Shown: in pieces, positions 1 through 64,000 of the stretch
How the letters are laid out: the number at the start of each line of letters is the position of its first letter
Numbering within the stretch: the stretch's first letter is position 1
NCBI RefSeq assembly: GCF_035594765.1
Contig: NC_085841.1
Span: 55,907,636 to 55,971,635, forward strand
DNA length: 64,000 bases
Direction: 5' to 3'
Source: Anolis carolinensis
Taxonomy: Eukaryota
Notes under the pieces: generated by a model
Databases searched by the model: none
Told to the model about the DNA's origin: nothing
What the model saw: the letters and a program-made list of their open reading frames with translations, nothing else
Translations under genes and position numbers: made by a program

Positions 1-1569
1 AATAAATCACATTGCGGCTTCTCTATTAGAAAAAAAACTGACCATATAATTACAGGAATATTTTAATAACTGTACTGTGGTTGGAGTCATTAAATATTTC
101 ATAGTCACAAAGATACAGTAGCTACCCTATGATTACGCACTGATAGAAAATATTTGTACTGCATTCCAGAATACACCCAAAAATCTGTAATATTTTACAA
201 CATATCACTATATCATATTTTACAATATGCTGGGGATGTACATTTCATTCCCCAATCCAAACACTCATTTTAGTTCAACGATCATTAGAATCAATATCCA
301 GAACATAAAAAGAATCAGGAAATGATGAGAGAGAAAGATGGAACACAGATCAACAATGTAAGTCCGGCCCGCGTATGAAAGGCTACTGCCATTTGATATT
401 GCATTTACAGGCAGTCCACAGAAGAGTCCCTGATAATGGTGAAAACACATGGTACTGCTTCCATTATCTGTATATTACAAAACGTATCCTCTCCTGTCCT
501 GAGATGTATCCATGCTCACTTACTCATCCCAAACTTGTCATTTTATGTATGAGCTAATTACTGGATAAATGAAGGTAATTTGAGAAGAACCAAGATCTGG
601 GGATCTTAACTGATTTTGGATAGGCTGAAGAACTGATTTGGGAAATATATAATAGGCCATTAAATGCAGGACAAATTAATTTTAAATGTAGTTTGTGAAA
701 TCTGAGGTATACGTGAATCGATACAGATGGTGTTTAGATATTTGAGTGAGAAATTAACAAACTTGCCCTCTCTGAAATTTAACTACATATTTGCATCCTC
801 TCTGTAGATGGTGCATCTGCTTCAGTGATATGTTCATGGCCAAATGTTTATAAATGAATATGATTTAATATGGTTGCCTTGAAGTCTAAATAGTAAATTT
901 TGATGAGAAGGGTTCATATTCAAAGCAGTACATGTAATCAAACAAACCCATCTTAAAATCACCTTTAGTGTGACTACTACTATATTTGCCTTGAACAGCA
1001 CTCATGATGATATAACCTCTACACTATCTCAAAGCTCCTACTTAAAAGGCACTTTTATAAAAGGTTAAAGAGAGTTAATTCTTCCAATGGGACAACTCTG
1101 AGTGATGCCAGCAATATTAACTTGATTTGGAGAACTTGTTAACAGTTAATAACATCCATTAGAGAATGACTTCCAGTTTGCTGTAGAAGGGAATTTTATT
1201 GTTCTTCTCTAACTGCTACTGTTAAGTCAGCAAAGAAAATAACAGGCAGATGAAGCATAACTGCCTTTGTCCTGACAGTCTTGTATCAAAGAGTCAAGAT
1301 GGTAGTACAGTAATGCTACTCAAGGTGGTGGTCCATTGACTACTGTCAGATTTTCAACCACTGGCCACCAACTCCAATGATTCTTCATGGAAGAAATAAC
1401 TGCAACCAAAGGACACAAATATCATATTTCATTGCATAACAGTCAGCTTTTACATGAGGAAAAATTAGCCTTTTATGTACCAAAACAATATTTTTATTAA
1501 ACTAATGTTGAAAACAACTTGAGAAAACGTATAAGAGTGTCCAGAAAAACAAATTTACATATTTACACA

Positions 1570-2619
1570 TTTTAATCTTCCACTTTCATTGCATGCGTTA
1601 TCTGATGGGCTATCCTCAATGCAGCTCATGTTGGATGTTTTTTCCTCTTCACCCCTCTCCCACAGTGCATCATCTTCAGATCCATCCAGAGGATTAGAAA
1701 TGCCAGGTTTTTAAAAAGCTTTTCACAACAATGTCCTGTGTGATGAGGTGCCAGCTCTTAATGGCCCATGTGCACATCAGTTCTAATTATGTGTGCTTCA
1801 TATTTCCAGCGGGTGTCAATTGGTGATCACCGCTCATTATCCATTCATTATACAAACAGCACGAATTGTCTTTAAAGGTCTTGTTCACTGAGACATCCAG
1901 TGGCAGCAAAATAGAGATATGAATAGCTACCCCTTGTGTTGTTCTCACAGAGAAGTTGCCTCACTTCCTTCACAACGTGACTTCGGAAACTGTCCGAAAC
2001 TAGCAGAGTCAGCAATTTCCATAGCGCACTTGGTCTTCTGTTCCACACAGTTTTAATCCAATCCTCCATGAGTTCTAAATCCATCCAACCTTTTATCTGC
2101 ACTCATACACGAATTCTACGAGAAAGCTGTACTCCCTTAGGAATTGTTTCCCTTTTTAAAATGATGTAAGGCGGTAACTTACTTTCATTTGCTATAACGG
2201 CAAGCATTAAGGTGCACCATAATTTCTCATGGTGACACTGGAGGACCCTTTTGGTGCAATAGTGCTGCTGCAAGGCATAACAAAGAAGACGGCAGTCTGA
2301 TCAACATTACCAGTTTGTAAAAGGGGGTATGGCGTTTCTTTGTGCATATGCAAGATAAAGTGATGAAAGCTTCCCACCTTGGTGTATACAGGTGGCAGCT
2401 TTTGGCTTAGTGTGGTTCTCCTTCGCACAGAAAGATTGTGTTGTCGCATGAACCTTATAACCCAACCACGACTTGCCTTAAACTGAGTTGGGAGAATGTT
2501 GTGTTTGTGGGCTACCTCCTGTGCTTTCACTTGCAACATTTCAGATGATACACTGCAGTCACTGTTGTACACATCCCTCACATACATTAACACATTACAC
2601 CTAATCTGTTGCTCAAGAG
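1570..2619 (-). mobile_element. Decayed pogo/Tigger-family transposase fossil (POGK-like)
   Basis: Fragments with CENP-B HTH (FKASRGWVIRFMRQHNLSVRRRTT) and DDE_1 motifs (GNVDQT, KGWMD, LVSDSFRSH); frameshifted; no TIRs found. Confidence 0.85.
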
Positions 2620-2753
2620 CAGTGGTCTCAACTTGTGGGTCCCCAGGTGTTTTGGCCTACAAATCCCAGAAATCCCTGCCAGTTTACCAGCTCTTGGTAT
2701 TTCTGGGAGTTGAAGGCCAACACATCTGGGGACACACAGGTTGAGAACCACTG
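2620..2753. mobile_element. hAT (Charlie-type) MITE
   Basis: TIR CAGTGGT(T)CTCAAC...GTTGAGAACCACTG; 8-bp TSD ctcaagag/ctcaggag. Confidence 0.85.
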
Positions 2754-2829
2754 CTCAGGAGTGATGTTATGTGATGGCTAACATTTTACAAATATTCTTC
2801 ACAAAAGTAATCAACTAATATGAATATCC

Positions 2830-3035
2830 CAAATTCACCAGAACCAATCTGATCTTGGAAAATAAACAGGGTAAGCTCTGGTTAGTACTTGGATGAGAGA
2901 TGAGTAACGAACACCATATTTCAGGGAAGTAACTAGCAAAATCACCTCTTGAGTATTTATTGCCTAAAAATATCCTATGAAATTCCATATTGCCATAAGT
3001 TGACAGACAACTTGAAGACACATAAACACAACAGA
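2830..3035 (+). mobile_element. 5S rRNA-derived SINE (5S-Sauria-like), decayed
   Basis: 5S-like head TCTGATCTTGGAAAATAAACAGGG...TGGTTAGTACTTGGATGAGAGA plus a SINE tail ending ACTTGAAGACACA. Confidence 0.65.
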
Positions 3036-3044
3036 AATGAAATA

Positions 3045-3367
3045 CAGTAGAGTCTCACTTATCCAAGCTAAACGGGCCAGCAGAAGCTTGGATAAGCGAA
3101 TATCTTGGATAATAAGGAGAGATTAAGGAAAAGTCTATTAAACAGCAAATTAGGTTATGATTTTACAAATTAAGCACCAAAACATCATGTTATACAACAA
3201 ATTTGACAGAAAAAGTAGTCCAATACGCAGTAATGTTATGTAGTAATTACTGTATTTATGAATTTAGCACCAAAATATCACGATATATTGAAAACATTGA
3301 CTACAAAAATGGCTTGGATTATCCAGAGGCTTGGATAAGCGAGGCTTGGATAAGTGAGACTCTACTG
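3045..3367. mobile_element. Tc1/mariner-superfamily MITE (TIR CAGTAGAGTCTCACTTATCCAA)
   Basis: Perfect 22+ bp TIRs with TA on both sides; five copies in the window. Confidence 0.9.
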
Positions 3368-3563
3368 TATATAGACCTACCTTTGCCATTCTACAACAAC
3401 AGCTACAAGAGGAGAAAAAATATAGCAGAGAAGAAAAGGAACCAAGACGAAAGAGTAGCCTGATAGAAAGACTGTCAAGATTTGCAAGACAGGAACAAAT
3501 TGATGCCATATTAGCTCTTGTGGGGAGAAAATAACGATAAGGGAAAAGGTGTACACAATATAA

Positions 3564-4014
3564 CAGAGGTCCACAAACTATGGCCTCCAGGTCAGATGTG
3601 GCCCTCCAAAGTCATTTACCTGGCCCACACCCTAAACTTTAGACTTAGTGTCGCCCTCTGTTTGAAATGACTTGAAGGCACACAACAACAACAGTCCTAA
3701 TTAATTTGACTATCTCATCAGCGAAAAGTAGGCCAATTTATTTATTTATTTATTTACAACATTTCTACCCTGCCCATCTCACCCGAGGGGACTCAGGACA
3801 CTTCCCACTGAAATACTGGTAAGTTTATGTTGGTCAAAATTGTTCTTCGTTTCAAATATTGTATTGTTCCTTTCATGTTTTTTTCCACTACAAATAAAAC
3901 AGGTGCAGTGTGAATAGGAATTCATTCATTTTTTTTTTCAAATTATAGTTCGGCCCCCCAACAGTCTGGGGGAACATGAATCGGCCCTCTGCTTTAAAAG
4001 TTTAAGGACCCCTG
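3564..4014. mobile_element. OposCharlie1 (OC1)-like non-autonomous hAT
   Basis: Termini CAGAGGTCCACAAACT... and ...AGTTTAAGGACCCCTG; subterminal sequence resembles recalled OC1 MITEs; small L2-tail fragment inside (about 3737-3798); TSD not clear. Confidence 0.7.
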
Positions 4015-5029
4015 GCATAGACCAACTGTATACAAAGAAAAACTATAATGTACCATATCTTGTCAGGTCGAACTAAAGAAGAAATCAGTAGCTAGCTTTT
4101 AGAAAGAGAAACCTAGCCACACATACACACACCTGTTACAAAGCAAACAGATTTCATCCCAGTATGAATGTGGGAATGTCATGAATGTGACTGTCATTCA
4201 TGACAGTCACATGTTAGAAATCATTGAGAGCAGGCTTGAATTAAGATGCAGGACATAACAGTGAAATGCTCTGCAGAGAAAACCACAGCAAGCTGTTCAG
4301 TTTGGTGTTTGGAATCATCCCAATTATCCGATGTCCCTCAAATAACCCAGGGTATTAGACTGCTGATGCAGCTGAGTCTGTGTGAACTGCTTTCCTTCTT
4401 ATGTACACAAAGCTATCCTACCTCTAACAATCTTATGATTTGGGCAGCATGCCCAGTATATACTGCTGACCCATATTTGAGATGGATGGTATTTTTAATG
4501 AAGAAGGAGAAGTCTTTGAAAAAGAAATTAGGTTTAATAATTTCTCTGCAAGACAAATGCTACAAGGAATAAGATTTACTTTCCTGTAGAATAAAATGCA
4601 AGTATAAGGCAAGAATATATTCATCACTAGGAATACTAGTCACCTAGAATTCCCAAAGTCGTTCATAACCAACAGCTTGCAATGTATTTTGGGGAGACTT
4701 TCATGCAAACCCATGCCACCAACCAGATCAACAAAATATTGTTCGTCAATGTTGAAAATATGAATAAAAGAACAGTAATAATTTCAGGAGACCCAAAGGA
4801 GGAAGCATAAACTGCACATGGCACACTCGAGAGTACTGTCTGCCAAAAAAATTTTCTCTGTGATAAATGGGTGTAATATTATACAGAGTGTTTCAAAAAA
4901 AGATGTACCTGATTTAAAATCACTATATCTCTGCAACTACAAACTGCCCATGGAAGGGTAGGAAATAGTTTCAAAGGATTATCATTACATGCCTCTTCCC
5001 CAGCACTCAAAATGGTTAGGTTTGGGTTG

Positions 5030-5146
5030 GGTTTTTTTCTATATCAGGAGTGACTTGAGAAACTGCAAGTCGCTTTTGGTGTGAGAGAATTGGCCGTCTG
5101 CAAGGACGTTGCCTGGGGGATGCCCGGATGTTTTGATGCTTTTACC
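5030..5146 (-). mobile_element. Anolis SINE2-like (Vingi-tail) SINE, 3' fragment
   Basis: Matches the 3' half of the complete copy at 14867-15133; flanked by near-duplicated caaaa(g)tggttag. Confidence 0.75.
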
Positions 5147-5204
5147 AAAAGTGGTTAGTAAAACTTAGTAACTCATTAAACCATTTGTAACTTTTTGTGT
5201 AATT

Positions 5205-6304
5205 TTTTTTAAAAAATTATTTATGATTTTAGAGTTACAGTAAAAGTGGGGGAACAATTGTAGCTGATAGGAAAGAAACCGAATATAGGGAAAACAATAA
5301 GATAAAAAGATAAAAAGTAGGGGAGAAATACAATAAAGGCATCTAGAGAGAGAAAAGGAACAAGAGGGAAACTTAAAAAACAAAAATAAACCTAACTAAA
5401 TGAAAAAAAAACCTAAGAAAAACCTAACAAAAAAACAGCAAAAACAAACAAAAATTGTTGCAACTTCCAGATCTTCTGCATTGCACGTCTAGTTTTCTTT
5501 GTACATTACCAGCATTGGAATTTTTACCTCATTAGTCCGTGGGATATTTTAGAACCAATTTCAATAAAGTTCTATTTTATCTTTCATCAAATAGAGTCTC
5601 AATTTATTCCAGTCTGTCATTTGCACTTGTGAGTTATTCTGTGACAATATTTGTGTCAGTAATTCCATGTTCCTGATATCTAGGATTCTCAAAATCCATT
5701 TTTCCATAGAGGGAATTTCTTGGGTCTTCCACAGTTGAGCTAAGCATATCCTTGTGGCCATTACTAAATAAACAAACAGCTTGTTCATGTTTTGGTCCAT
5801 ATGAAAGTCAGTAATTCCTAAAAGAAAATACTCTGGTTTGAGGTCAATTTTTTTTGTAATATTTTCTCCATCTTTTTGTGGACTTCATGCCAGAACCTTT
5901 TTACTTTTTTACACCTCTATCACATGTGTATGAAATATCCCTTATGTTTCCCACATTTCCAACATTTCCCATTACTTGTTCCTTTACTGAATCTCGCTAG
6001 ACTTTCCAGTGTAAGGTACCATCTATAAAACATCTTGTACCAATTTTCCTTCAGTTCGGCTGAGTATGTAAATTTTAGTTTCTTTTTCCATATCTCTTCC
6101 CACTCTGCCATGTTTATCGTGTGACCTACATCGCTAGCCCAACTAGGGAACCAAAGGAGAGTTTTACAGAAGATAAAAAGATAGGATTTGAAAAAAAGGA
6201 CACATGTTGGGACAAAATACCAAAGATAGAAACAAAACTTATAAAAATACTATATCAACAATTACTAGTATGGGAGATAGAAAAACAAGTCAAGGAGGTG
6301 ATGA
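5205..6304 (-). mobile_element. L1 element A: 3' fragment with 5' inversion (last 8 bp displaced to 10027-10034)
   Basis: Minus-strand ORF2 C-terminus (WASDVGHTINMAEWEEIW...CWKCGKHKGYFIHM), 3' UTR and A-tail. Plus-strand 6146-6304 encodes the immediately upstream ORF2 segment. 15-bp TSD actttttgtgtaatt at 5190-5204 and 10035-10049. Confidence 0.9.
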
Positions 6305-9300
6305 GGATTTGCAATATATACGCTCCGAATGGACCTAAAACAAAATTTGTAAATAATCTGAGAGAACAAATTTTAAAAACGGATGTGGAGCATATAATAA
6401 TCTTAGGGGATTTTAATGGAGTGATAGATCATGATCTAGATAAATCGAAAAAGAAAAATAGAAAAACTAAAGGAAAAATGGGCCAACTACCAAAAAACTT
6501 CCTAAATCTTAAAAAAGAACTGGACCTTCAAGATGTCTGGAGGAATAAGAATACAAATAAAAGAGACTTTACATACTACTCAAATAGACACGAATCATGG
6601 TCCAGGATCGATATGATCTGGACCTCAAACTCATTAACATCAAAAGTAGATAAGATAAATATATTACCAAGAGACAAATCAGACCATTGCCCCCTCGAAA
6701 TGATAATAAACTACAAAAGAAACCATTGGAGATGGAGATTAGATGACAACCTGATTAAATCAGAAAAAGCAATACTCGAAAACAGGAAACTAACAAAAGA
6801 ATTTTTTAATTTTAACGACAAAGAGAATGTAACAAAACAAACGATTTGGGACTCGTATAAGGCAGTAATGAGAGGATATTTCATACAACAGAAAGCCAGA
6901 GCCAACAAAGTTAGGAACTATAAAATAGAACAGATTAATAAGCAAATAGAAAATAAAGAAAAGATATTTAAACAACAACCTAAGAACCAAAAGATCAAGA
7001 AAGAAATAAACGATCTAAAGAAGGAAAAACATCACCTAGATTTGGAAAAAATAGCAAAATCATTGAAATATGTGAGACAAGATAATTTTGAAAACGCAAA
7101 CAAACCAGGGCCCTGGCTGGCAAGGAAGATAAGAAAGAAAAAACAGCAACAACATATAATAAAGATCAGAGACAAAGATAAGGAGTATACGACAGATGAA
7201 GAAATAAGAGAAGAATTTAGGAACTACTATAGCCAATTGTATAAGCAAAAAGAGGAAGATTTGGAAAAGATTACAAAATATTTAGGAGAACAAAAACTGG
7301 ACAAAATTACGGAAACAGAAAGGGAACATCTCAATAAAGAAATAACAGAAGAAGAAATTAAGAAAGCAATAAAAAATTTAAAACCTAACAAAGCACCGGG
7401 TCCAGACGGATTTACCGCAAGTTTCTACAAAGTTATGAAAGACGAGTTAATCCCATTTTTGAAAATACTAATGAACCAGGTATTGGAAAAAAACATTATT
7501 CCGGAATCGTGGAAGGAAGGAGATATTATCACAATTCACAAAGAAGATACAGATAAATCGGAGGTAAAAAACTACAGACCAATTACGCTATTAAATTTGG
7601 ACTACAAAATTTTTACGAACATATTGGCAAATCGATTCAAAAACTTCTTAACAACATGGATTGGGCCAGAGCAAAAAGGATTTCTCCCGGGAAGGCATAT
7701 GAAAGAAAATGTGAGAACTATAGTAGATGTAATAGAATTTTACGAAACACATCATCAAAAAGAATTGGCACTACTCTCGATCGACGCAGAGAAAGCATTC
7801 GACAACCTAAATTGGAGATTTATCAAATTACTATTTAAAGAAATTGATATAGGTTATCAATTTTACAATGCGATTGAAATGATATACACGGAGCAGAGGG
7901 CAAGAATTTTAGTAAATGGTCAATACACGAAAGAGATACCAATAAATAAGGGAACTCGCCAAGGATGCCCATTATCACCATTAATCTTTATCTTCGCAAT
8001 TGAAATCTTAATAAGAAATATCAGAAAGGACGATCAATTAAAAGGAACAAAAATAGAAAACTATGAATTCAAGATGAGGGCTTTTGCTGACGACCATATA
8101 TGTATTATTGAGAATCCGAAACACCAAATTCAAAAGTGGCTCGACCGTATAGAGGAATATGGATCAGTGGCAGGCTTTTATCTAAACAAAAAGAAAACAA
8201 AAATTATGACAAAAAACATACCAAAGAAAAGACAAGAGGAAATAGAGAAAGTGGCAAACATCCAAATAATACCTAAAATAAAATACTTAGGAATTTGGTT
8301 AACAGCAAAAAATGCACACCTACTGAAAAATAATTACCAAATGAAATGGAACGAAATTAAAAAAGATTTACAGAACTGGAAAAACCTGAAAATCTCTATT
8401 TTAGGACGTATATCAATAATAAAAATGAATGTCTTACCAAAACTGTTATATTTGTTCCAAAATCTTCCAATAATAAGGAACAATAAACTTTTTATGGAAT
8501 GGCAAAGGGAAATCACAAAATTTATTTGGAAGGGAAAAAAGGCAAGAATAAATTATACAATAATGACAGATGATAAAAGAAGAGGGGGATTTGGACTACC
8601 GAACTTAAAATTATATTATGAATCTTGTGCATTGGCATGGGTTAAGGATTGGGCAACCCTAGAAAAAAACAGTATGCTAGCATTGGAGGGCTTTGATTTG
8701 AGGAGGGGATGGCATAGCTATCTCTGGTACGGTAAAAGATCAGTAGAGAAAAACTTCGGAAATCACTTTATCAGATCCTCATTAATAAAAACTTGGGAAA
8801 AATATAAGGGAAGAATATATATGAAGACACCCCTATGGATTTCACCTTTGGAAGCTAATCAGAAAAAATTTTCGGATTGGACAAAATGGCCAAAATACAA
8901 AGAAATATTAAGAAAAAAGGATGGGCAATTTCAACTAAAACAACATGAGGAAATAAGACAAAAATACAACAAAATGTCATGGTTTCAGTATGCCCAGCTA
9001 AAAGAACAATTTGGGAAAGATAAAAAATTAGGATTTAATGAGACTGAAAATTTCTGGGATACCATGATGCAAAATAACAAGAAGGAAATTGCGAGAATAT
9101 ACAAGAAGTTACTAGAATGGTCTACAGAGATAGAATATGTAAAAATATGTGCCACAAAATGGGCAAAGAATATTGGACGTTCAATTATGATGTCAGAATG
9201 GGAAGCAATATGGAATATAAAACAAAAATATACGTACGCCTCAGATTTACAGGAAAACTGGCTCAAAATGTTCCATAGATGGCACATCACACCAAAAAAG

Positions 9301-10013
9301 ATAGCAACCATGTATAAAAACACAGACAATAAATGCTGGAAATGTAAAAAGCAAGAAGGGTCATACTTTCATATCTGGTGGACATGTTCGGAAACAAAAT
9401 CATTTTGGAAAGCAGTACATGAAGAAACACAGAAAATACTACAAAAATCATTCCCAATGAAGCCAGAGTTTTATTTACTTGGGTTGACAGAGAGTATAAT
9501 GAAATTGAACTCAAATGAGGACAAAATATTTACATACGCAGCGACAGCAGCAAGAATAACCTTTGCAAAATATTGGAAACAAAGAGAAATACCAACAAAT
9601 CAACATTGGTTGGAGAAATTGAATGAGATATATGATATGGACAAATTAACATATCTAATGAAAATAAACAGGGGTAATACAATAAAATCAACTAACTGGG
9701 AAAAATATGTAGAATACAAGGAAAAGGCAAAGGAGAAATAAGCAAAGAAGAATCCGAGGACACTCACAATGACCAAAACTAGTCCAATAAATGTAAAAAA
9801 GGAAGAAATGGAACAAAACCTAGCCCACAAAGAATAGAAAGCGGAAGGACTTCTGTATCCCCTCCCTCCCTTCCCCCCCTTCCCTCTTCCTTCCCCTTTT
9901 TTTTTTCTTTACCTCTTTTACCCTTTTCACCAACCCCTGTGAACCATCTCCATTTTTATTTTTTACTGTACTGTATGTATGTGTAAGAAAATCTGAATAA
10001 AAATTTATTTAAA
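6305..10013 (+). mobile_element. L1 element B, 5'-truncated, young
   Basis: Uninterrupted ORF2, pyrimidine-rich 3' UTR, AATAAA near 9996; 13-bp TSD aaggaggtgatga at 6292-6304 and 10014-10026. Confidence 0.95.
6307..9741 (+). CDS. L1 ORF2 (partial APE endonuclease + reverse transcriptase + CCHC), N-terminus missing
   Basis: Motifs NIYAPN, GDFN, SRID, SDH, KAPGPDG, DAEKAFD, GTRQGCPLSP, FADD, YLG, CWKC-x8-H-x4-C; 1144 codons without a stop. Confidence 0.9.
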   Translation: MCNIYAPNGPKTKFVNNLREQILKTDVEHIIILGDFNGVIDHDLDKSKKKNRKTKGKMGQLPKNFLNLKKELDLQDVWRNKNTNKRDFTYYSNRHESWSRIDMIWTSNSLTSKVDKINILPRDKSDHCPLEMIINYKRNHWRWRLDDNLIKSEKAILENRKLTKEFFNFNDKENVTKQTIWDSYKAVMRGYFIQQKARANKVRNYKIEQINKQIENKEKIFKQQPKNQKIKKEINDLKKEKHHLDLEKIAKSLKYVRQDNFENANKPGPWLARKIRKKKQQQHIIKIRDKDKEYTTDEEIREEFRNYYSQLYKQKEEDLEKITKYLGEQKLDKITETEREHLNKEITEEEIKKAIKNLKPNKAPGPDGFTASFYKVMKDELIPFLKILMNQVLEKNIIPESWKEGDIITIHKEDTDKSEVKNYRPITLLNLDYKIFTNILANRFKNFLTTWIGPEQKGFLPGRHMKENVRTIVDVIEFYETHHQKELALLSIDAEKAFDNLNWRFIKLLFKEIDIGYQFYNAIEMIYTEQRARILVNGQYTKEIPINKGTRQGCPLSPLIFIFAIEILIRNIRKDDQLKGTKIENYEFKMRAFADDHICIIENPKHQIQKWLDRIEEYGSVAGFYLNKKKTKIMTKNIPKKRQEEIEKVANIQIIPKIKYLGIWLTAKNAHLLKNNYQMKWNEIKKDLQNWKNLKISILGRISIIKMNVLPKLLYLFQNLPIIRNNKLFMEWQREITKFIWKGKKARINYTIMTDDKRRGGFGLPNLKLYYESCALAWVKDWATLEKNSMLALEGFDLRRGWHSYLWYGKRSVEKNFGNHFIRSSLIKTWEKYKGRIYMKTPLWISPLEANQKKFSDWTKWPKYKEILRKKDGQFQLKQHEEIRQKYNKMSWFQYAQLKEQFGKDKKLGFNETENFWDTMMQNNKKEIARIYKKLLEWSTEIEYVKICATKWAKNIGRSIMMSEWEAIWNIKQKYTYASDLQENWLKMFHRWHITPKKIATMYKNTDNKCWKCKKQEGSYFHIWWTCSETKSFWKAVHEETQKILQKSFPMKPEFYLLGLTESIMKLNSNEDKIFTYAATAARITFAKYWKQREIPTNQHWLEKLNEIYDMDKLTYLMKINRGNTIKSTNWEKYVEYKEKAKEK

Positions 10014-10460
10014 AAGGAGGTGATGATAAAATGGACTTTTTGTGTAATTGTAACATGTTGCCATCATGAAATATATTGCTTTGAAATTGAATCCATCATT
10101 TTGAAATATCCTGTATTTTCTTATATTTTTATGGCACTTTTGAATTTGATGGAAATATCCCACTGTATTTCAAGACCAACATAGGGCAGAAGTCCTTAGT
10201 ATAGATATACCTTTATTGATAAAGTAGATGTGCCCCAAGGCACGGCTTCTTTAACAGTAACTTTAATAGAGGCAGAAATAATATGGAGCACAAAAGGTCC
10301 TTAGAGCACAAAAAAGAGAGCAGTTCAACATAACTTGGCGAACGTTTTATTCAAAACTAAAATCAGACACAGATGAAATGAGGCAACCACTGGGCAAAAG
10401 GTATCTTTCCTTCTGTATCACTTGTTTGCTTTATCCCTTTTTCCACATCTCTTCCTCTGC

Positions 10461-10685
10461 ATTCCACCTGAACATCAGGAAGAACTTCCTCACTGTGAGG
10501 GCTGTTCGGCAGTGGAACTCTCTCCCCCAGACTGTGGTGGAGGCTCCTTCTTTGGAAGCTTTTAAGCAGAGGCTGGATGGCCATCTGTCGGGGGTGCTTT
10601 GAATGCGATTTCCTGCTTCTTAGCGGGGGGTTGGACTAGATGGCCCATGAGGTCTCTTCCAACTCTACTATTCTATGATTCTATG
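10461..10685 (+). mobile_element. CR1 LINE 3' end
   Basis: FHLNIRKNFLTVRAVRQWNSLP...FKQRLDGHL followed by an ATTCTATG repeat tail. Confidence 0.92.
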
Positions 10686-11199
10686 CTTTCAACAGGTAAA
10701 GTGAACCTATACAAGGTTGGTTTAAATCAAGTGTGAGCAACTATGTGCCCCTCCCCAGCATTTTAGACTGCAGTTCCCTTATCTCACCACCCACCAATGG
10801 TTAAGCTGGCTAGGGCACAGCCTGGAAATGTTAGTGCAAAGAGACCTTGGGGGCCACAGTTACCTGCCCTTGGTATTATGAAACATGCACAGGAGTCCCA
10901 GGGTACAGAGTGTTGATGTAGCATTGACAAATGTACAGCACTTTATAAGATATAAGTTTACATCCATCACATTTTTTTGACATTTATGTGATGATAGTAG
11001 AGTTGAGGGATTTTTACATTACACAAGGAAGTTCTGTATTATATCCGAGCATGGGAGTGTGATATGCATACACCATTTACAAGAGAAAGCAAAAACAGAA
11101 TGCCAAATTTTAATTTTTTTTCCTTAGTCATCTGTTTATGTGTTTTATTTTAAACTTTTAGTCAGTTACACAGTTCTGGTGCACAAAATCTTCAATTGC

Positions 11200-11410
11200 T
11201 TGTTATTGATGTGTATCTTCAAGTCATTTCTGACTTATGCCACCCCTAGGACTCTTTTCGGGACAGAATTTGTTCAGAGAGGATTTATCCTTGCCTTCCC
11301 CTGAAGCTTGAATGTGACTTGCCCAAGCTCACCCAATGGGTTTCCATGGCTGAGCAGGGATCTGAACCTTGGTCTCCCAGTGTCCTATTCTCACACTCAA
11401 ACCAGTATAT
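11200..11410 (-). mobile_element. Squamate tRNA-derived SINE, decayed
   Basis: Core GTGACTTGCCCAAG...CCCAATGGGTTTCCATGGCTGAG...GAACC; related copies near 20275-20470(+), 37250-37440(+), 39215-39450(-), 43465-43700(+). Confidence 0.65.
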
Positions 11411-11671
11411 TAGTATGTTGTTACATAATGCAGCATACACCAGCAATGCTATCCAGTTTCGTACTGCAGTAGAGAGGTTGGTATTGTACCAGCAAAAAAA
11501 GTACCTTTACAATATATGGTATCCAATAGCAATGTAAATGTGTATGTGGTACACCTTACTAACAATATATGGTAAAAGTAGGAAATGAACCTAGGACAAC
11601 TTGCCCCAACGGGTTCTTTCAGATGTCTTAATGTCCATTATCACTGGCTATTTCCTTTCCAGTACAACATT

Positions 11672-11998
11672 GGGAGCCCCTGATAGCGCAGCTGGTTAAA
11701 CCATTGAGCTGCTGAACTTGCTGACCAAAAGGTCGGCGGTTCGAATCTGGGGAGCAGGGTGAGCTCCTGCTGTTAGCACCAGCTTCTGCCAAACTAGCAG
11801 TTCAAAAACATACATATGTGAATAGATCAATAGATACCGCTCTGGCGGGAAGGTAATGGCACTCCATGCAGTCATGCCGGATGACCTTGGAGGTGTCTGC
11901 GGACAACGCTGGCTCTTCAGTTAAGAAATGGAGATGAGCACCAAACCCCACAGTCAGACACAACTAGACTTAATGTCAGGGGGAAACCTTTACTAACC
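11672..11998 (+). mobile_element. Sauria SINE
   Basis: tRNA-like head with B box GGTTCGAATC, diagnostic body, ACCTTT tail; TSD tacaacatt(ggg). Confidence 0.92.
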
Positions 11999-13460
11999 TA
12001 CAACATTGGGTAGCTTTCCAAGTGTTTGCTGGATTATGTAATAATGAATGGAAGAGAGCCAAGTCATATACTGGTTACTTATGGGAATAGGACACTGATA
12101 CCAAGGTTCAGATCCCTGCTAATGGGCGTTGTTGTCCAGAACCATCCACATATTAAAGAAAACTAAGGTAGGGTGTAAGTAGTCAAAGTTAAGTGTCCTT
12201 GTCCCCATTCAGTTTATTTTACCAAATTCACTTCAATTACTGAAAATCAAGCACTTAAAATGAGACAATTTAAAAGAGCTATCATCAATATTCCAAGGAA
12301 GTTTCTTGTTGAAACAAACATATACCTAGAAAAACATCAGATATAAGAATTAAGAGCATGATTATATACCTTTGATTTTAAGGGAAGTCCCAAAAGCTGA
12401 AATTCTAAACAATAAACATCAAAATGCAAAAGCCCAAGAGCTGTTCCTGTTCCTCTGTTGCCTTCCCTGCCCCCAGATATCTCAACAATTTTAGGCGTAA
12501 CATAAAAAGAAAAAAGAAAACTCGGGAGGAATTCTTATTGCTGGAGACACACAATTTCAAATGCACAACTGGCTTCAGGTTATGCCTAATATTGGGTATT
12601 ATGACCTGTGATGCAATACAAAAGACTTGGCCGTGTTGCTGCCTACATTTTAATGGACTTAATCTTCCAAATGCTGACAAATTACTGCTCCAGGTCATTT
12701 AAAATCACATTTCTAATGCAATAATCCTATTTGCATTACATTGGCTTGGAATAAAATGATTAGGTGGCTGTGATTTTGCACTACAAAATTAAGTCCCTCT
12801 ACATTCTAGCTGTACGCATCCACAAATTAAAGTTGTGGGCAAAAATGGAATTCCATTATCCTGCCACTTGCCAAGATATCAGGAAGGCTATATTATTGTG
12901 CTGTCTTGGCTACTAATACTACTCTAAAGTAGGCACAAGCTAGCAAAGTCCTATTTCGTACATAAGCCGCAGGGCTTTTTTCATTATTAATCACATTAGT
13001 CAAGTATTTGACAACTGAACACTTTGAAAATGGAAAGCCTAAATTAAGAATATGTGAGCAAAAATGACAGAAAGCTTCAAAAATGTGTAATGACTTGCCA
13101 TCCATAATGCACATTGTCAAACACAGAAAAGAACAGACCAACTTCATCTCTCCTGCTTCCATCCATGGAATATAGCTCGAGCACTCACAGCTTAGTACTA
13201 AAGCTTGGAATATATACATTTTCGACTACATCTCCCAGAATTCTACAAGTAGCATGGCCAGCTGAAACATGGGCTTTGTTAATTTTCCCTTCACAACAGT
13301 AAAGGTGCTCTCTCTCGACATGCAAACTGGTTTGATTAAATACACAGCCCAATGAAGAAACATTATTGGTGTCTTGGGGTTTAAGCCTTAACTGGGGTTA
13401 TTTGGGGTACCGATTCAGAAAATTACATTGGATACACTGCATCAGCTCTAGTATCTTATA

Positions 13461-13537
13461 CAGGGTGTTTGAAAAAGAACTCCCTAGTTTTAAGTTAAAA
13501 CACATTAAAACTAGGGAGTTCTTTTTCAGACACCCTG
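13461..13537. mobile_element. 77-bp hairpin Tc1/mariner MITE
   Basis: 33-bp near-perfect inverted repeat CAGGGTGTTTGAAAAAGAACTCCCTAGTTTTAA; TA on both sides. Confidence 0.85.
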
Positions 13538-13949
13538 TATATGGTTACCATGGTTTTCTATGGACAAGCAGATGGCAACTGGTATATAGCATCTGTATAT
13601 CAAAAACTGATTTAGAAAATTGCATTGGATAGACTGCATCAGCTCTAGTTTCTTATATATCAGTGATTCCCAACATTTTTTTTGACCAGGGACCACTTGA
13701 CCAGGGACCATTTTGACCAGGGACCACTCTCCAACATTAGTACCAAAAGGGTTATGAATCAGTTTTTGGTCAACTTTAGATTTGGCTTGGTTATTTGGGG
13801 TGCTGATTCAGAAAATTGCATTGGATAGACCACATCAAGCGCTAGTTTCAGATACAGATCATATGCCATCCAGTAGTCATCATCTGCTTGCCCACAAAAA
13901 AAACATATTAAATAAGCCTCAGCACTAAAAGAGGGTTTCGCAAGACTGT

Positions 13950-14748
13950 AAAAATAATAATATTAATAATTATTATTATTTTATTTTTATGCCCCGCCCC
14001 ATCTCCCCAAGGGGACTCAGGGCGGCTTACATGGTGCCAGGCCCAGGCAACAAACAATATAAAACTCAACAATAAAAACAAATCATAAACAGATAAAATC
14101 ACATGTACCAATAAACAATAAACATACTTTGGTAAAATTCTGGGTTGGCTCCTAAAAGGGAAAGTGGGCTAGAAAAGTGCGAATACAGTAGAGTCTCACT
14201 TATCCAACATTCTGGATTATCCAATGCATTTTTGTAGTCAATGTTTTAGAATCATAGAATCATAGAATAGTAGAGTTGGAAGAGACCTCATGGGCCATCT
14301 AGTCCAATGTATTGTGATATTTTGGTGCTAAATTCATAAATACAGTAATTATTACATAGCATTAATGTGTAATGAACTACTTTTTCTGTCAAATTTGTTA
14401 TATAACATGATGTTTTGGTGCTTAATTTGTAAAATCATAACCTATTTTGATGTTTAATAGGCTTTTTCTTAATCTCTCCTTATTATCCAACATATTCGCT
14501 TATCCAACATTCTGCCGGCCCGTTTATGTTGGATAAGTGAGACTCTACTGTAGTTTTGTACGATGCAAATTAGGAGAGAGATAGGTACCAGGGACTATTA
14601 TCCCATTAAAGTGCTGGAGAAGGCATACACCTAAAGACTATGTACGGCTAAGGAGTAAAAATACTATAAAAATAGAATAGACAACAGGGCAATCCCAAAC
14701 TAAGGAAATCAGTCGCCAAAAGCCTGTTGGAAGAGCCAAGTTTTCAGA
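13950..14748 (-). mobile_element. L2 LINE 3' end
   Basis: Minus strand reads LKTWLFQQAFGD*, then 3' UTR with GTAAGCCGCCCTGAGTCCCC stem and (AAT)n tail. Confidence 0.8.
14186..14550. mobile_element. Tc1/mariner MITE copy containing a ~60-bp CR1 3' tail (14247-14307)
   Basis: Same TIRs as 3045-3367, TA flanks; internal TAGAATCATAGAATCATAGAATAGTAGAGTTGGAAGAGACC. Confidence 0.9.
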
Positions 14749-14866
14749 CTAGTCGCTCTCGTTGCAACGCTATAGTTGCGGTGAGACCCCAGACCATATT
14801 TTAGTTGGGAAATATTGTTATACATGGTTACTGTGGTTTTCTATGGAAAAGCAGATGACAATTGAT

Positions 14867-15133
14867 TTTTTTTTTTCGTGTCAGGAGCAACTTGAGTCGT
14901 TTCTGGAGTGAGAGAATTGGCCGTCTGCAAGGACGTTGCCCAGGGGACACCCAGATGTTTTTGATGTTTTTACCATCCTTGTGGGAGGCTTCTCTCATGT
15001 CCCCACATGGAGCTGGAGCTGATAGAGGGAGCTCAACCGCACTCTCCCCGGGTGGGATTTGAACCTGGCAGCTTTCAGGTCAGCAACCCAACCTTCAAGT
15101 CACTTAGTCCACTACGCCATCTGGGGGCTCCAT
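14867..15133 (-). mobile_element. Anolis SINE2-like SINE, full length
   Basis: tRNA-like head at right, 3' end TTGCTCCTGACACG-polyA; 12-bp TSD atgacaattgat. Confidence 0.88.
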
Positions 15134-15337
15134 ATGACAATTGATATATGGCCTCTATATCTCAAAAACTAGTGCTGGTAGGGAGAAACTGGTGTCATTT
15201 TTGGAATTAGCAGATCAAATATACCCAGAAACAGGTCTAACATCTGAGGCACAAAAATGTAAAAATGAATTGTAAAGATTTTTCTTTTCTTTGTAACAAA
15301 TTAATAGTAATGTAATAAAAATATTCCAAAAAAAATA

Positions 15338-15869
15338 TGAAAGGACCAAGGCAGTGACATCTCCGGCCCATCCCCTGTTCAGATATCAGCCAGCATGCCA
15401 GTGCCTTAAATCAAGAAACAGCTTCCTAAGATCTACAGAGACACTTGCAGAAACACCTCAGCAAGCGAGAGTCCAAAGATGGCAGGCTAAAACCTGGAAC
15501 CTCAATCCATGACTGATACAGGATGAGAAACTCTCTCCTGGTCACACAGAAAACTGGGCGTCTTGGAAGGCGCTGAAAAGGCTGAGCTCTTGCACCGGGA
15601 TGCAGAGCCAACCTGAAGAAATGAGGCCACAAAGTGGAGTCCACGACATGCGAGAGTGGAGAAAAACAAACCACGGGCCACTGACTATAATGCAACCTGA
15701 GCCCTCCCACATGCACAATGGAGGACTTCTTACAGCAACACCAAAGGCACTCCAAGTGGCCAGCTTCTGGTCAAAGAACGTTTAGTATAATGCCAAGTTT
15801 TTAACCTTGTTTGTGTTTTTAAATACATGATAACTGCACTCTCAATTTGCTCCTGACACAATAAATAAA
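15338..15869 (+). mobile_element. Vingi LINE 3' fragment
   Basis: Decayed ORF with HPLF, LKSRNSF, WKALKRL and C-terminal Cys/His region; ends TTGCTCCTGACACAATAAATAAA. Confidence 0.8.
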
Positions 15870-17280
15870 CTGCAATTTAAAAAAAATGTGTGTTAGTGTT
15901 CTTTAAACATTGCTATCTTTGCCATATCACTTTAATCTTATAGAGTAATACCACCAAATCTCATTAAATAACATAATATTTGGTCCCAATATACCATAGA
16001 ATTGCATTGGAGGACATAGTGATTCCTAGGTAGATATCCTTTGAGTCTACCTAGCTGTTTCGAGTCTCCTTATGGAGAGAAAAAGTGGGATATTATAACA
16101 ACAACAACAACAACAACATCTCTAAAAATTTGCTTGGTTCTCTAATGCAACTCTAGGGAAATATGTCATAAAATCTCTTGGGGAACCTAGCAAATTTGTA
16201 GACAAACCATTTTGACTCTGTGGATATGAGTTCCATGGTGATGGGGTTTTAATAGCAGAATAATGAATGGTCTTTTCTTCTAAGCTATACTGGGGAACTG
16301 AGCCTTCAAAATTTTAAATGGTTAAGTTAAAAACTGATTCTATAATTAGAAGTCAGCTTTGTGTGACACAAATAAAAATTAAGTTCCTAAATCCTCCTCT
16401 GTTGACATATTGTGAGTGAATGTTTCTTATTAAAAGTTAATGCTCCACACTTCAGTGATAATGACCAACTAGTCAAAGGTACCCTTGTTCCAGGTTAAGC
16501 AATCATTTCCTTCATACCAAATGTAATGGTTGGCTGCATAGTTTCATATGCAAAGGTCAATCAGGTCACATGACAATAAAATGCACAATTATGAGATGTT
16601 ATGGTATATACATAAATATACACAAATTGTGTACCCATACACACATGGTTGCTCTGTTCCGTATTATATAGAAGTTACATAGGTGCACAGTTAATAAACA
16701 ACATTTCCTATTGCTGCTCAAATGTCTAGTGGATTATTATATTCACCCTTACCATATCTTTAACGGTCCATTCAAGTATCCAAGTAACGTGAATTTTAAG
16801 TAAGAAATAAGTGCAAATTGTAAAATATATATTGCTGACTATGGTAATAAGGCTCTTTTGCTGACAGCAGTTATGAGAGCTAATGAAATTTCCAGGCTGC
16901 TATCAGCGGGAGTCCTAAAAAAACCTTGAAAGTCAGCTGGATTCATGAATGATAAATGGCCAAGGATTGAAACACATATTTGATTATTCTTCCTATAGGC
17001 TACCCCGACAGTTGTATGCTACCAGAAATAACTTCTATTATGAAGGAAAATATACTTTGCATAAATCAAGCTCATCTTGTTCTTATTGGATTCAGTAGCA
17101 AGGCAAACACTTAAAGTCATAGAAAATATATAAAACCAACTAGCTAGACATGTATGTCATCGATATGCACTCACAAATACAGACGCAGACGCTTATTAAC
17201 AGATCTCACTCAATTTGTCCTATAAAGCACCAACTCATATATTTTGTTAATCCAGAACCTGAGAACATGATACCTATATA

Positions 17281-17575
17281 CAGTAGAGTCTCACTTATCC
17301 AATGTTCTGGATTATCCAACACAGTTTGCCTTTTAGTAGTCAATGTTTTTGTAGTCAATGTTCTCAATACATTATTCATAAATACAGTAATTACTACATA
17401 ACGTTGCTGTGTACTGAACTGCTTTTTTCTGTAAATTTGTTGTAAAACATGATATTTTGTTGCTTAATTTGTAAAATCATAACATAATTTGCTGTTTAAT
17501 AGGCTTTTCCTTAATCCCTCCTTATTATCCAACGTTCTACCGGCCTGTTTATGTTGGATAAGTGAGACTCTACTG
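17281..17575. mobile_element. Tc1/mariner MITE copy
   Basis: Same TIRs as 3045-3367, TA flanks. Confidence 0.9.
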
Positions 17576-18805
17576 TATATAAAACGGAGATTCGATATTA
17601 ACTTCATTAAGATCCTAGCTGATCATAAGCAGAACTAGCCAAACTCATACAGCAGGCAAAAAGGGAAACACGGCCTGTTCCGTATGCTCTTTTGCTTTGA
17701 AATACGTGACGTAATAGCAGAAAAGGGGTACACAACTGGGGATACGACTTTTTAGCAGCCCCACACAAATTTTGGCTTATCATATTGCCTGTTATATTTT
17801 ATTGTTCACAAGCAACATTCCATTTATCACCACTGGTAATAACCAGGGAATTTACCAGGGGAAAAGTTACTTATGATCAACTAGAATCTAAGTACAGTAC
17901 AATAGTTATTCCCTAGAATAAATCCAATGGATCAATAAGGCCCTCATGAGTCCAACCTTATTTAAACTTCATTGTTTCAATGTGTTTTCTCCATTTGGGA
18001 TATTGCTGAGAACATCGCTCCCAAGTGTTTTAAAAGCAGCCTTCAGTTTAATCTTTTTGCTCCCTTAGGCTCTGTAATAGCCAGAATGGCTTGTTATGGT
18101 GCTAGTTGAAATCTCACTAATTCTGGCTATTCTGCTCAGAACATGCAATTCCCCGCATTGCCCATCCAACACAGCCAGGATGCTGGTGTCTGGAGTCTAA
18201 AAACAAATTCCCATGATTTTGTTGATGGCACATTACTTCCAAAATACTATCTCACAAAATGGCTAAGTGAGTAGGGCATAACAATAATCAACACGATGCA
18301 GATCTACATCCCACATATCATGGTTTCTGTGGATATTAAGTTACAACAGGTTTTTATCAGGAGGCAAAGTGATCTGGCTGGATATGTTGCAAGCAGTTTT
18401 CAATAACAGCCACTTTCGCTAGAAGCAATAAACCAGAATGCCCCTTCTCAAAACGTTTGAGAAGTGAAAACTGAGGAATCCCGGTAAAGTATCATTCTAG
18501 ATGTCTTTGTTCTTGTTAGTTTCTCATTATCCTATCCACACCTGCTGTCGAGAGGAAGCAAGCAACATAGATCTGCACAACAACAAACAATTTTGGAATC
18601 CTGGCTTGGAATCCATTTCCTTTATTTACATGAATATTGGAAAAAACATAATGTAGGAGCCAATGTCTGAAGACTTCAAATGTTGATGACCAACAATTCT
18701 CAAAAGTTTGTACTTCTGCCACTAAAAGTCCCTAAAGAGTTCAACTGTAGTGTTTTTCTCTTTGACTCTATATATCTGTTATATGTATTATTAATCAGTT
18801 CCTAA

Positions 18806-19140
18806 AGAGCCCTGATGGCGAAGTGTGTTAAAGCACTGAGCTGCTGAACTTGCAGACCGAAAGGTCCCAGGTTCAAATCCTGGGAGCGGAGTGAGCGCCC
18901 ACTGTTAGCTCCAGCTTCTACCAACCTAGTAGTTCGAAAACATGCAAATGTGAGTAGATCAATAGGTACCGCTCCGGCAGGAAGGTAACGGCGCTCCATG
19001 CAGTCATGCTGGCCACATGACCTTGGAGGTGTCTACAGACAACGCCGGCTCTTCGGCTTAGAAATGGAGATGAGCACCAACCCCCAGAGTCAGACATGAC
19101 TGGACTTAACGTCAGGGGAAACCTTTACCTTTTTTACCTA
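18806..19140 (+). mobile_element. Sauria SINE
   Basis: Full head, body and ACCTTT tail; colinear with 11672-11998. Confidence 0.92.
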
Positions 19141-20721
19141 TTAAGAAGGTTTCACTGTAGTATATGATCTGATAATATTTCTATATAGCTCTTGTATCTA
19201 GATATGTGTTACAGTAAAATACCTACAGTATGTTTAGTATGTTCAGGTACTCCAGATGTTCAGCATTTAATACTTCTGCAAGGCAAGTGTTGTCCTTTAA
19301 CACCATAGCCATTCCTGGAACACAACCGTCATTTTTTTAGAATTCAAGTTTTTTTTCATATTTAATACTTGAAAATAACGTTTGACCATGAATCGTTCAT
19401 GCAACCTCAAGATTAAAGACAGCCATTTCAGATCATCCATATTTTTATTTCAAAGAGCACTGTAAATAAATTGTGATGAATACAATTCAAGAAACAAGTG
19501 CGAAAGATCCTTCAACCACATTCTCCCTGTTTTCACTTGATACCTCTTGATGCAAACTACCAAAGAAAGCTCTTTGAAGTGGAAGAGTAAATATTATCAT
19601 TTGATAACACTTGGACCTGACAGTGCTAGCTGACTGGCAGTGTGTCACATTTATGCAACCCACTGGTGCTACAACATTTACAGGGTTACTATGGAAGAAA
19701 AACACGCTTACAATGCCTTATAACACTCCAGTAACACAAAAATCCCCGATGAGAGCTTCTGCAATTTTTAAAACCTTTTGTGCAATCCATATGACAATCC
19801 CACTTCAATACTTGCAAAGAGTGACTGAAACGTGGTGGGTGGAGGCAGGTTTCAACAAGCAGTTATATGAAGTCCAAATAAAGAATACAGCATTTAAAAG
19901 GTCTAATATTATATGCAGAACTCTTCTCGTAATACACTACACAGAAAAACATTATCAGGGTGCTTTTTTCTGTACCAGAACACTTTCCTCACTGGAAACC
20001 ATGATTTTGGATATAATATCTCTATCTCTTAAGCACAGAGGAACAGGTCCATGACTATTCAGTTTGTTGACGCTAAGAGGCACTCCCTTCTTTTTCTTCA
20101 CTGCAGGTTCCCTAGGTTAGACTCTAATTCTGAAAGCTGGGGTCCTTTCACACCACCTAGTTATAGCTTCTTCATTCTGTCCATCCATCTAAAACAAAGT
20201 GTTCTAAGTATCAGAAGTCAATGTTTATGTGAATGTGACTGTGGACACTGCAACTTTCATGAGATGGCACAGTGCCGTGGTTTCACCATAGGACTATGGC
20301 CCCAGGAGAGCAAGGTTTGAATATTCCTCTAGCCATGAAAACCCAGCGGATGACCTTGGTCACGTAACACTCTCTCAGCCTCAGCGGAAGGCAAAGGAAA
20401 AACTGCCTCTGCAGAAATCTTGCTAAGTAAAGCCCATCGTAGGGGTCATCATGAATTGCCTTACAGTCACTATAAATCATACTCAACACACTGATGTGCT
20501 ATTTGTAGCAAACATGAAATTTTAAAAGTGGTTTTAATTTGCAATCATATTTTGAACTATCTTCCCTTTTAATATATTAAATGTTGTACTTTTTATGCCC
20601 AAATTATGTATAATACATTTTAAGTCTGCAAAAAGGGAGGTTAATGTTGTAAATTTTTGGAAATTAAAAATAATGCGGGAGGAGCATGTAACTTCTGAAA
20701 AAAAACCATCCTATTTTTATA

Positions 20722-20948
20722 ATCAAGTCGCTTGCAAGTCGCTTCTGGTGTGCGAGAATTGGCCATCTCCAGAGACGTTGCCTAAGGGATGGCAGATGTG
20801 TTACTGGGAGACTTCTCTCATGTCCCCGAAAGCTAGAGCTGATAAACAGAAGCTCACTCCGTCTCGCGTATTCAAACCGGCAACCTTTTGATCAGCAACC
20901 CAACCCTCAGGTCAGCAGTTCACAAGAATTCAACCCATTGCGCCACCC
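20722..20948 (-). mobile_element. Anolis SINE2-like SINE, decayed
   Basis: Similar to 14867-15133 (CAAGTCGCTTCTGGTGTG...GAATTGGCC...CTTCTCTCATGTCCCC). Confidence 0.7.
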
Positions 20949-22309
20949 ATTCTCTGACCATACCCTTATCCCATCAATATCTGTATATTCCTAGATAACA
21001 ATCAGATGCACTTTATAAGAGAAACTAAATACTAAATAAATAATATGCCATCTTTTGTGTGCAGTTACAAGCATTGCTATTAAATAAAAATGTTTTCATT
21101 TTCTAATGGAAGAGATCAATTACAGTAATGTTTTATTGTTTCACTATAATGTACAGGTTGCTTCAGTACTGTTTGACACACATCACTCATTGTATCCACA
21201 AACACAGAATTTTTCACAGTCACAGTTAAGAGATTGGAATACAAATTTCGTGTGGAAGAACATGTGGGCTAAAATTTACAACTGAAAGATATCCCTTCAA
21301 GGACACCTGTAAAGGTGTCACTAGTATATTACCAGTATTGCCATGTGACTGATGAAACATACGGTCAATCATGATAATTCTTCAGATTAAGACTTACCTT
21401 ATATCCTATTGTTAGTCTGGGCTGGAATTCAATCAATGGGATTTGGGTACATGTTGACTCACCATTCAAGAATTCAACAGGTCTAGTTTAATTGGGACTA
21501 CTCAAGGATTCAACGGGTCTAGTTTAATTGAGACTAACAAGCAAGATGCCAGCCAACATATGGCACTTATTTACACCATCTCAGACTACAAGAAGTTTAC
21601 AATTGTCTGTTATTAAAGGCCTCGTATTCAGATAAGTCAATTCAATCAAGGAAGTAGTGGACCTTCATGCGCACAATCTTATCAGCGCGTTTAATAAATA
21701 GAAGGGTCTCTTGGAGGGCTTTCATTCATAGGGCCACCATAATTCAAAACCAACATGACACCATATAACAGCAACAATACCCTGTGATTTCCTCACTGCA
21801 AAATACAGAAGTTATGAACATGGTAAATAGCAGTGGATTGGCCTTGACAATTTAAGACTAATTTCACTTCTTTGGTACTCTTCCAGCCACCTGCCGCATC
21901 ATTTGTTATATTGATTGTTACAAATTTATCCAACTGCTTACTGAGCATCCTGTATTTCCTCCCAGTAACCCAAGGTAAGCATACACCGTTCTCTGTGCTC
22001 TCTTATGTTTATTCTTACAACAACCCTATGAGATCAGGCTAGGATGCAGGGTGCACCCAACCTATAGAATGAATTACACCACTTTAACTGCCATAGTACA
22101 ATGCCATACAATCCTGGGATTTGTAATCTGGTGAGGCACTTGCACTCTTTGGTGGAGAGGGCTAATGCAAAACTACAACTTCTAATTAAAGTGGTGTTAA
22201 ACTGTATTTTTCTACAGTGTAGGTATGCAATTGAATCAAGGTCACTCAGGCTGGATCTATACTGACCATATAATCCAATTTGAAACTGCATTATATGGCC
22301 AGTGTAGAC

Positions 22310-22436
22310 CAGGCCAGCACAACCTGCGGCCCTCCAGGTGTTTGGGCCTCCAACTCCCAGAAGCTCTAGCCAACTGTTCAGGAATTCTGGGAGCTGAAGT
22401 CATAACACCTGGAGGGCCACAAACTGTGCAGGCCTG
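22310..22436. mobile_element. hAT MITE inserted into a short Harbinger-like MITE (about 22248-22446)
   Basis: CAGGCC...GGCCTG termini; TSD gtgtagac/gtatagac. Confidence 0.8.
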
Positions 22437-23876
22437 GTATAGACCCATACTGAAACTGCAGGCCTGGTCTTTAAATATATTCCTGGACTTGTTTCCCAAT
22501 TTAGACCAGCAACGAGGAGATTATAACATAGAAACTTTATTTCTGCAGAAGCACAAGCCACGGCAGCTCTGTAAAGGCCAGAATGCCATAGCCATTTCCA
22601 AGATGGGTGCCCTTATATATAAGTTTATCTTGGTTACACTTTCTACATTAACATTTCTTCACCCCCTCCCCATGCTCCTCTCATTCCACCTCCTTTCTAC
22701 CCTGGGCTCCATCCCAGCTTTTGTCCCTCCTTCAACTCCACCTTCCTCGTTCATTCTCCACCCAATGAAGTCACTGTTTTCTAGTTCCCACTATCTTATC
22801 TTTTCGGGTTGCTGCCTGGAGCGTTGAGGGTCAGAGTGCCCCATTGCTGTGAAAACCTAACTCTCCGCATTTCAGCATCCTTACTCTTACCAACTCCCCC
22901 TCCCAACTCTGCTGTGTTACTGAATCAACATTTCAAATTGACCATTTAATACAGAAATTATTTTTCTAACAATTACTAAAAACAGCCGGTAAGCTGTTAG
23001 GAATTGTGGAAGTTGAAATCCAAAACACCTGGAGGGCCCAAGTTTGCCCATATCTGGTCTATAAAGATTGAATTTTATGGCAGTGTAGATGTCAGCCCAT
23101 CTGATTATGTATTCTTGTTCCTTCTGGTTGTTGTGATTGCTTCTTATGGTCTTCACTGTTTTATGAGTTGTATAGGTCTTTAATTTTGTTTAATAATGTG
23201 TGTATTGTGTTGCTTGTAATGTATGTTGCTGTTTTTATGCTTGTAAACCGCCCGAGTCCCTTCGGGAAGAGAGGGCGGTATATAAATAAAGTTTTAATTA
23301 CTAACTTTTTTTTACTTACAACTGCGGTGAGTTTTCTTTGTGAAGATTTAAAGCTGGATCTCTCTAGCCTTAATTCAGCTACTAATCAACATGGGCTCTC
23401 AGACATTTCTCCTAATGTATCATAGAGACTACTGTGACATCTATCCCTTTCTGCACAAATGAAATAGCCACTTCAACAATCCAGGTGCCATTTTACTGAA
23501 AGAAGCTTAATGCAGATGCCTGCTGGTATATAGCTTTAGAAATGTGCCAAAGGTATATTAGAAAACTCTCGTAGAAATTCTCAGAAAATTGTGGTTTGCT
23601 ACATTGCATACAGAGCCACGCCAAAATGTTGGGGGAAGAACGGCAATAGGGAGTATCTCTGGAAGCAATGCTTGATTTAGATACATGAGAGCACAGGACT
23701 ACAAAATTCAAGAATACAATAAGATTAATTAAAGTTAAGATTATTTTGAAGGACAAAACAGAAAAATACAGAACTGTGCCACTCCTGCTTTCGATGGTAT
23801 AGTAGCCTTTTCAGCTGTGAAACACAGATGACAGCATGAATTCAGATGCCTAACAAAAAAAGCATAATGTATAGAA

Positions 23877-24356
23877 CAATGGTTCTCAACCTGTGGGCCG
23901 TGGCCCAGCAGTGGGCCACAAGAACAAAAATCCGGTCCACGAACCTTCTTCCTCTTTATTAATTTATTGTATTTTATTTCCGCTCCTTTCCGCAAAGCTG
24001 ACCATTGCATTGGATAGACCACATCAGCTCTAGATTATTAAATATGATTTTTTGTGGGTGAGAAGACGGTGACTACTGGATGACATATGTTCTGTATTAG
24101 AAACTAGAACTGATGTGGTCTATCAAATGCAATTTTCTGAATCAGTACCCCAAATAATCAGACCAAACCTAAAGTTGACCAAAAACTGATTCGTAACCTT
24201 TTTGGTACTAATGTCAAAGAGTGGTCCCTGATCGAAGGGGCCCCTGGTCAAAGTGGTCCCCAGTCAAGTAGTCCCCGTTTAAGTGGTCCCTGGTCAAAGT
24301 GTTCCCTGGTCAAAGTAGGCCTTGGTTAAAAAAAAAAAAAAGATTGGGAACCACTG
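23877..24356. mobile_element. hAT MITE related to 13661-14817, opposite orientation
   Basis: CAATGGTTCTCAACC...TTGGGAACCACTG; TSD gtatagaa on both sides; ~15-bp tandem AAGTGGTCCCTGGTC units. Confidence 0.85.
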
Positions 24357-26056
24357 GTATAGAAGAATAAAGCTACAATTCTATAACATGAACCTGGAAG
24401 TAAGTCCCATTTAATGCACTAGGACTTATTTCTGCAGAACACACTGAATGTAATCAACATTTATGTGTGCACAGTAATAGACTGCATCTTTGTGTTCCAC
24501 AATGCTGTACAGTCATTTGAAAAGCTCAAAATTGTATCAAGTAAATGGCTCTTTTATATATATTACACATTCTACTTTTACAAAGTGTTCAAACAATCTT
24601 GCATTAATGCCTTGCTGTGAAGGCAGATCACAGCAATTCCCATCTATGATCTTGGTAAACAAAAGGCCCATTGTAAAACCCACTCACCCTCTCAGTAGAG
24701 TCAGTAACCTATAGCTAGGCCATAAAAGAAAATACTGTACACATAGAATACTACCCTCTTGGAGCAAAGGGTTTTCTCTTATATTTAATTTTCCAAAAAA
24801 AAATGAAGCTTTTCTTCAAAATAAATATTTTTAAACAATGGTATACATCTTAACTGAAACTGGAAAAGGTGCTAATTTACTGTATCCACGGTGAGTGCTA
24901 ACACCACATGGTAAATAGAACTACATCAAAGTGTGGCCCTAGAAGGCTCCCCCATATAGCTGTTGTTTCTCCCCATAACTGCTCCACCATTTTTCTATTA
25001 TTATTTTTAAAGCATGAAATTTCTCTCCTGAAGGCTTCCAGAATTCACAGTGAACATGGCCAAACTTGAATCACATCCATCCAGCCTATCTCAGTCTTAT
25101 TATTTTGGATGGAGGGATGTAGAGACTTTTTAAAAATCTTGTAGTACCTGTGATGTAGCCTGGACTCAATATCTAGGGCTCGACAAACAAAGAGCCTCCA
25201 AAATGCCTACACTGACTGAAAGACCCTTGGATCAGCACTTTGGGTGAACATAAGTATAACAATCTTTTTCCAGACAGATGCTTAAGAATGTTGCTTTTCC
25301 TTTCTGTTCCTAAATCACACTGTTGTGGGGGGGGGGGGGTGATGATTGGCATGGACAGATACTCATTTTACTTGTGCTGTGTGTCCTTTAAAAATAAGTA
25401 ATCCCTTTCCACAATAAAATTGTGCTTATTTCCATGTAAATATTGGTTAGCTTCTGACCAGAAATCCATATGATTCCTAGAGGCACTATGATTTCAGTGT
25501 ATTTAAAATGCCAAAGTGGAAGCTGTCAAAGCATGCATATTTTTATTTATTCTCTTTAAAGCAAATCTAGTAGCAACAGAGAAGCACCTGTAAAATGTTT
25601 GGGCTGCTGGTTTTCACATAATCTACACTGTAAAAGACCCATCCAAGGTGCAATATCAAGGATTGAGCACCATGGCTAGCTTTTTTTCCAGGTTTGGACT
25701 CAAAGGCAGAGCGAATTTGGCCACTACCAACATCCAAGCATCAAAGGGTGGCTGCGGAGCCTTAAATCTGAAATGCCCGAAGCACAGTGGTATCACTAAG
25801 GTAAGTGCCACACTCCTGGTGCCACCACGTTGACCCCCTCTCAGACCAGAATCCTTAATGTTTCTTATAGCTGAAATACCAGAAAATTTGACAAGCTTAG
25901 ATGACTATCAAAAACAGCTGTAATGAAAACAACAGAACGTGCAGATGAAACCACGTGGTTTGAAGTGTCCTAATACATGAGTGCTCTGGCTGGAGCACAT
26001 ATGCATTAGAAGGTTCAAAAAGTAAACTCGAATAGAATTTTACCCTTACAGGTATA

Positions 26057-26192
26057 CAGGTTGAGTATCCCTGATCCAAAATGCTTGGGACCAGAAGAGC
26101 ACTGGAATTCAGATTTTGGAATACCTGTATTTGCATGTATGTACATAACAAGAGATCTTGGAGATGGGACCTATGTCCAAAGAGAAATTCAT
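26057..26192. mobile_element. Tigger4/MER46-like MITE, left part
   Basis: TA|CAGGTTGAGTATCCCTGATCCAAAATGCTTGGGACCAGAAG; cut off at the Penelope element. Confidence 0.7.
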
Positions 26193-26195
26193 TCC

Positions 26196-27681
26196 TGTGT
26201 TGTTGAAGGATTTCATGGCCAGAGTCACTGAGTTGCTGTGAGTTTTCGGGGCTGTATGGCCATTTTTCAGAAGCATTCTCTCCTGACGTTTAGCCCACAT
26301 CTACGGCAGGCATCCTCAGAGGTTGTGAGGTCTGTTGGAAACTAGGTCAGTGGGGTTTATTTATCTGTGGAAGGTCCAGGGTGGAAAAATGAGCTCTTGT
26401 CTGTTGGCGGCGAGTGTGAATGTTGCAATGAATCATCTTGATTATCACTGAAAAGCCTTGCAGTTTCAAAGCCTGGCTGATTCCTGCCTGGGGGAATCCT
26501 ATGTTCGGAGGTGTTAGATGGCCCTGATTGATTCATGTCTGGAATTCCTCAGTTTTCAGAGTGCTGTTCCTTATTTACTGTTCTGATTTTAGAGTGTTTA
26601 AAATACTGGTAGCCAGATTTTTGTTCATTTTCATGCTTGTGGAGTTCAACAGCTTCTCTATGTAGTCTGACATAGTGGTTGTTAGAGTGGTCCAGCATTT
26701 CTGTGTTCTCAGATAATAAGCTGTGTCCAGGTTGGTTCATCAAATGCTCTGCTGTGGCTGACTTCTCTGGTTGAATTAGTCTGCAGTGCCTTTCATGTTA
26801 CTTGATTCATGTTTGGGCAATGCTGTGTTTGGTGGTCCCTATGTAGACTTGTCCACAACTGCATGGTATACGGTAGACTCCAACAGAGGTGAGAGGATCC
26901 CTTTTGTCCTTTGCTGAACGTAGCATTTGTTGAATTTCCTTAGTGGGTCTGTAGATAGTTTGTAGGTTGTGCTTCTTCATCAGCTTCCCTATGCGGTCAG
27001 TGGTTCCCTTGGTGTGTGGTAAGAACACTTTTCCTCTGAGTGGATCTTAGTCTTTACTCTCTTGGCTTGTTCTTGGCCTTGCAGCTCTTCTGATGTCTAA
27101 GGTGGAGTCTCCATTGGCCTGTGGAGCCCAGTTTAGGTGGTTCAGTTCTCCTTGGAGAAAGTGGAGTTCGCAGATTCCTCTTGCACTGTCTGCCAGGGCT
27201 TTAATTGTGCTTCTTTTTTGATTTGGGTGATAGTTTTTATATAGGTGTCTGTGTGTGTAGGTATTCTGTAGACTGTGTGGCCCAATTGTTAATTGGGTTT
27301 GCGGATGACTAGGCCATCTAGAAATGGCAATTTCCCTTCATTTTCTTTTTGCATGGTGAATTGGATGTTTGGGTGCATGCCGTTGATGTGGTCCAGGAAA
27401 TAAAGACCAATACTCTGAAACCAGGGGGAATTCCTGACATGAAACAATCAAGGTCAGCTAACGCCTCCCCAGGCAGGAAGCAGCCAGGCCTTGAATCTGT
27501 AAGGCCATTAAATGCTAATCAAGGCGATTAATTGCAACATTAGCACTTTCCTCCAGCAGACAAGAGTTCGCTTTTCCACCGATATGTAAACCCCCCTTGA
27601 CTAGTTTCCAACAGACCTCATCCCCTCTGAGGGTGCCTGCCACATATGTGGGTGAAACGTCAGGAGAGAATGCTTTTCTGG
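26196..27681 (-). mobile_element. Penelope-like element (RT C-terminus + GIY-YIG) with inverted pLTR at 27399-27681
   Basis: FLDHINGMHPNIQFTM and GVYRIPCSCGQVYIGTT motifs, frameshifted; inverted copy of its own 3' terminal repeat. Confidence 0.92.
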
Positions 27682-27779
27682 TTGAGTTAGAGAAATAATA
27701 TTTTCCCTGCTATCAGTGGTGCTGAAGCTTTGGGGCTTTGCCAGTTTGTCCAATGGTGAAGAATCCTGGGAGTGGACAT

Positions 27780-28500
27780 CCTAAAGGCCTGGAGGCGCCC
27801 AGGTGAGGGCAGGGCTGTGTTCCCCGCGAGGCCACCAGGGGGGCTCCTCCCTCCCTCCCCGCTCACCTTGCTGCCTCCTCCTGCTGCTGCTGCTGCTGCT
27901 GCGGGGACCAGGAGGGCGAGCGCCTGTCTCTTGAGCTCCGCCAGGCGGGCGCTGCAGTTCTCGCACCAGGAGGCGCCCCGCTCGGAGCCCGGAGAGGAGC
28001 CGCCGCCGCTGCCGGAGCCCGGCGAGCCCGTCCCGAAGCCCGGCGAGCCCCCCAAGGAGCCCGGCGAAGAAGTGCCGATGCCCGGGGAAGCCGGGCCCGG
28101 AGAGCCGGCGAAGGAGCCCGGCGAGGAAGTGCCCGAGCCCGGGGAGGGGCTGCCCGACGAGGATGAGCCCAGCACCGAGCCGGAGCCCGAGCCGGAGCCT
28201 TCGGGCGCGGGGCGGGCGCCTCCCCCTCCTCCTCCTCCCCCAGCAGAGGAGGCGCGGGACTCTTCGTAGGCCTTGCGGAACCAGGTCTCCGGGGAGAAGG
28301 GCGGCGCCGAGGAGGGCTTCGCCGGAGGGGAGCAAGGGTCCGCCACCTGGGAGGAAAGAGAGGAGAAGGCGGGGAAGAGCGGAGTCAGCGGCCCGGAGGC
28401 AGAGCGAAGTTGCCCGAGGGATCGAGCGGGGCGCTCGCTAGAGCAGGCGCCCCCTCTCGGCGGAACGGGGCAACGCGCCTTCCCTCGACCCATTCCCGAG
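27780..28500. promoter_or_regulatory. CpG island over KIF26B exon 2
   Basis: Very high GC and dense CpG, sharply bounded by AT-rich repeats. Confidence 0.8.
27867..28346 (-). CDS. KIF26B: KIF26B exon 2 (160 codons, Gly/Ser/Pro-rich)
   Basis: Pyrimidine tract plus CAG acceptor ending at 28347; AAG|GTGAGC donor at 27866; 480 nt, phase 0/0. Encodes [16 protein letters not shown]...[41 protein letters not shown]...[17 protein letters not shown], near-identical to recalled KIF26B. Confidence 0.95.
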
Positions 28501-28502
28501 CC

Positions 28503-28973
28503 ATGCATTATTATTATTAATACTATTATTGCCCTGCCATGTATTATATTATTAAATTGGCATTATTATTATTGCCAGGCCATGTATTCTATTATTATAA
28601 TAATTATTATTGCCAAGCCATGTAATATATATTTATTTTTATTTTTATTATTGGGATGCTGTGAGTTTCCGGCCATGAAAGTTTTTGACAACACATCATT
28701 ATTATTATTATTGCCAAGCCATATTATTTTTATTGCCAAGCCACCCGAGTTCCTTTGGGAAGAAAGAACGGGTTGTAAATAAAGCATTATTATTATTATT
28801 ATTATTATTAGTATTAGTATTAGTATTATTATGGCTGTTGTGGTTATTATTCTTATTATTTCCAAGCCATTTATTATTATTATTTTATTATGACACAGCA
28901 AACAAGATAGATATGCTGGATTTCATATCACAAAATCACAAGTCGAACACTATTATTATAATAATAATAATTA

Positions 28974-29016
<43 letters not shown>

Positions 29017-29424
29017 GCAGCATTCACTCTTGCCTCCAACAGACAAAAGTTCTTTCTCACATTCTGGACCTTCCACAGATATATAAACCCCACTTGCCTA
29101 GTTTCCAACAGACCTCACAACCTCTGAGGATGCCTGCCATAGATGTGGGTGAAACATCAGGAGAGAATGCTTCTAGAACATGGCCATACAGCCCCGAAAA
29201 CTCACCACAACCCATTAGTATTATTATCCCATCTTTCTCCCCTTAGCAAACTCTATGCAGCTAACAACCACACAGCTGTATGGTTATTATTATTTCTAAT
29301 CTTATTATTATTTCCAAGCCATTTATTATTATCCCACCTTTCTCCCCCTAGCAGACTCCATGCAGCAAACAAACACACAACTGTATTATTATTAGTATTA
29401 TTAGTATTACTCTATTTCCATGCC

Positions 29425-29455
<31 letters not shown>

Positions 29456-29530
29456 TCTATCCCGCCTTTCTTCCCTTAGCACACTCCATGCAGCTAACAA
29501 CCACACAATGTAATAAAAATAATAATACAA
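28503..29530. repeat. AT-rich compound repeat in intron 1
   Basis: (TAT)n runs punctuated by TGCCAAGCCAT units; three ~110-125 bp units (CCC...TTTCTCCCC...AGCA...CATGCAGC...AACCACACA) at about 29225, 29332, 29460; Penelope pLTR fragment at about 29017-29213. Confidence 0.8.
28885..28951 (-). mobile_element. R4/Dong-clade LINE 3' tip in a (TAA)n tract
   Basis: TATGACACAGCAAACAAGATAGATATGCTGGATTTCATATCACAAAATCACAAGTCGAACACT, the reverse complement of the 48594-48695 piece; both abut TAA repeats. Confidence 0.7.
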
Positions 29531-29589
29531 AAATTAAAAAAATATTCATTTGTGGCTATAAAGTTAAAATACATTTTAAAAGTCACACC

Positions 29590-30275
29590 ATGTTTCAATC
29601 CCCTAAGTGCTAAGCAGGACTGGCCCTGGCTTGCTCTTGGGTGGGAGACCAACAAGGAAAAAGATATATGGCCTCAAGCAGGCGGAATGCTGCACCTGCC
29701 CCTTTTCCAAGCCAAAAATTAAAAAGAGATCCAGTAGTCCAAAGATACTGTCTGATCCTGAAAGCTAAGTAGGGCTTGCCCTGGAGGGCATCTGGATGGA
29801 AGACCAATAATGAACATCAGGGTGTAGAACAATAGCCCCCAGCATGGGGACCCTTGCAACACCCCCTTTCCTTGTCTGATTTCTAAGTCATATTTAAATT
29901 CCCTAGAGAACACAAGCTAAGCAGGGCCACCCTGGCTAGCCCTTGGATGGGAGACAGATAATGATGGCTTCGAACAGGAGGACTACTGCACCGCCCCCTT
30001 TCCTTGCTTGACTCCAAGCCAAGTTTAAAGGCCCTAAAGAACCCATTTGATTCTGGAGGCTAAGCAGGGTGGGCCTTGGAAAGTATCTGGATTGACAGTG
30101 AATGACAGCATACATAACTATAGCCACCCAGCATGAGGAACATTGCAACACCCCCCTTGCCAGGTTTCCAAGCCAGGTTTAAATGCCTCAAAGATCCCTG
30201 TCTGATTGTCAAAGCTATTCAGGATCAGCCCTGGTTTGCTCTAGGATAGGAGCCCGCCAGTGGATCCCAAGAGGA
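29590..30275 (+). repeat. Tandem array of five ~150-bp 5S rRNA-derived units
   Basis: GCTAAGCAGG-like box A at 29609, 29764, 29916, 30059, 30214, each followed by CCCTGG...GGATGGGAGAC-like sequence. Confidence 0.8.
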
Positions 30276-30314
30276 AGGAGTTGGTGAAAGCAGCTTTGAG
30301 GATTCCTCCCCTAA

Positions 30315-31957
30315 GGCTGGTTCTACCCTGCCAAGTAATACATGATATGGTTAATGCAGAGCCATTTTAAGACTGGGTTGCTATGAGTTTTCCAGGCTGT
30401 CTGGCCATGTTCCAGAAGCATTCTCTCCTGATGTTTTGCCCACATCTATGGCAGGCATCCTCAGAGGTTGTGAGGTTTGTTGGAAATTAGGGAAGTGGAG
30501 TTTATATATCTGTGGAAGGTCCAGGGTGGGAGAAAGAACTCTTGTGTGTTTGAGGCAAGTGTGAATGAATGGTGCAATTGATCACCTTGATTAGCATTGA
30601 ATAGCTTTACAGCTTCAAAGCCTGGCTGCTTCCTGCCTGGAGGAATCCTTTGTTGGGAAGTGTTAGCTGACCCTGATTGTTTTATGTCTGGAATTCCTGT
30701 TTTCTGCGTGTTGTTCTTTATTTACTGTCCTGATTTTAGAGGGTTTTTTTAATACTGGTAGCCAGATTTTGTTCCTTTTCATAGTTTCCTCCTTTCTGTT
30801 GAAATTGCCTACATGCTTGTGGATTTCAACAGCTTCTCTGTGTAGTCTGACATGGTGGTTGTGAGAGTGGTCCAGCATTTCCATGTTCCCAAATAATATG
30901 CTGTGTCCAGGTTGGTACATCAAGTGCCCTGCTATGGCTGACTTCTCTGGTTGAATTAGTCTGCAGTGCCTTTCATGTTTCTTGCTTCGTGTTTGGGCAA
31001 TGCTGCTGCATTTGGTGGTCCCTATGTAGACTTGTCCACAGCTGTATGGTATATGGTAGACTCCTACAGAGGTGAGAGGATCCCTCTTGTCCTTTGCTGA
31101 ATGTAGCATTTGTTGGATTTTCTTAGTGGGTCTGTAGATCGTTTGTAGGCTGTGTTTCTTCATCAGCTTCCCTATGCAGTCAGTGGTTCCCTTGATGTAT
31201 GGTAAGAACAACAAAGGATTCCCCCAGGCAGGAAGCAGCCAGACTTTGAAGCTGAACGGCTATTCAATGCTAATCAAGGTGGCCAATTACATCATTCACA
31301 CTTGCCTCAAACACACAAGAGTTCTTTCTCCCACCCTGGACTTTCCACAGATATATAAACCCCACTTGCCTAGTTTCCAACAGACCTCACAACCCCTGAA
31401 GATGCCTTCCATACATGTGGGTGAAACATCAGGAAAGAATGCTTCTGGAGCATGGCCTGATTTCAGCCAAGAAAGCCTTCGACAACACATTATATCCCTA
31501 TTTAAACTTGTATTGTTGAAGGCTTTCATGGCTGGAATCACTGGGTTGTCGTGCATTTTCCGGGGTGTCTGGCCATGTTCCAGAAGCATTCTCTCCTGAC
31601 GTTTTGCCCACATCTATGGCAGGCGTCCTCAGAGGTTGTGAGGTTTGTTGGAAACTAGGCAAGTGGGGTTTATATATCTGTGGAAGGTCCAGGGTGGGGG
31701 AAACAACTCTTGTCTGTTGGAGGCAAGTGTGAATGAATGGTGCAATTGGCCACCTGGATTAGCGCTGAATAGCCTTTCAGCTTCAAGGTCTGGCTGCTTA
31801 CTGCCTGGGGGAATCCTTTGTTGGGAGGTATACCTCACAACCTCTGAGGATGCCTGCCATAGATGTGGGTGAAACGTCAGGAACATGGCCATACAGCCCG
31901 GGAAATGCAAAACCACCCGCTATTTGAACTGCATTATGTAGCCGGGTAGATCCAGCC
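30315..31957. mobile_element. PIF/Harbinger-like MITE enclosing the Penelope cluster
   Basis: TIR GGCTGGTTCTACCC / GGGTAGATCCAGCC; TAA TSD on both sides. Confidence 0.7.
30373..31916 (-). mobile_element. Penelope cluster: GIY-YIG fragment plus alternating-orientation pLTR pieces
   Basis: ORF 30663-31214 (GVYHIPYSCGQVYIGTT...REAVEI...NFNR); pLTR pieces 31206-31490(+), 31510-31829(-), 31832-31916(+). Confidence 0.92.
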
Positions 31958-32266
31958 TAAGAAAACCTTACGGGATCCATTATTCCTTACCGGAGAGGAG
32001 GCACATCGGGGCTTGGGGGCGTTTGGGAGCGCTTCCCCGCGAGGAACAAGCACGCGAGCCTCCACGCACACCCACCTCCCCAGTCAAACCCCAGAAAGGT
32101 TGGGAAAGAGCCCCGTCTTGCCTGCTGGGCAAAGAAAAGGCAGGCAAGCGGAGGCAAAGTTAAAGCACGAAGGAAGGGAGGGAGGGAAGGAAGGAGGAGA
32201 AGCCGGCATCCCCTTTGTATCCCATTCTGCAGCATCGGTTCCGCGCCCGACTTGAGCCCAACTTAC

Positions 32267-32329
32267 CCCGTATTTCCTGCTGCGGGAGGCCACTGCCATC
32301 CTCTCCTTGTTGCCAGCCACGGAATTCAT
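32267..32329 (-). CDS. KIF26B: KIF26B coding exon 1 (21 codons)
   Basis: ATG at 32329-32327 gives [21 protein letters not shown], matching the recalled vertebrate KIF26B N-terminus ([21 protein letters not shown]); followed by a phase-0 GTAAGT donor at 32266-32261. Confidence 0.95.
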
Positions 32330-32583
32330 GCCTGCCTCCTTTGCTTTCCCAATTTGTATCCTGGGCTGAAGACACCTCCACCGGCTGGGCTGCCACCGAA
32401 GGGGTGGGGAAGGGGCGCAAGGGGCGTTTCTTCCCAAATATTCAGAGACAGCTCTCGGTATTCTGATTTTAAAACCCGGCAACCAACAAGAAACCCGAGG
32501 GTCAGCCGAGAAGCCTCCCGATGCCGTCCCTCCTCATTGTCTCCCACTCTTCGGCTTCTGCAGAAATCCAAGGGTTTTTTCCC

Positions 32584-32585
<2 letters not shown>

Positions 32586-32637
<52 letters not shown>
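32586..32637. repeat. (CT)n/(GA)n microsatellite in the putative KIF26B 5' UTR
   Basis: About 25 perfect dinucleotide units. Confidence 0.95.
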
Positions 32638-32639
<2 letters not shown>

Positions 32640-33009
32640 ACAACTCCAAGGCAGAGAGAGGGAGGATTTGTGTGTGTTCTATTCCGAAGCCCCCAGTGTC
32701 TCTTTCTGCCCTGGCATCTCCCGCTGCTGCTTCTCGGCTTGGGGTGGCCACTTGTTTCCTTCCTTCCTTCCTCACTGAGTTGCAAAAAGAAAATCACCCA
32801 AAAAATCTCGGGATCCAGGCTCTGGGAGGAGCCTCCGAGTCGCTGGCAGCCAATATCTTTCTCCCCATTTCCACCCCCTGACAGTTTTGCAAAAGGGGAA
32901 GGGAGAGAGCTTGGTTTACTATACAGCAACTCCTTGGGTTGTGAGAGGAGAGGCAGAGATGGGGCTAAACTGCAGGTGCCTTGCTATGGACTGGCTGGGA
33001 AGGGTCCGT

Positions 33010-33231
33010 TTGATTGGCAGGAAGCCTTGATTGACGGGAGATTACATGTGTACGTGTGTGTGTGTGCATAATCAGTATATATGTGTGCATATGTATCTAT
33101 GTATATTACCTGTCTGAGAAGGAGGGAGGAAAAGGGACACACACACACACACACATATTAATTGACAGTAGTCCTTGATTGACATAGATACAGGGGAGAT
33201 TACATATATACTTGTGTGTAATCAGTATACA

Positions 33232-33293
<62 letters not shown>

Positions 33294-34528
33294 CTGTAGG
33301 AGGAGGGAGGAAAAGGGACGGACACACACATATTAACACACACATATTAATTGACAGTAGTTCTTGGTTGACATAGATAAAAGGGAGATTACATATATTT
33401 ATTTACCTTATTTATGCCCCCCCTTTCTCTACCCCAAGGGGGACTTAAGGTGGCTTGTGTGTGTGTGCATAATCAATATACATTTGTACACACACATAAA
33501 TTGACAGTAGTTCTTGATTGACATAGATTATGAACACATATATGCATGTGTGTGTATAAAATCAGTATGTATATATATGCATATCTGCATATATATTTGT
33601 GTGTATATACTGTATATAAAATCTGTGAGAGACAGAAGGGTGGGAAAAGGCTATACACACATTAATTATTTAAAGTATTTGATTGACAGGAAAATTATAT
33701 ACATGCATATGTGTATGTATGTATTTGTAATATGTAAGAAGATGGATGCAAAGGGATACACACACATATATATTAATTATTGGAAGTAGTTCTTGATTGA
33801 CATAGGAGATTACATATATATGTTTAAGTAGAAAATGTGTGTGTGTGTGTATAAGAGACAAAAGAAGGAAAAAGGCTATACACACATATTATTGGCAATA
33901 TCTGATTGACAGGGAGATTACATATATACATACATATGTGTATATGTATATATAATACGTAAGAAGAGAAATGAAAAGGGATACACACACATATATATTA
34001 ATTATTCAAAGTTGTCCAATCCAATGTTCTGGATTATCCAACGCATTTTTGTAGTCAATGTTTTCAATACATCATGATATTTTGGTGCTAAATTCGTAAA
34101 TACAGTACTTACTACATAGCATTACTGTGTATTGAACTACTTTTTCTGTCAAATTTGTTGTATAACATGATGTTTTGGTGCTTCATTTGTAAAATCATAA
34201 CCTAATTTAATGTTTAATAGGCTTTTCCTTAATCTCTCCTTATTATCCAACATATTCACTTATCCAACGTTCTGCCGGCCCATTTACGTTGGATAAGTGA
34301 GACTCTACTGTATATATAATCTCTAAGAGGAGAGGCAAAAAGGGATATACACATATATATTAATTATTGGAAGTAGTCCTTGATTGATAGGAGATATTGT
34401 AGTTAGACAGATAGATCTCAGTATATATGCTTATGTGTATATGTGTATATAAAAGAGGAGGAGGGAGAAAAAGCCATACACACACACATATATTATTAGC
34501 AGTAGTCCTGGATTGACAGGGGATATGG

Positions 34529-34572
<44 letters not shown>

Positions 34573-34609
34573 TAGATAGATCTTAGTGTATATGTATGTT
34601 TGCATATGC

Positions 34610-34651
<42 letters not shown>

Positions 34652-34830
34652 TTTATTTTTATACCCCGCCTCCATCTCCCCGAAGGAACTCAGGGCGGTT
34701 TACGGGTGAAAAGGAATACACACATATGTATTCATTATTGGCAGTAGTAGTGCTTGAATATACACATGCACACACACACACACACACATATACGCACACG
34801 CACACATATGTAATATTTTCTGTCAATCAA
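33010..34830. repeat. Degenerate minisatellite (about 120-190 bp units) with embedded TA/CA/GACA/AAT microsatellites
   Basis: Recurrent core (A)TTGACAGTAGTYCTTGATTGACA...GGAGATTACATATA about ten times; truncated mariner MITE inside at about 34018-34310. Confidence 0.85.
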
Positions 34831-36601
34831 GAATTATCATTTGGCTCACCTGTGACCATCCTTGGCATTCTCCCTCTCGCATGATGACGTCTGACATTAA
34901 AGTGTTATATTATCTTCATGTGTAGACAAAGCCCTCAGAACGCCAAGTGGTTAGCAATAAAATTTTGAACTGTGGTTTTGTTTCTGGTGTACCCTACAGC
35001 TCCTGAGAGGCATTTTCTCACACTTGCAAACTGTAAAAGTCAAGAATTGTGTTTCTCTATGAGGTTTTCCCCCAAATAGCAAGTACGTCCTAAGATAAAC
35101 CAAAAAAATAGGGAACCCATCCCTTACCACAAAAAAAAAATCTAATACATAGAGAAATGTTTATCCATGCCACCTCGAGCCAAGATTTTGAATCTGAGTT
35201 GTGCTTCATAATCTTCATCCTATGGCAGAGATTTCCTCTTTACCACCCCAAAATTCCTTCATCTCTGTGACAGATTTGGGGGGGGGGGGGGAGTTATATG
35301 AGCCAGCAGCAGGAAAAGTCCTGTTTTGTTTGGCTAAATTGAGACATCACCATTTGTACACACAAGCAGAAAGTACCTTGAAAATCCAATATACTCTACA
35401 ACATTATGCATTTGTTGTCAATCAGATCTAGTAAAATTTGGAGGCATATGACATGTAGTATGCTATGGTAGGGAAGAATGTAGGGCTACTAATATAGCTG
35501 ATCTCTCACACTACACAATCACCATACCTTGAGACTAATTTAATTATTCTGGCTACATGGTTTTCAAGTTTTGTAGGCACTTAAACGTTCTGGAAAAGAA
35601 TTCTGCATAAAACTACAAGTCCAAAGATTCCCCAGGATGTAATACTGTAATACAGGAAGGTGCTATACTTGTGAAGTTTGAAAGAAACCAGTGACCAGAC
35701 TTTGAAAAAGTCATTTTAGAGGGCTACAGCTCCCAGAATCTCTCAGTCAGCATAGCCACTGACCATACCAGCTGTGGATTCTGGGAGTTGTAGCCGCAAT
35801 GACCCACAAGGCTCAGTACCCCCCCCCCCCCTTCTTGTAGATACGGCATAAAAATCTGTATCTTATTGTAGTCAAGAGTGAACACAATAAAGAAATGCAA
35901 AGATTGTAGGTAAACATTCTTCAGCAATACAGACGCTGGAATGTTCAAGAAACCGAGTCCCACACCGTACCAAATCTGTAAGGAACAGTAATCGCCCTGG
36001 GTAAGTGGGTACCTTGGCGTCTAGCCCAACCTCTCATGTCGGCGTTATGTAATGTGCAGTGCATTTATTTTTCCTACATAATCAAAGACTCAGGGCCCAT
36101 CTATGCATTACAGTTACCACATGGAAGCTATTTCAAATTGTTCCATCTGGCACTGGTTATCATATTAATACATAGCATGTATGCCACTTTGCGTTCAAAG
36201 CACTTTACATTCATTATTTCAGTAATGGTTAAATCTAGTATAATAAATAAGTTGGTGTTCTTGTTTTCCCTGTATTGTCAACGTGACAAGGCTTGCCCAA
36301 GACATTTTGCTGCCTGAGGCAAAGCAGCAAGGCCCCCTTCCCACATGTCCAAATCCAGGTGCATTGTACCCAAAGCCAGCTGAGTTATTGGTAGGCATGA
36401 GAGAGAAAGTCCCATAAAAGCTCTTGTCTCCCTCACTGGCAGTCAAAAGCACAACAGTAGCAAAGCAAATAAGTAACATTCTTGTCATTTCATGATATGC
36501 TACCTGAGGTGGACACCCTACTTGGTCTTACAGCTGTTGGCCCTACAATTCTGGTTAATGGAAAGTGGCTCATGATCATGTCACACCATTGGCATGCTTT
36601 C

Positions 36602-36816
36602 AAGTACATCTACACTGCAATATTAATGCAGTTTGACACCACTTTAACTGCCTTGGCTCAATGCTATGGAATCCTGGGAGTTGTAATCTGGTGAAGCACC
36701 AGCACACTTTCACTAATGACCTTGTAAAACTACAGCTCCCATAATTCTACAGCATTAAGCCATGATAGTTAAAGCAGTGTCCAACTGCGTTTATTCTACA
36801 GTGTGTAGATGCACCC
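36602..36816. mobile_element. Palindromic Harbinger-like MITE
   Basis: GTACATCTACACTG...GTGTAGATGCACC with long internal inverted repeats; related copies at about 22049-22225 and 49668-49945. Confidence 0.7.
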
Positions 36817-37950
36817 AGGAATCCAAATCCCTGCTTTTTAACCACTGTACTAACATAAGTAAGCTCCTATTTTATTTGGGTAGGTATTTGTGAGGTTGGG
36901 TTGAGCTTTTTATGCTGCAGGAGAAAGACTTCCTCTATACATTAGAATTAGTGTGGAAAGGAAGCCATTATTGCTTGAATATTGCAAGCTGATCCACACA
37001 CACAAGTGGATAACCACAAGATGACAGGAACTGCCTGGAGCTTTCTTGAGAGACCTTCAACCTCTCGCTAAAATAGGCAAAATGCTCTTCCTGCTAGAAT
37101 GTACAAAATTCTAATTGCCCAATTCCCTTCTCTAAAGGTGAGAAAGGTACAAAAAGGAGTGACTGTTGAATTAGTCAGCTGGAATACCTTTTCTGGCAAG
37201 AAAGGCTAAAGGGGGAATTGCCAAAATGCTCTTTAGCAAAAGGCGGTAGTAGAGGCAACACAGTAGTGGTTTGAATGCTGAACTAGGCCTCCGGGAGAGG
37301 AAGATTTGAATTATGCCATGGAAGCCTGGGAAGTAATCCTGAGCAAGTCACATTATCTCAGCCTCAGAGGAAGACAATGGCAAACCCCCAGGGGAAAACA
37401 TTATGAGAGAGCTGCCACAAGTTTGTTGTTTTGAACAACAGTGAGACCAGATATTTCTCTTTCTTGCAGTGTTACAACTCAATATGAGACTAATTGGAAG
37501 TAAGCTCAGGTACTGGGGTGTTGTTGGTGTATTTAAGGGGGGAAATTCTACATAAAACTTTTTATTATGTTACACACTTCATTGCCGGAAGATAGTTTTT
37601 TTTCTTTGAAGTTTAATGAGATTAATACAGAACATGTGGTTTGTTAAAAACTTTGTAGTCCTTGAACTAAGCAGAGCAGTGGTTGGAAATTCTTGGCTGA
37701 CCAGATAGCATTGGACTCCCATCATCAGGAACCAATAAAAATGAATATTCATGGGTGAGTAGAAGACCAAGAACATCTGCAGAGTCACAGGTTCCACAAT
37801 TCTGAAACTGATTATCTTCTTCCAAGGCAATATTAAGTACTCATGATGAGTTTTCACACCTACACAAGTTACAATACTGTAATTCCCCCTGAACTGCCAT
37901 GGCTGCATCCTCTGGAATCTTGTGGTTTGTCATTTGGTGAAGCACTAGAA

Positions 37951-38085
37951 CAGTGGTTCTCAGCCTGGGGTCCCTAGATGTTTTTGGCCTTCAACTCCCA
38001 GAAATCCTAACAGCTGGTAAACTGGCTGGGATTTCTGGGAGTTGTAGGCCAAAAACATCTGGGGACTCCAGGTTGAGAACCACTG
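37951..38085. mobile_element. hAT MITE (same family as 2620-2753)
   Basis: CAGTGGTTCTCA...TGAGAACCACTG; TSD cactagaa/cactagag. Confidence 0.88.
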
Positions 38086-40721
38086 CACTAGAGCTCTCTG
38101 ACTGAAAGTTCTAGATGAGCCTTCCTCAGCAGAAAGTCTAGAGTTCAACTAGAGCCATTGCCATTCAAATGGAAATGCCACAGATATCTTATGGGGAGAG
38201 GGAAGTTCTTCAAAACAGAATGCTAGATTAGATGTGAAATTTAATGTGAGCAGGTTTGCATAATATATAATGCAACAATAGAGGTACAGAGTGTATTTCA
38301 AAGGAAGGACATCTCCTTGTTGCTCTCGGGGCCATGGCATCGTGATCATCACACTCTTTAAAGGGTAAATAGCACCACTCAGTTGTATACTGTTTGGGAA
38401 GCAACCAGTGTTCACCTGGCTCACAGAAGACCATCTGTTCATTGATTGTTCAGATGCATTACATAACAATGCTAACAAAAACTGGCCAGCAGGTTTCCAT
38501 TTCTATACACATGACTGCTACTCACTCACTCAGAAAACCACAGATTGGCTGCACAGCAGTGATTCAGAACTGACTTCCGAATTTTGGCACGTAAAAGGAT
38601 CTTTGTTTGATCATTCATGCCCCTTATTCTGGATTATATCCATGATCAGGTGGGATCATGGATACAATAAGATAATTGGAATGGGTGGACCTTGGATCTG
38701 ATCTATCAGCATTCATCTTAGGTATTGTTGCTATGGAAATATTGATAAAATTCAGTTGGATCCATTAGCAGGTAGATCTCAATTGAAAGGGCTAATGCAA
38801 AGACTACTGGCAGGAAATGAGGAGGAGCAATTTTCACACATTTCCTCTCTAAAACATCAGTGCTGAAGGGGGTCCCTGAAACCTGAAAAGAAGGCATTGG
38901 GAAAACATACGGGACTGGAGAGGAGCAGTGTGATCAGATAGTATTGTCTCAGTGTATAACCAGATAATCCTCCTTTTGGAAGCATTTCCAAAGGGGTGAT
39001 TATAGTTATGTGATTTTAAGTCAATACCATTCTATAGGGACCCTATTTTAGAGTTTTCTTCATCAGACTTATAGACGAGTTTTGTCATTGCTTTGCTTTA
39101 AGACTGAAAATGCTTGACTTTCCCAAGGTGGAGTGATGGGCTTCCATAGCTAAGCAAGGGCTTGAATCCTAGTATCCTGGAGCCCTAGTTCAACTTGTCA
39201 GCCATTTCTTTTCTAAAATAACTGTTGTTGTATATCTTCTAGTAGTTTCTAAGTTTTGGCAACACAAAGGCCAACTTATCACAGCACGATTCTTAGCACG
39301 ATTTGTTTGGCAGGGGTTGCCTTTGCCTTCCTCTGAAACTGAAAGAGTGTGACTTGCCCATCATCACTCAATGGGTTTCCATGGCTGAATGAGGATTCGA
39401 ACCCTGGTATCCAAAGTCCAATATTTAAACCACTACACCACACTAGTTTCCATCCCAAAATGATAGCCGTGCTTATTTTTTGCAAGAAAAAACAGAGTCA
39501 TGTTACACCTAAACACATTTATTATAGATTGCAATTTTTCAGACTACAGCTTCCTTCCATGGGTGGCTTCTGTTGGATCCAACCTATTGTGTTTATCCTC
39601 TTTTAATAGAAGTGATCACAATGACAAGCCACAAAAGTGCAGAGGGTTAGAGATGCATTACTATTATTGTCTGCTTCCTGTTTGAACACGGGCGCCGTGA
39701 GCAGCGGCAGGCGTGTGCCATGTCGTACGCCACGGTATATAACTTTTAATTTTCCAGGATCAGCAGTTCTCAAGACAAGTAGGCAGGCTGGCTTTGTTCT
39801 TCATTGGTCCTTTAATTAACACACTGTTAGATGTCCCTGCCGAACTGCATCTGCTGTGTTAGGGATCGTCAGACTGTGTGCAACGGTATGCCTACCCTGG
39901 GAGATCAGGCATATGAGGCTCAAAGGGAGGCGGGCAACAGATTGGCCCACATGCTTGTAAATTCCAATTTGCAGCCCACCGCCTTGTTACAGGCCAGGAA
40001 GCTGAGGAGCGGCAACATCTTGGTGTCTGTTACCCTCCAAAGTTTGCTGACAAGGAACAGTAAGGATGCGTGACACCAATTCAAACATGGTCAATGAGGC
40101 AATATTTCACAGCTGGCTGGTGGAGCGGCACGTTCCACAAAAGACCATTTAAATATCAGATGGTTGCCACCATTCAGAAAAGACAAATGCTTACGGGCAA
40201 GTGCAGCAGCTGTCTGTTTACCAAAAAAGCAAAAAGGGAAGGAAGACAGGTAGTAAAATATAGAAATGCAGCTACACTTCCTAGACACTAGCTGGTATAA
40301 AACTGAGTCGCAGGGGAGCTATGTAGCTATGTGGCATAGTGAACTAGGATTTCTTTGGCTGAAAAAAGCTGGGATCATTTGACACCTGTTCAGCTTACCA
40401 GGGGAACCATGACAAGAGCTACATCCAATGTCTCTGGCCAGGAGCACTTTCACTTGTCACTTTATTTAACCTTCTGCAGGGCTGTGATAATGCCTTCAAT
40501 GAGGCCCAGACAGAACCATCTTTTATAATGTGGCAGCTGCCTGAAGCTGCCTCTGGATGGAGTCTTCTCTAACACCTGGTCATTGCCTCTCGCACCATTT
40601 GCAGTGTTCACATATCTGTGGAAACTCTAGCCACAAAATACAACTTGCAGACATGGAGGTTTATTCCACATGCACGCGAAAATCTGTGACGTACATGTTG
40701 GTGGCAATAAACCAAAGGTGT

Positions 40722-41142
40722 TAACCATGAAAATGAACAAAATCTGGCTACCAGTATTTAAAAAAACTCTAAAATCAGGACAGTAAATAAAGAACAACAC
40801 TCAGGGGAGGGGAATTCTAGACAGGACCAGCTAACACCTCCCAACAAAGGATTCCCCCAGATAGAAAGCAGACAGGCTTTGAAGCTGCAAGGCCTTTTAG
40901 TGCCAATCGCAGCATTTACACTTGCCTCGAACAGACAAGAGTTCTTTCTCCCACCCTGGACATTCCACAGGTATATAAACCTCACTTGCCTAGTTTCCAA
41001 CAGACTTCGTAACCTCTGAGGGTGCCTGCCATAGATGTGGGCAAAACATCAGGAGAGAATGCTTCTGAAATATGGCCATACAGCCCTGAAAACTCACAGC
41101 AACCCAGTGATTCTGGCCATGAAAGCCTTCGACAACACATTG
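40722..41142 (+). mobile_element. Penelope 3' end / pLTR
   Basis: Same terminal repeat as 26196-26640, ending GAAAGCCTTCGACAACACATT. Confidence 0.88.
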
Positions 41143-41489
41143 AAGCTACATTTGTTCCTACAATTAGTCATATAAAACCAACTCCATAATAACAGTTCCC
41201 TACCCCCATCTACCCCAAATCTGAAAGTCTATAGGAATTGGGCGTGAATACCAATGGGAATCAGTTGTTCTAGTTGCCATTGGCAATATTAGCTTGTAGT
41301 GAAATATTATTGTATCAACTTTTGGTTTTCTCTCTCATTTCCTACCCTTTCTGTGATTTATTTGTCACACAAAGTAAATGTTTTCATCACCTTTGATCTC
41401 CTTTAGAAAGCATGAAGTACTGTGTTGGTGATAGTGCATTGTGCCACAGACAAACAACACTAATCAGCCAATTAATTTCTCCGTAACCA

Positions 41490-41840
41490 TGGCCTAGGGA
41501 GCTGAGTAGGTTTGGCCTAGAGAAGCCTGAGAAGTGATATGAGAACCACATTTGAATATTTGAAAATCTGATGGGGGATGCTTATTTTCAACTTGCTGGA
41601 GACTAGGGTATGAACTAACAGATTGAAATTACTGGATAAAATATTGCATCCAAACATTAGCAAGAACTTCCTGATGATAGAAGATCTTCCACAATCAAAT
41701 GGACTTCCTTCAGTGGGCGATGGACTCTCTTGAAGATCTTTGAGAAGTTGGATAACTATCTTCCAGTAATGTCCGAGCATGGCAGGGACTTGGACTAGAT
41801 AGCCTTAGGATCCCTTTCTAAATCTACTATTTTATGATCA
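41490..41840 (+). mobile_element. Old CR1 3' fragment
   Basis: Decayed AACATTAGCAAGAACTTCCTGA...TTGGACTAGAT...CTACTATTTTATGAT. Confidence 0.7.
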
Positions 41841-41859
41841 TCTGGTTTAGGGAGACAGC

Positions 41860-42146
41860 CAGGGCCATAGCCAGAAAATTTTTTTGGGAGGGGTTTTGAA
41901 AATTTCGGGGGGGGGGGGAGTTGAACCCCTAGCACACACAACACCCCCCCCCCCTGCTACAAACCTGTCAATATCTGCTTGAGATAGTGCCTGGAGGGAC
42001 TCTTAATGTTTTGCGTCTCATAGACTTAGCATGGGGATTTGGTTAACCAGTTAAAATTCATGAGTAAACCAGGTTTTTTTTATAACCTGAAAAATTTGGG
42101 GGGGGGGGTTGAACCCCTAACCACCACCCCCCTCACTACAGGCCTG
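41860..42146. mobile_element. hAT MITE with G/C-run subterminal repeats
   Basis: CAGGGCC...GGCCTG termini; perfect 8-bp TSD gagacagc. Confidence 0.85.
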
Positions 42147-44077
42147 GAGACAGCAATAGGAGAAGTATATCAACAAACCTTTTCTATGAATGCCTATGAG
42201 TTTTAGAATGCATCCATGATATAATAGGATGAAATGGAAAGCATTCTCCATAACTGTCAATAATATTCTGGCATTGGTGGAAGAGATATGATAATGAATG
42301 CCCCCTCTACCCTTCCACCCAGCCCCTACATATGTTTCACAATATCTTCTTTTCCGAACTCGTCAAGAGGTAAAAAGTGATGTGATGGGTAGTGGGAAAT
42401 ATTGCCTGTGATATCAATGGGCTGGTGAATCTTCTCTGGGAGTTAGTCTAAAATTTAAAGGGGCGATCCAAGGTGCATATTTTAGAAACAGATTTCATCA
42501 CATAGGATAGTTTCTTTAAACTTTGGGCTAAACATTTAAGCAGATTCATGGAACCACTGACAGGGAAACCACCCATTTCCCTGGTGGGAAGGATTTCGGT
42601 GGAGAAGGAGAGGGCATAGATCCATTGGACCCAGAGTCCTTTTGGGCAACTTGTGAATTTAGTTGTGCCTTGAAACATTACCAACGTAACTTTCCCAAAG
42701 CTTTCAGTGTTCTTCAGAATAAAATATTAAAAATTATTTCTGCAAAAGGGACAAAAGATGTGAAAATGGACTCTCATGATAACTGCACCCTCCCAGGTCT
42801 TTGCAGGGAACAAAACTTCTGCTATTGGAGTGTCTCACCTTTGTGCCTTTCTTGCCCTAAAGGCAGTTATAAAACTAATCTCCTGATTTTTTAGCCTCTG
42901 CCAAATCCAATCCTAGCAAAACCAAAAAGACATGGGAAGTCTATCTTTATTAATATCATATCCAAAGTATCACAGGTTAGCATTCATCACATAGCTGTGT
43001 AATTACCATTGTTGCAATTTACCCAATTAGAAAATGGTTGAAGCTATAGAATGGCTAAAAACATTTACCTATTTGTCAGGTTGGGACAAGAAGGATTTCC
43101 ATCCCAAAGGAAAATTCCGTAAAGTGATTGCATGGAATAGGAGTGCCCCCTACTGGTATGACTGTGGAATGCATTACATTATTGGCTCAACAATTCATTA
43201 GGAGTTTGCATTCCAAATCGAAATCTTTCCCAAAGGAATCTAAGACAACAAAAACACTTTTCAGTAGATAATAACCGAATTGACTCAGTGCTGTAGCAAA
43301 GTGATTTGTACAATAGTCTCTTTGAAAGTGTACAACAAAAATATGCTATTAAGGGCGGAATATTTAAGTGTTTTGCAGTTTCAAAATTCACACAAGTACT
43401 TCTAGGTAAAAGAAACAAAATGAACTGATTAAGCTGTGTTTTTCTGTTGTGACATGGCCACAATAGAGCCAGCCTGGTGCAATGATTTGAGGATAATGAT
43501 TCTGGAAATAAGGATTGAAATCCCCCTCAGACATGAAAACTTACTGAGAAAGCTTGAGCAAGTCACACTTTCTCAGCTTCAGAGAAAGCCAAAGGTAAAA
43601 GCCCTTTGGAATAAATCTGGCTAAGAAAATTCTATGGTAGGTTCACAATAAGTAGGAAATAATTCGAAGGCACACAACAACAACAACAATAACAACAACA
43701 AAATTATCTTAACAACAAAAGTGGTCTGACTAGGTATATTATCACTGTGCTGCTCAAGCAGAAATTTCATGTTTTCATTAAAGAATGCAACAAATATATT
43801 ACCAATTCTGAGTTCAGTCTAAAGATGTCTTTGGTCTAATTTATTTTGTACATAACTTTGATTAGAAAAAGGCCAGATTCAGATGCTAACTACTATTGTG
43901 TTCCATCTATAACTTCTGAATGTCTCTTTGCAAAACTGTGTTTATTGTTTTTTTGACTATATAAAGTGAAACACATCTTACTAATGAACCTCTTCAGGAA
44001 ATGTATGCTACCCCAGTCTGTGCTAGACCTCCTGCCCCAGTCCTAGCCCTGCAACCTCCCCCTCACCAGTAAGGTCA

Positions 44078-46790
44078 GGTTGCTTACCTGTAACCATGTT
44101 TCTTTGAGTGTACTCTGTGAATTCACACTAATGGAGAAGGCTGCGCCTGCACAGGCTCCAACGGAAACTCTTCCAAGCTAAAGTTTGAATTTTGGCGGTA
44201 ACCACACCCCTCTCCCCGCAGGGCATATATGGCACCCCTGGGCATCTGTGAATGCACATGAATGGAGACTACCAAGCTGAGGTCCAGGATGGTGGGACAG
44301 AGCAAACCCGACAATGGGTTGAATGTCCAAACCCAATATTTATTTGGTAAAAAAGGAAATAAGGCACAATGCAGAACAAGGTCAAAACATTGACCCAGTG
44401 CATACAACGCAAGGCATGACTGTGTGAAAATGCATTTCCCCGCATCATGGCCACCGGTATGGGCAGGAGATAAGTGCAATTAGAAATAAAAATATCTCCA
44501 ACAGGAGAAACAAGGCGTAACCCATCCCTAAAATAGGACAAAAAGGTAAACGGATAACTTACATTGCAGTAGGGGGACAGAAGAAGAGCGATATAAGTAA
44601 TGCTTCAATACAGTATAAACACATAAACATCGAAAAGTGGCATAGAAACAAAACATTTCAAACAAATAATAACACTTGGTGAGGTTTCTCTTTCTTTCTA
44701 CCCCCCTCCCTTTTTTTTTGAGAAGGTAAGTCCCCCGTAAGGGGAACAAGGCCCCTTAAGACAGGCAGGAAGACAAGAACGATCTGGCGAAATCCAAGTC
44801 CTTTTGGGCCTAAGAGTCCATTCTATAGTGGGAGACAAATGTTAAGGGGTTTGACTAGATCGCTGCCCTGCATATAGAGTCGAGAGGGATGCCCCTGAGA
44901 AAGGTAGTCGAGTTAGAGAGGCCCCTCATCGATCTTGGGCGGACCAACGGAGGAGGGCGCTTAGCCAGCTGGTAAGCAAGTTCAATGGCTTGCACAATCC
45001 AGTGAGAGAGCCTCTGGGAGGAAACTGGGTTACCCAGTTTGTCCGGGGCATAAGTGACAAAGAGTCTCGGCGTCTTGCGCGTTGCTCTAATCCTATCCCT
45101 ATAAAAAAGAAGAGCTCTCCTAACATCTAGTAGGTGAAGTCTCCGTTCCAGTGGAGACGAAGGGTTAGGAAAGAAAGCCAAGAGCACAATGTCTTAGTTA
45201 AGGTGAAAAGTAGAGACCACCTTAGGAAGAAAGGTGATGTCCGGACGGAGGATGGCCTGATCGTGATGGAAGCGAAGATAAGGTTCGTCCACTCTAAGAG
45301 CCGCCAGTTCAGAGGGCCTACAGGCCGAAGTAACTGCAACCAAGAAAGCTACCTTCCATGAAAGCAAGTCAGGTCTTCTGAGGCTAGCGATTCGAAAGGG
45401 GAGGACGTGAGTTGGGACAACACGAGCTCAAGGCTCCAACAGGGTGTCGGTGGCTGCGCTGGTGGGCAGAGGTTATTGTAGCCCCTCAAAAAGGTTTTTA
45501 TGAGATAGTCTGCAAACAGGGAAGGCTGGCCATGTCCAAGACAGGGCAGCCAGATAGGATTTCATAGAGGCCAGAGACAGCTTTTGCTTTGCGAGGGTAA
45601 AGAGGAAGTCCAGAACCACCGGTATCTGGGTTGGGAAAGAGTCGATGTTTCGGGACCAAAGAAAGGTACAAAATCGAGAGATCTTGTAGGTGTAGGCCTT
45701 GGTCGTAGCAGGCTTGTGGGCTGCGTGGAGAACCGCCTGGAGGTTTGGATGGAGGGAGCTCAGGCGAGAATCCTCCATGCAGTGAGATGGAGAGAAGAGA
45801 TGTCCAGGTGAAGAATTTGCCCGTTCTGCCTGGTCAAGAGGTGAAGGAGAGACGGAAGAGAGCGAAAAGTCCCCCTGGAGAGATGAGCAAGAGCCGGATA
45901 CCACGGTTGGCACGGCCAAGCTGGAGCTATTAGGATCGCCGTAGCTGAGGCAAGGCAGAGCCTCTCCAACACCTTTGGTATCAGAGGGAACGGAGCGAAC
46001 AGGTAGAGAGGTTCCATCGACCAGTCCAGAAGAAAGGCATCCCCGAGGCACCTGGGAAATGAAGCCGGAGAAAGTCTCGCTCCGTATCGAGGTAGCTGCG
46101 CGTTTTGAGGAGAAGCGAAGAGGTCTAGGGTCGGCCATCCCCAGTCATGAAAGAGAGAGTGGAGAGTGTCGGGGTCGAGCTGCCACTCGTGGGAGGAGCT
46201 CGTCATCCTGCTCAGAGCGTTGGCTAGGCCGTTTTGGAGGCTTGGGAGGTAGAGTGCCACTATAGAGACGTTGTGGGCTATGCACCATTGCCAGATCTGG
46301 AGAGAAAAGAGACATCAGCTTTCTTGAACCCGTGCCACCCTGTTTGTTGATGTAGAACATCGCCACTGTGTTGTCTGTTTGAATCTGGACAGTCTTGTGA
46401 AGTATCAAGCGGGCAAAAGCTTTCAGGGCCTTGAAAATGGTGAGGAGTTCTAGAAAATTTATGTGGTGGCCCCTCTCGAAGGGAGACCAGAGGTCTTGAA
46501 TTGTGAGGCCATCCATGTGAGCTCCCCAGGCGTAGTTCGATGAGTCGGTGGTTATGGTGACCGACGGGAGAGCACGGTGGAATGGTAGTCCTTTGCAGAC
46601 ATTGGCTCGAGACTTCCACCAGAGAAGGGACCGGTGGACGTGAGCTGGTATCAAGAGGAACCTCGAACTGGAGTGGCGGAATGGCTTGAAAATGTCTATG
46701 AACAACCTTTGTAGGGGTCTGAGGCGCAGTCTGGCAAAGGGGGTGACCAGAACTGTGGACGCCATGTGACCGAGAAGAACCTGGATGGTG
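44078..46790 (-). mobile_element. DIRS1-like tyrosine-recombinase retrotransposon, 5'-truncated, decayed
   Basis: RNase H (ITTDSS, HINFLEL, QTDN, YINKQGGT), methyltransferase-like domain (DLFAS, DAF, APAWPCQPWYP), overlapping YR ORF (LDVRRAL, RLFV, RSMR, FVSHYR); repeated terminal/ICR-like motif at 44115-44137 and 44246-44268. Confidence 0.93.
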
Positions 46791-47686
46791 CTCTGAGCGA
46801 CTTACAATTTAAAATATCATTCCACAATATAAAAACATTCAACATAAAAACATTCAACAGTGACTATATGGCAAATTAGATCTGATTTACTTAAATGCAC
46901 AACCTTTTAACTTTTAGTAATCAATGCTTTTGTAGTCAGTGTTTTAAATTCATTGTGATATTTTGGTGGTAAATTTGTAAATACAATACTTACTACATAG
47001 CATTACTGCGCATGAAACTACTTTTTCTGTCAAATTTTTGCATAAAATGATGTTTTGGTGCTTAATTTGTATAATGATTACCTAATTTGATGTTTAATCG
47101 GCTTTTCCTGAATCCCTTCTTATTATCCAACATATTCACTTATCCAACGTTCTGCCGGTCTGTTTATGTTGGATAAGTGAGACTCTACTGTATATTGATA
47201 ATCTTATATTATCTGCTTAGAACTGGTTTATATGAGGCCCCTTCTTCACAGCTGTATAAAATGCACATTGAAGTGGATTATATGGCAGTGTGGAGTCAAG
47301 ATAATCCAGTGCAAAGCAGATAATATAAGATTATAAATGGGTTATATAACTGTGTGGAAGGGCCTTGAGTCTACACTGCCATATAATCCAGTGCAAATTA
47401 GATAATCTGTGGAAAGGCCTAAGTGAGGCCTAACTCTGCCTGTCTCCTGGGCTGAGTGGGTTGCTAGGAGACCAAGTGGGTGGAGCTTAGCCTTCTAACT
47501 GGCAGCAATTGGGTAAAAACAATTATTCCTCTCCCTCTAATTAGGACTTTATTTTTCTTTTCTTTTTGTTGTATCAACCTAGAGGTGTGGATGATGGGTT
47601 GTGTTGTCAAATTTCGAGGTTGTGGGGCCTGTAGTTTTGTTGTTTTGTCGGTCGCCGGGATTCCATCACTCTTTTATATATATAGA
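46791..47686 (-). mobile_element. Non-autonomous Helitron, 5' part, with MITE-derived internal segments
   Basis: Minus strand starts A|TCTATATATATAAAAG, a typical Helitron 5' TC end; contains a mariner MITE half (about 46900-47190) and Harbinger-like pieces; no CTAG 3' end seen. Confidence 0.65.
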
Positions 47687-48244
47687 TATACAAAATATTT
47701 TGGAGAAGTAGCGACTTTCTATATATTGGTATGACAACGAGGCCCCTAAAAATTAGAATGTATAAACACCGCTCCCGTATTAAGAATGGAAATACTGACA
47801 CCACCGTATACACACACTTTAGGGAGAAAACACCTTGAAGTCATTGTTTCAAATTTTGTGCTTTGGAAAAATTACACACCAAACCTCATTTAGATATGAA
47901 GAAACTACTTTCTGAATCTTTAAATTCCAAACTCTGGTTCCTCAGGGCCTTAACAACAAATTTGATTTCACTTGTTAGCTTTAACATGTACTTAAGGTCG
48001 ACTAGGATTATGAGCAATTGCTCACCATAGAATACCCTACAGCAGAGTCAGTGATTGCCTAATGAAATGTAAGTCATGAGAACATTATTTTGTATTCAGT
48101 TATGTATTGATTTAATGTTAATATAGCCCAAAAATTGGGGTGCTTTTGTATATCTATTTTATGTATGTTGTTGTTCTTTTTATACATGTAAATATAGTGC
48201 CAGAGATTTATCTTCTACTGGAATACTAAGCTATATCTAAAGGT

Positions 48245-48351
48245 ACAGAGAAGAATCAACTCCCTGAAGAAGGTGTTCCAAACACCGAAACAAGGAATGC
48301 AAACCGAGATACCTTGTTGTTACGTTGGTCACCGTGTAGAACTTTTCTCTG
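48245..48351 (+). ncRNA. Type I hammerhead ribozyme-like motif
   Basis: CTGAAGA 48264-70; stem II GGTGTT/AACACC; GAAA 48287-90; stem III CAAGG/CCTTG; GUU triplet 48316-18; interrupted stem I. Confidence 0.55.
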
Positions 48352-48593
48352 ACACAACCACAATCTCGGATGCCACATATGGTCCTTCAAAATACCTATA
48401 AGTGACCTTTTAAATCACTATGAACCAAGAAATATTTTAGAAATAGACCTCGCAAGTACCATTTTGCAGACAGCTCAAACAGCACATTAACAAACAGCCA
48501 AGTGTGCTGAGGAAATACCAGGAAATTAATAGTGTACTAGCAAACAGGGTTGTAGAAATAATAATAATAATAAAAATAATAATAATAAATAAA

Positions 48594-48695
48594 ATCTGCG
48601 CGCATCATCCGAAAATACATCAAACAGTCTTAGACGCTTGGGAAGTGTTCGACTTGTGATTTTGTGATACGAAATCCGGCATATGGATATTGCTT
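48594..48695 (+). mobile_element. R4/Dong-clade LINE 3' fragment after (TAA)n
   Basis: SARIIRKYIKQS* then GGGAAGTGTTCGACTTGTGATTTTGTGATACGAAATCC. Confidence 0.7.
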
Positions 48696-49407
48696 GGCCA
48701 CATGCCCTCTGTTTCAGATGAAAATGTTGCAGTGATAAACTTGGTGTTTCATATCATTGCCATTGTCCATTTAACATTCTCCTGTCGCAATTCCTTCGGG
48801 GCAATTCAGTATGGATTTCATACATGACTTCGCATATATTTGGGTTCCTGGAAGACATTTCAGAGTCTTCGTCACAAGAAACCTAGCTATAACTGCAGGT
48901 GTGTATCTGAGAGAATGAAAGGCTTCCCCAAGAACAATCTCTCTAATCGTCACTCATTTCTCATGAGTCAACCTCTTTAAACATTGCTTTGTCACAGGGA
49001 ATTGCCAAAAGAATATGAAGAAATGTTCACTGTCATGGAAATTTCAAAACAGAGAATGGTATAGAGATATCCCAGAAATGAGAGATGTCTTGAGAATAGC
49101 AATTTTTTGCACAGCTAATAATGTCTGAGACTGTTTCACACAGGCCAAGTAAAGTAGGCTAAACTTCCAGGATGAAATAGTAGTGAACACTGTGGGAATA
49201 ACCTGAGTCTTCTATGGCATAACCCCAAACTGTGTTAGTCTGCATCCGCATAAAGCACCTTTGGGACTGAGAGGAAGACATTTCTAGCATAAGCTTTTGT
49301 GGATTTTACTCCATTTCATCAGGCACATATAAAATTTTGGTTCCTATTGGTTGACAGGCATTTTTTCTCCACCTTTCAGAGAATGTGACTACTATTATAC
49401 CTCCTTT

Positions 49408-49638
49408 ATGTTGTCAAAGGCTTTCATGTCCAGAATCACTGGGTTGTTGTGAGTCTTCCGGGCTGCATGGCCATGTTCTAGAAGCATTATCTCCTGAAGT
49501 TTTTATTAATTTATTTAATTTATATACCACTATTCTCCCCCAGGGGGACCCATAATCCTCTGAAGATGTGGGCAAAACGTCAGGAGAGAATGCTTCTAGA
49601 ACATGGCCATACAGCCCGGAAGACTCACAACAACCCAG
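49408..49638. mobile_element. Two inverted Penelope pLTR tips
   Basis: 49408-49500(-) and about 49555-49638(+) match the pLTR. Confidence 0.75.
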
Positions 49639-50058
49639 TATACCCCCTTTTCTTACAATAACTTGTAATACATCAACACCGTAGAATTAATGCATTTTGA
49701 CACCACTTTACCTATCATGTTTTAATGCTATGGAATAATGGGAATTGTGGTTTTACAAAACCTCTAGCTTTTTCTACCAAAAAGTACTGGTGTGTTACCA
49801 AACTATACCTTCCATGACTCCAGGCATATAGCTGCGGGGGGGGGGGGGGGGGGCTTGAGGGGCTTCAAAATCCTGGCTTCGGGCCTGCATGACTCCATAG
49901 CATTAAGTCATGACAATTAAAGTGTTCTCACAGTGTAGATGTCCCCTTGGGGCTTGGTTTAGCAACAGCACTGAATAGGGGTTATTTATTTATTTTGTTT
50001 TCATGTCTTTTATTTCAGTCTCATACATGCATGTATTTTGCCTCCGGGCATGAGGAAA

Positions 50059-50636
50059 TTATTTATTTATTTTATTTTTCAAACTTATATGCCGCCACTC
50101 CCCTAGGGCTTGGAGCGGCTTACAAGAACCAGCTAAAATCAACAATGTAAAAAACATCTTAAAAACATCTTTAAAAAACATCTTAAAAAACATCCTAAAA
50201 GCACCTTTTAAAACATCAACAACAGAACTCAAAAGCCTGCCGAAACAGATGTGTCTTACATGCCCTGCGGAAGGCCGACAAGTCCCGCAAGGCACGAACT
50301 TCAGGTGGCAAGGTGTTCCAGAGAGATGGCGCCACTACTGAAAAGGCTCTGCGTCTGGTTGTTGTTAGATGTCTTGAAACTGGGGACTTCCAACAGGTCT
50401 TGGTCCTTAGAACGGAGGGATCTCTGGGGTTTGTAGGGAGTGAGGCGGTCCCTCAGGTACATTGGCCCTAGACCATGTAAGGCCTTGAAGGTAAGCACCA
50501 TCACTTTGAAAGTGATCCGGTGCTCAATTGGTAACCAGTGCAGCTGCTGTAAGATTGGTGTTATGTGGCATCTTATTGGGACTCCCGCAAGGAGCCGGGC
50601 AGCTGCATTTTGCACCAATTTGAGCTTCCGGATCAC
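50059..50636 (-). mobile_element. L2 LINE 3' fragment
   Basis: KLKLVQNAAARLL...HITPILQQLHWLPIEHRITFK; (TAAA)n tail. Confidence 0.9.
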
Positions 50637-51488
50637 CGAATTAGAAATACAGAAGATGAAATTTTCACTACAACTTGGTTTAGGATGCAATTGCTAAGTG
50701 AATAGAAGTATTTTACATGTAAGAGAAGATTGAGGTGTGCCCGGGGAGGAAAGAGTGCAGATATGCCAAAAGCTCTGCACTCTTTCAGAAAGATCATTAA
50801 AATAGCTTCTACTATTCCTTGTGGGAAGCTTGATAGCCCTATAATGGACTTCTGCTAATGGCAAGATTGGCTGGATAATTGCCAAATGACTTTAAAAGGC
50901 TGTAATTCTTTAGCAGGCCAGTTGTGCAATTATCAGATTAGGAAGAAGAAGGTGAATTATCTTCTACAACAGCATTTCCCTGAGTGCAATGGTACCATGC
51001 AGATGGTTGGACTACAACTCCCATAACCTCAAACAATCTTGGCCCAAATTACCTACTATAGATGGAAAACCACCAGATGAAGAAAGGTGTTTCTAAAATA
51101 TTCAAAAAGGTTTTAAAAGAAAATATTTTTGAGCTTTTAGTTGTGAATCTATGTATTTTGTTTCATTACTGTATCCATCAATTATGTTACTGTCATGATT
51201 TGTATATAAAGTTGTCTTTAGTAAAATTAGTTTTGTGTCCCCTAGCATTCTACCATTCTCAGACCAGCTTTTTTTTTGGGGGGGGGGGGGGGTTCAGGTG
51301 CAGCCTTCAGCTGTAAATAGGTTTGAAAAAGGTTGCAAGTCCTCCCCATACTGTTTTACATAAAAAGTACCACCACCCCCTCTCTTTTTTAGAAATAGGA
51401 CTTGACTTCTGCACACTTTGGGTATTGGACATTCCATAACCTATTGCAAAACATATTATTGCATAAGCTATTGGAACATAATTGCTAT

Positions 51489-52238
51489 TGTGGTTCAGCC
51501 TGATGATGAAGAAAGGGGATTTGGGGAACAACAGTTTGTCCCTGGGAATGTGGACGTTTCTGAAATGCAGTTTGAACAGCAGTCTGTCCCTGGGAATGTT
51601 GATGTTTCTGAAGTGCAGGTGGATTCGGAAAGTGTTGATAGCTTAGAAAAACAGAGGTCTGTGGATGCCTCTGAGTCTAGCAGAGATGCTGCCAAAGTTT
51701 GCGATAAGGATGACCTTTCACTTGAATCTGAGAATTGTCAACAGAATGGAGATGGGAACGAAGAGGATGAGTTTGTGTTAGATAGGGATTCCAGGTTGAA
51801 ATTAAAATCAGGACTCAGATGCTCCGTGAGAATCAGAGGCAAGCGTGGGGGGGGGGGGGGGTAGAGCTCAAAGGAATATGTTTTTCAATTGCAATGAGGT
51901 TTTAAAGTAGATGTTTCTGGGGAGAGATTTTAGTCAGAGCAACCTCGCTTTTGGAGAATCAACTCTTGCCTTGTTCAAGCCTCGAATCTGTGTTTGGATT
52001 ACTTTTGAAGCTCATGTATTCATGTTACCTTGGATTTCCTGTGCTATTCCTGGATTTTGGACTAATATCTACGAAATTATTGAACTGTGTTTAAGGATTG
52101 CACTTGCAATTGGTTTTTACTTATTTTTCTGCTTTTTAATAAGTTTTGCTATCTTTCTTCAATAAACTGAAAAGACTCAAGCCTGCTGTGGTGGAGTTTG
52201 TGTGTTGGAGCAAGGTGAACTAACGCTGAGGTGCGACA
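51489..52238 (+). mobile_element. Probable solo LTR
   Basis: TGT...ACA ends with imperfect inverted termini, AATAAA at 52161, internal 39-bp tandem duplication; no TSD found. Confidence 0.55.
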
Positions 52239-53451
52239 ACTGCACCCAGTCTAAGGGCACATATCCTTTTGGCAAATATGAATCTCCATTAATATGTGGA
52301 GACCACCTTTAGCAAACAGTTGAAGTTATCCAAAAGATATACACTCCCTTTAAAGCTCTTAGTTAAAATATGCACTCAGAGATAAAAACAAAGTCTTCTT
52401 TGAAAAATAACTTATCTTGCATTAATTCACCATACTGGCACATTTCTTAATAAAGTTCAATTACAGATAGGATATAGTTGTTCTCTTTGTTGAGAACACA
52501 GGGTATCAGTCTTAATCAATAGTCCATAGTCTTTAGTATAACTATGCTTACTGAAGTCCATAAGTAAATATTGAAGTTTCTAAACTGACTTCTCCACTGA
52601 AGTCCAAATAGCAACTTGTATGCATCCACCTCTTCTGAGGTCTAAACAGATACTGAATACAAAATGGAGTTCTGAGTCTGTGCATGCCCAGTACAATCAT
52701 GTCTACAACTCCTCCCACACCGAGGAGTCAAATCAACATACATATAGAACTCAGGCTACTAAATGTATACATTAACAAATAAATAGTGAGCAGCTTGGTA
52801 GGTTGCTATTTCCAACATTGGGGTATTTGTTTTATTGTTATTAATTGTCCATGTAGCCCCTCCCTGGAGGGTCCCATAACATCAACATGGTCACTTAACT
52901 TGCCCCAATTGTTCACCTTATGTTAGAGGGACTTTAACTAGTTTTCTTTTGCAATGCCAATTATGAGCCACAACACAACTAGTATTTTCTAACAAATAAA
53001 AACTCCAAAATATTGTCTTGCTCTGTGACATTAAAACAAATCAATTTATAAATTCCATGGTTACATATTGAAAGAATAGAGAAAAAGTAACAGTAAATGG
53101 CACACTTTCAATTTTCAAGAAGCATTGACTGCAGAGGAGCTTGGCAATTGCCTGATGCAGTTGTTTATATAGTCTGCTTCAACAACCCATCTGGGAACTT
53201 AAGTCAGCACTTCAACATAATAGAAGACACAGCATCCAAATGTATTATATCAAGGGACATTCTAATGAAAATACTTTTCTTTTTTTCTTCTTATTTATGT
53301 TTCGTTTTTTATTCAAACATACTGTCTATTTGTCTATCCATGTGTCATTACTGTGGTTCTCATGATCCCTCATCCTTGGCTGTGCTGGCAAGGACTGATG
53401 GGAGTTGTTATTTAACAGCATCTGGAGAGCTGTCCACTCCTGTCATATCTC

Positions 53452-53485
<34 letters not shown>

Positions 53486-54407
53486 GTATATCTTGTCTTT
53501 TCCTCAACTTTATATAATTTATAACATCATAGACTGATATAACTATCTGGTCCACCAGAAGATCAAATCTACTGGACCAAATTCTTCTGTGGGGTTGCTG
53601 GTACATAGATCAGTTAAACACTACTTCACCATAACAGAGTCTATAACACAAAGTGACAAAGAGATGGATGGAATAGCTTCTTGATAATGGTGATGTCAAA
53701 ATACTAAATTAATGAAGGTCAGAGGCTAAATCAATATATTGGAAACAGACAGGCATATTCTCAATTCTGTATTAGAGCTGATTTGACACATACAACAATT
53801 ATGTCCCCCAAATCAGGATCAATTTATCATCTGGAAATTACACAGGTATAAAATGTATTTTGTCTGCAAAACGATGTATCTGTTGGTTTGGCTCCAGGAA
53901 CCATGTAGAATCCATGAATACAGAGTACTAACTGCACTGGGTGACACCTCAACAACATCTGGAGAGGGCACACAATTCCTGTCCCTGCAGTGGGCAATTA
54001 AGGTAACCAGGCATAAGGACAATGCATGCTTGTATCTCGATGTGACATGATCAGTGGTAGGGAAACAGGATTTTCAAGGGAGTTTAGATGCAAAACCATA
54101 AATATGAAGGTAACATCAAAACAAAATAAATCCTGGAAAGTTTTGATACTTCCAGGGATTTCCCCCCATTTCTGGATTTGTTTGTTTGTTTTCTTTGGTC
54201 TTGTTGAAGAGCCTTGGCTAATTTTCTATTTGCCTTTTTTTTAAAATTATCTGTAGTAAATGTATCTGTTTATGAGTCTCTGTGTGATTTCAGTAGCAAA
54301 ACATATCTTCTCAACACCATTTATTTCTAATAGTTTTGGAGCAGAGGCAGCTTGTGTCATCAAAATAGAAAAAGCAGATTATTGACTAGATTACGAGTAG
54401 CTCTCCA

Positions 54408-55620
54408 CATAGAATTATAGAGTTAAAGAGACACAAGAGCCATCCAGTCCAAACCCCTGCCATGCAGAAGCACTCCCAACAGATGGCCATCCAGCCTTTG
54501 CTTAAAAACCTCTAGAGGAGATTCCACCACACTCCGAAGCAGTATATTCTACTGCCAAATAGCTCTTACTCTAATGAAGTTCTTTCTAATATTTAGGTGG
54601 TATCTTTTTTCCAACAATTTGAATCATTGTTCCACGTCCTTGTCTCCGGAGCAGCAGAAAACAAGCTTGCCCCTTCTTCAATATAACATCTTTTCTTTTT
54701 TTATTTTATAATTTTTATTAAGTATTTTTGCATACAGGTTTAAAATAGTGGGGTTCAAAAATGGGAGAGGAAAGTAGGGGGGTAGGGATGAGGGGGTGGG
54801 GCTGGGTGCGAGGATATAGAAGAGGGGGGGAGGAAAAAGGGGAAAGGAAGATAAACAAAAGCAGAGGGGGTGGGTTTTAGGAGGGGGGAGGGGGAGGGGG
54901 CTAGAGAGAGGTTCGGGAAAGTCGTTTGAGTCTTTGGATGTCAGAGAGTAGTCCCGTTGTGGTGTCGGCTATTCCATGGGTAACTGTCCCTTTGGGTGTG
55001 GGGGTCCGTTTGCCTCCTGAAAACAAGCTTGCCCCTTCTTCAATATAACATCTTTTCAAATATTTAAAAATGGGTCTCATGTCCCCTCTCAAGTCTTCTT
55101 TTCTCTCAGATGTTCCTTGTAGAGTTTGGTTTTCAAACCTTTTAGCATTTTGATTGTCCTCCTCTGGACGTGTTCCAGCTTGTCAATATCCTTCTTGAAT
55201 TGCGATGCCCAGAAGTGGACACAGTGAGGTCTGACCAAAGTGTAGAATAGTGAGAACTTGACTATCCTCTATCTTGACACTATACTCCTACCGAAGCAGC
55301 CTAGATTTGGATTGGTTTTCAGCTACCACATTACACTGTTGGCTCAGGTTCAGCTTGGTCTTATCTACTCAGGCTGGATCTTCACTGCCCTATATGCCAG
55401 GATCTGATCCCAGATTGTCTTATTTGAACTGGATTATATGAGTCTCCACTACCAGATAATCTGGGATCAGATCCTGGGATATAGGGCCGTCTGGAAGAGG
55501 GCCCAGACTCCTAGATTCCTTTCACATGTTCTGTTTTTAAGCCAAGTGTCACCCATCCTATATCTGTGCATTTCATTTTTATTACCGAAGTATAGTACCA
55601 TACATTTCTCCCTGAGCAGA
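54408..55620 (-). mobile_element. CR1 3' region, interrupted by an L1-type tail and a Harbinger-like MITE (about 55372-55504)
   Basis: CR1 tail at left; RGDMRPIFKYLK...EEGASLFS coding remnants. Confidence 0.85.
54696..55018 (-). mobile_element. L1-type 3' UTR fragment with 39-bp TSD
   Basis: Pyrimidine-rich 3' UTR, AATAAA and A-tail on the minus strand; flanked by identical 39-mers. Confidence 0.75.
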
Positions 55621-56686
55621 TTTGATTTTTGCCAGATGTGATTATTTGCAGATTTCTCTAGAGTTCTCTCTAGGAATCTCTAATTCCTCCAGTATAACTT
55701 TATAGTCAACTTCTGAGATTCCTAGAGTACACAGCACTCTAGGGATCTCAACAGTGCAGCAAATGTCTGATTGGTATTATGGCTCATCTGCAAGCTAGGG
55801 AGTAAAGTCCTGCCACTAGTTCTTGGGTCTCAATCTTTCGTGCCCAGAGAGATTGGTCCTCAAAGTCAAATGGAAACCAAGGTCAAACACTGACAGAAAA
55901 AGAAGGCAGTGGCCCAAGCTGAAGATTAATCATAGTAAGAGAGGCCTAAAGCATGAATGAAACCAATTAATCTCTTATTGGAAATCTTCCAACCATGAGC
56001 TCATTCTTGATTAATTAGGAATTAAGAGGAAACGTCTTCTAAGTGTATTACATTAGTTTGGCACTTACACATTTGCTCACTTCTAAAGCTCTTTCTGATA
56101 TTTAGTTTTTGTTATATCCCAGTGATTTCCAAAGTTTGGTGCTCCAGGTGTTTTGGAATTCTGCTCCCAGCAGCCTCAGCCACTTTGACCAATGGTTGCT
56201 TTGATCAATGGTCAGCAATACTAGGAGCTGCAGTACTCAAAAGGTCCTACATAATTTGCACGTGAGTGCCATTTCAAACACATATTTCAAGGTAAAATAA
56301 AGTGACTGCAGTTTTATTTTGAAGAGAACACACTGCACATGCAATGTGGCATTCCCACTGCTACTAATAAACCTTGGTAGCTTGTCTCATAAAAATATTA
56401 AAAGCCTTTTGGGGTGAGCCATGGTAAGATAGCTCAGTTGTTCTTAACAGGGCTGCATACAAACAAGCAGAAAGAGGACTCACAAGAAAAATCCAATGAA
56501 TGTTTAATGAGAACTAATTATAAAAAATATGAGTACCTAGTCAACATGCACCATAAATGCATTCTCAAGGAAATGCATCCCCTGTTAATTTAGGATGCTG
56601 GGATTCTATTAAAAACAACATACATACTTGGTATTTGGGAGAATGCCCATGTCAAACATATATATATAATCTGCCCTCTCAAAACA

Positions 56687-57066
56687 TATAGAGTTCCGGT
56701 TAACCGAGTTCTGGTTAACCGAAACTCTGTATTATTTGAGGCGCCAACGAGGGGCGCCCCTCCCTCTCCTCCTTCTCCTGAGTTCGAGAGAAGGGGAGAG
56801 GGAGGAGGAAGCGCCCCGCGATCGCTGCTGCCTAGCAACGCTCGCGGGGTGCTTCCCAAGGGACAAGGGCTCGCCAAGGAATGTCCCTTGGCGAGCTCTC
56901 ACCCCTTGGGAAACACCCCACGAGCGTTGCTAGGCAGCAGCGATCGCAATGCACTTCCCTAAACCGGATTGCCAGGAGGGATAACAGGGCCTCCCTATTA
57001 CCCAAGAAGTTCTGGTTATCTGAGATTGGGTCTGCCCCTTTATCTCGGATAACCGGAACTCTACTG
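56687..57066. mobile_element. Tigger/mariner-like MITE with GC-rich internal palindrome
   Basis: TAGAGTTCCGGTTAACCGA / TCGGATAACCGGAACTCTACTG|TA. Confidence 0.75.
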
Positions 57067-57317
57067 TATCAGGCAAATATATACAGTAGTCAGCATGGAT
57101 TATGTCAATGGGTATAGCTGGGATGGGCTTGCCCCCCAAATAAACATTGTTTCCATTCTGATTAATGAGTGAGCCAAGATGTAGTAAATGTACATCAGTT
57201 CAGGTCATTTTTTGGGTTTTCTATCAAAGGTTTTCTATATTTTTTTACTTAACTTTAATCAGTAGTCTTTCCAAATCTTTTGTTATTTTCTGCTAGTAGT
57301 ATGGCATCATCCGCATA

Positions 57318-58648
57318 CAAGGGTTAAATGAAAAGTAATGTCTCCACCTTCATAACTTGGGTTTGGATGGGAATATTTTAATAAATCAAACACAGAAATA
57401 GTCCTTAGAATGTGCTCTACTACCACTATTCACTTTTCCACATAATCACCAGACAATTGGATACATTTCTGCCAACGATGAGCAAGTTTTCTGAAGCCGA
57501 CACAGAAGAAGTCAACACTCTGTTTCTGCAACCAGCATCTCACAGTTCTCTCAACGTCTTCATCAGAAGCATAATATCCCCGCAGATCTTCTGTCATTAT
57601 CGGGACAGATGGAAGTCAGATGATGCTAAATCTGGACTGTATGGAGGATGCCATACGGTGGTGAGATCCAGTCTCTGAAGTTCTGCTGTGGTGGCACGTG
57701 AAGTGTATGGTCTGGCATTCTCATGCTGCAGGAAAACGTTTTCCTTTTCCTTTCAGACCTTTGTTAGCCGTCGTTTCAAAGTTCGCAGCATTGTGATGTA
57801 ATGCTCTGAATTTATTGTTGTTCCACGTTCAAGGAAATCAACATGGATAACACCATCTGCATCCCAGAACACTGTTGCCATGATTTTTCCAGCTGAGGGC
57901 TGTGTCTTGAATTTCTTTTTCTGAGGCAAGTCTTTGTGTCGATATTCCATAGACTGACACTTCATCTCAGGTTGTAATGGTGTACCCACATTTCGTCTCC
58001 TGTCACAATTGAATGGAGAAAGGCATCACCTTCATTCTTGTAAGGCAAGAGGAGTCCCTGGCAAATCAAGTCTGTGCGCTTTCATTTCAGGCGTCAGCAT
58101 CCTGGGTACCCATCGTGCACAGATTTTCCGATAGCCAAGCAAAGCAATAATATGACCCACATGTTCTTGTGAAATGCCGATTATGCTTGAAATTTCTCTC
58201 TGAGTGATACGACGATTGTCCTGAATCAATCTGTCAACCTTTTGCTGTGAAACTCGGTGGTTGCTGTCACAGGATGTCCAACTCTTTGTCACGCAAGTCA
58301 GATGTTCCCACTTCAACATCTTTAAATTTACTCGCCCAACAACGCACAGTACTCTCATCAACACAATTACCATAAACAGCTTGCATTCTCTGATGAATCT
58401 CCTTTGGGGTGACACCTTCTGTTGTCAAGAATTCAATGACTGCACATTGCTTAAGTCACATTGACTGATCGTCTGCACAGGGTTCCATACTTCACACTTT
58501 AACAACACAACTGTTCAATGCTAAGGCTTCCTGCCAAATGAAACTGTAGAGGAGAGTCTACTGAACAAGCCAGTACCTGCCGCATACCAGTACTGCCATC
58601 TGTTGAGAAGTTATGAAGGTGGAGGCATTACTTTTCATTCAACTTTCA
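57318..58648 (-). mobile_element. Near full-length decayed mariner transposon (~1.33 kb)
   Basis: About 40-bp TIRs with TA flanks; WVPRML, SAGKIMATVFWD, HENAR and YSPDLASSDFHL motifs, frameshifted. Confidence 0.93.
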
Positions 58649-59332
58649 TATCTTAAATTGTTGATGTTCCTTCTCCCATTTTTCATGCCTACTTCCTACA
58701 AGCTTTATGTATATGTTCAGCATACTAGTTAAATAAAGAGGGTGGTAAAATGCAGCCTCGTCTGACCTTAGCAATGGTAAACCTTTTTGTGTGTCCTAAC
58801 AGCAGCCTCTTGCAATGAACAATACTTCCACAAAGAAACTATATTCTGTAAAACTTAATTATTTGTATTTGTAAACAGAAAAATACCATTATAGTTACAT
58901 AAAACATATTAAATATCTGTAGATGGCAATGTTTTTGTTTTGTGCCCTCGTGCTTTACCTGAATGTGGAAAACACTACCTTTATTGCTCAGGAAATATGT
59001 ACCAATAGAATATTAATAAGTACATATTGATTTTAAGTGAGGAGAGTATAGGATTTATGAAAGCTGCCATTATTGGCAAAAAAATTATAAAACAGCTTCT
59101 GTTCCCGTCAATAAATATGCTTTCTTTGATATCTAGAGACAACTTCCCAACAACAGCAAAAAAAAAAAAAAAAAAACCCAAAAAACCCCAATGAAATAGT
59201 CACATCTGGTGAAAGATGTGAGCTGCTCACTACGGAAAACAAAAAAAACCTTAGTACAATACTCTATGTAGACCAACGCAGGAATTGAATGAACTAGAAT
59301 TCAACGAGAATATAGCGTCTCTGCAACCTAAT

Positions 59333-59418
59333 TGTCTTTTAAAAAAACCTGAAGAAGGGCTCGACCCGAAACAAAGAAAAAAAACCCGGGACTCTTTGTC
59401 GTGCATCCTTTTAAGACA
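59333..59418 (+). ncRNA. Type I hammerhead ribozyme candidate
   Basis: CTGAAGA 59349-55; stem II GGG/CCC; GAAA 59368-71; 7-bp stem III ACAAAGA/TCTTTGT; GUC triplet 59398-59400; interrupted stem I closed by TGTCTT/AAGACA. Confidence 0.65.
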
Positions 59419-60148
59419 CAACAAACATTTCTCATATCAGAGACTTCCTTCATTTCTACTTACCAACCTCCTCCTCATATGCAGAAAAGCAAAAGAAGAC
59501 AACCACTTGCAGCATACTGCACAACTATAATATTGTTATAGAAAGTCGCAAAAGAGTGAATTGAACTCTAACTATTTTGTTACTTATACATATATGAGTA
59601 AAAGCTTAACCCTGTACTATATGCTTTAAGCAGTAGAGTGTATTAAACTCAAACTGTTTTGCTATATGTACACATACTTGTGAGAATTTAATCCTGTAAT
59701 ATCTATTTTAGAAATACTACACTGCTGCGTTTAATATTTTGTTGGATATATATATGCATAATATTACTGTGATTTAACAGACACAACCTTGTTTACCTCC
59801 TCAAAAACTGACCTAAGTACATCCAAATCTGTTTTTGTCAGATCATTGGTTGTAAGATATTGTTTTTACAATGAAACTAGACCATACCCATATTCAAATA
59901 CAACTTATATTTTTTGTTTTTAAATGGAAAACAGGTTAGATGTTCCACCTGGCATTCCATTGTAACTTTTAACCTATCTTCTTTTCCTGTGATATTCTAT
60001 CTCTGGAACACACAGTGGCTGTTATGGATACCAAGAATACAGCTCCTGAAAGAGATGGTACTATCATCTTAAGGAGCGAAGCTCTAGGACTTATTGACAT
60101 GGGTCAAAAGATCCATACTCGCTATGAATGTGCTACTGGCAGTCTTCA

Positions 60149-60878
60149 CAACAACAACAACAACAACAACAACTTTATTCTTATATCCCGCCCCATCTCC
60201 CCAAGGGGACTCAGGGCGGCTTACATGGGGACCAGGCCCAACAATATACAATAAAATAACAATATAAAATACAATCCAATCACAACAAATTAATACATCA
60301 ATATTATAAAAACACAACAACACATAAAAGCATAGCCAGTGGCCAAGGGTGACATGATAGCACTTCAATCTTTAGTCTTTGGGGAGAGGAATAAAATTAT
60401 AGTTGTGCAAAATATTAGAAGTACTAATAACATGGGGCAGAGACAAAATGCAGAAGGCTAGGATATAGGTGGAGAGGACTCAATCAACTATTCATCTTAA
60501 TCAAAGGTGGCTTGAAAAAACCAGATTTTCAATTTTTTTTTCAGAATGAGATCAGTGGCAGCTAGTTTAATTTCTCTTGGAAGATAGTTCCTGAGCCAAG
60601 GGGCAATGGCCGAGAAGGCCCTCTCCCTCGCCCCCACCAATTGTGTTTGAGAAGATGGTGGGAGCGAGAGAAGGGCCTCCCTGGCAGATCTTAAGGTTCG
60701 TACAGGTTCGTAATAGGAGATGCGACCACGAAGATCGGCTAGACCTGAGCCGTTTAGGACTTTATAGGTTATAACCAGCCCTTTGAACTGGGATAGGACA
60801 TTTATTGGCAGCCAGTGGAGCTGTTTCAATAGGAGGGTAGTCCTCTCCCTATAATTTGCTCCCGTTAGCAACCTGGCA
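60149..60878 (-). mobile_element. L2 LINE 3' fragment
   Basis: LLKQLHWLPIN...RERAFSAIAPWL...LKIWFFQATFD*; same 3' stem as the 13950 copy; microsatellite tail. Confidence 0.9.
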
Positions 60879-60879
60879 A

Positions 60880-63303
60880 CTGCTTACTGCTGGACCCCTG
60901 TTGGACGGCCTTGCTAGGCTGGAGAGACCTGTTGGGCTATTTGGTTGCTGCTGGAGGCTGTTCGATCGGTTGCAGCCTAAGGGGCTGGTTGGTTTGCGAG
61001 GCCAGAGTGCGGAGTAGGAGCGGAGCCCTGAGGCGACGGCAGTGGTGGTCAGTAGAGAGGGCCGCTCTGCGGAGCTGGCGGGCTGGCCCACTCGACTGCT
61101 ATTAGAACTTTTGGCGAGGGCCGTAGGGGGATAACATTAACAACAAACTCCCAGCCGTGGTGGCTTGGAGGTTCAGCCTCCAGATATCCCTCTTTTAACT
61201 TAATATCAGAATAATTCAAGGTTACACCAGTACTGAGTGTCTGTCCACAGAATCTACAGAGTCCCATTTATTGTGTACACATTGCTGCCATAATAACTGT
61301 AAAGCCTGGTGTAAAGGCCTAATAACGACTAAGGCTCTCTCAGGCAGGGGGGAATCTGTTTTATCCCACCACTGCCACCACTGAGTAAAGGAGGGTAGCC
61401 TAGAAGACCCAATTAATAACGAATAGATGTTCCAAATAATAAAAGATAACTGCCACCGATTAGTGGAAATGCAGCCACCACTGTGTAGAGAGACACCTTT
61501 AGATTATAAAAGTACTCAGCCACCCAATAGCTCAGAGGAAGCCTTTTACTTTATTCGGTGTTAAAATGGTAGCACAATCGTGCTGAGGGAGTCTATAGAC
61601 GACAGAGGCTTTGATGTTGAAAGAACAATATCAAGTTTATTCAGGCACAAGCTTGGTGGTTACAAAAGATGTTTCACTTAGAGGTATTCTTATTAACAGT
61701 TACAATACTAGAATGAGATGAATCGAACTCTCTAAAGTATCACTTCTTTTACTTAAAGTAGTTAAAACTTCTTCCTCTGCTTTTAAACTGTTACTTCAAT
61801 GGATCTCTGAGAGTCCAGCTGGGATTGGTTCCCAAAGTCTGAAACTTGGACTATCCAGTGACTTCAAACCACAGTCACCCCCGTAATATACTATCACAGA
61901 TTCTCTGTGCCTTTCCAGGACACAGACTATATTAAATAAGTCACCAAACTTATTTAAAACCGACTCAAAATGAACAATTGAGTCTCCTTGATCCCATCAA
62001 CCTGGAATCAATCTTACCTGTGCCTCATCAGAGCACAGACTGAGGCTTCACTTTTAAAAAACCTCTTCACTTCTCCTCCCCTCGGCAGATGGCTCTCCCC
62101 ACATCTCCATGGCAACCGTCTCAGAGGAGAGCCACTAAATGGCTGCCGCCGTCTGATACCTACCTAACCAAACCACAAGCACATAGTTAAACACAACAAA
62201 CATGAATACAAAACTCATACTTCATTACACCTGGTCCTCTTGTTCGACCTATTAAGTTTATCACCCTAAGTGGTCCTAATTGGCACCATATAAAATCTAT
62301 ATTGTACCATACTGAATTAATTTTATTATCATCATCCCTTCTGCCTGCCTTGCACTTTAGTCATCTGACCCAATACCTATGCTGCTCATGCACCCTCTGC
62401 ACTTTACAACTGCACTTGCACTTTGTATTGTTGGAGGGGGGTGGGGGAGGCTGGAGTATTATGAGGACTGCGGGGCAGAAGGAGGGAATGGGTATGAAAG
62501 GATGCCAATTTATAATAGAGAAATAATAAATCAAATAACATCGTCCGGACCAGGGGAAGTGGAAGAGAGAGGACAGCATGCCAGGGGAGGGGAGTGTTCC
62601 GATGGGTGGGGAGCCCCTATTGAGGTGGTGTCGGGGAGGGGGAGATACGGGAAAGGGAGAACAATAAACTCAATTCGGCCTAGGGTTTTTAGTAGGACAT
62701 TAATAGTTCCAAAACGGTCTCCTGACATAGCTAATCTGCGTAGCCAGGATGGCAGCCCCTCCAGATTAAAGGTGGTGCTGTTTAATGCCAGGTCAGTGAA
62801 CGGGAAGTCATCTTTAATCCAAGATCTCATCTTGGATGAACATGTAGACCTGGCATGTATTACAGAGACCAGGCTAGACAAGATGGGAGGAGTTAATCTC
62901 ACCCAGCTCTGCCCACCAGGTTACTCCGTACAGCACCAGCCTAAATCTGGAGGGAGGGGAGGTGGGGTCGCGGTGGTCTATAAGGATTCCATCCCCCTGA
63001 CCAGGTGCCCCGTCCCACAGTCGACCATGTTTGAATGTGTCCACTTGAGGGTGGGAGACCGGAACAGATTAGGAATTCTGTTAGTGTACCGACCACCCCG
63101 CTGCACCACAGTCTCCCTGCCTGAGGTGGTCTCGGGCCTGGCATTGGAGTCCCAGCAGCTCATAGTGCTGGGGGACTTCAATGTCCATGCTGAGACTAAC
63201 CTCTCAGGTGCAGCTCAGGACTTCATGGCCGCCATGGCAACCATGGGGCTGTCCCAATTAGCAAAAGGGCTCTACCCACAGTGCGGGACACACACTAGAC
63301 TTA
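60880..63303 (+). mobile_element. L2 5' region: probable 5' UTR plus APE endonuclease ORF (62379-63317)
   Basis: LFNARSV, LACITET, GRGGGVAVVYK, LVYRPP and LGDFNVH motifs; assigning 60880-62380 to the 5' UTR is inference. Confidence 0.7.
61579..62229 (-). mobile_element. Probable solo LTR inside the L2 5' region
   Basis: Minus strand starts TGTAATGAAG, with AATAAA about 60 bp from the other end; no TSD found. Confidence 0.5.
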
Positions 63304-63304
63304 T

Positions 63305-64000
63305 CATAGAATCATAGAATAGTAGAGTTGGAAGAGACCTCATGGGCCATCCAGTCCAACCCCCTGCCAAGAAACAGGAAATCGCATTCAAAGCACCCCC
63401 GACAGATGGCCATTCAGCCGCTGCTTAAAAGCCTCCATAGAAGGAGCCTCAACCACAGTCCGGGGGAAAGAGTACCACTGCCGAACAGCCCTCACAGTGA
63501 GGAAATTCTTCCTGATGTTCAGGTGGAATCTCCTTTCCTGTAGTTTGAAGCCATTGTTCCGCGTCCTAGTCTGCAGGGCAGCAGAAAACAAGCTTGCTCC
63601 CTCCTCCCTATGACTTCCCTTCACGTATTTTTACATGACTATCATGTCTCCTCTCAGCCTTCTCTTCTGCAGGATAAACATGGCTAGTTCTTTAAGCCGC
63701 TCCTCATAGGGCTTGTTCTCCAGACCCTTGATCATTTTAATTGCCCTCCTCTGGACGCTTTCCAGCTTGTCAACATCTCCCTTCAAACTGCGGTGCCTAG
63801 AATTGGACACAGTATTCCAGGTGTGGTCTGACCAAGGCAAAATAGAGGGGGAGAATGACTTCCCTGGATCTAGATGCTATACCCCTATTTATGCAGGCCA
63901 GAATACCATTGGCTTTTTTAGCTGCCACATCACATTGTAGGCTCATGTTTAACTTGTTGTCCACAAGGACTCCAAGATCCTTTTCACACGTACTGCTGTC
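63305..64000 (-). mobile_element. Young CR1 3' region, running off the window
   Basis: [20 protein letters not shown]...RRLRGDMI and RRFHLNIRKNFLTVRAV; CATAGAAT tail. Confidence 0.95.

Follow-up and report, generated by a model that had tools for sequence, protein, structure and literature searches.

A predicted type I hammerhead ribozyme with a long stem III in the 3' pseudo-LTR of a truncated Neptune-type Penelope-like element of Anolis carolinensis

The motif at 48245-48351 (+) of the window, by which the whole 64,000-nt stretch of Anolis carolinensis DNA analysed here is meant, is a genuine hammerhead motif of type I; its carrier is a truncated Penelope-like element (PLE) of Neptune type, in whose 3' pseudo-LTR it lies. 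The evidence lies in the carrier, in an architecture common to 15 sequence families, in an invariant CCCGGG palindrome and in tandem duplications that start at the predicted cut. It is probable that in active parents of the element the type I hammerhead of the Neptune pseudo-LTR cuts tandem transcripts and pairs through CCCGGG; the copy in the window has decayed. The copy itself is a decayed witness, and the weight is carried by the palindrome at the family level and by the footprint of the duplications. The function of PLE hammerheads has been called unclear (PMC8557442), and whether they cut in vivo, and for what purpose, is a current question. If the reading proposed here is true, cleaved RNA is copied during PLE transposition in vivo, and the genome has recorded it.

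All parts of the motif lie on the (+) strand. The core C3-U4-G5-A6-A7-G8-A9 (CUGAAGA, 48264-48270) and the extra A that follows it (48271) were recognized both from the sequence and by a descriptor scan. Stem II, with 6 bp (GGUGUU/AACACC, 48272-48277/48281-48286) and a CCA loop, spans 48272-48286 as a whole, and the second part of the core, G12-A13-A14-A15.1 (GAAA), is read from the sequence at 48287-48290. Stem-loop III occupies 48291-48316 and has a long loop; five contiguous pairs (48291-48295/48312-48316), an A-A mismatch and two further pairs amount to seven of eight over 48291-48298/48309-48316. The GUU triplet is located at 48316-48318, which by hammerhead numbering places the predicted cut at 48318/48319. 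On the side of stem I, position 2.1 (C48263) pairs with G48319 (1.1), and the sequence together with a constrained fold gives a middle helix, AUCAAC/GUUGGU (48255-48260/48324-48329), and a distal helix, CAGAGAAGA/UUUUCUCUG (48246-48254/48343-48351). Thus every part named in the original prediction, namely CUGAAGA-A, stem II, GAAA, stem III with seven of eight pairs, GUU and stem I, is present as it had been stated, and the type I core (C3UGANGA9, G12AAA, U16.1, H17) is complete. When both strands of the window were scanned with a descriptor that specified a stem II of at least 3 bp, a stem III of at least 5 bp and the 2.1-1.1 pair, matches were obtained at 48264 and 59349 only. The mean over 100 dinucleotide shuffles of the window was 0.02 matches and none reached two. 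No hammerhead model was among the 47 matches of an Rfam scan of the window at E<=5. The hammerhead fold of the copy lies 6.5 kcal/mol above its minimum-energy fold, as compared with 6.4-10.0 kcal/mol in its siblings and 4.9-10.0 kcal/mol over all eight natural copies that were folded; the gap calculated by this folding model is not peculiar to the copy.

The carrier, denoted family A, is represented in the window by a fragment at 47711-48417 (+) that comprises the end of an ORF and most of the 3' pseudo-LTR and is shortened at both ends. Its identity to loci L064 and L065 is 82-84% over 727-751 nt; these loci extend upstream of the matched part into the linker and thumb, and family A siblings reach roughly 190-220 nt further on the 3' side. 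Within the window, the protein remains of family A are confined to the end of the endonuclease, the C-terminal portion of a GIY-YIG domain, disrupted by a stop and a frameshift (47713-47994, +; tblastn E 7e-15 against the endonuclease of family B, described below). Longer copies such as L069 and L065 possess the end of the reverse transcriptase (RT), the thumb, the endonuclease and a zinc-finger-like linker of the CxxCxxC type, which reads CRRCDCC in L065 and CGHCDVC in L062. The motif is a dispersed repeat with at least 45 matches in the 1.85-Gb genome, as estimated from the scoring of 40 of 67 candidates. The 5' ends of the copies are ragged, with an inverted piece frequently found on the 5' side; at the 48245-48351 locus itself no tandem array was found. 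Related families display, in the list of genome matches, partial tandem copies 3387-3388 nt apart and also inverted partners, and such a tandem, inverted and 5'-truncated layout is usual for Penelope-like elements. Several features of the Neptune clade are present: pseudo-LTRs, partial tandems, inverted 5'-truncated segments, and an RT with C-terminal endonuclease and linker. Neptune and Nematis are defined by a C-terminal endonuclease with a CX2-5CxxC zinc-finger-like linker (PMC8557442), and Neptune is preferred here, as the clade with such a linker that has been reported from vertebrates (bioRxiv 10.64898/2026.07.22.740005). The carrier is designated Neptune-type on the basis of its predicted domains and linker. 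In full Neptune units the RT-endonuclease frame is preceded by another one, some 250-280 aa long (the two frames lie at 3782-3021 and 3084-826 (-) in L211, and at 3836-3000 and 2961-808 (-) in L210). In L211 the upstream and RT-endonuclease frames overlap in different phases where a run of U precedes GC-rich sequence, possibly the site of a programmed frameshift, of a kind mentioned for PLEs in the legend of Fig. 1 of PMC8557442.

The second match of the descriptor is a sister hammerhead at 59349-59401 (+) with an intact core, a GUC triplet, a predicted cut at 59400/59401 and CCCGGG at 59385-59390 (+). It is located in a pseudo-LTR fragment (59221-59802, +) of another family of Neptune type (family B), with an identity of 83-95% to L032-L060; L036 and L040 of this family run upstream into RT and GIY-YIG, and the long copies match RVT_1 at E 9e-11 and Pfam GIY-YIG at E 3.6e-6. 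With 40 of 48 candidates scored, family B has at least 43 genome matches. Among 30 of its copies, the core is kept in 26 and the hexamer in 24, and the copy at 59349 keeps both. The original prediction had regarded the two motifs of the window as members of a structurally conserved group with a long stem III, and each indeed belongs to a dispersed family. At 59221-59291 the window copy lacks about 125 nt between the end of the ORF and the ribozyme that are present in L036, L040, L043 and L045; several siblings have the same shorter form. In L046, 106 nt of the family B pseudo-LTR have been amplified in tandem to 12 units or more (1867-3139). Other features of the window are a 1220-aa frame with APE endonuclease and RT (6079-9741, +), L1-like and apparently intact over the stretch, the APE endonuclease frame of another LINE (62361-63317, +), and frames (45473-46808, -) with weak similarity to RNase H-like and integrase SAM-like domains that are likely the remains of a DIRS-type retrotransposon. 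Four fold-back repeats (37943-38093, 2626-2727, 22328-22418 and 13454-13544) remained below threshold against microRNA families and are likely short inverted-repeat transposons.

Genome-wide, the pattern of core, GAAAC and CCCGGG was matched 549 times, against 14 times for the reversed control pattern. The fetched loci contained 86 distinct ribozymes in 15 clusters, with the hexamer exact in 64 and with at most one mismatch in 82, some of these loci having been picked by the hexamer pattern. A sample independent of the RNA was taken from the protein side, by selecting 90 of 150 listed endonuclease hits (the top 30 and 60 spread lower). In 68 of these 90 loci, which are family copies and not independent of one another, a hammerhead was called 214-770 nt downstream of the ORF, one call (L152) being a miscall. 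Loop III contained exact CCCGGG in 53 of the 68 calls and a form with one mismatch in 12, and the hexamer was absent in three. The remaining 22 loci were, where a motif was visible, damaged or truncated copies, and no minimal stem III was seen among them. The endonucleases of 12 families are 45-86% identical (median 57%). It can be observed in one natural copy per family (n = 15) that stem III has 4-6 contiguous pairs, to which A15.1-U16.1 adds in all families, and that loop III has 14-21 nt; a minimum of four pairs is part of the definition, which shuffles of the downstream bases satisfy in 0.4-7% of trials. The hexamer lies near the 3' side of the loop, usually flanked by A, and its end is 6-8 nt from U16.1 in all 15 families. 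A hexamer in this position recalls retroviral kissing loops.

The families differ in their helices in a manner that preserves pairing. Pair 15.3-16.3 is A-U in nine, U-A in five and G-U in one of the 15 families, and pair 15.4-16.4 is A-U in eight and G-C in seven. In the covariation alignment of 13 sequences, which consisted of 12 of the 15 representatives and the 48245-48351 copy, 99% of cells were paired and 10 cells were altered on both sides, and none of 500 shuffles matched either value. Type I topology, with stems II and III closed and stem I open, is therefore backed at the family level by compensatory changes, and the core, extra A and topology that had been described as shared by the two motifs extend to all 15 sequence families. 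The core, G10.1 (a G that was part of the search pattern), A15.1-U16.1, C15.2-G16.2 and H17 are retained by all 15 families even as the stems turn over; the extra base between A9 and 10.1 is present across families, and stem II is often short (2-6 bp). A change of U4 has become fixed in two families, to A in L182, L174 and L189 and to C in L158, L178 and L150. In family F2 (L079-L083, at about 2576) a 15-nt duplication at the start of the core has produced two CUGAAGA boxes per ribozyme. The long interrupted stem I of the original prediction is present in the window copy, where its distal helix was equalled in 33 of 300 shuffles and is not significant; as a trait defining the group it was rejected, since distal stem I exceeds shuffles in only three of the 15 family representatives and in the 59349 copy. 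The sequence GACACAAC, proposed as a shared downstream signal, was found in one of the 15 representatives and was likewise discarded. What the original prediction had not recognized is the carrier, a Neptune-type pseudo-LTR, and CCCGGG, the most conserved feature outside the core. Loop II and distal stem I vary across families, and no conserved contact between loops I and II is visible. Several partners for the hexamer were considered and rejected: a pseudoknot had no consistent partner in the 40 nt upstream, in stem-loop II or in the 55 nt downstream across the 15 families, and competition with stem II fails where that stem is without G and C runs. A pattern scan of metagenomes returned four matches (G+C 0.51-0.65) with no stems recognizable by eye and no element protein, which were attributed to chance.

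The proposed mechanism would begin with tandem elements, whose transcript would carry two ribozymes separated by about 3.4 kb. Each would cut after its GUH triplet, so that a unit-length RNA with its 5' end at G1.1 would be freed, and this RNA, linear or circular, would serve as the template for target-primed reverse transcription, a step already proposed (PMC4209133). In the least certain step, the palindrome would join two stem-loops III, by kissing or as a strand-swapped double hammerhead, and so unite the cut sites. Because the hammerhead fold lies 4.9-10.0 kcal/mol above the minimum, protein, tertiary contacts or pairing would be needed; help from an element protein, as for the PAc element (PMC11167929), or pairing is probably required for the fold to form. 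In repeat hammerheads, palindromic loops III are known to pair into a double hammerhead (PMC4209133; PMC3088659, legend of Fig. S8). A different account, which we hold to be possible though the lesser candidate, is that the stable stem III permits cutting as a monomer and that CCCGGG is an RNA site for a Neptune protein, or a promoter or endonuclease signal in DNA. The contiguous stem III pairs and A15.1-U16.1 found in every family agree with it, as do the monomeric cleavage of those fungal PLE hammerheads whose helix III is large (PMC4209133) and the protein assistance of the PAc ribozyme (PMC11167929). The hexamer is invariant in sequence, mostly A-flanked and never replaced by another palindrome, as a signal would be, and no covariation separates pairing from signal; however, a homodimer palindrome is likewise locked against single changes, so that invariance suits pairing equally. 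The DNA version is further opposed by the constant 6-8 nt to U16.1, which ties the hexamer to the RNA fold. Predicted dimer energies follow trivially from the self-complementarity of the hexamer, and a non-palindromic permutation equals or beats CCCGGG in five of the 15 families (F3, F7, F8, F13 and F14), the representative of F9 in this comparison having a decayed hexamer. The hexamer holds a mutable CpG and yet persists in all families. Pairing of two stem-loops III, rated somewhat better than even, is favoured over a protein or DNA signal, and the likely candidate role of the palindrome, as judged from the sequences, is to pair two ribozymes. In any case, a stable stem III whose loop bears an invariant palindrome would be a natural system in which to separate monomer from dimer cleavage.

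Cutting itself appears to have left a trace in the DNA. Tandem duplications whose unit begins at G1.1, that is at +1, were found with lengths of 96 nt in L253, 97 nt in L158 and 22 nt in family F2, and further ones of 11 and 13 nt in two more families. In L074, a relative of the window copy, a period-9 duplication has its left edge at +1, and the window copy carries at 48319-48336 (+) a probable relic of a 9-nt tandem duplication that begins at the predicted cut, as suggested by the family A alignment. Duplications of about 50 nt in L155 and L147 and of 92 nt in family F8, also starting at +1, were recognized by eye. In the 140 ribozyme neighbourhoods searched, 33 duplication events were counted, of which five start exactly at +1 (P about 1e-7). 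Six start within -1 to +3, an interval chosen after examples had been viewed, compared with 0.6 expected (P 2e-5). With only the 21 downstream edges counted, the values are 5e-7 for exactly +1 and 1e-4 for -1 to +3. This test covers the fetched loci, with events collapsed by a crude family tag and one control offset. The genome was also scanned for post-cut sequence preceded by the wrong base. Six loci of subfamily F5a were returned, three of them substitutions; in the others a five-unit 23-nt array begins at +1 (L260), the direct part begins at +1 behind an inverted piece (L259), or a single G was added at the predicted cut (L257). Subfamily F5b returned L253 again and nothing else, and the control offset one locus, a substitution. 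No +1 junction was found in family A (two loci returned, both GUA variants) or in family B (one locus, a substitution).

The +1 duplications are most simply read as the work of an RT that started downstream of the ribozyme, at times reached the 5' end of a cleaved RNA, left it there and continued on another template. They are likely a footprint of cleavage in vivo, and those in six families would be a DNA record of cleaved RNA being reverse-transcribed. An edge at +1 would not be explicable by selection, because the first copy stays complete when a tandem duplication starts within the ribozyme. A description of cut-site duplications, or of a long loop III bearing CCCGGG, was not encountered in the portions of the literature examined. 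It is unlikely that the hammerheads are instead passengers, or structures retained for some other use such as protein binding, translation or promoter activity, with cleavage irrelevant to transposition and the +1 duplications caused by pausing or slippage of RT at the base of stem I. This account draws on Naiad elements, which spread without hammerheads, and on the suggestion that hammerheads are parasites of PLEs (PMC8557442), as well as on the Poseidon element PAc, which inserts in vitro without cleavage and for which no reads end at the cut (PMC11167929). The fixed changes of U4 are also in its favour, U4C being known to reduce hammerhead activity in vitro (PMC3088659). Against it, the set of core positions listed above is kept in 15 of 15 families despite the turnover of stems, and an enzyme travelling along the RNA from 3' to 5' would run into stem I several bases before reaching +1, whereas the five edges fall exactly at +1. 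Cleavage followed by copying remains the preferred reading of the duplications. A bolder version of it, put forward tentatively, is that these ribozymes form a distinct hammerhead class, in which CCCGGG would act like a retroviral dimer-initiation signal that docks the two ribozymes flanking one element for concerted cutting and perhaps re-joining, and in which the +1 duplications would be the first genomic record of the copying of cleaved RNA in vivo.

The copy at 48245-48351 has lost part of this equipment. Position 2.2 is C instead of the A found in 27 of 28 aligned family A copies; two of the three core-proximal stem I pairs are gone, so that one pair (C48263-G48319) remains, compared with 2-4 in five folded siblings. 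In the family A alignment the palindrome of loop III has decayed from CCCGGG to ACCGAG (48303-48308, +). CCCGGG is kept in eight of the 28 copies, with a single CpG-type change in 12 more. The predicted gain from dimerization of stem-loop III is -3.2 kcal/mol, as against -6.3 to -14.3 kcal/mol in the family representatives. Because the palindrome and two of the three core-adjacent stem I pairs are gone, the ribozyme of this copy, as read from its sequence, is probably weak or dead, and the copy is most likely a decaying passenger. That it should instead be an active ribozyme with its own function at the locus is highly improbable. The core is intact, as are stems II and III, a state found in only 12 of the 28 family A copies. 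Contigs from four sequencing runs presumed to be RNA lie over parts of the stretch, the motif copy included, a coverage that is uninformative on ends, strand and cleavage. The lost palindrome and stem I pairs, the last 190-220 nt missing from the pseudo-LTR, a divergence of 8-20% from siblings that resembles neutral decay, and surroundings in which no host gene was identified all speak against such a role. A chance match to a short motif, a negligible prospect for which the lack of an Rfam hammerhead match and a fold that is not the minimum-energy one could be adduced, is refuted by the shuffles, the pattern control, the fixed place downstream of the endonuclease and the covariation.

Hammerheads in the pseudo-LTRs of metazoan PLEs have already been described as minimal type I ribozymes, or min-HHR (Cervera and de la Pena 2014, PMC4209133). 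The Neptune ribozymes share with them the type I topology, the pseudo-LTR location, the extra base between A9 and 10.1, G10.1-C11.1 and a short helix I; in both, no tertiary contact is clear, a genome holds many sequence families and a palindromic element lies at helix III. In the 56 min-HHR motifs of Fig. S3 of that source, helix III has a few bases at most, whereas in the Neptune families it has 4-6 pairs and a loop of 14-21 nt, of which only the inner CCCGGG is palindromic; a helix III as short as in min-HHR, reduced to its core pairs or to a very small palindromic hairpin, was found in none of the 15 families. PAc (Poseidon_Ac; Frangieh et al. 2024, PMC11167929) is likewise a reptile PLE with a hammerhead in its pseudo-LTR and with the RT start downstream of the ribozyme. 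It belongs to the Poseidon clade and is described with stems I and II only and with no ends at the cut in vivo, in contrast to the Neptune duplications that start there. Moreover, its ORF starts inside the ribozyme, whereas the first ATG of L211 is about 170 nt beyond the cut. The hammerheads of endonuclease-less fungal and protist PLEs share type I topology, a stable helix III and the lack of a recognizable tertiary contact, but their elements are telomeric and without endonuclease, and no conserved loop palindrome is described for them in the accessible part of PMC4209133. Double hammerheads of the newt satellite, ASBVd and mosquito repeats resemble the present ones in having a palindromic loop III that permits pairing (PMC6155905, PMC3088659). 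They pair because their helix III is too short; the Neptune helix III can form alone, and pairing would therefore take the form of loop-loop contact or of an exchange of strands. Non-LTR retrozymes also carry a type I hammerhead derived from PLE pseudo-LTRs (bioRxiv 10.64898/2026.07.22.740005), but they are non-coding tandem arrays, whereas the 48245-48351 motif is a dispersed copy with the remains of an ORF upstream and no tandem array at its locus. In the published vertebrate examples, to the extent that these sources describe them, stem III is minimal, and a long stem III with a CCCGGG loop is what differs in the 15 families.
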